NCBI GenBank assembly: GCA_020891255.1
Contig: BQFW01000001.1
Coordinates: forward strand, 2,852,001-2,916,000
Source: Entomortierella parvispora E1425
Lineage: Eukaryota > Fungi > Mortierellomycota
Length of the DNA: 64,000 bases
Direction: 5' to 3'
Below the pieces are notes generated by a model, which was not told the DNA's origin, did not search any database, and saw only the letters and a program-made list of their open reading frames with translations. How positions within the stretch are numbered: the first letter of the stretch is position 1; every line of letters starts with the position of its first letter. Position numbers and translations under genes: made by a program. Below are positions 1 to 64,000 of the stretch, in pieces.

Positions 1-52
1 CTACCGCCACGCCATTCAAGACGACCACCTTCCCTACCCACTTCCTTACATC

Positions 53-976
53 ATGAATCAACATCAACACAACTTCGACGACGATATTGACGATGAACCC
101 AACACGTCAAGCTATCACGCCGCCTCCACCTTCACCGTTCCCGAACCTGTAATCCACAATGATCGTCCCTAAAAGAACCTTTTGCCCTCGGATCATGAAA
201 CTTTCAATGGCACCTGCTCCCACCACGAGGCCCGAGCATGGTTGCTACAGACAGAGTTGATTGCAGACATCAGTGAGATTCCTAGACCGAAATGGCCCAG
301 AGCCGCGATTGCCAAGCTTCGAGGTGACGCAAGAGTCTGGGGCCTGAATTACAACTCACTCCACACCAATGCCACGTGGGACACTTTCTCAGCCGCCTTT
401 TTAAGTCAGTTCAGCTCAGAAGACTTGGAAGAGACCCTTCGCAACGAACTCGATAGTGTTGTCTGGGAAAAGACAGACACCCCCAACACCTTCTTCCACC
501 GTTTTCAGTTTGCTTTGATGCCTCTTGGTACCAATGTATCTGAAGGAGAAAAAGTACACGTCTTCAAGACCCGAAGTCCACAATTTTTGCGAAAATTTCT
601 GATCGAACACCAAGTCAAAACCTGGCAACAAGTCCGCCAACACTGTGAAATCCGAACAGAGATGAGCACAAGCCTTGGTATCATTTCCCAATCCGCGCAG
701 AACCGAATCAACCAAGCCAGACAAACGCCGCCGTCTCGCCCTTTTGTTGCTCCATCACGCTTTGGTTCCCCAAGACTTTTCCAACACCACGCTGCTGCAA
801 CAGCCCCGCCCCCTCGTCCCTCTCACATTACTGGAAACCCCACTACTGGTTTTTCAACTGGAAAACGCGTTAGTTTCTCTGGTCATCCGTTTTCACGCCC
901 TCCAGATCGACGAGACAGCACCCAAAACCAAAAATCAAAGTCAAGGTCGTCGATCTTCGATGGATATGGACGTTGA
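53..976 (+). pseudogene. gag: Element A gag (capsid region) with in-frame TAA at 170-172 and a frameshift near 900-930
   Basis: ATG at 53 is in frame with ORF 182..976 but separated by TAA; retrotransposon gag-like W/F pattern; zinc knuckles continue in another frame. Confidence 0.75.
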
Positions 977-1391
977 TGTGTTCAACATCGAGTGCCACAA
1001 TTGCGGAGACAATCACAAGGCCGCAGAATGCCCCAAGCCGCAAACTTGTTATAACTGTGGACAGCGAGGACACTACAAACGCGACTGCCCTCAAGGAGGA
1101 CAAAACCAAGGACGACCACAACGAAGGAATCGCCCAAACGTGAACATCAACATGACCCATATCGATCCACAAGATTTCAAGCCCGAAACTTGCCCATTGA
1201 TGGTCGTACCCCTCTACGTCGACGGTTGGCAATTCGACGCCCTTTTTGATAACGGCGCCAACGTCAACGTTATTTCTTCTCGTGCCCTCGAAGTTATCCG
1301 TGAAGAATCCCCGGAATCCATCCTCGATGAAAAACGAATCTATGAGCCGACCCCTGTACGAACAGCCCATGCAGGGAGACCTAGGTGCTAA
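930..1391 (+). pseudogene. Element A nucleocapsid (2x CCHC) and N-terminal half of protease
   Basis: CHNCGDNHKAAEC and CYNCGQRGHYKRDC; FDALFDNGANVNVIS in ORF 675..1391; protease continues in the next frame near 1370. Confidence 0.85.
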
Positions 1392-3491
1392 GGCACTAGG
1401 CGAAGTCATCCTTCGAGTTGTTATTGGAGAACACACCTGCCGTTTCACAGCCACGGTTGTTCCCGACCTAGCTCACGATGTTTTCATTGGACTTCCATGG
1501 ATGTTCCGCTACAAACCTCAAATCAATTGGGATCGCTACTCATTGACTTGGCAAGTCAATGGCCGAAAACACGAAGCCATCGCCAGATCTCAGCCCGCCA
1601 GTACCCTTCTGCAGAACGAACAGGTACCTGAACTTGCATATGTGCAGACGAACGCACAGCGGTTCTTACACACCATGGCCGCCGATGATACACAAGAAGC
1701 AGGAATCGTTTGGTTAATGAAAACCCACGTTCCAGAACACACCCGAGCAGAAGAGCTCATGACCAACCCGGACCTGACAGTAGAACAGCAAGCTCAAATC
1801 GATGAGATAGTGAAGGAGTACCAGCAGGATGTATTCGCTCCACTCTCAGAGATGCCACCAGCCCGTCCCGGTTTCGATCACCAAATCCCCACTGGAGTAA
1901 CAAGTCCTGTGGTCAAGAAGATATATAAGATGTCACCCCTCGAGCTCAAGACTCTCAAAGAACAGTTGGATGAGCTGTTACGGTTGGGGTACATCCAGCC
2001 CTCAACGTCGCCGTGGGCCGCACCAGTCCTGTTCGTCAAGAAGAAAGATGGAACATTGAGACTGTGCATCGACTATCGTGGACTCAACGCCGTCACGATC
2101 AAGAACAAGTATTTTCTCCCGCACACCGATGAATTTTTCGATCGCATGCGAGGAGCCCGTTATTTCAGCAAGTTGGATCTCCAGCAGGGATATCATCAAC
2201 TTCAAGTTGCAGAAGAGGACAGACCCAAGACAGCGTTCTCTACCCGATATGGACACTACGAGTACTGTGTCATGGCTTTTGGTCTTACCAACGCGCCCGC
2301 GTCGTTTCAAGCCTTCATGAATACGATTTTCAGTAAAGAGTTGGATCAGTTCGTTGTTGTCTACCTCGACGACATCCTGATCTACTCCAAGACTTTCGAA
2401 GAACACTTGAAGCACATCCGAACAGTGCTATCAACGCTGCGAAAACATCACCTACATGCCAAGCAGAGCAAATGTGCGTTTGGATTATCCAGCATCACCT
2501 TCGTCGGACATGTGATATCCTACGATGGAATTCAAGTGGATCCAGCCAAGGTCGCAGTTGTCAAGAACTGGCCCACCCCAACCAACGTACAAGAGCTTCG
2601 TTCATTCATTGGATTTGTGAACTACCATCGCCGTCATATTTTCCACCATGCCGAAGTCACTGCTTGTCTTACAGACTTGTTGACCACTGGTCCAGGCCCA
2701 AACAAAGGAAAGTTGCGACCCGTGCCTACTTGGGGCCCAGTTCAACAAGCTGCTTTCGATGGAATCAAAGAACTTCTAGCGACTACCCCTGTATTGTGCC
2801 TTGGACACCCCGATGAGCCGTACTATATGGAAACCGATGCATCCGACATTGCCACAGGAGGAGTCCTTTATCAGATGCACGAAGGCAAAAGACACCCAGT
2901 TGCCTATGAGTCACGAAAACTTAAGCCAGCCGAGAAGAACTACCCGGTCCATGAGAAGGAACTCCTCGCCATTGTTCACGCATGCAGAGCATGGCGCACG
3001 TTTATTCTTGGCGCCCCCGAAAACGTGGTCTACACTGACCATGCAAGTCTACGATTTTTGTTGACCCAGCCACACCTGAGCCCGAGAATGACCCGTTGGG
3101 TTGAATTTTTGGCCCCCTACAACCTGTCGATCCAGTATAAGGCAGGAGCCACCAACATCGCTGCAGATGCGCTTTCCAGATTGCAAGTCAACAATGTGAC
3201 AGCAGGACGTCACATCGACACTTGGGATTGGCCGTTGCTTGTCCCTGCATTTCTGGATGATGGTTCTTTTCCGCCCCATACCGATGGAGACACCAAGAAG
3301 AGAGTCCGCAAGGAGGCTCATAACTTCACGACTGATGACGACGAATTGCGCTACATGGTTGAAGGAAGAGCAGTTCCCTTCGTTCCGTTTGCAGAGCGCG
3401 CAGATCGTCTCATTGAGTTGCACATCAAACACAAGGCTACGTCTGCTTACCATCCAAGGTCGAATGGAAAGTGTGAGCGTCTCAATGGTGT
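1370..3491 (+). pseudogene. pol: Element A pol: protease C-half, RT, RNase H, internally deleted integrase
   Basis: ORF 1246..3510: LRLCIDYRGLN, VYLDDILI, ETDASD, ADALSR, then AYHPRSNGKCERLNG; cut by B1 LTR at 3492. Confidence 0.92.
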
Positions 3492-3602
3492 TGTAACAGG
3501 AATACGGTGACATCACGCGATGTGTACCTACAAAAGCTAGAAACTTGCAATATAATAAAACTCACTTCTTGTCTCCACTCCACCCTCGATACTCCTATTG
3601 CA
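3492..3602 (+). repeat. B1 5' LTR (111 bp)
   Basis: TGTAACA...ATTGCA; identical to the three other copies. Confidence 0.97.
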
Positions 3603-3633
3603 TGGTAGCAAAGGTTTTCGATCCACTGACCTC
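3603..3633 (+). promoter_or_regulatory. B1 primer-binding site, tRNA-iMet type, extended
   Basis: TGGTAGCAAAGGTTTTCGATCCACTGACCTC directly after the LTR; resembles the reverse complement of the eukaryotic initiator tRNA 3' half. Confidence 0.8.
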
Positions 3634-3720
3634 ACTGACCCACTGACCCTCCGACACACTTACACCCTGGACCCCCTCGTATCCCTCTTCGATCAACTCT
3701 CCCTCGACAATTCACCCAAC

Positions 3721-4641
3721 ATGGACCCCGCGACACCGTCATTCAAATTCCCTCATCCAACACCGTTCAACGGCAAGCGCGACGGATTCTCTGTTCTCGG
3801 TTTTCTGAAACGCATGACCTTTTTCTTCGATGGCGCTGGAATTGCCGAACCTCGCAAGGTCGGGGTTACCCTTGCCTTTGCCGGCGATGAGGTTATCGGC
3901 TGGTGGGCACTCTTAAACAAGCCATCCGACACCTCATTCCCGGATTTCAGCGAGCTCCTTGCCACCGAGTTCAGTCCTGCGAAGTTTAAGGAGCACATTC
4001 TCGCCCTCACAATGCAAATGAAAATGACACTACCATTGAACATCTCCAACGTCATGGCCTATATTACCAAAGCCCGTGAATACCACCTGCTCCTCCAGTC
4101 TTACTACGCCGACAACGCAGTTCTCAACGATACTATCCGTACTGCCTTTCTCAGTGGTGCACCTACTCAGCTTCGCCAGATGCTGGAAGTGGCCATTGTT
4201 AATGCAGGCAACGACACCATAGATCTGCCCAGACTCTTCAAGGCCGCGGAGGAGTTCGGTCGTATCTTCCACACTGGAGACCCATCACTCGGTGCCAAAG
4301 CACTGGCTGCCTCGGGATCCTCTGCTGGTATCACCGACCCCAACGCAATGGAAGTGGACAATATTCATATCCAACTCAACAATATCCATAAGCAACTCGG
4401 CACCCTTCACCGCTCCTTACAGAACCGCCCCACCAACGGTACTAACAACCCTTCTCGAGATCGCCCCGCACCCCTGACCGCCGCCGACCGAGAGTACCTT
4501 GTACGTAACGGTGGCTGCTTCCGCTGCCGCGAATTGGGTCACATCAGTCCCAATTGCCCTAAGTACGGCAACGGCAGCCGAGGAATTAATCAAGTAACCG
4601 CGGGTGAATCCCCTGATTCGGGAAAAGCCTCCGGCAACTAG
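3721..4641 (+). CDS. gag: B1 Gag with CCHC knuckle
   Basis: P-TPFNGKRD gag motif, AMEVD, CFRCRELGHISPNC; intact ORF. Confidence 0.92.
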   Translation: MDPATPSFKFPHPTPFNGKRDGFSVLGFLKRMTFFFDGAGIAEPRKVGVTLAFAGDEVIGWWALLNKPSDTSFPDFSELLATEFSPAKFKEHILALTMQMKMTLPLNISNVMAYITKAREYHLLLQSYYADNAVLNDTIRTAFLSGAPTQLRQMLEVAIVNAGNDTIDLPRLFKAAEEFGRIFHTGDPSLGAKALAASGSSAGITDPNAMEVDNIHIQLNNIHKQLGTLHRSLQNRPTNGTNNPSRDRPAPLTAADREYLVRNGGCFRCRELGHISPNCPKYGNGSRGINQVTAGESPDSGKASGN

Positions 4642-4664
4642 GGTCGGTCCGGACCCCAGTTGTC
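4620..4664 (+). promoter_or_regulatory. Putative -1 ribosomal frameshift signal (gag-pol)
   Basis: G GGA AAA heptamer in gag frame, 6-nt spacer, then hairpin ggcaact-agggtc/gacccc-agttgtc; the -1 frame is open. Confidence 0.7.
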
Positions 4665-7372
4665 GAAACTGTAGCCAACAACCCTGAGCTAAGTACCTCA
4701 AATAAAACTTCACTTGATTCTACACCTCAGAAACATGACTCCAATCATGACAAGCGAACTCACATCCACGATGCTCTGGTTGTTCTATCGGACCGAAACC
4801 AAAACCAAACCAAAAAACCTGTTGCCTCGCCCGCTCCAGTTGCCCTGTCCGCTCCTCTACCTAGATCCTCCGATACAGATGAACCGGACCCTCTCGCTGT
4901 ACCGCCGGCACCTAGTGTACCTCTGTCCAAAAAGTCAGTTGAAGAAGTTGAAGCGTCGTGCGATTCGCCTACACGAATTCACTGTCCAAAAGGCAGAGAG
5001 CCAACTGCTCACTTTCATCGGTTCTGTCAATGGCCACGCTGCCAGAATCCTGATTGATGGTGGTGCAGAAGGTAATATTATCAGTTCGTCTTTTCAAAAG
5101 CGACACCAGCTCCTCCGCACTGAATGCTTGCCCATCCCCATCCTCCTCCCCAATGGCTCTTCCTCCCTCACATCACACACCGTCCCCATCACCCTCAACC
5201 GCAGCGACTACTCCGATTCGCTCAACCCTATTCTCTATCCTCTCAACAAATACGACCTCATCCTTGGCAAACCCTGGCTCACCAAAGTTAACCCTTGCAT
5301 CAATTGGCGCACCAACGATCTTCATTTCACTCACAATGGAATCGATGTCAAATGGAGCTGCCGCGGCTTCAAGGCCGATCACATCCAAAGCCGCACCAAA
5401 GGACTCCTCCTCACACACATGCACTTTCATTCCATGGCAACCCTGCCCGGCTCGGAGGTGTTCCTGGCCCTTATTCGCAACACCCCAGAGCCCTCTGAAG
5501 AAACTGACCAACCGCGTACAATTCCCGATATGACCCCCAGAGGTGCGGTCCATTGTCATGGAAGAGTTCGCTGATGTCTTTCCGGAGAAACTCCCGGACG
5601 GCCTGCCCCTAGACCGTGGTGATGCTATGAAGATCGAGACCGACCCGACAGCCGACCCACCCTTCCGCCCTGTCATTAGACTTTCAATCGCCGAGCTTGA
5701 CGAACTTCGCAAACAACTGGACCAATTGCTAGCAGCAGGTTTTATCAAACCCAGTACCTCTCCCTATGGCGCCCCCGTGCTCTTTGTGCGGAAGAAGGAC
5801 GGCACACTCCGAATGTGCGTCGACTACCGTGGCCTCAACAAGATCACCAGGAAGAACAGACACCCGTTGCCCCGTATCGACGAGCTACTTGACCGCTTCC
5901 GTGGAGCACGCTATTACTCCAAGTTGGACTTGTTATCCGGTTATCATCAGCAGCGTATCTTTGAACCACACACACACAAGACTGCCTTCCGTTGTCGCTA
6001 TGGTCACTTTGAGTTCAATGTTGTTCCCTTTGGCCTTACTAACGCTCCTGCTTCGTTCTCCAATATGATGTTGCGAGTACTCGATCCAGTCTTGGACAAA
6101 TGGGTTGTCGTGTATCTCGACGATCTGTTGATCTACTCCAAGACAAAGAAAGAACACCTGCAGCATCTCCGAAGCGTCCTGGCTCTCCTCCGCAAGAATG
6201 GTCTGTACGCGAAATTGAGCAAGTGCTCCTTCATGCAAGACGAAACTGAATTTTTGGGCCACACCATCACGAAGGACGGGATCAAAACATCGGCCGGGCT
6301 CAGCAAAGCCATCAGTGACTGGCCCACCCCCAAGAGCACAAAGGACGTCCAGCAATTTTTGGGGCTTGCGCAATTTTATCAACAGTACGTATCGGGCTTT
6401 GCAGGGATTGCCCTCCCTCTCTCTTCCCTCCTCGCCAACAACACTCCCTTCAAATGGACCGACGAACAACAATCTGCATTCCTTCAGCTCAAACGCGCCA
6501 TCTGCTCCGCCCCCGTCCTCCGCATCTTCGACCCTGATCTCTCACCTTTGTCGAAACAGATGCATCCGGTTTCGCCATCGGTGCAGTGCTGCTGCAGACT
6601 GACCGGGAAGGGAATACCCATCCCATCGCATTCACTTCCAGGAAAAATGCAGTCAGCTGAGCGGAACTACCCTGTCCATGAGCAGGAACTGTTGGCTGTC
6701 ATCCATGCGCTCCGCACTTGGCGCTACTACCTCGATGGAACCAAGTTCAGCGTCCACACCGACCACGCCACCCTCCGCCACTTCCCCACACAGCCCAAAC
6801 TCACTCGTCGACAGGCTCGCTGGATGGAGTTGCTTCAGGAATACGACTTTGACTTCAAGTACAAGCGAGGAGTTGACAACATCGTCCCAGACGCTCTCTC
6901 CCGACGACCGGACTACCGCGAGCCTGACCCTGTTGAGCTATACAACCTCAGCGTCTCCCTGTCCCCGGACGTCCGTGACCAGCTTGTCCAGGACTACAAC
7001 GACGATCCTCGACTTGGACCCATCTACAAGGATTGCCTGGATGGGAAGGTTGCCAATGGATATTCATTCCAGAACAACCTCCTCTACTTTACCCGACGTG
7101 GAGCAACCACCCTGGCCATCCCTCGGCACTCCCCGATCCGCCTCACTCTCTTGCACGACGCTCACGACTCTGCCACTGCTGGACACTTTGGTTTTCAAAA
7201 GACTTACGACAACCTGCGCCGTTTCGTATATTGGCCCCACATCGCCAAGGATACCCAGCAGTATGTAGCAACCTGCGAGAAGTGTCAAAGGAACAAGGAC
7301 TCACAGGATCGACCAGCTGGACTCTTGCAACCGCTACCCATTCCTTCGCAACGTTGGGAGGTAGTCACCATG
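4620..7372 (+). pseudogene. pol: B1 pol 5' part (protease, RT, RNase H, integrase zinc finger) with several 1-nt indels
   Basis: LIDGGAEGN, LRMCVDYRGLN, VYLDDLLI, DALSRR, GHFG...CEKC; frame breaks near 4930, 5535, 6540 and 6647. Confidence 0.92.
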
Positions 7373-7483
7373 TGCAATAGGAGTATCGAGGGTGGAGTGG
7401 AGACAAGAAGTGAGTTTTATTATATTGCAAGTTTCTAGCTTTTGTAGGTACACATCGCGTGATGTCACCGTATTCCTGTTACA
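7373..7483 (-). repeat. B2 3' LTR (111 bp)
   Basis: Exact reverse complement of the B1 LTR. Confidence 0.97.
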
Positions 7484-7493
7484 CCTTCCCCTT

Positions 7494-10400
7494 TTAAAAA
7501 ATGATACCGTGCTGCTCTTTGAAGGTTGTGACCAAGTCCATGCAGTTGTCCAAGTTGCTTACTGGGAGCCATTCGTCAGCTTCTCTGCCGTAGCCTTTGA
7601 ATGACACTAGGAACTGGTGTTGTCTGCGGTAGAAGCGGTACTTTAAAATTTCGTCCACTTCATACTCCTCTTCGCCGTCAATTACAGTGGGATCCACGGG
7701 GGCAGGAGCTCGAATGCCGAGTGACTCCGGGGACGGCAAATAGGGTCGAAAGGTATCAACGTGGAAGACGTCATGGATTTTGTAGAATGGTGGCAGCTCG
7801 ACGCGGAAGGTGACAGGTGAGTGTTGCTCCAAAAGTGTGAACGGGCCAAGGAATTGAGGTCGAAGTTTATCGGCTGGTCTGATACTGTCGGCAGGGATGG
7901 TGATATTGGTGGCACGCAGCAGGACCTTATCGCCAACCTTGTACTTGTGATCCCGTCGTCGCTTGTTTGCCTGTTGCTCCTGATGATCCTGAGCACGCTG
8001 CAGAGCATCCTGGGCCAGGGCAAGGGTGGTCGCCTGCTCAGTCAGGAAGGTATCGACAGTGGGGACTGAGCTGCTGGGTTTACCGAGGAGAGCGGTGGGG
8101 AGACGAGGGTGCTGGCCAGAGTTGAGGAAGAACGGCGAGTATCCCGTGGATGCATTGACAGCGTTGTTATAGGCGAATTCCAGTGACGGAAGGAGCTGGT
8201 CCCAGTTAGACTGCTTGTTGTCAATAAACGCTCTCAACATAGTCTTCAGCGTCTTGTTCATAACCTCTGTCTGCCCATCCGTCTGTGGGTGGTAGGCGGT
8301 TGACAGTGCAAGTTTGACATCCATTAGCCTGTGCAACTCTTGCCAGAATCTACTAGTGAATCGAGTGTCGCGGTCCGAGATGATGGATGTTGGTGTGCCA
8401 TGCAGCTTAAAGATGTTGTCAAAAAACTGGTGGGCGACGTCGACGGCTGTGGCAGAGGTAGTACTGGGGACGAAGTGAGCTTGCTTGGTCAGCTTGTCGA
8501 CAAACACTGTGATGGCGTCAAAATTTCTAGCTGTGGGCGGAAGAGGGCCGATGAAGTCCATGGTGACTACCTCCCAACGTTGCGAAGGAATGGGTAGCGG
8601 TTGCAAGAGTCCAGCTGGTCGATCCTGTGAGTCCTTGTTCCTTTGACACTTCTCGCAGGTTGCTACATACTGCTGGGTATCCTTGGCGATGTGGGGCCAA
8701 TATACGAAACGGCGCAGGTTGTCGTAAGTCTTTTGAAAACCAAAGTGTCCAGCAGTGGCAGAGTCGTGAGCGTCGTGCAAGAGAGTGAGGCGGATCGGGG
8801 AGTGCCGAGGGATGGCCAGGGTGGTTGCTCCACGTCGGGTAAAGTAGAGGAGGTTGTTCTGGAATGAATATCCATTGGCAACCTTCCCATCCAGGCAATC
8901 CTTGTAGATGGGTCCAAGTCGAGGATCGTCGTTGTAGTCCTGGACAAGCTGGTCACGGACGTCCGGGGACAGGGAGACGCTGAGGTTGTATAGCTCAACA
9001 GGGTCAGGCTCGCGGTAGTCCGGTCGTCGGGAGAGAGCGTCTGGGACGATGTTGTCAACTCCTCGCTTGTACTTGAAGTCAAAGTCGTATTCCTGAAGCA
9101 ACTCCATCCAGCGAGCCTGTCGACGAGTGAGTTTGGGCTGTGTGGGGAAGTGGCGGAGGGTGGCGTGGTCGGTGTGGACGCTGAACTTGGTTCCATCGAG
9201 GTAGTAGCGCCAAGTGCGGAGCGCATGGATGACAGCCAACAGTTCCTGCTCATGGACAGGGTAGTTCCGCTCAGCTGACTGCATATTTTTCCTGGAAGTG
9301 AATGCGATGGGATGGGTATTCCCTTCCCGGTCAGTCTGCAGCAGCACTGCACCGATGGCGAAACCGGATGCATCTGTTTCGACAAAGGTGAGAGATCGGG
9401 GTCGAAGATGCGGAGGACGGGGGCGGAGCAGATGGCGCGTTTGAGCTGAAGGAATGCAGATTGTTGTTCGTCGGTCCATTTGAAGGGAGTGTTGTTGGCG
9501 AGGAGGGAAGAGAGAGGGAGGGCAATCCCTGCAAAGCCCGATACGTACTGTTGATAAAATTGCGCAAGCCCCAAAAATTGCTGGACGTCCTTTGTGCTCT
9601 TGGGGGTGGGCCAGTCACTGATGGCTTTGCTGAGCCCGGCCGATGTTTTGATCCCGTCCTTCGTGATGGTGTGGCCCAAAAATTCAGTTTCGTCTTGCAT
9701 GAAGGAGCACTTGCTCAATTTCGCGTACAGACCATTCTTGCGGAGGAGAGCCAGGACGCTTCGGAGATGCTGCAGGTGTTCTTTCTTTGTCTTGGAGTAG
9801 ATCAACAGATCGTCGAGATACACGACAACCCATTTGTCCAAGACTGGATCGAGTACTCGCAACATCATATTGGAGAACGAAGCAGGAGCGTTAGTAAGGC
9901 CAAAGGGAACAACATTGAACTCAAAGTGACCATAGCGACAACGGAAGGCAGTCTTGTGTGTGTGTGGTTCAAAGATACGCTGCTGATGATAACCGGATAA
10001 CAAGTCCAACTTGGAGTAATAGCGTGCTCCACGGAAGCGGTCAAGTAGCTCGTCGATACGGGGCAGCGGGTGTCTGTTCTTCCTGGTGATCTTGTTGAGG
10101 CCACGGTAGTCGACGCACATTCGGAGTGTGCCGTCCTTCTTCCGCACAAAGAGCACGGGGGCGCCATAGGGAGAGGTACTGGGTTTGATAAAACCTGCTG
10201 CTAGCAATTGGTCCAGTTGTTTGCGAAGTTCGTCAAGCTCGGCGATTGAAAGTCTAATGACAGGGCGGAAGGGTGGGTCGGCTGTCGGGTCGGTCTCGAT
10301 CTTCATAGCATCACCACGGTCTGGGGGCAGGCCGTCCGGGAGTTTCTCCGGAAAGACATCAGCGAACTCTTCCATGACAATGGACCGCACCTCTGGGGTC

Positions 10401-11312
10401 ATATCGGGAATTGTACGCGGTTGGTCAGTTTCTTCAGAGGGCTCTGGGGTGTTGCGAATAAGGGCCAGGAACACCTCCGAGCCGGGCAGGGTTGCCATGG
10501 AATGAAAGTGCATGTGTGTGAGGAGGAGTCCTTTGGTGCGGCTTTGGATGTGATCGGCCTTGAAGCCGCGGCAGCTCCATTTGACATCGATTCCATTGTG
10601 AGTGAAATGAAGATCGTTGGTGCGCCAATTGATGCAAGGGTTAACTTTGGTGAGCCAGGGTTTGCCAAGGATGAGGTCGTATTTGTTGAGAGGATAGAGA
10701 ATAGGGTTGAGCGAATCGGAGTAGTCGCTGCGGTTGAGGGTGATGGGGACGGTGTGTGATGTGAGGGAGGAAGAGCCATTGGGGAGGAGGATGGGGATGG
10801 GCAAGCATTCAGTGCGGAGGAGCTGGTGTCGCTTTTGAAAAGACGAACTGATAATATTACCTTCTGCACCACCATCAATCAGGATTCTGGCAGCGTGGCC
10901 ATTGACAGAACCGATGAAAGTGAGCAGTTGGCTCTCTGCCTTTTGGACAGTGAATTCGTGTAGGCGAATCGCACGACGCTTCAACTTCTTCAACTGACTT
11001 TTTGGACAGAGGTACACTAGGTGCCGGCGGTACAGCGAGAGGGTCCGGTTCATCTGTATCGGAGGATCTAGGTAGAGGAGCGGACAGGGCAACTGGAGCG
11101 GGCGAGGCAACAGGTTTTTTGGTTTGGTTTTGGTTTCGGTCCGATAGAACAACCAGAGCATCGTGGATGTGAGTTCGCTTGTCATGATTGGAGTCATGTT
11201 TCTGAGGTGTAGAATCAAGTGAAGTTTTATTTGAGGTACTTAGCTCAGGGTTGTTGGCTACAGTTTCGACAACTGGGGTCCGGACCGACCCTAGTTGCCG
11301 GAGGCTTTTCCC
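7494..11312 (-). pseudogene. pol: B2 pol (PR-RT-RH-IN-chromodomain) with two apparent frameshifts
   Basis: ORFs 8663..11218 and 7494..9479 together give a complete pol; breaks near 11000 and 9390. Confidence 0.92.
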
Positions 11313-12211
11313 GAATCAGGGGATTCACCCGCGGTTACTTGATTAATTCCTCGGCTGCCGTTGCCGTACTTAGGGCAATTGGGACTGATGTGACCCAATT
11401 CGCGGCAGCGGAAGCAGCCACCGTTACGTACAAGGTACTCTCGGTCGGCGGCGGTCAGGGGTGCGGGGCGATCTCGAGAAGGGTTGTTAGTACCGTTGGT
11501 GGGGCGGTTCTGTAAGGAGCGGTGAAGGGTGCCGAGTTGCTTGTGGATATTGTTGAGTTGGATATGAATATTGTCCACTTCCATTGCGTTGGGGTCGGTG
11601 ATACCAGCAGAGGATCCCGAGGCAGCCAGTGCTTTGGCACCGAGTGATGGGTCTTCAGTGTGGAAGATACGACCGAACTCCTCCGCGGCCTTAAAGAGTC
11701 TGGGCAGATCTATGGTGTCGTTGCCTGCATTAACAATGGCCACTTCCAGCATCTGGCGAAGCTGAGTAGGTGCACCACTGAGAAAGGCAGTACGGATAGT
11801 ATCGTTGAGAACTGCGTTGTCGGCGTAGTAAGACTGGAGGAGTAGGTGGTATTCACGGGCTTTGGTAATATAGGCCATGACGTTGGAGATGTTCAGTGGC
11901 AGTGTCATTTTCATTTGCATTGTGAGGGCGAGAATGTGCTCCTTAAACTTCGCAGGGCTGAACTCGGCGGCAAGGAGCTCGCTGAAATCCGGGAATGAGG
12001 TGTCGGATGGCTTGTTTAAGAGTGCCCACCAGCCGATAACCTCATCGCCGGCAAAGGCAAGGGTAACCCCGACCTTGCGAGATTCGGCAATTCCAGCGCC
12101 ATCGAAGAAAAAGGTCATGCGTTTCAGAAAACCGAGAACAGAGAATCCGTCGCGCTTGCCGTTGAACGGTGTTGGATGAGGGAATTTGAATGACGGTGTC
12201 GCGGAGTCCAT
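11291..12211 (-). CDS. gag: B2 Gag
   Basis: Near-identical to B1 Gag with a few substitutions (e.g. DPATP/DSATP, AEPRK/AESRK, HTGDP/HTEDP). Confidence 0.92.
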   Translation of the reverse strand: MDSATPSFKFPHPTPFNGKRDGFSVLGFLKRMTFFFDGAGIAESRKVGVTLAFAGDEVIGWWALLNKPSDTSFPDFSELLAAEFSPAKFKEHILALTMQMKMTLPLNISNVMAYITKAREYHLLLQSYYADNAVLNDTIRTAFLSGAPTQLRQMLEVAIVNAGNDTIDLPRLFKAAEEFGRIFHTEDPSLGAKALAASGSSAGITDPNAMEVDNIHIQLNNIHKQLGTLHRSLQNRPTNGTNNPSRDRPAPLTAADREYLVRNGGCFRCRELGHISPNCPKYGNGSRGINQVTAGESPDSGKASGN

Positions 12212-12329
12212 GTTGGGTGAATTGTCGAGGGAGAGTTGATCGAAGAGGGATACGAGGGGGTCCAGGGTGTGAGTGTGTCGGAGGGTCAGTGGGTCAGTGA
12301 GGTCAGTGGATCGAAAACCTTTGCTACCA

Positions 12330-12440
12330 TGCAATAGGAGTATCGAGGGTGGAGTGGAGACAAGAAGTGAGTTTTATTATATTGCAAGTTTCTAGCTTTT
12401 GTAGGTACACATCGCGTGATGTCACCGTATTCCTGTTACA
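12330..12440 (-). repeat. B2 5' LTR (111 bp)
   Basis: Exact reverse complement of the B1 LTR, followed on the minus strand by the TGGTAGCA PBS. Confidence 0.97.
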
Positions 12441-13510
12441 CCATGGACTTCATCGGCCCTCTTCCGCCCACAGCTAGAAATTTTGACGCCATCACAGTGT
12501 TTGTCGACAAGCTGACCAAGCAAGCTCACTTCGTCCCCAGTACTACCTCTGCCACAGCCGTCGACGTCGCCCACCAGTTTTTTGACAACATCTTTAAGCT
12601 GCATGGCACACCAACATCCATCATCTCGGACCGCGACACTCGATTCACTAGTAGATTCTGGCAAGAGTTGCACAGGCTAATGGATGTCAAACTTGCACTG
12701 TCAACCGCCTACCACCCACAGACGGATGGGCAGACAGAGGTTATGAACAAGACGCTGAAGACTATGTTGAGAGCGTTTATTGACAACAAGCAGTCTAACT
12801 GGGACCAGCTCCTTCCGTCACTGGAATTCGCCTATAACAACGCTGTCAATGCATCCACGGGATACTCGCCGTTCTTCCTCAACTCTGGCCAGCACCCTCG
12901 TCTCCCCACCGCTCTCCTCGGTAAACCCAGCAGCTCAGTCCCCACTGTCGATACCTTCCTGACTGAGCAGGCGACCACCCTTGCCCTGGCCCAGGATGCT
13001 CTGCAGCGTGCTCAGGATCATCAGGAGCAACAGGCAAACAAGCGACGACGGGATCACAAGTACAAGGTTGGCGATAAGGTCCTGCTGCGTGCCACCAATA
13101 TCACCATCCCTGCCGACAGTATCAGACCAGCCGATAAACTTCGACCTCAATTCCTTGGCCCGTTCACACTTTTGGAGCAACACTCACCTGTCACCTTCCG
13201 CGTCGAGCTGCCACCATTCTACAAAATCCATGACGTCTTCCACGTTGATACCTTTCGACCCTATTTGCCGTCCCCGGAGTCACTCGGCATTCGAGCTCCT
13301 GCCCCCGTGGATCCCACTGTAATTGACGGCGAAGAGGAGTATGAAGTGGACGAAATTTTAAAGTACCGCTTCTACCGCAGACAACACCAGTTCCTAGTGT
13401 CATTCAAAGGCTACGGCAGAGAAGCTGACGAATGGCTCCCAGTAAGCAACTTGGACAACTGCATGGACTTGGTCACAACCTTCAAAGAGCAGCACGGTAT
13501 CATTTTTTAA
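12441..13510 (+). pseudogene. pol: B1 integrase core, GPF motif and chromodomain (separated from its 5' part by B2)
   Basis: MDFIGPLP, SDRD, AYHPQTDGQTE, FLGPF, EEEYEVDEIL...FLVSFKGY...EW. Confidence 0.95.
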
Positions 13511-13520
13511 AAGGGGAAGG
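13509..13520 (+). promoter_or_regulatory. B1 polypurine tract
   Basis: AAAAGGGGAAGG abutting the 3' LTR and overlapping the pol stop codon. Confidence 0.9.
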
Positions 13521-13631
13521 TGTAACAGGAATACGGTGACATCACGCGATGTGTACCTACAAAAGCTAGAAACTTGCAATATAATAAAACTCACTTCTTG
13601 TCTCCACTCCACCCTCGATACTCCTATTGCA
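13521..13631 (+). repeat. B1 3' LTR (111 bp)
   Basis: Identical to 3492-3602. Confidence 0.97.
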
Positions 13632-14645
13632 GGTGTTATCGGACACATGTTGAGCAAGTATGTGGGTACACACATCCACAGCTGGGATCAGTACCTGCAC
13701 CAGAGTCTGTTCGCTTGTCGCGTACACATCTCTCAGCGAACCAAGGTCAGCCCATTTCAACTTGTTTATGGACTTGAACCCCGTTTGCCGCAAGATCCAG
13801 TACGCCCATTCTTGTTTGATTTTCAAGATCAAGACGATTTTGCAGAACATCGTCGCAAGACTTTTCGAGAAATCGACGCCCTCCGAGAAAAGCACCTGCA
13901 GGCCCAGCAGACCGCCGCAGATGATATGGCCGCACACCATGAAGAGACACACACGGTCACCGATCATAAGTTCGCAGTTGGTGATTTTGTCCTGGTCAAG
14001 AACTTCGGCCGTACGAAGCTTCAACCCCATTTTTATGGCCCGCTGGAAGTGATCCGTATTACGCCCTTGTCGACTTATCAGCTCCGCTGGGGAGATGGTG
14101 AGTTGAAGACGGCCTTAGTACACCAAGACCGTCTTAAGCGTGCTTATCCGCCAGATGAAGCATCTGCACGCCGTGCTTGGGTCACTAAGACAAAGCACAC
14201 CATGGAGCAAGCCAACGACAACTCTGACGATGGTCTTCCAATTGAAAGCCGCACTGAGGAGGAACAGCGCGTGGAGGAGGCCCTCGCTCTTAGAACCGCC
14301 AATGAAGATTACCTTGCCCGTCGCGATCAACTTGGCACTTACGAACCGCCTATGATGGGTTCCGCCGCTGAAGCTGCCCGCGTGTACAGACAGGCACTTG
14401 CTGCTTCTGCCCCGAAGCCTCGTCGCCGTGGCCAACGTACTCGCGAACCCAGAGTCAATCAGTTGCAGGCAGGCCGAGGACGGCCTGAAGCCTGTGGGGG
14501 GAGTGTCGTGAATCAGACTGCTTTTATCCCCGCCAGCTCCGCGTCTGATCACATGACTTACGATCACCTGACCGCCGACACGCCTGATGAATGGACCCTT
14601 GTTGCGCGCCCTCATTGCACTTGTGCCGCGCGTCATCGTCGTTGA
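13632..14645 (+). pseudogene. Element A integrase C-terminal part (no chromodomain), running into the 3' LTR
   Basis: Resumes VIGHMLSKYV after TSD; SPFQLVYG, VGDFVLV, FYGPLEV and VHQDRLK motifs. Confidence 0.9.
14491..14503 (+). promoter_or_regulatory. Polypurine tract of element A
   Basis: cctgtggggggag immediately before TGTCGTGA. Confidence 0.7.
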
Positions 14646-15111
14646 CTATCACCAGGTCGACTACCCTCAACCGTGTATACTCACGAACGGAGCATTTCAT
14701 GTTTCTCCGACATTAACCTACCAACCGTTGCCAATCAAAAGCTTGTCTCCACGCCGGTCGACCAAGCTCTTTGAAACCTCGGACGTTAGGGCCCCTATTC
14801 CAGAATAGTCATAAGCCCTTCACTATTTATTTCCATAGTGTCAGCAGTATAGTCTCACTTCACTACCTTCAGTATATAAGTAGCTCTGTATCGAGACTTA
14901 GAACGGCATCCTTTCTTTGCCCTTCCATCTCGATTACAGGTAACCCTCTTGAGAACCCTATCAGTAGTAACACACAGAATATCTTATTAAACATATCCTT
15001 TCTTTGCCCTTCCATCTCGATTACAGTCAAGGTAGCTGACTGTGGTGCCCAGTGTAGAAGAACACGCTCGACACACCCTAAGGATCAGTCGTGATACCGA
15101 GAGTCACGACA
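14504..15111 (+). repeat. 3' LTR of element A (608 bp)
   Basis: Terminal inverted repeats TGTCGTGA...TCACGACA; follows the PPT; TATATAAG at 14873-14880. The partner LTR is outside the window, so the boundary rests on the TIR. Confidence 0.8.
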
Positions 15112-15164
15112 ACGACCTGGTTTCGGCGGTCGGGGAAATACAAGAGATATCACGTGACTCGGTG

Positions 15165-15884
15165 TCTTTGGCGATTTCGCAAAAACACTGGTATCGCTGC
15201 ATTCCACGACTTGCCAACAATAAGACCTCCTGAAGTGGGACAGACTGCCTCTCCACTGCCGTCGGCACGGTCGATCGTCACTGCCTACCAAGGACTGTTA
15301 CACTCGGCGCTGATCACAGCCTGGACACCGATTATTAAAGGACCCCGCTCGGTTGTGGTCGCAGTTGCTCACCAGTTTATCCGCCGCCTGGACAGAGACG
15401 CCCTTGCACGTATCTGGAAGACACGGTGCGAAGTCACCATTGCCTGGGAGAAGTCACAAGGCATCCGCCCCAAGATGAAAAAACAAGCAGCCCCGTCGGG
15501 GCAGCCGTGGAACAATGCCTCTGGTGCGATCCTTGCGCCAGGCACCTGCCAATGCGGCAAGGCTTACACTGACCACCACAAAGGCCTCTGCCCAGGTGTC
15601 CAAGACGATCCTACGCTGGCTGACCAGCGACTACTGGCTTGTGTGCGTGGCCAGGTTCACTTATCGACATTAGAAAAGATGGGGAAGATCCATTTTTTGT
15701 AACAATTTACTCTTCTTTATAACACGGCGACGAGTCGTGGCATTTGTTGCGCGGGGATCCGGGGTCATTTGTCGTCTGGACCACGCGGCTTTGCTCAGGT
15801 TGTAGATAGTTTGGTCTCGCACTTCACTTCTTTGGCTCGACATAGCAAATAAAATGTTGCAAAAAAAAAAAAAAAAAAAAAAAA
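15165..15884 (+). mobile_element. 5'-truncated non-LTR retrotransposon (LINE, L1/Tx1-like) copy L-a; 5' boundary approximate
   Basis: ORF2-type C-terminus (IWKTRC...AWEKSQGI; C-x-C-x6-H-x4-C), stop at 15702, ~158-nt 3' UTR, AATAAA, A24 tail; homologous copies at 27.7-28.5 kb. Clade assignment is inferred. Confidence 0.85.
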
Positions 15885-16236
15885 GCAAAAAAAAAGGGCG
15901 AAAAAAACGGCGTGTACAGCCGTGGCGAATACACAGGTAAGTGCAGCAAAAAGAGGTCGTGAAGAATAAAAGGAAAGATGCTGCGGTTAACTTCTCTTTA
16001 TGACATATTCTGGATCAGAAGTGTGCGAGGAAACTGAAAAAAAAAATTGCCGATGAAGAAACCTTTGAAGACGGGGATGCGGCAGAATGGATATGGGTAT
16101 GTGAATAGCACCGTCATAAAGTACTCCCGCCCAGAGCCAGATATTGAGAAGCACAACCTATCCTCTCTAGAAAAGAGAAGAAAAAGGTCAGGAATGCAAC
16201 GTCCACCGTCATACAAAGACAAACAGGTCTATTGGT

Positions 16237-18487
16237 TTATTTGAAAAGGGTGCGTTTGGCTAAACCGGCCCAGAGCTGAAATGGCTCACTGAAGAAGATC
16301 GCGTAGGCTGTTACGACCGCAGCCATGGCGAGCAACAACAAGACTACGCTCTGAACATTGTTTTCCAATGCCTGTCTTGTCCTTGCCACCTCCTGGACCA
16401 GCTCCTTCTTTTGCCGCGCAACCACAGCCTCTGGACTTTCTTTTTCTTCTTTTCTTCTACCATCAGTTAAGGAGAGAGGATCCTCTTCATGATGGAACCA
16501 TTCCGGGACAAGAATCTCCATGAAACTTGGCAAAATCTCAATCAGCAGTCGAGCTGTGGGCATCACTTCTCCATCCACATCAAACACGCCAGGAGCCTGA
16601 TGAATATCCAGTCGTTTGGCCTCCTGCCCCGTAACTGAGTCTGGGTCTTTGATTTCATGAGAATTTGGATCCTCAGGATCGCCTTCGACGCCCGGAACGA
16701 TCAAGATTCCTCCACATTCTGTATCCTGCATCAATCCCCGGTGAATCAGCTTGCCATTGGTCTGATCCACCATAAACGGCAATATAATCTTCCAGAATCG
16801 GGTTTCACAGGAATACCACAATCGCATGATGCCGTCGTTGAACCGAATTGTGTTGGTGAAGAAGATCTTCTCGCCAGCATGCGAACAGTTGAGCAGGAGA
16901 AGCATGGTATAGTAGGGCATGCTGGGCAAGAGACGCCATGGTTTCGGAGGCTCCTGCACCGAAGGTTGAAGAAGATCGCCATAACTTATAACTGGAGCGT
17001 GACCGTGTTCAGAAGATGAAGAGCTGATCTCGCGCTTGTGCTTTGGAGGCAGGACATAGACCTTGCCAGGGTAGCGTCGAAGGCGGATAGCTCGAATAAC
17101 TCCTGCAATGTCGAATCGAAGAGGTCCCAACCAGCGATATCTACGAGAAAGAAATCGACCTTCCAATCAGCAAACAAGATTTGAGTACCAGATATCGCAA
17201 TTAATAAAGGAACATACTTGTCTGACTCAATGTCAGCATCGGCCATCATCCCCCAGCTGAACAAAAGCATCGAGTAAATACGTGGGCGATCCAGCTGAGA
17301 AAGTGAAAAAATATCCAGTTTAGCCGTCGTTCCACGGATAGCTGCCAGGGTCGCCACATATGGACTCTTTGTGCCTGTTGGATATCAATTGGAGTAGAAC
17401 GAAATGCCAGTTGTTAGAGCGCGCACCGCCTCTACCTCACAGTAGCTCATGACTTCTCGCAACTTACCAACTGAGGTTGCAAAGGCATTTCCTGATCCTG
17501 CAGGAATGATGCCGACTGGCAGTCGACGAGCACGTTCCCAATCCGGCCGGGTCAAAAGGCCATTCACAACTTCGTGTAGGACACCGTCTCCAGAAACAAC
17601 TATCAGTGCATCAACTTGGTCCAAATCGACTTTGTGCGCAATATCGACAGCGTGCTTGCCATACTCAGTGTCTGTTCAACGATACAAAACACAGAAAAGT
17701 GTCAATATTAAAGAATGGAAAACGATGTTGTAAAATGAAAAAAAAAAAGTGAAGCCACAAGTACCGTACATTGCTCCTTGAAAGTCAGTCCTGAAAGTCT
17801 CATCATTGGCTTTATAACTGTGTCGCTGGTCTTTTTGGCGAGGCCAACGCCTCCATTGGGGTTGACGATAAGAAGGAGTCGTCGTGGCTTTGGAAGGACT
17901 ATCCAAGTGATAAGAACAAGGTCAGCATCACTGCATCCATTCAAAGCTTCAAGCAGATTCATTTATCGTAGCTCAGGGTCTGGGTGATCAGACAATTCTT
18001 ACCTTGCAACTCGCGTGCCAGAGTCAGGAACCGTTTGACGTCCTTTCGGTCCTGGAACAGAAAGCAGACTTCGGATTTTTGGGGAGACGCTACCGATTTG
18101 AGGTCCTGTGTCGTAAACTCTATGAAATGAAGAGTAACCAGACGGTCGTTCAGAGTGTTTTTGACAAGATCCTCCAGGTCGTGTTGACTCGCATTTAACC
18201 TCTCCAGGTCTGGAGCCTCATAGCCATAGACGCAGCTATAAGGCACTGAAGAAAGTCGGTTGATTAAGAAAAAAGCAGAGTCGAATTAGAAAAGTATCAC
18301 AGAGTCATCCTCCCACATATCAAGAGTCTTCATTGCACTCACGTCTGGACGTAATGTCAGTTCCACGAATGGTCCATGTCAATTCATTAGCTTTTAGGTG
18401 AAGAAACGCTGGGTAAGATTTTGCATGCTGGGTGAACGATGCACTGCATTCGAATTCAGCAAGAGTCTTTGCGTCCTTCAATTGCAT
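16237..18487 (-). CDS. Sphingosine / long-chain base kinase (DAGK catalytic family), multi-exon
   Basis: LLLIVNPNGGVG, VSGDGVLHEVVNGLL, GIIPAGSGNAFA, WGMMADADIESDKY, RWLGPLRFD. Confidence 0.9.
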
Positions 18488-18871
18488 GGTTGTTACGAAA
18501 GACGGGATGGGGAAGTGGTGAAGTGAGATTAGGAGGTGAGGATCAAGGTGGAATGAATTGGGGTAAAAGCGAAGACAAGGAAAGAAAGGAAAGTGAAGAA
18601 AGTGAGGAAAGAAAGGAGGGAAAGAAAAGGACAGACGCCTCTCAAATCGAATCGACATCTGGCGCGCCCATGTGCACGCACCAGCAGCGCAACACCGTTG
18701 CGGAGATGTAACCTTGACCTTGGCTGAATTGAGCGCGCAGCCTCCGTTTCTGTGTACCATGGTGCTTTTTAGTCCTGTTGTGTCCGGAACCTCGCTCTTT
18801 CCAATTACCGATGAATCTGCCGAGAATGTTGTCTGGCGTACATCCTTTTATATGCAAACATGCAGTCTGTT

Positions 18872-21140
18872 CTATGGCGACGTGGTGGGCTTGAACCCCT
18901 TCATAAACTTTTCTACAATCTGATGTGCAGCCGCGCCCGACATCATTTCGTTTTGGAGCACCTTGGATTCCAGATCCTTGGCAAGCTCTCGCACCTGGGC
19001 GTCTTCGTTCAGTCTATTGGGATCACAGAGGGTATTAGACAAACGTATCTGCAATGACGAGTTTTTTATCACGCGATCAACTCACAGGTCCATAAGTTCT
19101 GATGACACTTGACGCCACATCCAGATCTTGCGTTGGTGGCCCCGCTTCCGTTGCAGCTCCCCAGACGACTAATGTTCAAAGTGGCAAAAAAAAAAAAAAA
19201 AAAAAAGAGCAGGCAGTCGGTTCGGATTAGTCAACTGTTGTTGACGGCAGATTGAACCGATTGTTTGAGTCTGCACTCTGGTGGCCTCGCTTACCTCCAT
19301 GATGTCGAAATACTCCTTCATCGTGGACCAGGCTTCCTTGATGCCACCTTCGGGTCCCCCCATGGATGACACGCGGATAACTCTTGCCTTCCAATAGCTG
19401 GTTATCGCCTTGACAAACTTAAGTGCACTGGTATATTCGATCTGTGCATACCGTGCCGAGTCCACTAGTGCTCCATCTGACTTGTTCACGATGACAAGGT
19501 CTGAAAGTTCCATGATCCCCTTTTTCATTCCCTATGTAGTAGCAGGAGCATGGTGGTTGGTCAATTGTTGGACCAGCATTGATGACGGCAACGTTCGATC
19601 CCCTACCTGTAGTTCATCTCCACCTGCTGGCGGAACAAGGAGTACAAACCTACAAAAGATGAGGACGTTGTTAATGACGGGTGCACTGGGCAAGTCTTCT
19701 ATGTACCCATTTGTAGAGCTTACATGTCCACAATATCCGCCACCATGGTCTCTGACTGACCCACGCCAACAGTCTCTACGAGGCAAATATCATAGCCAGC
19801 AGCTATTCATTAAAAAAATAGTCAGCAATTCTGACCAAATAACCAAATAGATGGAGTTGCCCATGTTTGTCTGGATTTGTACCTTCGCAAAGAGTAATGG
19901 CTTCTGTTGTATTTCTAGCAACCTAAGAAGAAAATACCGCTCACGGGTCAGTCCTAGTATTCATGAGCTGCAGGTACAGCATGCTGTGATAAAGCCAAAT
20001 CCGCCCCTTGAACCTACTCCACCTAGAAAGAGGCAATGGAGTTAGAATAAATGTCAGTTGTGCCTCCACTCTCCATGAATAGGCAGTCAAAGGCCCTTAC
20101 CAAGAGTTCCTCTGCTTGGCGAGGGTCGCACGTAAGCCATATGGTCGCGAGAAAGCTCTGTCATCCTTGTCTTATCTCCAAGAATTGATCCTCCTGTCCG
20201 TGCTGACGAAGGATCCACGGCCTGACAATCAAAATGAAGTTTTTTTTTTTTTTTTTTTTTTTTTTCATAGAACATTAGCAAAAAGTTGGTTTGGATATTT
20301 CAGCGCGAAGACGGATGGACACGTCGTTTGGTCACGGAAAGCATACCAGGACTGAGACACGATGCCCTTGGGATACCAAGTACATGCCAAAGGATTCAAT
20401 AAACGTCGATTTGCCGACTCCTGGAGGACCAGAGAGGCCAATCCTGAAGCTTTTGCCGAGTCTTAGGCGCTGCTCAGGTTCCGTTGTGTTTTTGGCCGAT
20501 CCTGATCCAGATCCAGACGCTGATCCAGTGGCTGTTCCTGACACGGTCTTTGTCGCTTCAGTGGATGGGGTTACACTAGCGAGCGACGTGCTCTGCTGTG
20601 AAGCCAGCTCGGATTCGCGCTTCAAGATCTTTGAGAGGAGAATCTGGGCCTGAACGCGATGTTTCGGATTGGAAGATTCGACTATGGGGAGAATGAGATT
20701 GAGAGTTAATTTAATGTCAAGGCCAAGATTAATTGCCAATGGCAACAATGTCTGCCTCGTGTGGAGTAAGAGATGATTCTGATCAGGGTCGCCATTGTGG
20801 CACCTGATTGCATTTCCACAAATGAGCTTCTCATTGATGGGGTACGGGTGGACGGAGTTGACCGTGGGAGTAAATGAGGGGCGAATGAATCCGTACCGAG
20901 TGTGATGGCTCGGGCGAGCGCATAACGATCGCCTTGGACGAGGCCCCGGAGTAGGCCTTCGACCGAGTCGTCGCGTGTCCGCTCGAGAGAATCCGAAGGA
21001 TGGGCTTCGGATGTCAGGGTTCGAACGACACTGTGGCGATGGATTAGCACGGGCCGAGTTGAATGCGAAAAGAGGGCCAATGGCCGCGGAAGGCGCGTGG
21101 TCCGCAGAGCATGAGGGCGGATTGGCGGAGGGAAGGGCAT
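18872..21140 (-). CDS. MMAA: Methylmalonic aciduria type A GTPase (MeaB/MMAA), mitochondrial, multi-exon
   Basis: [82 protein letters not shown]; Arg-rich N-terminal presequence. Confidence 0.93.
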
Positions 21141-21463
21141 GGCGTAAAGGACAGAGAAGGCAAAAAGGATGCGACAGAGGAAGAGAGGAGAGGAGAGGAG
21201 AAGAAGAGGGGAGGGAGGGAGGGAGGGAGGGAGGAGGAACTACCAAGAGCAACGGAAGCTAGAAGAGCAGAGAGGACGAACAAGTCAAGCAAGAAGGAGC
21301 AAGAAGGGTTGAAACAGGCACACGATGATTATTGGATTCAGTTGATTCAGTTGAATGAAGAAAAAGGGTGTGCAATTGAAGAACGAAAAGGACAAAAGGA
21401 CACTTAGCGCCCATCGGCCCATCTGTGCTCTCTTCTCTCTGTTCTCTCTTCTCTGTCCGTCTG

Positions 21464-21464
<1 letters not shown>

Positions 21465-21518
<54 letters not shown>
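21465..21518. repeat. (CT)27 microsatellite
   Basis: Direct reading. Confidence 0.95.
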
Positions 21519-21523
<5 letters not shown>

Positions 21524-21857
21524 TCCTCCCTTTCTTTGTCCGCTGCCTTCTTTCTTTTCTTCCCTCCTCTCTTCCTCTCTTTCCTCCACCCCTTCTTCTC
21601 CATCCATCTCTTTTCCATTCACTCACTCACTCACTCACATGCAGCAGCCTCTTCCTAGCGACCGCTCCGCTGCCTTTGTCGACGACCTGGTGCGTGCGGC
21701 CAACGGCGCCGCGTTGCGCCTGGAGGACCCGCCTCGTCCACCTACATCCAATCCTGACACGTCCATCACCACCCATTCCTCGTCGTCAAATGCCATCCAT
21801 GTGAGTTGACTGGCTGGCTACTGTTTGTGTGTGCGAGTGAATGCATGAAAGGAGCGA

Positions 21858-21863
<6 letters not shown>

Positions 21864-21897
<34 letters not shown>
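21864..21897. repeat. (GT)17 microsatellite
   Basis: Direct reading. Confidence 0.95.
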
Positions 21898-21898
<1 letters not shown>

Positions 21899-22156
21899 TA
21901 TCTATGCACTTTTACTCGCCTCGCTCCCATTCTCTCGTCTCTTTGTTCCTGTTGGTCATTGTCAAAAAAGACATGTAACAGGTTCCAATTGCAGTCGCGT
22001 TTCTAACAACAGACGTCCCTGCGGCCCCGTTGCCTCCTTCTTGTAGAACAAACCGCTTCCGCGACAAGCGCTGATACCCTCGGCCTTGGCCGTCGACAGC
22101 ACAGCCACGGCCACCACTGCAGATTCCAGAACCACAATCACAACCTCAACCACAAC

Positions 22157-24758
22157 TATGACCTCGACGACCTTGACCCCTACAGGCACCGATAGCCATC
22201 CTCCTCCTCCTCCTCCTCCTCCTCCTCCCCTGACTACAAACGATCGACTCAGGTATTCTCTCGACCAGCCTCCACCTCCGCCATACTCGGTTCGGGCAGG
22301 TAGCCATGGGTCCACGGTCATCACTTCATCTCTCTCAGCCGCGGCAGAGGACCGACTCTTTCAGGTCCAGGAACTGGCTCGTCAATACCCCACCTCTGGC
22401 AACGGCCTCAGCTTTTCTGCCAATCAGCCCGCACTCGTCTGTGCTGACACCATGCATGACCAACAATACCTCCTTGTTGGGTCGACCAATGCACTCCACT
22501 CGATCGACCTGACCCTCCCTCAGGACAGGCAGATGTTCAAAACCCATATCCAAGGTGTGGCCTTTAAAGAGATACATTGTCTTGAGGACCTCGGACTCGT
22601 GGTCGTCATTGCAGGGAGGAACTCTCGGGTGAGGTGTTATGACTATGAGGCCATGAAGCGGCTGATCGCCTATGGGCACTCCAAGGAGGGTCAGGGTCGT
22701 GTTGTCGAGGGCGGCAAGTTAGGCTCCATGAAAAACATGATCCAGCTCCGAGTGGAGACTGCATTCTCCAAGGATGACCAATCTTCAGGACAAGACTCCA
22801 ACAACAATGGAGTCAGCAATGGATCCAGTCGTCGTCATAGGCAGAGCAGCAGTATTGATAGGTCCTTGCTCTCGCCCTTGCGAGCAGAGAGTCCAGGCTC
22901 TGGTCCAGGCCAAGGTTCTGGAAGTGGCACAGAGGATGAACGCGATCCAACCAGCAAACGATCTAAGCAACGGCCGATGAGCTTGGGCGGATTGGCATCT
23001 TTGGCGCACGACCACGTCATGAAGAACAACAAGCAACCTCAGCAGTCCACAACTACAAACACATCGGGACAGTCGACCGCTGCACCAGTCGCAGGAGCTA
23101 AATCCAAACGACTCTCACAGATGGCCTCCTACCTAAGCAATGCAGCCGCCAGCTCGACCATGGCAGCTCAGATTTTGAACAGTCAAGACTCGCCGTCTGA
23201 GGAAGCCATTTCCTGCGCAATGCGATTTACAAAAGTGAGGCAAACCAAGGATGCGATGGCACTTGATTTTCACTATACGCCGTCCACCGTCTTCATGACG
23301 GTCCTCTCAAAGACAGGGATCGATATTTATTCTAGACCAAGGACTGCGTGCGGTCGAAAGGGTCCAGCCTGGCTCCTTGCCCGCTCAAATGGACCTCAGG
23401 CTGGCCTTCGGACAAGGGAGGGACAAGGTGCGGATATTTCTGGAACAGAGACGTCAGGAAGACCGAGCACCAGCACTTTGGGCGGTATGGCATCCACCTC
23501 TCCGCCCTTGTCGACGCCCGATCACGAGCTGCTAGAGTGGAGGCAGTACAAGCAATTTTACCATCCAGAGGCGCCCAGTTTCATGACCGTTGTGAAAACG
23601 CCACAGGAGATTACGGATATTATTCTTGGGAAGGGCCCTCGGGCGTGCGTGATTAATGTCGCCAATATGAGTGTCACAGACCTTCACCGTCAGGAGAACG
23701 GAAATATGATTCAGGGGTTGGGCAAGAAACTAGGGTTTCGGTCCAGTCAGCTCTGGCACTCCTTTGAAACGATTCCCTTTGATGTGCCAGCCCATATCCT
23801 CTACCCTGCCACAGTGGAGGCGATCTATGGTCGACGGGATGAGAAAAGCAGCAGCAGTAACTACAACAGTAACTACGGTCGTGTAGGACAACAAGAGCGT
23901 GGCAGCAGCAATAGCCCCTATACCCATCATCGCGCTTCTACCATGGATACAATCCAACTTTCATCAGACCTCACGAGTCGGACGGTGCCATTGACTACGC
24001 TCCAAAGTCAGCCAATGGAAATGCCGGATTTCCCGTCGTCATCGTCGTCCAGCTCCTCGTCGAGTTCTGCCTCCCCAGAGACAGAACAGAGAACATCCAG
24101 AGAAGGACAGCATCGGACAAGTTATGATGGAGCGACCAGACGAACCATTAAGACACGTATGGTAACTTCGGACCAGGTCTTAAACATGGCGTTCAGTCAC
24201 TGCACTGCAACCCAGTTGTTTTTGTCCACCTATGGATCCCAGTCGCGGATTGTGGATCTGGGTGGTAAACCTCAGTCGCCCATTGTCCTAGAGTGGGGAT
24301 CCTTCCCGCCACAGAGCGTTGATTTTTTGAAGACCGGCAACGATATCTATGTCGTGGGGTTTGAAAAGACGTCAATCACTGTGTACTCATTGTCAACAGG
24401 AAAGAAAGTCAAGGAGATCCTGAAGCGTGATTTAGTCCAGTCCAGTGCCGGTCTGAATACATTGGCACTCGATTCACAGTCCTCACGCTCCTCCCCTCCC
24501 TCAATGTTGTCACAGAGCCCTCCCCCCTCGACAGCCGTGTCGTCTTCGTCTCTGTCCTCGAGCCTGACTTCTGCGGCTTCTTCTGCTTCAACAACTGCAA
24601 TCAAGTATCTGGGACGAGACAATGTTGCTGAGGACTCGATGGGCTTGTTTTTCAGTTACCTCCACCCCAAGAACGGAACTTCCATTTGTAAATTGGCCAT
24701 TGCGCCTCCTCCACCGGAGACACATTTGCATCAGCCCATAGAAGGATTTGATTCATAA
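22157..24758 (+). CDS. Single-exon CNH (citron homology)-like domain protein with low-complexity inserts
   Basis: ORF of ~870 aa; YLLVGSTNALHSIDL, EDLGLVVVIAGRNSRVRCYD and IVLEWGSFPPQSV resemble CNH beta-propeller motifs (recognised by eye). Confidence 0.65.
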
Positions 24759-24861
24759 ACTCAGCCAAAAGTCGTTCTTTTTTTGCAATGCGATGCGAAT
24801 CAATCAGTTTTCTGAACAATAAAAAGGCGAACATATTTATATAGATGGTGGCACTGCGACA

Positions 24862-26767
24862 CTACAAAATGATGCAGCATCCGCTCTCCTGCGGTTGGTT
24901 CCCTTGTGTCAAGGCTCCTCGCGTTGCAGCCTCAAAGACATCATCCACGCCGTCTCCTGTCAACGCACTGCATTCCAAGTGATTTCGTGCTCCAATCTCG
25001 GTCGCCACCCGTTGTGCCTAGAATAGAGTGCAACGGCAAAAATAGAATCCATGCCCACCATGCACAAAAAAAAAAAATTAAAAAAACCCCCACAAATAAG
25101 GTCAGTTAAACAAAGATCGGTGCGAACTACAATTGTCAACAATCCACCTCTTTTGGTATTACCTCGGCGGTCGTCACGAACCGAGTCGTCTTTGGGGCGT
25201 TTGCGCCTACGGATGCTTGATCGTCCCTTAGATCCTTTTTCATACCAACAAGAATAACCGGGGCTTCTGGACAATGCTCCTGAACTTCTTGGATCCACTG
25301 TGTTTGTGAAAAAAGGGTCGTTTCAATTGTCAGTCCAAATGAGGATCCTGATTACGACTGCCAAGAGGGGGAGTAGCCAATGATACCTTTGATGTCACAT
25401 TATCCAGAGAATCGGGTGTATCGACAGAGTATCCAATGAGAATGACATGGGCTTTGGTATAGGAAAGAGGTCGGAGGCGCTAATGGGAAAGAGTGTTTGG
25501 ATGGATCAGCTATGTGGACATTCATCTAAAAACTGGCAAAACATATCCACATCAACAAATCCATATGTACCTCGTATGCTTCTTGTCCACTGCCAGATAG
25601 TCAACGACGATTAAGGAGGTAAGGAGAGGGAGAAGGAAATATCATCAGCATGCAGCTAGAGGGAGTGGAAATGCAAGGCACGAACACCGAGATAGCTTTC
25701 AAAGCATCAAATCCTTGTCATCGAGATCATTACGCTGTGTCCCACAGGGCGAGCTGTACGGGTTTGCCATCAATTTTGACGTCGGTTACAAAGTTTTCAA
25801 ACACAGTTGGGTTCTAAAGGCATGAAGAGTAAACAGTTGTTAGCGCAAACGAGCCAACTATTGATGTTGTCAAAGGGGGCATGACAGCAGGTTGAGGAGC
25901 ACAGGGTGAGAGGGAAAAAGAACGAGCGAGCAGTGACAGATAGGAGAGAATGACGGGGACTGCAGGTCGAGCAAACGGGTTGCCAGCGTTTCCTTTCTGC
26001 CCCTGGCAGTGAAAGTGCAGTACAATGTACTTACATAATCCTGTAGTGAGAGTACCCGGTCAGGTCATGTCGTGGCCACGGGAGTCATTGAAGACAGAGG
26101 TCGATGAGAGTCGAAAGCGCGCGAAAAAAAAAGAGGCAGTGCAAAAAAAAAAAAAAAGGCACATTCGTTGACAGGATGCGGGACAAGATGCGGGCCAGAC
26201 CCGACAAGGGTCAGGACAGGTCAGGTAGGGTCAGGTTGGTCAGAGGGAGGAAAGAAGAACGAGGTAAGGTAGGGAGAGCACGGAAAGGCGACGAAGCAAC
26301 AGCCCATTTCATAAGGATGAGGTACAAAAGCACAGAAGAGGAGGAGAGAAAGGACGGTTTTCGTTTGTTGCAAGTCATGTCATGTAAGCAAAGGCGATGC
26401 ACAGAAGAAAGGAAGAGAAAGAGAAGTGGAGGAAGTCGTTGGTTCGTTAGTTGAGATTGCATCTAGGGCATGCATGCACCCATTGCACATTTTAGCACAC
26501 CACATTGGGGCCACATGTTGGACAAGTAGGAACAACATGCAATGCAGGCATGCAAACAATGGCGTGTAGCCACACAGTCGCCGACACGCCAACACGCGAA
26601 TGACATCCGCCTACTCGACCATCCGACCACCCGACCATTCAACGCACCTTTGGGAAGTAGCCCAGCGTGAAGACAGAGAGCAGCGATGTCTTGCCACAGG
26701 CACCGTCGCCGACAATAACTAGCTTTCTGCGGACAATGTCCCTGTCCTTGTCCTTTGCATTCGACAT
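24862..26767 (-). CDS. RHO2: Rho2-type small GTPase, 7 exons including 6-nt and 19-nt exons (not in the ORF track)
   Basis: Manual splicing gives [28 protein letters not shown]|DY|[27 protein letters not shown]|GQEAYE|[16 protein letters not shown]...|WIQE...[10 protein letters not shown]|...[19 protein letters not shown]...CCIIL*. Confidence 0.95.
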
Positions 26768-26970
26768 TGGATGTGGGTAGGTAGAGCAGGGTAAGGTTGA
26801 GGAAGGAGAGCGGTAAATAACTCAAAAACGAAAGAATGTAAAAACAAGATGGACTGGGATCGAGATGAAGGTCGGCGCGGCAATGATGGAGTGAAGGAAG
26901 AAGGAAGAGAATGGCACCATGGCATGCGCATGGGACGCTGAAAAGGGACGAAAGGCTCGCCTATTTGGGT

Positions 26971-26976
26971 CACGTG
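26971..26976. promoter_or_regulatory. CACGTG box 61 bp upstream of tRNA-Asn
   Basis: gtCACGTGac. Confidence 0.6.
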
Positions 26977-27037
26977 ACTTGATGTCCGCTGGAATATAGT
27001 GCGCTGAAGATCAGGCACTGACATCAAGTCCGAAGAT

Positions 27038-27111
27038 GCTTCCGTGGCGCAATTGGTTAGCGCGTCTGACTGTTAATCAGGAGGTTGGTGGTTCAAGCCC
27101 ACCCGGGAGCG
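27038..27111 (+). tRNA. tRNA-Asn(GTT)
   Basis: Acceptor GCTTCCG/CGGGAGC, anticodon arm TCTGA-ctGTTaa-TCAGG, GGTTCAAG T-loop, T5 terminator downstream. Confidence 0.97.
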
Positions 27112-27553
27112 ATATAGCTTCGTTTTTGCCACTTTGGGCCTGGAACACAGCGCTCCTTTTTCGTGCAGTGTATCTCTGCACCAAGTCCATGCAACTCTTT
27201 TTTTGTTTTTCAAAGGACCAACCACAACACCATAAACTTTCCCCACTGACCCTTCGGTGTACTATTGCCTTGGAAGATAAGCCTGGTACAAACCATTGTA
27301 ATTACTTACTTCGTAGCTCATCATTATCCTGAACCCCAAGAAACTGCAATATGAGATTCGGCCCGCCTAGATGAAAAGGAAAAAAAGGACAGTTGAAAAG
27401 ACGATTGACAGTCATAATATGTCTACCCCGGGATTGACGAGCAGACAAACTGGTCAGGAACGTACTGTACTTGAAAGCTCCCGCCGGGGTCAAGACTGGC
27501 AAAAAAAGGCGACATTCGTCGGTTGGATTGTTCCAGAAAACTGGAGCAAAAAG

Positions 27554-27636
27554 TGAAGAGAGTGGGATTTGAACCCACGCCTACGAATAGACCGCGGCCT
27601 TAACGCGGCGCCTTAGACCAACTCGGCCATCTCTCC
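27554..27636 (-). tRNA. tRNA-Leu(AAG) copy 1
   Basis: Acceptor GGAGAGA/TCTCTTC, anticodon arm CCGCG-ttAAGgc-CGCGG, long variable arm, GGTTCAAAT T-loop. Confidence 0.97.
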
Positions 27637-27684
27637 AACTTCTTGTTATTCTTCAATTCTCAGCCATTTTTGATTCCAGCGAAT

Positions 27685-27690
27685 CACGTG
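27685..27690. promoter_or_regulatory. CACGTG box 48 bp upstream of tRNA-Leu copy 1
   Basis: atCACGTGac. Confidence 0.6.
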
Positions 27691-27741
27691 ACTGCGGGCA
27701 CAAAGGCGTCGAGGGCAACGAAAAGGCGGTTGAGATCGCGC

Positions 27742-28182
27742 GTGGTTGCATGGGAGAAGACACAAGGTATCCGCCCCAAGATGAAGAAGCAAGCCCAGAC
27801 TGGGCAACCGTGGAACAATGCCTCTGGTACGATCTTACCACCGGACACTTGCCAATGCGGAAAGCCTAACACCGACCACCATCAAGGCCTCTGCCCTGGT
27901 GCCCAAGACAATCCCACGCTGGCCGACCAGCGCTTACTGGCTTGTGTGCGTGGCCAGGTTCACTTATCGACATTAGAAAAGATGGGGAAGATCCATTTTT
28001 TGTAACATTTTACTCTTCTTTATTACACGGTGACGAGCCGTGGCATTTGTTGCGCGGGGATCCGGGGTCTTTGTTCGTCTGGACCACGCGGCTTTGCTCA
28101 GGTTGTAGATAGTTTGGTATCGCACTTCACTTCTTTGGCTCGACATAGCAAATAAAATGTTGCAAAAAAAAAAAAAAAAAAA
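27742..28182 (+). mobile_element. 5'-truncated LINE copy L-b
   Basis: Same ORF2 C-terminus and 3' UTR as L-a; A19 tail; flanked by GGTTGAGATCGCGCGT at 27728-27743 and 28183-28198. Confidence 0.92.
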
Positions 28183-28196
28183 GGTTGAGATCGCGC

Positions 28197-28342
28197 GTGG
28201 CATTTGTTGCGCGGGGATCCGGGGTCATTTGTCGTCTGGACCACGCGGCTTTACTCAGGTTGTAGATAGTTTGGTATCGCACTTCACTTCTTTGGCTCGA
28301 CATAGCAAATAAAATGTTGCAAAAAAAAAAAAAAAAAAAAAA
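28197..28342 (+). mobile_element. 5'-truncated LINE copy L-c (3' UTR only)
   Basis: 3' UTR segment plus A22 tail, followed by GCGGTTGAGATCGCG at 28343-28357. Confidence 0.9.
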
Positions 28343-28357
28343 GCGGTTGAGATCGCG

Positions 28358-28473
28358 TCTTAGTTCGTCTGGACCACGCGGCTTTGCTCAGGTTGTGGAT
28401 AGCTTGGTCTCGCACTTCACTTCTTTGTCTCAACATAGCAAAAAAAAGCAAAAAAAAATGTTGAAAAAAAAAA
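28358..28473 (+). mobile_element. 5'-truncated, degenerate LINE copy L-d
   Basis: Diverged 3' UTR end with an interrupted A-rich tail. Confidence 0.8.
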
Positions 28474-28740
28474 TGCATGGTTTTTTTTTTTGTTGTTGTA
28501 ACTTTGATACCATTGTCGAGACCCTTGGAGAGAAGAGACTGGTCTCGCGACCAGGACAAGTATATTTTAACAATACTGAGAATGTTTGTATAATGAGATG
28601 CAACGATCTGACAAGATCACCAGAGTCAATGGCGAAGGGCGCGATTCTTGGACTCAGCATGCTGAAAAGTCAGCATGCTTTTGTATCAGTCCGGTGAATG
28701 CTCTGTAGAGGTACGTCGGATCTCCCTAAGGATGGGTATC

Positions 28741-29397
28741 TCAAGCTTGACGGCAAACAAGAATGTGTTTTGTGCATTGGGCCCTGTGGATAGAGTACTC
28801 ACAGACTTGTCTGTGCTGTTGCAGTTTTGGAATGAAGTCTGCTCTTTGCTCGACCTCGCAGCTCATTCCACTTGACTCGAGAATTTTTCGACTGGCCATA
28901 TTTTCAATGTAGGCGCTTCCACGAACAACGTCAACTTTAAACTCTTTAAAGAGGATCTCATGGACGACAAACCAGGCTGATCGAGAACTATAGCCCTGCC
29001 GCGTGTATTCGGGGCTCACCCAGTATCCAATATCCGCCAACTTGACTGGTTTGCCTGTTTCTGGATGAAGATCCTTGACATCCGGTTCAAAATAGGCATG
29101 GATCCATCCAATCAGGGGTCCATCGGGTGAGGTTCGCATAGCCCAGTGGGTGTTGAAGCCCTTCTCATGATATCCAAGAGCCCGTCGGACTCTTACCTCA
29201 GCATGCGATTCGAGGTAAGGGTATTGAAACGAAGCGGTGCCGTCGTAGATGTCTTTGGAAAGATTTAGTACCCGAACCATCTCTGGGATATCGGACATCT
29301 TCACGGTGGAGAGATAATGAGGGGGGTCACTTGAGACCATGTAGGGGCCCATGGCTGTCGGCGCTGGTGTCTGACCTTGATCCTGCTGAAGTGTCAT
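28741..29397 (-). CDS. GNAT acetyltransferase (RimJ/RimL-like)
   Basis: ADIGYWVSPEYTRQGYS, ENMASRKILESSGM; intronless, 218 aa. Confidence 0.85.
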   Translation of the reverse strand: MTLQQDQGQTPAPTAMGPYMVSSDPPHYLSTVKMSDIPEMVRVLNLSKDIYDGTASFQYPYLESHAEVRVRRALGYHEKGFNTHWAMRTSPDGPLIGWIHAYFEPDVKDLHPETGKPVKLADIGYWVSPEYTRQGYSSRSAWFVVHEILFKEFKVDVVRGSAYIENMASRKILESSGMSCEVEQRADFIPKLQQHRQVCEYSIHRAQCTKHILVCRQA

Positions 29398-30229
29398 GAG
29401 GGCGAGCGTGTGAAAGACGTGTCCTGAAAATGAGATATGAGGGGAAAAGAGGTTGTTCTTGGCAAGCCAGCTTTATAGCAGGGAAGCGACCTCTGTGAGC
29501 CCATTGATCAAGGCTGGGCAACATGCGGCGTCTCTGCTGAGGTTGACATGAAGAGAGGAAAGTGACAGACTGCTGGGAAATGATAAATCGCGGTGCGGCG
29601 GATGAGGTTCTCAAAAAATGACTGAGTTGACTCAGGGCTGGGCGCAACCTGCTTTTTTTTGAATTCGGGGGGTTTTTTTTTTTTTTTTTTTTTTTTTCGG
29701 TGGCGTCCTTGTGCATGCCTTCACAATCTGGAGACACCCTGCATACTCATTCCTCGTTCTATCCAAAAGAGGCCGAAACCCCGGTACAGGCAAAGGCTAT
29801 TGTTGTTGGGCAATTCGATTCAGTTTGGTATGAACCAGGATGTGCGTAGAGAGACAAACAAAAAAAATTTCAATCAGGTCATCTGCATGATATCTCTGGG
29901 ACAGATCGACTGTAGAGAGGGAGGGCAGGAATAGCCGTCTCTCCACCTTCTCTTGTTCGTCTCTCTCCTTCTCTCCTCTGTCGTATCGTATTAATATTCC
30001 TTCGAGACGCGGTTGTGTTGGGTAAAAAGTCTCACAAAAAAACAGGTCTTTGATCGTCTTCTCCGGGTGCTTGATTCTCTCCATTGCAACCTGCTTTGTC
30101 GTTCCCTTTTCTCGTCCTCCTATCTTTCATTTCATTTCTTCATCTCGCTTGACCTCTTATTGTGCTTGTACTGTAGTCGACTTTGTCTTCTCTCCTCCCT
30201 CCCTTCTTACCAATCATTCGCTTTCAGCA

Positions 30230-32293
30230 ATGAAGGTCGCCTACCTTCTGCCATTCCCCCTGCTGCTCGTGCCCTTCACTCACGCAGCAGATTACCTTGT
30301 CCGGTTCAAGGAGGGCGTGGCCTCCGCACATCAGCCTGTCTCTCGGATTGAGACTTTCAACTCTGTTCACACTGCGGGAGCCAACCCAAAGTTTGATTAC
30401 ACTTCCAACAAGCTCGATTTGACTGTCCTCTCACTTTCTCATGCCAAAGCCCTAGCCCATGGAAGCAAAGCACGCCACGGAAAATCCAAGGCCCAGATCG
30501 AGGCCATGGAGGCGGCAAATGAATCCCCTGCCTCTTCATCAGCGGATCCTGGCACGATTGAGATCTCATCGAAGGGTCGTTGGTTCACATTCGACGACTC
30601 TGAGTTCCATGTTTGGCACGGAGACTTTTCGGAAGAAGAGGCAGCTTTATTGGCCAACGATGCTGGTGTTGAGATGATGGAGAGGGATATGGTTATTCGT
30701 TTTGCTGAACTTGAAAAGTATAATAACCAAACCATGGCTCTTGAGATGGAGCAATTGAACGAGGCCTATGATCGCGTCGATGAGGAATTGGACAATATGG
30801 GACTTAAGAAGAAACCCTCTGAGGCAGAGGACGAAGAAGAGGTCCATATCCCCAACTTTGAGGAAGGAGTTGACAACCGTCATCGCCAATCATCTCACAA
30901 GTCCAAAACCAACAGGAAAAGCCACCATCATCACATCGCCAACGACTTCATCTCACCCGTCGATACTAAGGACGTGGCTGGACCCAACAACGCGTACACT
31001 ATTCAACAGCGTGCTCCTAGCTGGGTAAGAAGCAACATGGCTCCTTCGTCATAGTTTATTGTAAACGAGGCTGCAGAATGTGTCGCATTCTAATCACCAT
31101 CTTTGTTTTTTTTTTTGGTTTTCTAGGGCCTCCCTCGCGTCTCTCAGCGCAATCTCCCTCTCCGCACTGACTACAACTACCCCAATGCCGCTGGTCAAGG
31201 TGTTGATGTCTATGTGATTGATACCGGTATCAACATCAAGCACGTCGATTTCGAAAACCGTGCTCACTGGGGAACCACTACGGTTCCTGGCGCACCCAAC
31301 ACTGACGACAATGGTCACGGTACATTTGTCGCCGGTGTCATTGGCTCACGCACCTTTGGAGTGGCCAAGAAGGTGAACTTGATCGCTGTCAAGGGGCTGA
31401 ACAAGGAGGGTACTAGCACACTCTCCCAGATTCTAGCAGCTTTGGATTGGACGATCAAGCAGAACCAACGGTCGTCCAATCACCGCAACGTTGTCAACCT
31501 GTCACTCGGAGCGGGTTATTCCAAGGTTCTCAACTCGGCTGTTGACACCTTGGTCCAGTCTGGCATGTTTATTGTCGCAGCCGCAGGAAATGGCAATGAG
31601 CGCAACGTGGGGCAGAATGCTTGTAATTACTCTCCTGCATCAACCCCTACCGCTTTCACTGTCGGTTCGACTAACATCAACGACCAGATGTCATCTTTCT
31701 CCAACTACGGTCAATGTGTCAACATGTACGCACCTGGCGAACGTGTTCGTTCAACCTGGATCGGGCCCACAAACCGTGAGATCTACACCGACAGCGGTAC
31801 CTCCTTCTCTGCCCCCAACGTCGCTGGTATTGCGGCTTTGATCATGAGCGCAGAACGCGGTGACAGATCGGACGGCTCTTGGTCTCCCAAGAACATTGGT
31901 AACAGACTGCTGCAGCTCGGTACTCGTAATGTTGTCCGTAACTTTAAGGGCCCTGCCAACACCAACCTCTTGGCCTTTAATGGCGCTGGTATTCTGGGTG
32001 TTAACAACGGTAATGGGGGCAATGGAGGAAACGGTGGCAACGGCGACAACAGTAGTGGTGGGGACGGAGGAAATGGAGGCAACGGAGGAGATGATGGCGG
32101 AGATGGTGGCAGCGGCGGCGATAATGGCCCCTGGGTCCCTCCTTTCAATACTAACAACACCACCCCCCGCTTCGTGAATGGCGCACCTTCAATCAGCAGC
32201 ACGACCAACCTTGGATCGGCATTGAATGTCTTCCAGACTTTGACGATCCTCTCAACTTTGGGATCGACCTTCTTCATTGTGCTTTCCTTTTAG
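30230..32293 (+). CDS. Secreted subtilisin-like serine protease (S8, proteinase K type), one intron ~31024-31127
   Basis: Signal peptide, I9-like propeptide (DYLVRFKEG), YVIDTG, DNGHGTFVAG, SGTSFSAPNVAG; G/N-rich linker and hydrophobic C-terminus. Confidence 0.93.
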
Positions 32294-32333
32294 TCTTAAT
32301 GTATATATGTAGTCTTGTCATAGTCTAGTATTA

Positions 32334-34376
32334 TTATAGCATCATTTGCCCAATGCGTATACCGCAAATTTCAATTGGCACTGATGTGTTGTCGGTCATT
32401 TCAAAACGTATGTGCTGGATCTTCCGGGTATCAAGCTGGATGCTAGCGGATCTTCCGGCATCTGCGCAGACAAGATCTGTCATCTTGACGGAGCCCTGTG
32501 TCCTTTCTACTTGGCCTTTGCATGTCAACTAATGGATCGATAAAAAAAATATGTTAGAACAACACAGTGAGAAGCAGCGCATGTACTCCAGTAGTATAGA
32601 TGTTGTACATACCCAACTAATACCATCCACGCTCGCTTTGATGACCATATGAGACTCCAGTGTTTGAAGAGTTGTGGCGGTAGTTGACCAAATTTCGATC
32701 AACTGAGCATGCTCACCCAAGTCAAGCAACGGAAGAACAAACTGAAGTCCAAAGAAACTGCCCTTTTTCAAGGTTTTGAAACTGTTCCAGCAAGTCAACA
32801 GGTCCTGATCAACAGCGTAGTGATATGTGTGCATGGCCACGAACTCCGCGCTGGGATACTGCAGGGCTTTGAATCGTGCCTCGTGTGCGTGAATATCCCT
32901 GTTGTGGGCCTCTGCTGGCCATTTGACCTGATCAGGTGAGGGAAACATATCGATGTTGCTCTGGAAGAGACACTTGTCATTTGCGCAACTTGATCTAGAT
33001 AAAAAACCTTCTAGTCAGTGGACGGTACTACCAACTGGTGAAGCCAGAATTTCGATGACAATGACAATACCTTGAATGTCTATCTTTGAAGAGAGGTTTC
33101 TCTTCTTCAGCCACAAAATCAGCCTTTGCCCCGACCCGATGAGGCGATCCTTGAACAATTCCAAGTCCAGAGAGCACAGTCGTGATGCGGACCATTGCAT
33201 CAGTCTGTAGATGGGAGAAAGTAGTAGCTGAGGTTAGAATGATATCCTCTCCTCCTCTCGGTGCTAAAATACTAAGAAGCTGAACACACGTACCATGTGC
33301 TCATAAACGACACTCCACTGATCAATCCGTCCACTCCAGCTTGAGCTTTGGTCCAGTGGTGCCAAGGCGTGTGAGAGGACAATGGGATACTGGTTTCGCC
33401 AGAGAGAAAAAAAGAGATCCGAGAGTTGCACGCGCTCCTTCCACAGGTTGCTTCCTCCCAGTTGCTGTAAGAATCTGAAGACTGTCTGTTTGGGCATGAA
33501 AGAACCTGCCCCTAACCACGAGAACCCAGTGTGGAGACCAATCTGCGCATTGTGGAACATCCAGGATCGCTGTTGGGCATACATGGCAGGGATGGTGCTC
33601 GTAACTAGGGAGTTGGGCTGGTCCATGAAAAGCGAATACATCGAATCCAGGGAGAGGTTGATCCAGTCATCATCCTGGATGTAGCAGTGATCGTACTTTG
33701 CAAGCGAGCAGGTCGTGTATTTCGAGAAGTCATGCAAGTTGGCGACCGAGTTGAAAACGACCACCGATGTCTCCTCAAAATTCTGCCCACTAGCGCCTTC
33801 ATCCTTTGAGCCGTCAAGAGGACGTCTCCGGTCAGCAAAGTCTTTAGCAGCCAGGACCACTTCCGGGTTGTTATTCCAGATGAGAATCTCCTTGATGAAT
33901 GGATACTTCCTCAGATGAGCGACCACAGCCTTGGCACCTTCCCTTCGCTTCCATGACAGGACCACAGCCGTAACGGGGATGTACTTTGAGGAAGATGGGT
34001 GGGATTCCGATGAGAACAACGCCGGTGAGAAGGCACTGACCCGACTAGGTTCTGACTCGGCGAGATCAGTCCTATAGTTGGAGCGAGAATCCCATTCTAG
34101 CAACATGCGTTGGCGTTCAAGTCTGGCCTTCTTGTCCTTTGCAGAGATGTCTTTTACACGCCCGTCTTGTCTCGGAGAAGAGCCATGGCCGGCGACACTG
34201 GGATTATTGGATGAAGATGTCGAGTGGGCGAGAATATAAAGACTGAGGATGGCGAAGAAGGCAATGATTGCGCGCGCTGGAGTGATGCGGCGAGCGACGG
34301 TGCGGACATGGGCCTGGATCGAGGCAATGGGCCGGCCGTGCAAGGGCAGGATCTCTGAGTGACCCGCCAGGGGCAT
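32334..34376 (-). CDS. Type II membrane GT-A fold glycosyltransferase-like protein, multi-exon
   Basis: N-terminal TM; TAVVLSWKR, EILIWNN and CYIQDDDW (DxD) as in GT64/EXT-like domains; extra C-terminal domain. Confidence 0.65.
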
Positions 34377-34833
34377 AGCTGAAAGCAAGGGTATTCGGCG
34401 GGAAAAGGGGGGGGGGGGGATGGAGGGACGGAGGGATGAAATGAGAGAAAGAGAAAGATGGACAAATGGATGAATGGAAGGTTGGACCCTGATGCCTGAT
34501 CCCCTTGGTCTTGCTCCGTGTGCTTTTCAAAATGAGAGTAAAAACTAAAGAATAAAAACATATTATTATTTTATCATTTATAATACTCCGAGTATAATTA
34601 TTCCAGATTAGTATTATCTTGACTAAATAATATTGTCGTGAACCCTCGGCTCCATTGTCTCTGTTCGTCCGTGCATGTCCTGTTCATCCTTCCATCCGCT
34701 CAGTCCCTCTTTCCGCGGTCGTTCCTTACGCCCATCCTTTGTGTGCTCTCCAACTTCATCCCAGCTACCTTTTTCTTTTTCATGACCCTCCCTTGACACA
34801 TCAAATAGCAGCATCCTCTGCAGCGTATTTGTA

Positions 34834-36846
34834 ATGACCCTCAGTCCTTCCTCCTCCTCCCTGGCCGCTGCATCCACCTATGCACATCCTCGCCCAATTA
34901 GCCCGTCCAGCCTTCACCCTCAGCTCGGATCTTGGACCCCGCTCGACCTCGTCCATTGCTCCAACCGCAAGCTCGATGAAGATTTCTTTTCCTCTCGCTC
35001 CCTTTCCATCCACAAGCGCATTGTCATCCGCAACTTTCTCTCCTTCCTCTTCGAGCTGCAGCCCCTGAACCACCACCACAACGACAGCACAGCCCTTCTG
35101 CAGTTGAACCTGCATCCTCCTTCCAACGGCTTCGAATATGATGACGATGACAGGCACGACCATGGACATGACCAATGGATGGAGCAGACTCTCTCTGCGG
35201 CTGGTGTCACTTCTCCTTGTTCCTCTGCTGCACCCTCGTTAACTCCTTCCGAAGGTGGCCTTGACTCTTCAGTCCTCGAGTGGATGAACTCTTCTGATGA
35301 ACCCATCCTCTCTCGCTCTGCCGCCGCTGCAGCCTCGGCTGTCACCTCCAGGCGCAGACCTCAGTCTCTTCGCTCGAGTCGCATTCCCCTCCCCCGCCCT
35401 CAGTCAACAGAGTTGCCTCAGTCCCTCCAGTCCTATCTCTCCGCTGTCTTCGATGTCGATTGGTCCATTAAATCCCCCACTATGGAGGATGCCCTCTTCA
35501 CAAATAAGAAGAGTTCGTCCCCTCGACTTCCCCAGCCTCTCTACGCCCTCAGCAATTTATCGTCTACCTTGTCCTCGTCTTCGAAAGATGCAGCAAGAGA
35601 TTTAAGGGCCTCTCTTGAGCCAGAGCTCTTTGCGGATTCTATCCCTTCCGAGCAAACTCGTCATGGTCAGACGCAGGACGTTCATACTGGACTGCAGGGG
35701 CGTCATTCCTCGACAGACTCCAGCATTCATCAAGGGGACATTGGCTTATGTGAGAGCGAGAGCAGCTCCAAACATGAAGAGGGCGTGGCGAATGATACTT
35801 CACTCTTTGTATGGGAGCAAAAGGCATTGAATCAACACAGTTCCTCCACTCGAAGATATCGAGACCAATTGCAGCACTCTAAGGATGGACACGAACACCA
35901 ACGCCAACATCAATATTTGTACCAACAGCCGCAAGAGCAGCACATCCACAATCATATCCACATCCATGTCCATACCTATCCATCCCCCTCGTCAGACTCT
36001 GAGGATGGCTCAGTGGTATTCTCTTACCCTCAACCACCACAGCCACGATCTTCAAGATATCCCACCCCCCCACCATCAGCTACTGCCCAGAAAACACACC
36101 AGCATCAACAAAAAGAATCATACCCTTGCATCGCAGTGGCTGGCCCACTTGCACCTCAATCTTCTTCACAACTTTTAACGAACCCTTCCTCCCTACCTCA
36201 ATACCCGCCCGAAAAGACGGTGTCTAATGGAAATGACCAACTCTACTTCGCGACCCCTACCACTTCCTCTCCAGAACCTACTCGCTCACGATACCCCCGT
36301 TCTCCACCACCACCACCATATACTCCTTCTCCAGTATTGACCAACAATGCGGCACAACTCAGCGACCCTTTGGTTTATCCCCAACCGATGAAGCGGGCAC
36401 CGCAGGCACCACGACACATGCAGTCGGCGGCTGCGAGAAAAGAGTATCAACGCTATGAGGAGCAACAAAAGATGTTTGTTCGAGATGAAGAACCCAAAGA
36501 GACTGGATCTCAGGGTTTTCTACGGCTGTTGACTCGGCAAAGCTCGAAGCGAAAGTCATCAAAAGTCCCGTCCATCAGTGCGCCCCTCTGCATTTCTCAG
36601 CCAGTTCATTGGCAGGACCAAGACCTTGGCCAGTCTTTCAACCGACTCTCCTTGACCTCTGCGCCCAACACGAAAGTGGAAGCTCTGAAAGAACCGCTCT
36701 CGCCTGCCAAAAGCAGCCAACAGCACCATTTGTCTCCGCAGATACCTCCACAGATACCCTCACCTTCGACAGAGGTATTCTCTTACTACCCATCTCGCAG
36801 CGCCCCAGCACCCGTCTCTGTCTCCATCTCGACTGCTCAGCACTAG
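34834..36846 (+). CDS. Hypothetical low-complexity S/P/Q-rich protein
   Basis: 670-aa uninterrupted ORF; no recognised domain. Confidence 0.6.
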   Translation: MTLSPSSSSLAAASTYAHPRPISPSSLHPQLGSWTPLDLVHCSNRKLDEDFFSSRSLSIHKRIVIRNFLSFLFELQPLNHHHNDSTALLQLNLHPPSNGFEYDDDDRHDHGHDQWMEQTLSAAGVTSPCSSAAPSLTPSEGGLDSSVLEWMNSSDEPILSRSAAAAASAVTSRRRPQSLRSSRIPLPRPQSTELPQSLQSYLSAVFDVDWSIKSPTMEDALFTNKKSSSPRLPQPLYALSNLSSTLSSSSKDAARDLRASLEPELFADSIPSEQTRHGQTQDVHTGLQGRHSSTDSSIHQGDIGLCESESSSKHEEGVANDTSLFVWEQKALNQHSSSTRRYRDQLQHSKDGHEHQRQHQYLYQQPQEQHIHNHIHIHVHTYPSPSSDSEDGSVVFSYPQPPQPRSSRYPTPPPSATAQKTHQHQQKESYPCIAVAGPLAPQSSSQLLTNPSSLPQYPPEKTVSNGNDQLYFATPTTSSPEPTRSRYPRSPPPPPYTPSPVLTNNAAQLSDPLVYPQPMKRAPQAPRHMQSAAARKEYQRYEEQQKMFVRDEEPKETGSQGFLRLLTRQSSKRKSSKVPSISAPLCISQPVHWQDQDLGQSFNRLSLTSAPNTKVEALKEPLSPAKSSQQHHLSPQIPPQIPSPSTEVFSYYPSRSAPAPVSVSISTAQH

Positions 36847-36990
36847 AATAAAAAGTGAACTCGCCACCAACATCATTTTGTGCTGCTCAATATTTTTTTT
36901 TTTTCTGTTTTCTCAAAAGGAGCAAGGTGGATTTCTGGCAAATGCAATTTTCTTCCCTTTCACCCATTCGCTCATTGTCAGAATTAACCA

Positions 36991-38597
36991 ATGGATCAGG
37001 TCATTGTAGTCGGGGCAGGTCTAGGTGGCCTCCTCCTGGCCATCATGCTCGAGAAAGCCGCCGTCCCTTATGTTGTGCTTGAGCGCTCCACTATGGCCAG
37101 AATGCCCCTCGAGGGAGGCGGCGTTATCATAGTGACCCCTCAGATTCAACCACTGCTAAAACAGCTCGGTTTGCTGGAGGAGGTTGAGAGGGTTTCCAAA
37201 CCCATTAGACGACTGGAAGTCTTCGAGGCCGACCAGCCCGACCCTGAGCCTTGGATGTCTGGCATGTTCGACAGTTCATTTTCTAAGCCTAGGTAAGATA
37301 GTTGGCTCTCCAAACACTGACGATCCTATTTTGCCAACTGACTTGGCGTGGCATCATAATAGGTACGGCTACGACACTCGCGTAATCTCACGACCAGAGC
37401 TATACAGCATCCTCGTGGACGCGGTTCCAGCGTCCAAGGTTCTGTTAGGAAAACAGATTTCTACTGTTCAGCAAGTAGAGTCCCAGGCGACCTGTGAATG
37501 CACGGATGGCTCATCATACACTGGAATTGTCGTGGGAGCGGATGGAGCATATAGCGCTGTACGTCTTGACATGTACCGGCAGCTTAAAGAGCAGGACTTG
37601 CTTCCCGCACAGGATCGCAAGCCAATGCAGTATCGGTATCAGGCGCTTGTGGGAATGACGCGACCTCTCATGACACAGGAATCTGATATGGCTTTTTCTC
37701 AGCCCAGAGTCGTCATCTATCAAGGAAAGAGTCCCTTCACGGTAGGTGTTCTGGTCCTCAAAACCTCACTGAAACACTGTCCGTCAGCGCGACTAACTTG
37801 TTTTTGTTATAGTTCTGGTCTGTTCCCATGACAATGAACAGAATGTGTTGGATGCTGGACCGACCCATTGGAGAACCACGCGATTGCCCGGATATGGAGG
37901 ATCTTAGTTATCATCCGGAAGTGGTACAGGAGATGGTCCAGACCTACTCGAATGCCAGCCTTCAGACAATTTTTGATGCGACACCTGATGGAACGATGCT
38001 TGCTCTTCCGAGAGAAGAAGCATCGTTTTCAACCTGGTCCTTTGGGAAGATTGTGCTCATGGGCGATGGTAAGTCTTGTCTCATATAGTACATACAGGCA
38101 CTCACCATTCAAATCGAATCACCGGAACTATGTGTGTGTTTCTAACCATTGCCTTCACTGGTCATAATGTTTCTTAATAATAAGCTTGCCACAAGGTACG
38201 GCTTCTTTCAGGGACAACTTGGACTTCTGTTTTTTCAGGACACGGTTTAACTTTTCTATAATTGAACGTGTAGGTCATCCCGTATGGCGGTCAATCAATG
38301 GTGCAAGCTGGCTATGATGCTGCTGCCTTGGCAAACATCTTTTACGCCCAAAAACTTGATCCTTCAAGGAACATTGTGGCCGAGCTTGCTGCCTATGGCG
38401 CTCGGCGTCAAGCAGATGTCAAGGATGCGGTCAAGTACTCGCACTACTGGAGTGAGCTGTTTTTTTGGCAAGGCTGGTTTGGACGACTGGTCCGGCGTAT
38501 TGTTTTGAACCACTGCCCCCAATTCCTGTTGAATGTTCTGGGGGACCGGCTGAGTCGCGATCGACCACAGGTAGTTTTCCTCCCAAAGATATTGTGA
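36991..38597 (+). CDS. FAD-dependent monooxygenase 1 (aromatic hydroxylase family), multi-exon
   Basis: VIVVGAGLGGL, VVGADGAYSAVR, VLMGD|ACHK|VIPYGGQ. Confidence 0.92.
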
Positions 38598-39036
38598 GCG
38601 CTGTGAATCATGAACGTCTGGTGCCAAGTGATCCGAAGCGGAAAAATAAACAAAGAAAAGAGAGAAAAAGAAAAAAAAATCCGGGGACAGAGCAAAGTCC
38701 GAAGGAACAAAACAACGGGGAAGAACAAAGAACCCAAAAAGGACTGGCTGAAGGAATGTGATTGTCGGTCACCCAGAAGGATGATCGATCTGCCGTCCAG
38801 CTGTTCAGTTTCCCCTACTGGCTGCTGCCGTTTCGACTGTTCTCTCCGCTCGACCCACCCACTCATTCATGCCGGTTCATTTCATTCTCCATCCATCCCT
38901 CATCTCCATTCGTTCAATTGTATAAAGCTCCTTTTCTATTTGCACACTTTCATTTCCTTCCTCTCCCTATACTCTACACGAAAGCCACCACCTCCCATCT
39001 CATCCCATCGACTCGACCCTTCTATTCAGATCAACC

Positions 39037-41362
39037 ATGCCTCCGCCCTCTGACCTCCGCGTCCTAATTGTTGGTGCCGGCCTTGCAGGCCTCATCATGG
39101 GCATCATGCTTGGAAAGGCTGGGATCGATTATCACATTCTAGAGCAAGCCTCTCGTCTTCGCCCCCTTGGGACCTCCATCACTCTTCATCCTGTCGTCAT
39201 CGATCTGGTCGATCAGCTTGGTCTTCTGGAAGAAATGTTTGCGCTCTCTAGACCCCTGCGAGGGATCACTGTCCTTACTTCCAAAGGTCGAAGGATGGGT
39301 CGAATCGATACCCGGAGCAGCAAGCAAAAGTAAGCTGCTGTTGCACAATCGATGTATCTAAATGGAAGTGACATCAACGTTACACCGTCCCTCGATCTGA
39401 TCGGCATCCCCTCTTCTCCCCTTTCTCTTGCAGATTAGGACGTCAAGCCCTGGTGATGAGCAGGTGAGACCTGCTTCGTTTTGATTTGACTCCAGGATCA
39501 AAGCGTAGCTGGCTCCACGTTCCGATTTGTCTTCGAGTGGTTGTGTATTTGTTATGCCAGCTCCTTCTAACCCACCTTCCGGATGTTTGGTCCCTTGCCT
39601 CTTTATCCTCAGGCCTGATCTGCACGAGTTGCTACTCTCCAAGATCCCAGCCCACAGGCTCACGACCGGGATGCGAGTCATCGGAATGGCTGAAACCCAG
39701 TCCGGCGTTATGGTCACCTGTGCGGATGAGTCTACGTTCTTTGGCAGCGTTGTAGTAGGAGCCGATGGTGCTTACAGTGCAACGCGCCACATTATGTACT
39801 CATCCCTCAAGAAACAAGGCCGGCTCCCAGAATCTGACCTCAATCCTCTTTTTGCCGACAAGCAGTGTGTCGTGGGTAAAGAGCTCTGCGGGTTGTCCTT
39901 TTTCCTCTCTCTTTATTTTTGCCGTCGATGGCAGGTCTGAACTTTCTGTTTTGTTGTTTTTATTAGGGATGACCTGTCCATTAGACCCCCAAAAGTACCC
40001 CGTGCTTTTGAATAACAGCTGTGAGGTCAAAGTACTTCTCGGGAAAGATCAACATACTTCGGTGAGTACATGTAACCTTCGTTGGGTATCAAGCAATTTC
40101 TTCCCAACAGTTACGCCCTGCTTCTATTGTTGGTCGGAGTGCACTTCGTGGCACCATTCCCGACGCAGGAAGCATAGCAAAACAAGCGTGGCTGGCGCAT
40201 GGCAATCTCAGCTTGTTGTTGAGCACCTCAATCCCCGCCTCAAATGGTTCCTAACTTCTTGAGCATGCACAATATCATCACAGCCGTCTGACTTTAATTT
40301 ATTTGCCTTGGCTCTTAGATGTGGATTCTCCCCTTGAGAGGCAATCGGATAGCTTGGTGTGTAGGCGGGCCTGATCCTCGGCTGCAGCTCAATTACAGTC
40401 CAAGCAGTCCAGTTTCGTCAGGACGCTCTTCCCCAGCAAGCAGTGGTCGTCCATCTATTTCATCTTCAGGCTCCTCAGGAAGCCACGGAGGGCGCCATTC
40501 TACTTCAGATTGGTATCCCGAGACGGCTATAGAAATTTGTGAAGACGTCCGGAACTTCAAGTGTCCATACGGCGGATCTGTAATGGACATTATTGAGGCA
40601 ACCCCAAAAGGCCTTGTATCAAAGGTTCTATTGGAAGAGAAGATGTATCACACCTGGCACCATGGACGCGTTGTCTTGGTTGGGGATGGTAACTGAGCGT
40701 CGGCTGCACTAGAAACTGACAACCTACTTTTAACTTGAAACTGTCTGGTGTCTCTGAGGAACGAACACTAATCCAACGTTCCGTTCTCTTTCTTGTCTTT
40801 CCTTCGTCCTACATGCAGCATGTCACAAAGTGAGTTTAAATAGGAGAGTGAAGAGAAAAAAAAAGAAGGGCAGCAGAGACTAATTTTGGACCTCATTGTG
40901 TATCATTGTCCAGATCGTACCTTTCTTTGGACAAGGCGCTTCGCAGGCAATATTGGATGCGGCTTGTTTAGTCAACATGCTTCACGGTTTGCCTTCGATA
41001 TCCGCAGAGGATATTACTGCCATCTTTGAAAAATACTTCGCACAACGGTCTGGACCAGCCAAAGTCGCGTCTGACAGTTCTCGTGAATTTGCGGATCTCA
41101 TATATGATCAGGTTGGTCATCCTAACCGATATTGCCAATCAAAGGCAAAGATGCATTTGGAGGCCTGTTCTAACCTCCTCTTTCCTTTTGTTTTTGCTCC
41201 CGATCAATTCTATAGGGGTTTAAGGCGGATATGGCTAGAAGTATCGTGCTGCGGTTTACACCTACATGGCTCCTTCGGATGATCATTGGAACGAGTACAG
41301 GATCACGGCCTGTCCTGGATTTTTTACCTCGGCCGTCCAGTTCTCTAAAATCGTGGCAATAA
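39037..41362 (+). CDS. FAD-dependent monooxygenase 2 (tandem paralog), multi-exon
   Basis: VLIVGAGLAGL, VVGADGAYSATR, VLVGD|ACHK|IVPFFGQG. Confidence 0.92.
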
Positions 41363-41501
41363 ATTTGCCCTTCGACTTTTCAAACCCCCAAGACCGCAAG
41401 ATTGTGAGGGAGTAAACCCAAGAGTTACAAAAAAAAAAAAAAAAAAATCGAGCAAGAAAGGCGAGATCATCGCGACGCCCGACTGTGGATCGAAGCAAAA
41501 G

Positions 41502-41584
41502 TGAAGAGAGTGGGATTTGAACCCACGCCTACGAATAGACCGCGGCCTTAACGCGGCGCCTTAGACCAACTCGGCCATCTCTCC
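41502..41584 (-). tRNA. tRNA-Leu(AAG) copy 2
   Basis: Identical to 27554-27636. Confidence 0.97.
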
Positions 41585-41645
41585 AACTTATTTGAGTAGT
41601 TTTATTTTCAGTTTTATTTATTCCAAAAGAACAAATCCACACCAT

Positions 41646-41671
41646 CACGTGATCTGGAAGTGAAGCACGTG
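41646..41671. promoter_or_regulatory. Two CACGTG boxes between divergent tRNA genes
   Basis: CACGTG at 41646-41651 (61 bp from Leu 5' end) and 41666-41671 (59 bp from Arg 5' end). Confidence 0.6.
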
Positions 41672-41730
41672 ACTATCTGTAATTACGATCAAAACTGTCT
41701 CAGGATATCCTCTGATATCAAGTTCAAAAA

Positions 41731-41802
41731 GGTCTGCTGGCCCAATGGAAAGGCGTCTGACTACGAATCAGGAGATTGCAGGTTCGACCCCTGCGTAGAT
41801 CA
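41731..41802 (+). tRNA. tRNA-Arg(ACG)
   Basis: Acceptor GGTCTGC/GTAGATC, anticodon arm TCTGA-ctACGaa-TCAGG, GGTTCGAC T-loop. Confidence 0.97.
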
Positions 41803-42511
41803 TTTACTTTTGCGCCCAAAGTTTTTTTTTTGGCACTCACCCGGGATGCTGCAGGAGTCGTGCAACGATGGAGGGATTGTGTAACTGACAGATCAATTGC
41901 AGATCAGTGACATCCAGGCAGAGACATCCAGTCTAAGGGAATCGATCGGACGATGTGCTCAAAAAAGGGGGTGCATGAGCCGTTTTGTGCATCCTGTCGT
42001 CATTGATATTCGTGCGGGAGAGAAATAAAAAGGCCGAAAAGAAGGGGCTCGAAGAAACGAGAATGGAAGGGAGAGGGGAGGGGCACCATGGTAGCGTTGG
42101 CTCCACAAAACGGCCCATTGTCCCTTTGGCCCTCGGCTGATTCATCGGATGAATTGTAGAATTCCCCAACATGAGACAGCTGGATGGGCCAGCAGGGTTT
42201 TTTGGTTGTTCGGATGTTCCACTGCAAAGTCCACACCCGTCCACACGTCCAACAAACATCTGCGTCATTTTTATTCGAGGTTCTCACCAGAATAAAATAG
42301 ATCGCGCGCTGACTGGTCTGTCTTCCTTTCTCTTTTCTCTCCTTCCAATCATTTGTCGCTTGTTTTCTCCACTTTCTTCTCTCCACTCCACTCTTCCCTT
42401 GTCTGCGCTCTTTCCTTTCTTTACTCTCCTCCAACTGCCCGTCTTCAACAACCACCCCCTCTCCTCTCCTTCCTCTTTCTCCCTGCCCTTCCCCCCTACC
42501 CCCTTCTTTCG

Positions 42512-44206
42512 ATGGGTTCTAGGCTGTCCACCATGTCCTCGTCATCGTTGAATCCTTCCTCAAGGAAGACCAGCGCTGACTCTCTCGATATCAAACCCTC
42601 CCTCTTCCAGCGCTCAAAGGCCACTCTCGCCCTTCGGTCTAAAAAGTCCTCTCACTCTTCCACCTCCCACTCTTCCACCTCCAACACACACGTCGTTCCT
42701 TCCTCTTCCCAGAATGCCAGCGCTTCCGCCAGTGCCTCTTCTAGTCGACAGACCTCGATCGATTCACTGGAGGGTCGTTCGGACCATTCTGTCGGCATCC
42801 GGTCGTTAGCTCCTCCCCTCCAAAAGCCCCTTTATATTCCTCCCAGCAACGAAGGCCAACAACAGCAGAAACAGCATCCTCACCAACTGGAATCACCAGG
42901 CTCGCAGAACTCGAGCCTGACGGGCGTGATGCCTTCCGCGTCTTTACCAGAATGGGCCCATCACAGCCGAAAGTGCGAGGACGGTCGGACTCGGCACACG
43001 GTCGAGAGTGCCCCATACATGCTTCCGAACGACCTTACAGAGTCCGACCGACTGGACGCCCAGCACTATCTTGTCCGGTTTATCTTCAAGGGCAACTACA
43101 ATGTCAAACTCGATCCTGAAGCCCCGCTCAAGATCCTGGACGTGGCCACGGGCACAGGTGTCTGGGCCTTGGAGATGGCACACGAGTTCCCCAAGGCCGA
43201 GGTCTATGGTGTTGATATCTCTTCCATCTTCCCGACCGAGATCAAGCCAAACAACTGCCATTTCCAGCTGTGCAACATCCTCGATGGCTTGCCCTTCCCG
43301 GACAACACGTTCGATTTCATCTACCAGCGCTTGCTCGTCTACGCCCTCACGCCAGAGCAACGCAAGCAGGTTTACAGTGAGGTAAATAACAACTCTGCTC
43401 GTGTCTGCGTGTCTTTGTCATCATGTAATCCCCGGCTGGGCATGACAGACGAATGTCGCACAACAGGGTTGTCGTACCACTTTTTTTTTTGCTACAAACA
43501 TTGAAGTGAGCACCTCCTGCCCCATGGGGTTCTAGGCTAGATGCCTTGTTCACGCCAACTGCTCTCTCGACCTGTCGTCCTTCATGCAATTTCAACTCTA
43601 GAGTGATATCCTAACTAACCCTTCTATTCATTTGTTTTGATTCAATAGCTTTTGCGTGTCCTCAAGCCTGAAGGATATCTGCAGCTGGTCGAGTCTGATG
43701 GTATCGTCTACAACCCTGGTCCGGAGATGGAGAAGATCAACCAGCTCTCGCTGGAGACATCGCTCCGCCACGGTGTGGATCCTCGGGAGGTCCAAGTCAT
43801 GAAGTCGGGTTTGAAACAGGCTGGTTATTCAGGCGTGAACTCTTTCAACATTGCACTTCCTGTTGGAGATTGGGGTGGCAAGACCGGTGCTTTGAGTCGA
43901 CAAAACATGCATGGTCTCGCAACTATCTGGCTCAAAGGCGAGGTTGGACGGATGGATCAGGCGGCTGTCGATGCCATGTTGGCCAAGGTTGACCAGGAGA
44001 TTGAGCAATTCCAATCCTACTACAAGGTCTGGCTCGTTGTAGGAGCCAAGCCAAGCATTGCTGCAATGATGGCAAAGGAGGCCAAGAAGGCAGCGGCAGT
44101 ATTGGCCGCCAAGAGTGGGGCCTCCGTCGCCGGTTCTGCCCCAGCACCCTCGGCAGCACCGAACCTTCTTCCGACCCAAGGACGACGATCTCCGAGTGAG
44201 GCCTAG
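42512..44206 (+). CDS. Class I SAM-dependent methyltransferase (LaeA-like family), one intron
   Basis: YMLPNDLTESDRLDAQH, ILDVATGTGVWALEMA, VYGVDIS, FPDNTFDFIYQR, LKPEGYLQLVE. Confidence 0.92.
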
Positions 44207-45302
44207 TGGATAGTGCTTCACCCTTCACTTCATTCTAGAATCCTTCCCCCCTATACCATAGTGCGATTTCCGAGTTCCTCTCCCTTCTCCAACCCCACTT
44301 GATTTTGTATACTAGTCACTCCATTGTATTATTGTTAAGATTACACTTATCACCCACACGCCATGTCGTTGCAGCTTTTTGACTGGAATCCAGGTCGTGT
44401 CAGTAGCGTATGTTTTTATCTTGTAAGGTACCTTTCTCGCGATACATGTCACTCTTCATCTGAAAAAAAAAGCCAACCCATTGTCCTGTGCACACTACCA
44501 AACTCAAAAAACACAAACAGACCCCACCCACAAACACAACGGAGCAACAGCAACGACTGTAGTCTGCCGAAGCGGCACTGAAAGCAATTCAATGAATTAT
44601 TTTTTAGGGGTCCGCTCCCATCTCTCGTCGGGCAATGGGTAGATAGCAGAGCCTGTGCAAAGAACTTTGTTATCGCTGCGATGGAAGAAGCTATTGCCAT
44701 GAATAGTCCAGACACCACAGCGGTAGCAGCAAGAAAAAGTGACGGAGATCAGTGACGGAGATCATATGGCCCCAGTGCCCCAGTTTTCAAGATCTTTGCG
44801 GGGAGAAAGCGAGACAGAGGTGGAGGTATAAGGCAGGTACCTGTCCCATGTAAAGCTAGGCTGCAGCAGATTCGACAAAGTGTCAGGGGAATAGAGGGCA
44901 GGGATTCATGCAGCTATCACGACTGGACCATCCGGTTTTCTCCCTTTTTTCTCGGATGTGCCGCCCAAAAAGTTCAAAAGCAAGATGAAAGCAAGCAAGA
45001 AAAGTACAGGTAACTGAATCTGCATGTCATTTAATATAGGGCTGCGGAAGGGTTGCTCTGAGCACCGGGCCTCGAACTCTGTCAGTACAATAGGAGGGTT
45101 CGTGCCCGACGCCAAAATGATTTTCAAATCCAGTGGGCCAAGCAGACGTGGGACCGACCATCAGCCATATGTCCGCTGTCCAGAATATTTCACTCTGTCC
45201 TGGTCCAGGCTCTGCATCGACCGTCGACCATTTATTTGTAGATCGCAAAAATAAAAAATAAAATAAAAAGTCAAAATATTCCAGAAATCGTCAATTCCAA
45301 CT

Positions 45303-48300
45303 TCAAGGGCCTTCCTCCCTCAACGCCTGCAAGACGCTTTCGGCCGAAAGTCCGTCGACGCTCAAGGGAGAATCTGATCCCGAACCCGGTTGCCCAAGGC
45401 CACTCTGTCGGTTCTTGCGTCGCCTCTCCAATTTGCGGCCACCACTTGAGGCTTCAAACTCGGCTCCCGATACCGGTTTCCAGTCGGCGGCTTCTTCTTG
45501 CGTGGCAGCCTCGGTTGTCGTTGCTTCAGACCCTTCCTGGCTCCTAGGTTCCACGCGTGTCTGCTCGCTGTTTACGCTGGAAGTCTCTTCCGCCTGTTGC
45601 TCCTTTTCTTCTTCCTCATCAATAGCGTCCTCGGCCGATGCAGTGGTCGCCGTCATTCTCTGCCTCAAAGGCGATCGAGAGCTCCTCTCGCCTCCAGCGG
45701 CATGCTTCAGACCAGTCGTGTTGAGCAGTCCTGGAGTCGAAGCCTTATCCGAGCCATCTTCCTTTTCTTGACCGGCCGCTTCCACTGCAGTGCCTTCCAA
45801 AACAGGTTTCTTCTTGAACGTGGGCACCTCGCTGAACATTTCAGGTGCACTCACTCCACGCGTCAAGTTGAATCGTGCAGATGATGGGCCAAGGCGACGC
45901 TGCAGTTTGGCGCCTCCAGCAAGAGCTCCTGATCCAGTACCAACGCCAGCGCCTCCTGAGGCATCCACTACGTTGCTGTCAGCAGACCCATTATCGCGAA
46001 CAGGCTCTCCTTCCACTGCAATGGATGGAAGACCTCCTCCATTCGCCTGTGGGTTTACTGCAGACTGGCCATTCGCCAAAGGAGACGAAGTGCCCTTCAA
46101 GTCACGACTCAGGCGAACTGGTCCTCCCTTGCGTCGGCCAAGATGGGCGGCGGGAGCACGGGTGGTGACAGAGCGAGACAGACTGCCTTCCTCACGACTC
46201 ATCCGGATCGGCTCGAAGATTTGATGGGTCATCTTCAGCATGTCGCGCATCATACGTTGGGGATGTTTATCATGTAAGGTCACGGCCGTCTCTTCCAATG
46301 GACGTAGGAACACTGATCCCCAGCGATGTGCCATGTAGGCCGTGAAGTTGTCTTCGGCTCCAGTTTCCTTCATTAAACTAAGAATGATGAAAACAGAGGG
46401 TTACTATATGAAAGAAGGAGCAGGCAAACGTGTGTGCCGCGAAAGGTAAATCTGCAAAACTTACTTGCTGATGTGCTTCACAACTTCATATAGGGTATAA
46501 AAGCGCGCAGAGGACAGCAGAGCCAGCAAGTTGCGGATCGATGAGATCCTAGCATCGTTCTTGCTATCGTTTGCGTCGTCCGAGACTTGTCACATATCAA
46601 TAAAAGTTGAGTATTAGTCTTCATTGAGAAAGGTCTGATTCAAAATGAACAAAAGTGCACCTTCACGCGCTTTTCCTACCCTTACCGCTGGAGTAGATGA
46701 TCTTGACAGTCTCATATTCCTCTCCATTTAGCAGCGATCCTGGCAATTCCAGAAAGTACAGACGCAGTACACCCACCACTGTGGCGACATCGAAAAGACG
46801 CAATAGCTTTTGAGTGATCTTGCCGCCTAAAAAAAAAAATCTCCCAGAGGGCGTCAGAACCTGAGAACATGAAGTTAATGAACATACAGCTGGAAACACA
46901 AACATACCATGGTTGATTTTGTTTCTAAGAATGTGGATGTCCGCAAGAGGCACCTCGGCAGTCCAACAGGCCAATTTTTCTATATGAAAAAAGAACGAGC
47001 AGTTTAGTTTGCAAAATGAAGGATGTAGCTTGGATCAACCTCACACAGACTAAAACACATACGTTCGTTTGTCAAGTTTGCGTTGCTCTTTTTGATCCTG
47101 CTCAAACACTTCGTGACAATCTGAGGCACCTTTTTACGAGTAAAATTGCAGTGCTGATCGATGTTCACGCCAAAAATTTGATCTAGTCAAGAGATATTTC
47201 AGTCAGAATTGACAATCCTTGCTCCAGACTACAATCCCGACAGAGTGCACTCAAGCTTACCAAGTCCCGAGCCATGGTAAAAGTTGTTGTACAGAGTGGG
47301 CATAGGCACGAAAGCGCCGGTACGATATTGCTCAATCACGTACTGAACATCATTGGTGGGTCTCAAAGCTTCCTGGAAGATCAACAAATGATCCGCTACT
47401 GACTGTGTAATGCTGATGATGTTCGAAAAGATGGCAGCAAAGTTCAGGAAAGCTATAAGAATAAAGGAGGGCAATGAGTTTCTTGTTGTCACAACATTGC
47501 AGCTATTCACATCGGACGTCAAGGCTGTACCGTTTTTGAAGGTGTTGATGCGCTCGTACTCGAATCGCTGCAGGAGATCCATGTGTGCAAACTAAGATTG
47601 AAAAAAAAACCAGAGACTTGTTAGATAATGTTTGTTCTTGACATTTTGTCTTCAAACAATGGCACTTTACCAGTCCAACTTCAAGCTGCAAGCGAGTCAT
47701 GTCTGCCTTCTTGACGGCCGCCAGGTAAACAGCATCCGCCTTTTCGGCTTCCTGCTTGGTTTTGGTGACCAAAGACACGTCCTCTTCCTTGTCTTCCTCC
47801 AAAAGCTCAAACATTTGATCCCTCCATTGGTAAAAGTTGGCAGGGCTGGCCAAGAACTTGTTTCCACGCTGGCCGATCAATCGAAGAAAGCCCTCATCAG
47901 AAAGCGACTGACCAATGTGTTCTGCTTCCTCGATCGTCCGCGCCTTCGTGTTTTGTTGGATCCAGTGCGCAACTGCAGAGCCAGAGCAGCATCCCGAATA
48001 AACACCCATAATGGGCACCTTTACATCCTGCGAAGGAACTTCAGCACGCATCCTGTTCAAAAACTTGTTGAGTTCTTGAATTGTGAACCTCTGCGAGGCA
48101 AATTCGTGGCGTCGCTCCAGTCCATCTGATCCAGGTCCGGCACCTGTTCCAGCCCTATGAGCCGCTGCAGCGGCCTCTGCCTGCTGCTGTGCAAGATCCC
48201 CATGGGCAATTTTGTTGGCCTCCAGTTCCGCTTGGTCGGCAGCGTTGCACTTTGACACATATGCGGCGTGCGAACGATCGAGGTCCAGTAGATGCCTGTC

Positions 48301-49145
48301 AAAGAGCTTGAGGCGGGCTTCAATCTCTTCGCGACTTTGTTGTGTCGTTTGTCGAGCCTGAGTGCTGAACTTCAAAAGTGGTTGGAGGACGAGTTCCTTG
48401 AGATTGGAGGCGAGGGCAAGATGTCCGTTTCCAAGCTCAACACTTTCGGCTTTGATGGTCTCGAAGGTCTTGCGCAAGGATGCACCGTCATCTCTAAGGA
48501 AGCCATCGAGCTTTGATACAAGGATTGCAAGCGCAGAGGCAAGAGGCAAGTTGAGGGAGTTGAGGGATGGGTTCGTTAGTCACAGGTTTGCCGGCAAAAA
48601 GAGTCTGGTGGACACGATGGTGGAAAAAAACATCAAAAAACATCAAAAAACAGGGGCTCTGATATGTAGGCTGAACTTGAGAAGAATGACCCAGCCCAAT
48701 CCAGCAAAGGCAGTAGGTCAGGCTGAGAGGGGGACAGTAATGGTGGTGCACGCGGAAGAACATTGGGCTGGCTTTAAGGGTGATGTAGAGTGGTTTCGAT
48801 CGCCCACAGATATCAGAGTCTTGCAGCTCCGTTCCTCCCAGCATATCTTCCTTTCCACATCGTCATCACGACTGAGAGAGTGGAGAGACCAAGGCAGGAA
48901 AGAGAGTGGCGGTGTCGTTTTACCTTTAAGCGCCGGTTACCCATCTCGATCAGGGCATTACCATAGCGCTGCTCGACCTCGATCCGCTCGCGGAGGTACG
49001 TCAGAATCTCCTGGTCCTCAACAGCGCCCTGGTCGACCTTGGCATGGAGCACGTTGGCGCCATGGACATAGTCTCCACGCGAGTTGGACCAAAACGACTC
49101 TGAAAACTTTGTCTCTGAGAAACGGCTTTGGGCAAGCGCGGTCAT
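45303..49145 (-). CDS. F-BAR/FCH-DEP-RhoGAP protein (Rgd2/Rga8-like), multi-exon
   Basis: FSESFWS...YLRERIEVEQRYG (FCH), SGSAVAHWIQQN...GQSLSDEGFLRLIG (DEP), FGV...VPQIVTKC (RhoGAP). Confidence 0.85.
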
Positions 49146-49628
49146 TGCAGAGAAGGTAGGCTGTGTGGGTGGCTGGAAGAGATGATGTAAAGAGTGAAAA
49201 AGGCTGGTTGCTGGCGAGTGTCTGCTTGCTCTCTGTGTCCCTTGTGAGATGGTCGCGAATGCCCGAGAGTCGAAGGGCGAGCGAGGGCGGGGATGGAGTG
49301 AAGTGAAGTGGAGAAACAATAAATGGATGAGACGGGTGAGGAGAAGGGGAGGAGAAAAGAGAGAAAGTGGACACACGCGGGCTAAAAAAAAAAAAAAATC
49401 TTCACAACACCATGCGTTGCGTGCCTTCAGCCCGCGAATGGCTGTGCTCCTTCTTTCCCTCCCGCTTCCAGCTCTGTCGGCTCCTCCCTTCGTTCCATGG
49501 CAGCACATGCGTTCGTTCCAGTCTAACGTCCAGTCCCGCGCCATCATCTCTTGTTCCATTGCCACCCTGCAACAATCACCGTGGCTCTTGTCTTCTTTAT
49601 TTCTGGCAAGGACTATCAACCACACATT

Positions 49629-51026
49629 TTACTTTGTTGGCTGGTGAACAGTTGTGAACACGATGCCCTGCTCCTGCAAGCGCTTAATCAGGTCGGTGCG
49701 GGCAAAAGCCACGGCCGGAGTAAGCACGCCGTTGGGGACAAGATCCTTCTGATGAAGCAGTGTGTAGCACGCTTGCACCACCAATTTTGGTGTCGCGACA
49801 TAGCCTGGCTCGGGTCCGCTCACGCTGGTTACAATCGACACATCTGGTTCGATCATCAACAGCTCCTCGGACTTGTGCTTAGCCTGAAGTTCAGCCGAAT
49901 AGCCCTTGGCAAAGAATGTTTCCGAGAAGGATGTCTCTGCCAGCTGCTGATCCGAGGGTCCTTGGTGACTGAAGAGGCCGAGCGTGAAGAAACGGGGGTG
50001 CTTCAGTAAGAGCTTACGACCAAACTCGCACTTTGCCAATAGTCCAAACACGGTCGAGGCAGCAATTGTCAAGGCCAATGTTGAGAAGGAAGGGATGCAG
50101 ATATAGGCCGCAAATTGAACAGGGGGCGATTGATATTGTTCCAGCTCTTTGTCCTGAAGGGTCATTTGTTGCGACAATCGAACGACCGAGGGGTCTGCAA
50201 AGAAAAATGGAATCGTGTACGCAGCGACTTTGTGGACCCAATGAGGTTTTGGGTTGACCGCAAGACGGGGGCCTACCCTGGGGACCTGGGGCCTATTTGC
50301 TGTCCGGCGCAATTGGCGAAGCAGAGCCGAGCTTCCGAAGCCGTGTACCGCCTATGGTAGTATCATGGTACAAATGACGAGTTTTTTTTATATCAATATC
50401 AGCGTGGGGTAAGAACAGCATGCAGGATTGCGTAAACATTTTCTTACAGATTCAAAAGTGGCGTAGTGGGCAGCAAAGCCGGCGGTACCGGCCACATGCA
50501 ACTTGAAGAACATCTCGATAGACGAAGGAAGTGCATTATAAGTTGTTTGGAGTTGCTGCTTGGTATAGAGGACACCAAGATCGCAGGGGATGCTGTCGAA
50601 GCCGCAAACGTTGACGATGGCCACCTGGGATTCCTTTGCTTTGGCGTGGTACTTGATCGCCATACTTTCAAAGAACTCTGGTTCTCCGGTGATATCAACG
50701 TAGTGGCAGGATTCGCTCACACAGGCAGCCACAGCAGCCTCACCCAAGAACCGAAACGGTCCCGCAGCTGCAATCAAAGTCCGGGAAGCAGCGCACATGA
50801 CTCTCATACTCTCTTCATCATGCACGTCTGCGACCACAATTGAGGGCTGGATCTTGGCCGTCAGGGTCGTGGGAAGCGAGGCCACAAGAGCCTCAAGCCT
50901 GGCCTTGGATCTCCCTGCAACGGCAAGTCGAAGAGAGGAGGGTGCCGTCCTGAGAACCTCAGTGAGGATGAATTTGCCCGTGAACCCTGTTGCTCCGAAG
51001 ATAGTAATGTCGATGGTCTTTTCCAT
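49629..51026 (-). CDS. Saccharopine dehydrogenase-like oxidoreductase (SCCPDH-like)
   Basis: DITIFGATGFTG, AVAGRS, AAGPFRFLGE, YVDITGEP, CGFDSIPCDLG, GPEPGYVAT. Confidence 0.92.
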
Positions 51027-51368
51027 GATGTCGAGTGCTGGAACCGAGATGATGGAGAGGATTCAAAGATTGAAATTGAATTAAAAAACTGAATTGCCAC
51101 GCCGCACTGATTTCATTTTTTATGCTTTTTGAACACAGAGGACCGAGATTCGCTCACCAGGCAACAATGCTCCCGCCAGGCAACATTGATATCCAATCCT
51201 CGACAGCATGCATTCAATGCCGCTCTTGATCATCCCCAGCCTTTTTTCAATTCACAGTTTGAATGCTGAACTTTTTTTTAATGAAAGTTTTCAATGTGTG
51301 CACAAGGGTGCTCAAGAGAGTTTCTTGAAGGGAGAAGATCGTGCAGATACAGACGATTTCAGCTCAGA

Positions 51369-53272
51369 TCAGGGTAAACCACCTTCACCGCCAGCGTTGT
51401 CTCCATGGCCTGGGTTACGCGAGTGACCACTGTGATCGTGGTGAGGCTCATCAGAATAGTGCCCAACAGTGCTGATCCCATAGGTAGAGCCGTAGATGCC
51501 CTGTTGTCCTGAATAGGGGCCCTGGTCTTGAGAATACTGCTGGTATGGATGCTGGTAAGACTGATACAATTGCTGAGACTGGTGAGAATACTGTGAGTGA
51601 AATGGCTGCGCGGATGAAGTCGATACTCCAGCTGCGGACGATGATGATCCAGAATTGTCGTATCCTAGATCCAGGGACCCGTTTCCTGAGGTCGAGCTGA
51701 ATGGCAGCGAGTGCGCTTGAGTAGGGCTACCCAGGGCAGATGCTGGCGTGGAGAGGTAGCCTGGAAGGACAGCATGGCGGAGGGTAGGCGTCGTTGAAGC
51801 AGAGGCAGTGGTAGATACGGGAGCTGTGGCAGAGGTTGGTGGTCTGCGCTTGTATGGTCCACGCTTGATCCCCTTTTTGCGCACCTTGCGGGTGGAGTCG
51901 ACACAAGTGTCTGAAAGTCCGTACTTGATGCAGCGTGAGCAAGGTCTCCCTTCATCGCACTTCTTGCAGGCCTTTTGGCAATTGACTGGAAAAAAAAAAA
52001 AGGCCGTTTAGTTTCTGGACACCTTTGATCAGATAAGCAGAAGCCAGCAAATAAGAAGGCCGATAAATATAGCACGGGTGGATCCCAAAAAGAAAATAAT
52101 AAAAAAAAAAATCCTTTCTGCCTTTTTGTTCTCAAAAAGCAAGAGGATGGCTCATTTCTGGTAAAAAGTGGATATAAGAGAGAGAGGGGCAGGGGAAGAG
52201 AAGGCTGCTTCATTGACCTCGAGAATAGCCACGCGTGTTATTGCAATTGAGAGGCAACAATGAGCACGAGCTGGCAGTGACCCAAATATTGGCTTTTGGT
52301 GGCACCACTCTCTCTTTTTTTTGCTGCTCAGCTCTGGCCGCCTGATTGACTGAGGTATGCTCTTTGCTCTTGAGCACAAAATAGATCATCAGAACACTTA
52401 AAAGTCCACATGGTATGACTGAACTTACCACAAGCATTCTTGACCTGGCGACGTTTGACCCTTTCGTGGGAGTGATCGCCGCCGTAAAGTTGTGCATGCG
52501 CCTGGGTCGGGGATGGAGGTATGGAGCTGTAAGGGGTGGATTGACTCGAGTGGTACGGCGTTGACTGTGTGGAGCCGAACGGACCCAACATCTGTGCGTA
52601 TTGCGAGTCTGTCAAAGGAGGAGCCAGAGAAGAGTACGCCTGCTGTTGTCGCATCGGGGAAGGGGCTGTCGAGCTAACAGCGTTCGTACCAGTGCCGTTG
52701 CTATTGTTACTGTTGTGGTTGTAATAGTAACTGTTGGCAAGATCTGGCGCCTGCTGATGTTGCTGATAATGGTATGGGTGCAGAGGGTGGTGCTGAGAGG
52801 ACTGACTATGGTATGAGTAGCTCGGGTGCTGACCGTACGGTGTAGTAGTTCCACTGGCATTGGTGCTGTTGATGTTGTTATTGCTGCCACCGTTGTTATT
52901 ACTAGGATTATACTGCAAATTGTTGATTGTTGGAGAAGAGGGGGCAGTTGAGAAGGCACTGGCAGGCGTCGAGTGCTGTTGCTGTTGCTGGGACATGTTC
53001 ATGGCTAATAGGTGCTTGCTGAGGTTGTATTTGTGCTGATCCGCTGGCTCCTGCTGCTGAAGTTGGTGCTCTGAATAAGGAGAGGTGGGGTACAGCTGGA
53101 TCTGACCAGGGTACACATCCTGCTCACGCTTGAGGACCGTGGGAGGACTGGCACTAGAGCTGGAGGTGGAACTTGGGGTCTGGTTGCTGGTGTGGGCTTT
53201 GGACACGGCGGGGTAGAGGCCGTTGTCCTTGACCTGGCCCTGGTCGTGGTCCTGGTCCAGGCTTTGCTGCAT
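51369..53272 (-). CDS. Zn2Cys6 transcription factor, one intron inside the binuclear cluster
   Basis: VKRRQVKNAC|VNCQKACKKCDEGRPCSRCIKYGLSDTCVDSTRKVRKKGIKRGPYKRR; Q/H/S-rich flanks. Confidence 0.92.
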
Positions 53273-53671
53273 CGAGAGTTGAAGGAGAAGTCAAACAAGG
53301 GATGGGGGTGTGAATTCAGCGAGTGCGAATGAGAGGGGCGAAGGAGAGAAAGAGAAAGAAAGAGAGAGAAGGAGAGAGGTCAAGAAGAAAAGAAGACACA
53401 GAAGACGGCATGTCCTACCACATGCCACGGCTCTGACGAGAGAGAAAAGAAAAATAAAATTTGTCTCAAAGCCACATTTTTTTCATCAGTCGTGGTTTTT
53501 TTGACTGCCTTCAGTCCGTCCGTCCTTCAGTCCTTCAGTCTGTCTGTCCTCGGTCTGGTGCTGTTTTTGCTCTGTTTGTCAGCCTTCAGTCTTCACCTCC
53601 CGACTCCACGTTTTCATTCGTTCCTTTATTTGTTCTGTCCTTCCAACATTCATTCATTCATCGCTGAGCCC

Positions 53672-55206
53672 ATGTCAGTCTACCTTCCCGAGGACAGCCA
53701 GGCTGTGGACCAACCTGTGCACGAGCACAGCGAACCCCAAGAACCGCTCGTCTTCCCACCCCTCACGCACCAACGTCTCGAGAACTGCGCCCTGGCATCA
53801 TGGTACCCGGCCTTCCGTTCGCTCACGATCAAGACAAAGGTGATCCCTTTGCCCGAAGATTTTGTCTCCTATCTCCATGCCGATGGCGTGTTTGTCCCTG
53901 GTCAATCGTAAGTTCCACTTTTTGATTTGATCTGAAGCTCTTGTCATGATCTCTCCATACACATGGGCATTTCATCAACTATACTCTCTTGATCTCTGCT
54001 CTAGTGGCGTAACCCTGGCATTGGACAGCGACAGCGACAGCGACAGTGACAATGATGAGGCACATATCAGCGACATGGATAGACTCAAAACACTACAGGA
54101 AGAGACCTATCGCCAAAGGCATGCAGATTCAAGTGACGATAGCAGTGATAACGAGGATCAGGATCCCCAGGAAGATGAAGAGGTATCGCGGTTGTGAACT
54201 GTCTATTTGTCGTATGACATATTGTGTTCTATTGACTGACGGATCTGCTCTTTCTTATAGACCCCTCTGCCTTACTTCCCCGAGCTGGAAACGGAGATTG
54301 AACAGACAATCGAAGAGTTTGGAGGCGAAGTGTTTCCAAAGCTAAACTGGAGTTCTCCACGGGATGCAAGCTGGATCGCGACCACCAACACCCTCAAATG
54401 CCACAACCCTGCCGACATTTTCTTGCTTTTGAAATCCTCAGATTTCATTGCCCATGATCTCTCGCATGCATACGAAGATTGTTCTGATGCTGCTCCAGAA
54501 GGAAGTCCAGCAGATGAGACGGGAGTGCAAAAGCGCCCAAAGACGGTTCAATTGATTTTGCGGAAGTGGTTTGACCTCGCACCGTCCATGGAGTTCCGTT
54601 GTTTTGTCAGGGATAACGAGCTTATTGGTATGCCGTGTATTTCAGAAAGTTTTGAATCCCGAATGGTTTCTTTCTAATTTGCTGACAACCTATTCTGTCC
54701 TTTTCATTTTAGGAATCTCTCAACGGGACATGACATACTACGATTTTTTGAATGGTGTCAAAGACGAGCTGGAGCAAAAAATTGTCGACTTTTATAACGA
54801 TCGTATTCGCGGCAAGTTCCCTGATAACGACTGTAAGTGTAGTGAGGCACCCTGCGCGAATAGTAAGATCATGATGGCCAGCCAGACTATTGACATTTTC
54901 TCCGTTCGTGAAAACACAGATACATTTGACGTCTATATCACAAGGAACAGGGAGCGCATCTACTTGATTGATTTCAATCCTTTTGCCCAAAAGACCGACG
55001 CTCTGCTTTTCGATTGGGCCGAGCTGCTCCTAGCAGAGAAGAGAATGCCCCTACGTTTACTGGCTTCGGAAGCAGCAAGTCAGCATATGCAACAACCCTT
55101 TGCCTTCAACCGTTACCCCAGCGATGTGACTGATCTTTCCAATGGACAGACGGTGGCCGAGTTTGCAGAAGCATTTTACAAAAAAGTTCAGGCCGCAGCC
55201 AAATAA
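53672..55206 (+). CDS. CDC123: Cell division cycle protein 123 (ATP-grasp, eIF2 assembly), multi-exon
   Basis: IPLPEDFVSYLHADG, VFPKLNWSSPRDASWI, LLLKSSDFIAHDL, EFRCFV, YLIDFNPF. Confidence 0.95.
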
Positions 55207-55237
55207 ACTAGAGGTAATGATATGGCCTTTTTTTAAT

Positions 55238-56442
55238 TTATATAGCCACCAACTGAACTGATTCCACGAAAGATTCTTGCTCTGGAAGTTGGGACGATAC
55301 CCAGTTGGAGTCCAGAAGCAAAGAGAGGTCATCCCCCTTTGATCGAGGGATCCTCTGCGGATGAAGGAGCAAAAAAAAAATAAAAAAAAAAAATAACAGA
55401 GATCAGCTTTAAAGGGTCACTTTCCCTGGTCCGACATTTTGAGCACTCTGTTGATAATAGTCTTACTGAGCGTATGTCCTTGTAGGAGCTTTCCCTAGTA
55501 GAGCACTCGCGTATAACAGTAGGAGCACCAAGTCGATGGTAGATCCGGGTATCATAGACACGAAACAAGACGTCGTCCACACGGAGGAAGAAGCGAAGAA
55601 GGATAAAAAAGCATCCTGGCATGACACGCTGAGAAGAGAAATCGTTAGTCGCTGTGCAACAATATCATCTTGGTTGTCATCGCCTGGGAGGTGAGAGACA
55701 TACCATTTTGGTTGTCAGGAGTGCTGTGCCATTGTCTGCGAGCTCATCTTCAAAGAGGATGTTTTCATCGTAAAACAGGATGGGGTCGGGCCTCTTCAGT
55801 TGCTCAATGTCGATGGATTCCTCTGTTGTCGGACGAAATTCCAGCGCGTTGTTAGTGCTCACGTTGGAGCCGCTGTATCGGGTAGAGTAGGTCCAATCGT
55901 ATGGCTTGACAACGTCCGTGATATGTTCCTGGTTTGCCATGCTAATGGGGGAAAGGTTGCTCCTAGTGTCAGAACCCCCATCCTGGTTTGTTTCCTAGCT
56001 CGAATATGATTCAGAGCAACAGCCAGGACGTACCTTCGCTTATCGAACCATTCTCGCGCATATGACACCTTGATATGGTCACTGCTAGTGGAGGACTGGT
56101 CCACCATGGCCAGCGCTGGCAGCGCCTTGAACTCGAGTTTGAATCCTGATTTCTTGTGCTCAATAGACAAGTAATTGTTGCCGAAGATCATCTCTGGGAT
56201 CGGGATACCCAGATCTGCAGAAGCTCTGTAAGGACCACATATAAAGGAAAGGGTGATTAGATAAAATACAGTCGAGCCAACTTCTGAAGCTTGAGCGAGA
56301 ACGCTTCTCCCAATTATGTCCTTTACGTGTCAATTTCATTCGAGCTCAGGATGGACGTCTTGTGCGAGAGAATAGTCCAGTCGCCAATATCGATCCCCTT
56401 GGTACCATTATTGTTGATGAGCTTGTGAGTTGGTCCTGACAT
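55238..56442 (-). CDS. TIP41: TIP41/TIPRL PP2A regulator, multi-exon
   Basis: PEMIFGNN, VKPYDWTYST, PILFYDENILFEDELADNG, RVMPGCFFILLRFFLRVDDVLFRVYDTRIYH. Confidence 0.95.
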
Positions 56443-56594
56443 TATGTAGAGCAATGGATGGTCAAAAGAATGCAGCGAGAGGAAAAAGTGAAGGACACGG
56501 GCGCCACGCCAGGTCAGCCAGTCACGTGTAGATCGTTTTGTCGCTCCTGGTTCGAAGAGTTTGCCATTGTTCAATTCCATTCTTTGCTCCACAA

Positions 56595-57540
56595 ATGCTA
56601 GTCCTTAATCTCTCAAGGCGGTCCATCTCACTGGCCAAGACCGCAGAATGCCTGATTGCAACGCGTCCGCGCTACTTTTCGCATCACTCTAAAGCCCACC
56701 CAGGTACAGTGACCTTTGCAGGCGTACATTTTTTTTAGATAATATGTTCGAAGTTCTGGCAGTACTGACGCGAAAGATGTGAACATTCAGTTGACAGGAG
56801 ACCTGTTGTCATATCTGGGCCATCCGGTGGAGGAAAGTCAACATTGATCCAGAGGCTCTTTCAAGAGTACCCATCGACATTTGGGTTCAGTGTATCACGT
56901 ACGTTGTGAGATTCCATGAGATGAACTATATTGGAAAGATCTTGAATGACAAAAAAATCTAATGGTTGACCTTTGATTAGACACTACAAGAAAGGCTCGA
57001 CCTGGAGAAGAGGATGGAGTTGCATATCACTTTGTGGATGAGAGGAAAATGGAGGACTTGATTGATGGAGACCAATTTCTGGAGCACGCGACCTTCTCGG
57101 GACATCATTACGGTACCTCCAAACTGGCAGTCCAGAACGTGACCCAGAGCGGTCGAATCTGCATCCTTGATATTGACCTCGTAAGATCCACGTCGTATTG
57201 ATCTTTATGGTCCTGCTCGATTCAATGTAAATCAACCTTCCAATTAACCATACATATCATTGGTCGTCTGTAGCAAGGGGTCAGGAGTGTACGAGCATCT
57301 GGACTAGAGGCGAGATATGTTCTCATCCGCCCTCGAAGCCTTGACATTTTGGAACAGAGGCTCCGTGGAAGGAAAACAGAAACAGAGGAAGCCATTCAGA
57401 AGCGACTGAATAGAGCTCGGGAAGAATGGTCTTTTGGTATGGACAAATCCAACTTTGATCATGTTATAATCAATGACAACGTTGATAGGGCATTCGCAGA
57501 TCTCTCTTCGTTTCTTTTTGGTGAGAACAGTGATTTATGA
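56595..57540 (+). CDS. GUK1: Guanylate kinase with putative N-terminal mitochondrial presequence, multi-exon
   Basis: [20 protein letters not shown]|[21 protein letters not shown]|[12 protein letters not shown]. Confidence 0.95.
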
Positions 57541-57587
57541 TACATGAATGTTACAGAATAAAAAAGAGAGTTGAATGAGCAACATTT

Positions 57588-60500
57588 TCATGGTCTACGA
57601 ATGACGTGCTGAGATCCACTAGAGCTTTCATCTCCAAGGTGTGAAGATGAATGATGACCAGCAGGTGGAGCGGTCGAAGTTGAGGATTGCGGTACATGCT
57701 CGCGGTACATATCGCTCCCGTAAGGCTCCTCGCGACTAGATCGGCGACCATGTCCTCCAAGCATATTGCCTTGGCCGATTGGCACTCGGTGAGGTCCATA
57801 GAACGGAGCACCACTGCCTCCGTTGTTGGGATAATCACCCCGTCTGTCATAGCGATCACGGCGGTCCCGATTCCAATCACGTTCAGAGTCCCGATCTCGC
57901 TCTCGTTCGCGGTCCCTATCCCTGTCCCTGTCCCTGGGAGGTGGCGGCGGCGCACCTCGGGAGCCTCGGTAGCCGCCATAGGGTCCAGCGTCCATGTTGT
58001 TATAGCCCCATTCTTCGTCGTTCATAGATCTATGACGGGAGCGTTCGTCCTTGTAGTAGTCCCGAGAAATAGAGGGAGCGCCTGGAGAGGCAAGCGGGCC
58101 GTGGCGTTTATATGGAATGGGTTCATCACCAGTTCCGTAATAGCTGCCATCATACGGAGCACTGGACGTCAAGGGCAGTTGTCGTTCTCTTTGAGGCAAG
58201 GAAAGTGGCGCTACTGAAGATCTATCGGATCTCTCGGATGGGGGGCCATGGAAACGGGGCGAAGTTAGGCGGGCCTCCTCAGAGCTTGGTCGGTGGCCTG
58301 CTATGAAGGACGTATTGCCCGGTGCCAGAGGGGACGACGCTCTTTGAGCCTTGGGTGTTCTCCAACCTGGCGATGTAGGCCCGGGTGAAGGTCCAGCACG
58401 GACACCGGGGCTTTTGGGACTTGTGCTGCTAGATAGTTTTAGTGACACTGGGGACCGTGCTGGAGATCTGGCGTCGTCAGCCCGACTGAGGGCAGTCTGA
58501 GGATGCGGTGGCGAGGATATCAAATTTAGATTGGAGAAAGGGGTCGGGCCAACTGAAAGTGAAGTCGGACTGAAGGGCTGCACCGGAAAGTAGTCGTTGG
58601 ATACAGGCCTCGCCGCGTGAGCGCCGGGCGACAGACCAACCAGTGGTGTAGGCAGGCTGCTTCCAACCTTGAAGTAATACCCCTCTTCTCTACTCGGAGC
58701 TTCAGCAGCCGCAGTTTCCGACTTTGATGTCGATCTAGAATGTTCTCCCATTTCAACATCAACTACTGGGTCGACATCCAGGCCTCCTACGGTCGCATCT
58801 GACATGACATCTTTGTCGTTTCCTCGTTCCTGGCTGCGGTTGTCGACTGGATCAGAAGGTTTTGTATCAGAGGAAGCGGCTGTTCGGAGAGAGGCCTCCT
58901 GTCTCTGTCGCTGGTACTCTTGAAGGGAAAGCTTTACCTTGGGGATGGCGATTACTTCAGGCTTTGTCAAGGACAGGTCCTCCTTGCTAGCTGCCACTTC
59001 AACGTTATGTGTAAGCGACTCATTTACAGCGGTATTCGCGTCCACCATTTCCACATCTTGAGATTCTGCTATCGGCATACGCGTAGGGGGGAGCGTAGGA
59101 GGCAGCTCGCTTAAGTTCACAGAGATGGAGGGCTCAGTCTGCCCTGCCTGCGTTTCCTCGGCCGTCTGGGTTGCCTGGTGAGGTCCCAAGTTTATGATCT
59201 GAGGTTGAACCATAGGGCAAGATCCATTGACGTCTTTGTCTTCAAGCTGATTGCCTTTGACTGCAGTCAGCAGAGTGTCGGTGTCCTTCGGCTTTTGGTC
59301 ATGCTGCATTGATGGGCCATCTATTGTCTGAGAGTTGGTCGTCGAATTCTTTCTCAAAGTTTCTCTGGACGGCTCTGGCTTGACATCTTCGTGGAATAAA
59401 TTGAGAATATCTTTCGGGACCATTGAAGGTGCCATGGCCTGTGTTGGTAAATCGAGTGGGATCGACCCATCCTTTACCCCGCTTGCTTCAGAGGGGACGG
59501 GAGCCACAGCATCATCCGGAGTAGGGGAATATTCGGTTACATCCACAGCCTCCTCTTCCATCTTCAGATCAAAAACCTCCTCGGCCTTCCGTCTCATCTC
59601 CTCTGCTTTCTCCCGCGCTTCCTCTTCTGCAACTGCCCTCTGTTTCATGTAAATCAATTTCCAGAGTTTTTTGCAAGGCAAAACCGATGGCTTTAGGGAC
59701 GGAACAGGCAGAATCTCCTTTGGCAAGTTGTTTTCACGTTGATGGCGTCGGTCCGATCGCTGGATGCGCTCTTCTTCCTCATCGCTGGTATTCCCTACAA
59801 TGCTGACGAAGCTTGTTTCCAGAGAACTGGATCCAGAATGACGGTCAGCCCGTCTCTGAAGAGAGTGGTCTTTGGGGCCAGGCGAGCCACTGGCATTTTC
59901 AGCCATCCTCCGCCCTCGAGATGCAGCGGCGTACGGCTGTTTCTTTCCAATTGATGTGGATGACCGCCTCTGCGTCAGTCGATTGGCTGTTTCGTAGCGA
60001 TCTGAATCGGATGTTGCGGAAGACTGGGATCCGTTTTGCAGTCTCTTTTCTATATAAAAAAAAGGGGAAGGGGAGAAAATATGAGTCCATATTCAAATGC
60101 TGCCTTCAAAGGATGTTGGTAGCGTGGTCCATGTATCTTACCTAAATTTACTCGAGGTCTCTTCAGCCCTCCTTTGGTCAGAGACGCTGTTTCCCGATGA
60201 AGAGTTCCATTGTTAGAGTCCGAATCAATTCCACTGTCGCCAATTGATATGTTGCCTTCGTCTGCTGTCGAATGTTTTCGTGTAGATTCCTTGGCTCGGG
60301 ATCTTGGTGTTGGGATAGCAGCACGTCTCGACTGTTGTTCAAGTGAGAGTCCTGAATTCTTTGATTTAGCTGAATCGGCCGTCAGCGATGATGGTCCAAG
60401 GCGGCCGGGACCAGCCTGGCCAAAGTCCCGGTCCTCCATTTTTTTGATCTGCATCAATGCAACCTTCATCTCTCTTGCGGACATCTCTTGGCCGGTAGTG

Positions 60501-62689
60501 CTGGATCGTCGTGAGGGGGATACATGTGAGTCCGGATTGCTCTGCTTCCTGCGTCGTACATCATCCGAATTGGAGTCAGAATCCTGATCGTCCCACCGAT
60601 TGCCCCTGTGTTGAGAATGAGCATCATGCCTAGCCTTTTTAGAAGACGACTCCAGCTTGACTGTAGCCTTGGGATGTTTTTTTCGAGGACTGGTTTCGGC
60701 AACAGATGAAAGCTCATCTTCACTTGTCTCCTGTCCTGTAGAACGGTTGCCATCCTGGCTCTCAAGTCCCGAGGTTTCTTGACGAGCTCTATGCCGTTGG
60801 CGAGTGGACTCTGGAGACACCTTCTTTGGTCGATGCCCTTTGCTGGAAAGCTCCGATTCACGGGATATCGATTCCGACGATCCATCTTTCCACATCTGAT
60901 GTAAAATGCAGGTCTCGGCTTTTGCGCAAGCACAGTCTGTCTGAGCGTAAAGTGTGGATGCGACCAAATACTTTGCTTTTCGAATATCCTTCGCGCTCTT
61001 GCGACTAGTTCCATCCTTTGATTTTTCATTAAGGGATCTCAGGGACTGCAGGGCCAGGTGGTCCCGGTTCCAATCCCAATCCAATGTGATCTCCTGACCC
61101 TTTCCAATAGGGACTTTGGCGAATAGTCCAAGGTGTACTGTCTGATCCTGTACGCCCGGTACTACGATGCTTTTAACTTCAGTGTTTGGCATGCAAGAGC
61201 GTCGAACAAACCGTGCATCGTTCCCACTTCTCCTGGCATCTACAGCCAAGTTAAGCTGTGGGTGAAAAAGGACAAAAGGCTTTGGTGTGGCTAGGATGGA
61301 GTACTGGTTGATGGGGTCCGATTTGTATGTGGACTTAAGCGAAACCTCGCCTTTAAATTCCAGCATAAACCGGCCTGCTCCAATGTTGCTCTCTGCAAAC
61401 AGCCCATACTGCGGTGCCGGCGAGGGATGGGATTTGGTCGAAGAAAGGATATGTTTAACTGTGGTCTTCATAAGTGGTCGCGCCAGAGATTCGCGCTCCA
61501 TCGAGACCACATTGGATGCGTCCATTGTGGCGAGTGTAGACTGTCCATTGCTCATAGCCAAGAGGTCAGGGGTTTCGGGTATTGACGGGGCAATGGCAGA
61601 GGGTATCGTCAAGGCGGAGTTGGCAATGCTGATGTCTTTGTGGGTGGTGGGAGTGGTGTTGTCGCTTGTCTTTGAGATGTTGGATGAGACCAGTTCTTGT
61701 AATTTCACCCCGGAGGTCAACGACAGGGAACGTTTCCTTGATTGCACCTGCCTGAAGTGAGCAATCACCTGCCTGAAGACATCCTGCACAGCTTTGGAGG
61801 TCACAATATTGGTGTCAACGGATGAAAACTCAAACTGATATGCGTCCATGGCATCGTCTTGACTGTCACTCTCCATGTCCAGATCCTCGTCCTCAACTGT
61901 CGCAGATACTGTCCTTGAATTCCCACTGGGTCTCTGCTTCCCTGATGATTGAGGGGATCCATTATTGGTGCCGTTGGGGAGGGCCGATGACGAGTTGGTG
62001 CTTTTGCCTTTTCGACCAGCTGTTTCAGTAGATGCATTCAGGCCTGTGGCGTTGCTCCTCGCACCATATCCAGAGCTTCCTCCGCCTGCGGATGAACTGG
62101 CCTGGTCTTTCGAGGAGTGTCTTTGAGAGTTTCCACTTGAAACCGCGGTGGAAGGTGTGGAAGAAGAGGAGGTTTGCGAGTTGACTCCTGGCTCTGTCTG
62201 TGTGGAGCCAGTTGATCCAAACTGCTTCCGAGGCCGACCAACGCTGGGTTTTCTTCTTGAAGGGGATTTTTCACGCTTCCGGTCCAAAGTGCCATTCCGT
62301 CTTCGTTGGATCTCGTTTGCGCGTTTGCGATCGACAGGCCTTGGACTGCATAGCTCACAGAGGTACTTGTCGGGCACATTGGATTGGACGATGCCCACGC
62401 ATACAGCATGCTGCCATACTAAGCATCGTTCACATTGTATAGTAAAGCCATCATCGTCAATGTAGTTGCAAATGCAGCGAATAATGCCGGCGTCTTCATC
62501 GTCCTCATCATTGTCGACGGAATCATCATCATCTTCCTCTTCTACGTTCGAGTCGTTGGTTGCGGTGAGGTGGCCAGTGCTTTGGAGGGCGCTATTAATA
62601 TTGTTGCTGTTGGCCAACCGATTGATGACCTTGTTTGCCAAGTTGGCGATGGATGGCGAAGGCACAGTGGAGCTAAGTTTGGCAGACAT
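57588..62689 (-). CDS. PHD finger + SET domain protein (SET3/SET4-like), intron 60050-60141
   Basis: IRCICNYIDDDGFTIQCERCLVWQHAVC; YGLFAE...VDARRSGNDARFVRRSCMPN (RRSC in place of NHSC, typical of the Set3 family). Confidence 0.92.
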
Positions 62690-63798
62690 TGTAAGAAAAA
62701 TGTGGAAGTTGCAACAGCTGGATGCTGATTGTTGATGTCGCTCCTTTTGAAAGGCTGGATTGTTGTCGTGTTGGGGAGGGTTGAGAAGAGTGTGTTGGCT
62801 TGGAAGCTCCTGGGCTTAGAGGACTGGAGCGGTTATCGGCAGCATGGCACCGACCGGGCACAGTCTTTTGGCGCGAATTCGACAGAAGGGATCTGTTTGG
62901 GGCGCGGCTACATTGAGAGAGGGATGCGATTTAGTTGTGTGTGCGGTTGAGGTGGCAGTGGCAGTGGATGGACAGACGGACGGACAGGCAGCAGACAAAG
63001 GGCTCAATCAATCACAGTGATTCGACTCACTTTTTGTTGTTTTTTAGTTTTCTTCCCTTTCTGACTGGGGGTCACTTGTTTCCTTTGTGAAGCAGAGAGG
63101 AAGCAAGAGAAAGGAAGGAAGAGATGGGAGAGGGAGAAAGAGAGAAGAAAGCGATGAAAGAGAGGGAAGGAAGTGAGAGGAAGGAGCAGATTGGAATCAA
63201 AAGAGTCAAAGGATGAATGAATGGAATGATTGAATGAATGGATTGATGGATGATGAATAAAGCGAGAGCGAGAGAGAGGGAGAGGGAGAGAGAGTGAAAG
63301 AGAGAAGGAGAGAAAGAGGAAGAGATGAATGAAAAGGATGAAAGAAGCAGGTGCTCTTGAGAGAGAGAAGGATGGATGAAAAGAAAAGGGAAGAGAGGAG
63401 AGGGGAGGGGAAGGAGGAGGTGTGCAGAAAGAGAGAGGGAGAAGGCGAAGGAGGGACCGATGGAGAGGGAATGGGCAATGAGTGAGTGAGTGGTGAGTGA
63501 GTGCTCTTTGTGTGCTCTCTGTCTGCTTCGCTTTTGCTGCTGGGCCACCTGTCCGTCTCTTTGTCTCTGCCTTGTCTCATCTTGTCCTCTCTGTTCGTCC
63601 AGTCTGCCTCTGTCTGTCTGTCTGTCTGCCTCTGTCTGTCTGCACGTGACACCTATTTTTTGCCCTTCGTTTCTGTGCCTTCCTTCTGTCCTTCCTGCCT
63701 GACTCTTTTCTTTTTTTTTCTTTCATTTTCCAGTTCAATCCGTCCATCCCTCTCCCTCTCCTTGAACTCTTCTCTTCCCTGTCTTCAATTGCGCCGCG

Positions 63799-64000
63799 AT
63801 GGGTCCTACCATCATTGAATCCAGAAAGCCACAGTACCTGACTGCAGAATGCATCAGCTGCAACACCCCTGTCGAGTTCCTCATGCCCCAGACCTCGGGC
63901 GAGGTCATCTACATTGAGTGCTATGCTTGCAAGCAGGTCCTCAGCATTGATATCCAATACCCACAAAAAGGCCCCGCATCTGCATCCTCTGCATCCTCCT
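63799..64000 (+). CDS. 5' end of a protein with a CxxC...CxxC zinc ribbon (runs off the window)
   Basis: MGPTIIESRKPQYLTAECISCNTPVEF...IECYACKQVLSID. Confidence 0.55.
   Translation, partial: MGPTIIESRKPQYLTAECISCNTPVEFLMPQTSGEVIYIECYACKQVLSIDIQYPQKGPASASSASS

Follow-up and report, generated by a model that had tools for sequence, protein, structure and literature searches.

A LINE stacked head-to-head upstream of tRNA genes in the fungus Entomortierella parvispora

INTRODUCTION

Several retrotransposons integrate beside genes transcribed by RNA polymerase III (Pol III), and those that most resemble the element described here are TRE5-A, TRE5-B and TRE5-C of the social amoeba Dictyostelium discoideum. 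These are poly(A)-tailed non-LTR elements that insert at a fixed distance upstream of many tRNA genes, in the orientation opposite to that of the tRNA gene and without dependence on target sequence (PMC5911963). In the case of TRE5-A, the ORF1 protein binds TFIIIB, and targeting depends on the B box of the tRNA gene (PMC5911963). Two further dictyostelid elements, NLTR-B of Polysphondylium pallidum and NLTR-A of D. purpureum, are likewise non-LTR retrotransposons found upstream of tRNA genes but carry an RNase H domain in place of the zinc finger; NLTR-B inserts 39-64 bp and NLTR-A 2-6 bp upstream (PMC5911963). The non-LTR entries in a review of Pol III-directed retrotransposons are solely dictyostelid, comprising TRE5, TRE3, NLTR-A and NLTR-B (PMC5911963).

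Pol III genes also serve as safe havens for Ty3 and Ty1 of Saccharomyces and for other fungal LTR elements. Ty3 inserts at the transcription start, whereas the insertion window of Ty1 begins about 80 bp upstream and shows nucleosome periodicity without strict orientation; both are LTR elements that use an integrase. Fungi also harbor LINEs of the Tad1/I type, for example Rhizophagus irregularis P0002, in which ORF2 has the order apurinic endonuclease (APE), reverse transcriptase (RT) and RNase H. To our knowledge, no tRNA targeting has been reported for these RNase H-bearing elements. Sequence-specific LINEs such as R1, R2 and the Tx1-like elements occupy the same target at all copies.

Here we describe a LINE of Entomortierella parvispora E1425, recognized in a 64,000-nucleotide stretch of contig BQFW01000001.1 (positions 2,852,001 to 2,916,000; referred to below as the window). 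Like TRE5, it is poly(A) tailed, lies at a fixed distance upstream of diverse tRNA genes and is oriented opposite to them, and like the TRE5 host, the fungus has a compact genome in which a tRNA-associated Ty3/gypsy element is also found, DGLT-A in the amoeba and an element with 607-bp LTRs here (PMC5911963). It differs from TRE5 in inserting about 95 bp rather than 44-54 bp upstream, in an ORF2 arranged as APE-RT-long linker-RNase H rather than as APE-RT-zinc finger without RNase H (PMC5911963), and in residing in a fungus rather than an amoebozoan. Thus, the first-pass annotation of this DNA, which had called the element TRE5-like, holds for its tRNA-upstream, orientation-specific habit but not for its domain content or its distance. 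NLTR-B and NLTR-A, which we compared by their published description, share the RNase H domain but insert at other distances in dictyostelid hosts. The fungal RNase H-bearing LINEs, compared by domain order, share the arrangement of ORF2, and the contrast with R1, R2 and Tx1-like elements is that here the targets differ from copy to copy. In the open-access literature, we found no description of a tRNA-targeting LINE from Mortierella or any other fungus, and fungal tRNA-gene targeting is reported there for LTR elements only. As far as that literature shows, therefore, tRNA targeting by a LINE is new for fungi, although the habit itself is known from social amoebae.

RESULTS AND DISCUSSION

Three LINE copies are stacked upstream of tRNA-Leu(AAG)

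The 13-mer GGTTGAGATCGCG has exactly three exact occurrences in the window, at positions 27728, 28183 and 28345, and none in any of 100 dinucleotide-preserving shuffles of the window. Each occurrence is followed by the 3' end of one LINE family, truncated to a different extent at its 5' side and terminating in an A run, and all three copies (designated a, b and c in order of distance from the tRNA gene) are directed away from tRNA-Leu(AAG), that is, head-to-head with it (Table 1). The reference for the identities given in Table 1 was a 5.7-kb copy of the same LINE from elsewhere in the genome. The first-pass annotation had described this arrangement of target copies, truncated LINE 3' ends and poly(A) tails, with every copy pointing away from the tRNA, and had placed the site about 92 to 107 bp upstream; the arrangement is as described, and the position stands with the distance refined to 90-109 nt.

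Table 1. Features of the window discussed in the text (coordinates are those of the window)
Feature	Position	Strand	Description	Basis
Right 607-bp LTR of Ty3/gypsy-like element	14505..15111	+	lies between the fourth LINE copy and its tRNA	
Fourth, older LINE copy	15197..15884	+		85% identical
tRNA-Leu(AAG)	27553..27636	-	targeted Pol III gene; 5' end at 27636	ARAGORN
CACGTG box	27685..27690	.	49 nt upstream of tRNA-Leu(AAG)	
Older LINE remnant (RNase H-coding region)	27694..27740	+	contains the reused target	
Proximal target copy	27726..27745	+	90-109 nt from the 5' end of tRNA-Leu(AAG)	exact string identity
LINE copy a	27746..28182	+	youngest; 437 bp of the 3' end, including an A18 tail	99.8% to reference
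Right copy of the 18-bp duplication of copy a	28183..28200	+	last 5 nt (CGTGG) are the start of copy b	
LINE copy b	28196..28342	+	147 bp, including poly(A) tail	97.3% to reference
Right copy of the 15-bp duplication of copy b	28343..28357	+		exact string identity
LINE copy c	28357..28473	+	oldest of the three; about 117 bp, decayed tail	86.8% to reference

The target-site duplications of successive copies are nested. The 18-bp duplication of copy a (27728-27745, repeated at 28183-28200) takes in the first 5 nt of copy b, showing that copy a was inserted after copy b, and the 15-bp duplication of copy b (27726-27740, repeated at 28343-28357) abuts the first base of copy c. Copies a, b and c are thus independent insertions, and the copy nearest tRNA-Leu(AAG) is the youngest.

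Because target and LINE units repeat head to tail, the stack might at first sight be attributed to tandem duplication or unequal crossing-over, and the tRNA-LINE association more generally to segmental duplication; two other loci in the genome, L047 and L048, do have a LINE 3' part and a 3' flank in common. However, the window units differ in LINE length (437, 147 and 117 bp), in tail length, in duplication length (18 and 15 bp) and in sequence variants, the nested duplications rule out tandem duplication for the window stack, and between loci the tRNA species, the flanks and the duplications all differ. We therefore give an origin by duplication practically no weight, in agreement with the first-pass annotation, which had read the three copies as independent insertions.

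No target copy was found in the window beyond the tail of copy c, the outermost copy, as had been noted from the letters alone. An inverted retroelement beyond that tail was considered as the cause and rejected, the flank at 28484-28800 being single-copy.

The reused target is itself an older LINE remnant

The repeated target falls within a 45-nt stretch (27694-27740) that shows homology to the LINE's own RNase H-coding region. At a conserved RNase H motif, this remnant matches the subfamily represented by locus L036 at 33 of 35 nt and the young copy at 32 of 44 nt. Since the reused target is itself derived from an older LINE, the tRNA-Leu(AAG) locus has received at least four LINE insertions; the three-copy stack proposed initially is confirmed, but three is too low a count of events. 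The remnant starts only about 58 nt from tRNA-Leu(AAG), outside the range of 87-117 nt in which the other insertions fall.

An allele without the stack is present in another sample of the same organism. In run X3, a 2752-nt contig joins position 27691 to position 28518 with 90 other letters between them, so that the whole block 27692-28517 is missing. The flanks in X3 diverge by about 4% from the window, and the left break of the X3 allele (27691/27692) coincides with the start of the LINE-derived remnant.

Most resolved LINE copies in the genome lie at a fixed distance upstream of tRNA genes

A search of the assembly (38.9 Mb in 20 contigs) with the 136-nt 3' UTR of the LINE returned at least 44 matches, six of them 100% identical. 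We covered the best 30 of these at least 44 loci, taking 10 kb of flanking sequence at 20 regions and 3 kb at the remainder, and the 5' side of the LINE could be resolved at 24 sites. At 16 of the 24, an opposite-strand tRNA gene lies directly upstream of the LINE 5' junction. Each of the 16 sites has its own tRNA gene, and no fewer than 13 anticodon types are represented: Val-AAC, Asn-GTT, Gly-TCC, Lys-TTT, Thr-AGT, Cys-GCA, Leu-AAG (two genes), Leu-TAA, Ala-AGC, Ala-CGC, Arg-TCG, Arg-CCT, Arg-ACG (two genes) and one tRNA gene just outside the window. Under a chance model with 1,200 tRNA genes and a 160-bp window in one orientation, the expectation is about 0.0025 per insertion, and the probability of 16 linked sites among 24 is below 1e-30. 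An Rfam tRNA search of the whole genome, in which 63 of about 1,193 candidates were scored, found a tRNA adjoining the LINE copy at C13:622967 and another 2.7 kb from the copy at C9:1385562. Most resolved copies are therefore tRNA-linked rather than situated away from tRNA genes, and the LINE very probably undergoes targeted integration at tRNA genes, as the first-pass annotation had suggested.

All 16 tRNA-linked copies are head-to-head with their tRNA gene. In 12 events the duplication is clean, and in these it begins 87-117 nt from the 5' end of the mature tRNA (mean, 96.8; SD, 7.8), with the second duplication copy directly following the LINE tail. The target duplications, 11-18 bp in length, are unrelated in sequence between sites; the target GGTTGAGATCGCG was found at no junction among the other LINE loci fetched, and no sequence consensus is visible at the nick across the sites compared. 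Because the duplications differ completely from site to site, targeting is by position and not by sequence, which bears out the earlier suggestion of distance-specific rather than sequence-specific insertion.

It might be argued that the LINE inserts at random and survives only in harmless regions upstream of tRNA genes, the genome being compact and a third of the copies lying elsewhere. Selection cannot, however, yield an 8-nt SD in distance, a strict orientation and repeated use of the same phosphodiester, and very young copies, with 100% identical 3' UTRs, are already found at tRNA genes. We regard random insertion followed by selection as very improbable.

An upstream sequence motif was the other candidate for a positional cue. 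Of 17 tRNA genes sampled, LINE-free genes included, 14 have the hexamer CACGTG 47-103 nt upstream; the window contains eight such hexamers, five of them in the upstream regions of tRNA genes; and LINE insertions are always just distal to the box, all of which would be expected if the tether were a factor that binds this box instead of the Pol III machinery. Against this, the spacing between box and target start varies from 2 to 45 nt, compared with a distance from the tRNA of 87-117 nt; tRNA-Lys (L043), tRNA-Leu-TAA (L044) and tRNA-Arg (L030) have no box and nevertheless carry insertions at the usual distance; and the non-tRNA CACGTG sites of the window (373, 56523 and 63643) are without a LINE. 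The CACGTG box is thus a feature found generally upstream of tRNA genes in this fungus, and the position is set by the tRNA gene and not by the box, so that a box-binding tether is improbable.

Stacks preserve the order of insertion

Stacked copies are found at four loci, with three copies in the window (W27), three at L033 and two each at L040 and L042. In all four, identity to the young reference falls from the tRNA-proximal to the distal copy: 99.8, 97.3 and 86.8% in the window, 100, 99.8 and 98.7% at L033, 98.5 and 93.9% at L040, and 99.6 and 87.8% at L042. At L033, three LINE copies (208, 1050 and 298 bp) alternate with four copies of the target, and the duplications of the two proximal LINE copies take in the initial 2-5 nt of the neighboring copy on the distal side; the L042 stack is nested likewise. 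Successive insertions in a stack share the left edge of their duplication to within 2 nt, even though the distal DNA is new each time. Because this edge is fixed while the sequence distal to it is replaced at every insertion, the positional anchor lies on the tRNA side. A model in which each new insertion pushes older ones outward, first proposed from the greater decay of the outermost copy in the window, fits all four stacks examined. The stacks thereby constitute a natural record of insertion order that is legible from the nested duplications.

The terminal target copy is absent after the outermost LINE in three of the four stacks (W27, L040 and L042). Its loss could be due to recombination between stacked 3' UTRs.

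A Ty3/gypsy-like element has separated a fourth copy from its tRNA gene

The window contains a fourth, older LINE copy (Table 1), which the first-pass annotation had noted to follow a CACGTG box, as it does (box at 15151). Between this copy and the nearest tRNA gene lies a 607-bp LTR (TGTCGTGA...TCACGACA), which is also present upstream of the L040 stack. At many loci in the genome, L040 among them, this LTR occurs as 100% identical pairs 5.5 kb apart. On the basis of internal homology, positions 1-3492 and 13632-15111 of the window belong to one Ty3/gypsy-like element, which begins before the window and is split by 10.1 kb of other, nested gypsy-type elements (3493-13631). The left LTR of the split element begins 21 nt away from a tRNA gene on the minus strand, at C1:2851166-2851238. 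Similarly, the LTR element at L040 lies 6 nt from tRNA-Cys, and without this element the LINE target would be about 84 nt away from the tRNA.

Since the later Ty3/gypsy insertion separated it from its tRNA gene, the fourth copy can be counted as tRNA-linked, and it was originally situated about 100 bp upstream of the tRNA gene just outside the window. This original position also explains the CACGTG in front of it. A previously unrecognized Pol III gene upstream of the 15.2-kb copy was considered and rejected, the repeat found there being the Ty3/gypsy LTR.

Some copies lie at sites without a recognizable tRNA gene

At the remaining 8 of the 24 resolved sites, neither ARAGORN nor Rfam found a tRNA gene. 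Two of these copies, L034 (a young copy) and L036, are inside other retroelements. The only clear tRNA-like unit among the eight sites is at L032, where it has A- and B-box-like motifs and a T14 terminator and where an uninterrupted poly(A) tract begins some 97 nt upstream of the unit. At L047, a CACGTG box is present and a weak tRNA-like call precedes a T run, and at L025, L035, L041 and L045 nothing is convincing as a tRNA. No credible Pol III gene was found at L035, L036, L041, L045 or L047, whether with Rfam at the gathering threshold, with relaxed E-values or with relaxed ARAGORN settings. As targets, 5S rRNA genes were rejected; they are in tandem arrays, none near a listed LINE copy. 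Because eight sites are without a recognizable tRNA, we conclude that off-target integration is real and accounts for perhaps a quarter to a third of events.

A model for LINE integration upstream of tRNA genes

The best overall explanation, to which we assign a probability of roughly 0.85, is that the LINE integrates by target-primed reverse transcription (TPRT) at a fixed position upstream of tRNA genes and that this position is anchored on the tRNA side. The model builds on direct observation of the hallmarks of TPRT, of distance, orientation, site reuse and stack order, and of the absence of the block from another sample. The tRNA-sense strand would be nicked first, about 95 bp (range, 87-117) upstream of the 5' end of the mature tRNA, and the second nick would fall 11-18 bp further out. 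The element would always end up head-to-head with the tRNA gene because the first nick is on the tRNA-sense strand and tRNA-proximal, and every new insertion would fall at the same nucleotide (within 2 nt) and displace older copies outward.

A precise, proximally anchored nick without a sequence consensus suggests a protein ruler on the tRNA gene. That ruler may be a contact between a protein of the element and the Pol III preinitiation complex (TFIIIB, TFIIIC or Pol III itself) assembled on the tRNA gene, and by analogy with TRE5-A and Ty3, we are slightly inclined toward such a direct tether. The main alternative is a positioned upstream nucleosome, the position being read from chromatin, either from the edge or a fixed face of the first nucleosome upstream or from structures associated with tRNA-stalled forks. 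The footprint of yeast TFIIIB has an upstream limit of roughly -45, and the nick at about -95 falls beyond it. Moreover, Ty1 uses nucleosomes upstream of Pol III genes, providing a precedent for the reading of chromatin (PMC5911963). On the other hand, the same nucleotide was reused within 2 nt after the distal DNA had become LINE sequence, the distances form a single sharp peak with no 80-bp periodic pattern, and the orientation is strict at all 16 tRNA-linked sites. A chromatin cue consequently seems to us rather unlikely, though it deserves to be kept in mind beside the Pol III tether.

The element and its relatives

The element is a real, recently active non-LTR retrotransposon, with an APE-type endonuclease and an RT, a poly(A) tail, variable 5' truncation and target-site duplications. 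The only intact copy found is L046 (on C2), whose 5' part has only one other match in the genome, a partial one. ORF1 has at least 503 codons and extends past the sequence covered; ORF2 overlaps ORF1 and is open for 2361 codons. Of the full-length copy that the first-pass annotation had wanted for an endonuclease and RT phylogeny, we obtained ORF2, with its APE, RT and RNase H, and part of ORF1. ORF2 contains an endonuclease at residues 85-318 (Exo_endo_phos, E=2.8e-9), an RT at residues 696-974 (RVT_1, E=1.1e-14) and an RNase H at residues 1847-1988 (RNase_H, E=5.6e-12). A long linker of low-complexity and coiled-coil sequence lies between RT and RNase H, CCHC motifs are present at the C terminus, and the best relatives of solved structure are LINE-1 ORF2p (E=1.7e-20). 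The existence of an intact copy, of many very young copies and of presence/absence differences between samples suggests that the LINE is still active, and because it is apparently still active, it is experimentally tractable. Among the RNA runs, none contains the window stretch.

In an exhaustive protein search, the closest relatives were a family of ORF2 proteins, 58% identical, encoded on metagenome contigs. The ORF1 proteins of these relatives are 692-799 residues long and have an RRM (E=1.9e-7) and a weak match to a CCHC zinc knuckle; ORF1 is predicted to be an RRM, CCHC-knuckle and coiled-coil protein. On two metagenome contigs, a full-length copy is preceded by the tail of another copy and a 19-22-nt spacer, so that stacking also occurs in these relatives; no tRNA is found on these contigs, which are short. 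A word-based protein search identified two relatives, the nearest named one being the Rhizophagus irregularis ORF2 P0002, at 24% identity, and P0003, P0012 and P0002 carry the same Pfam set as ORF2 of L046. No tRNA was found near the Rhizophagus locus, L059. Matches in the ESM Atlas were to generic LINE clusters only.

We think it reasonably probable that an RNase H-bearing LINE lineage of the Mortierellaceae has acquired Pol III-gene targeting independently of the TREs, with a ruler of about 95 bp, and uses the upstream regions of tRNA genes alongside a Ty3/gypsy element whose insertions lie 6-21 bp from the tRNA. If this is correct, the two elements would be a previously undescribed fungal counterpart of the TRE5/DGLT-A pair of Dictyostelium, in a group of transformable industrial fungi. 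The LINE would be a clear-cut example of convergence toward safe-haven targeting in compact genomes, achieved with a different protein architecture and at a different distance, and would provide a second, independent system for studying how the Pol III apparatus positions a target-primed endonuclease.

A SET-domain gene in the window assigns the host to the Mortierellaceae, its product sharing 55-65% identity with proteins from Gryganskiella, Modicella, Linnemannia and Lunasporangiospora.

The CACGTG box and other elements upstream of tRNA genes

A CACGTG box, mostly in the form TCACGTGA, was found 47 to 103 nt upstream of 14 of the 17 tRNA genes sampled in the window and in loci L031 to L050, the genomic loci fetched with their LINE copies and flanks, and the 64-kb window contains eight CACGTG sites, five of them in tRNA upstream regions.

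A Ty3/gypsy-like element is inserted 6 to 21 nt upstream of tRNA genes (see the table). Its LTRs, 607 bp in length, are 100% identical and the element is young; the LTR has at least 24 matches, mostly paired at a spacing of 5.5 kb. The window copy is interrupted by a 10.1-kb nest (3493-13631) made up of further elements of the gypsy and chromovirus types. Besides the LINE, one more family of poly(A)-tailed retroelements lies within or adjoining LINE copies at tRNA upstream regions, and a short repeat containing GTAACTTTGGTAACTTTAAC lies immediately distal to LINE insertions in three such regions.

Pure tracts of A27 to A30 lacking any LINE body were also seen at the usual target position, and these may represent tail-only, fully truncated insertions. 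In addition, L043 and L039 carry target copies in tandem with no insert between them.

Repeats, boxes and gene arrays discussed in the text
Feature	Location
CACGTG box, tRNA upstream regions	window 26971, 27685, 41646, 41666, 15151
Ty3/gypsy-like element copies	window 1-15111; L040 2155-8296
Second poly(A)-tailed retroelement family	L049 about 7640-7960; L036 upstream of 7318, inverted
Short repeat with GTAACTTTGGTAACTTTAAC	L031 after 8676; L037 about 1600-1660 and after 8690
Pure A27-A30 tracts	L032 about 8010-8039; L044 about 7392-7420; L043 after 8671
5S rRNA arrays	C5:1897018, C11:8329, C16:121949, C18:55693

LINE copies and relatives at other loci

Two copies, L047 (C5:1799286) and L048 (C5:1349046), have the LINE's final 179 bp in common, followed by identical 3' flanks and preceded by different 5' flanks; the pair is the product either of segmental duplication or of recombination with a breakpoint inside the LINE.

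The 5S rRNA genes of the assembly form tandem arrays of about 1.4 kb close to contig ends, and no listed LINE copy lies near these arrays.

A relative at 29% identity is present on metagenome contig L056 (299-480 and 7280-7340). There, a tRNA-Ala gene on the same strand lies immediately upstream of the LINE start, and the 3' half of this tRNA, together with its T run, recurs at the LINE 3' end, which has no poly(A). Behind this repeat, a second copy begins with its 5' end. The L056 element may be a tRNA-specific LINE of another type.
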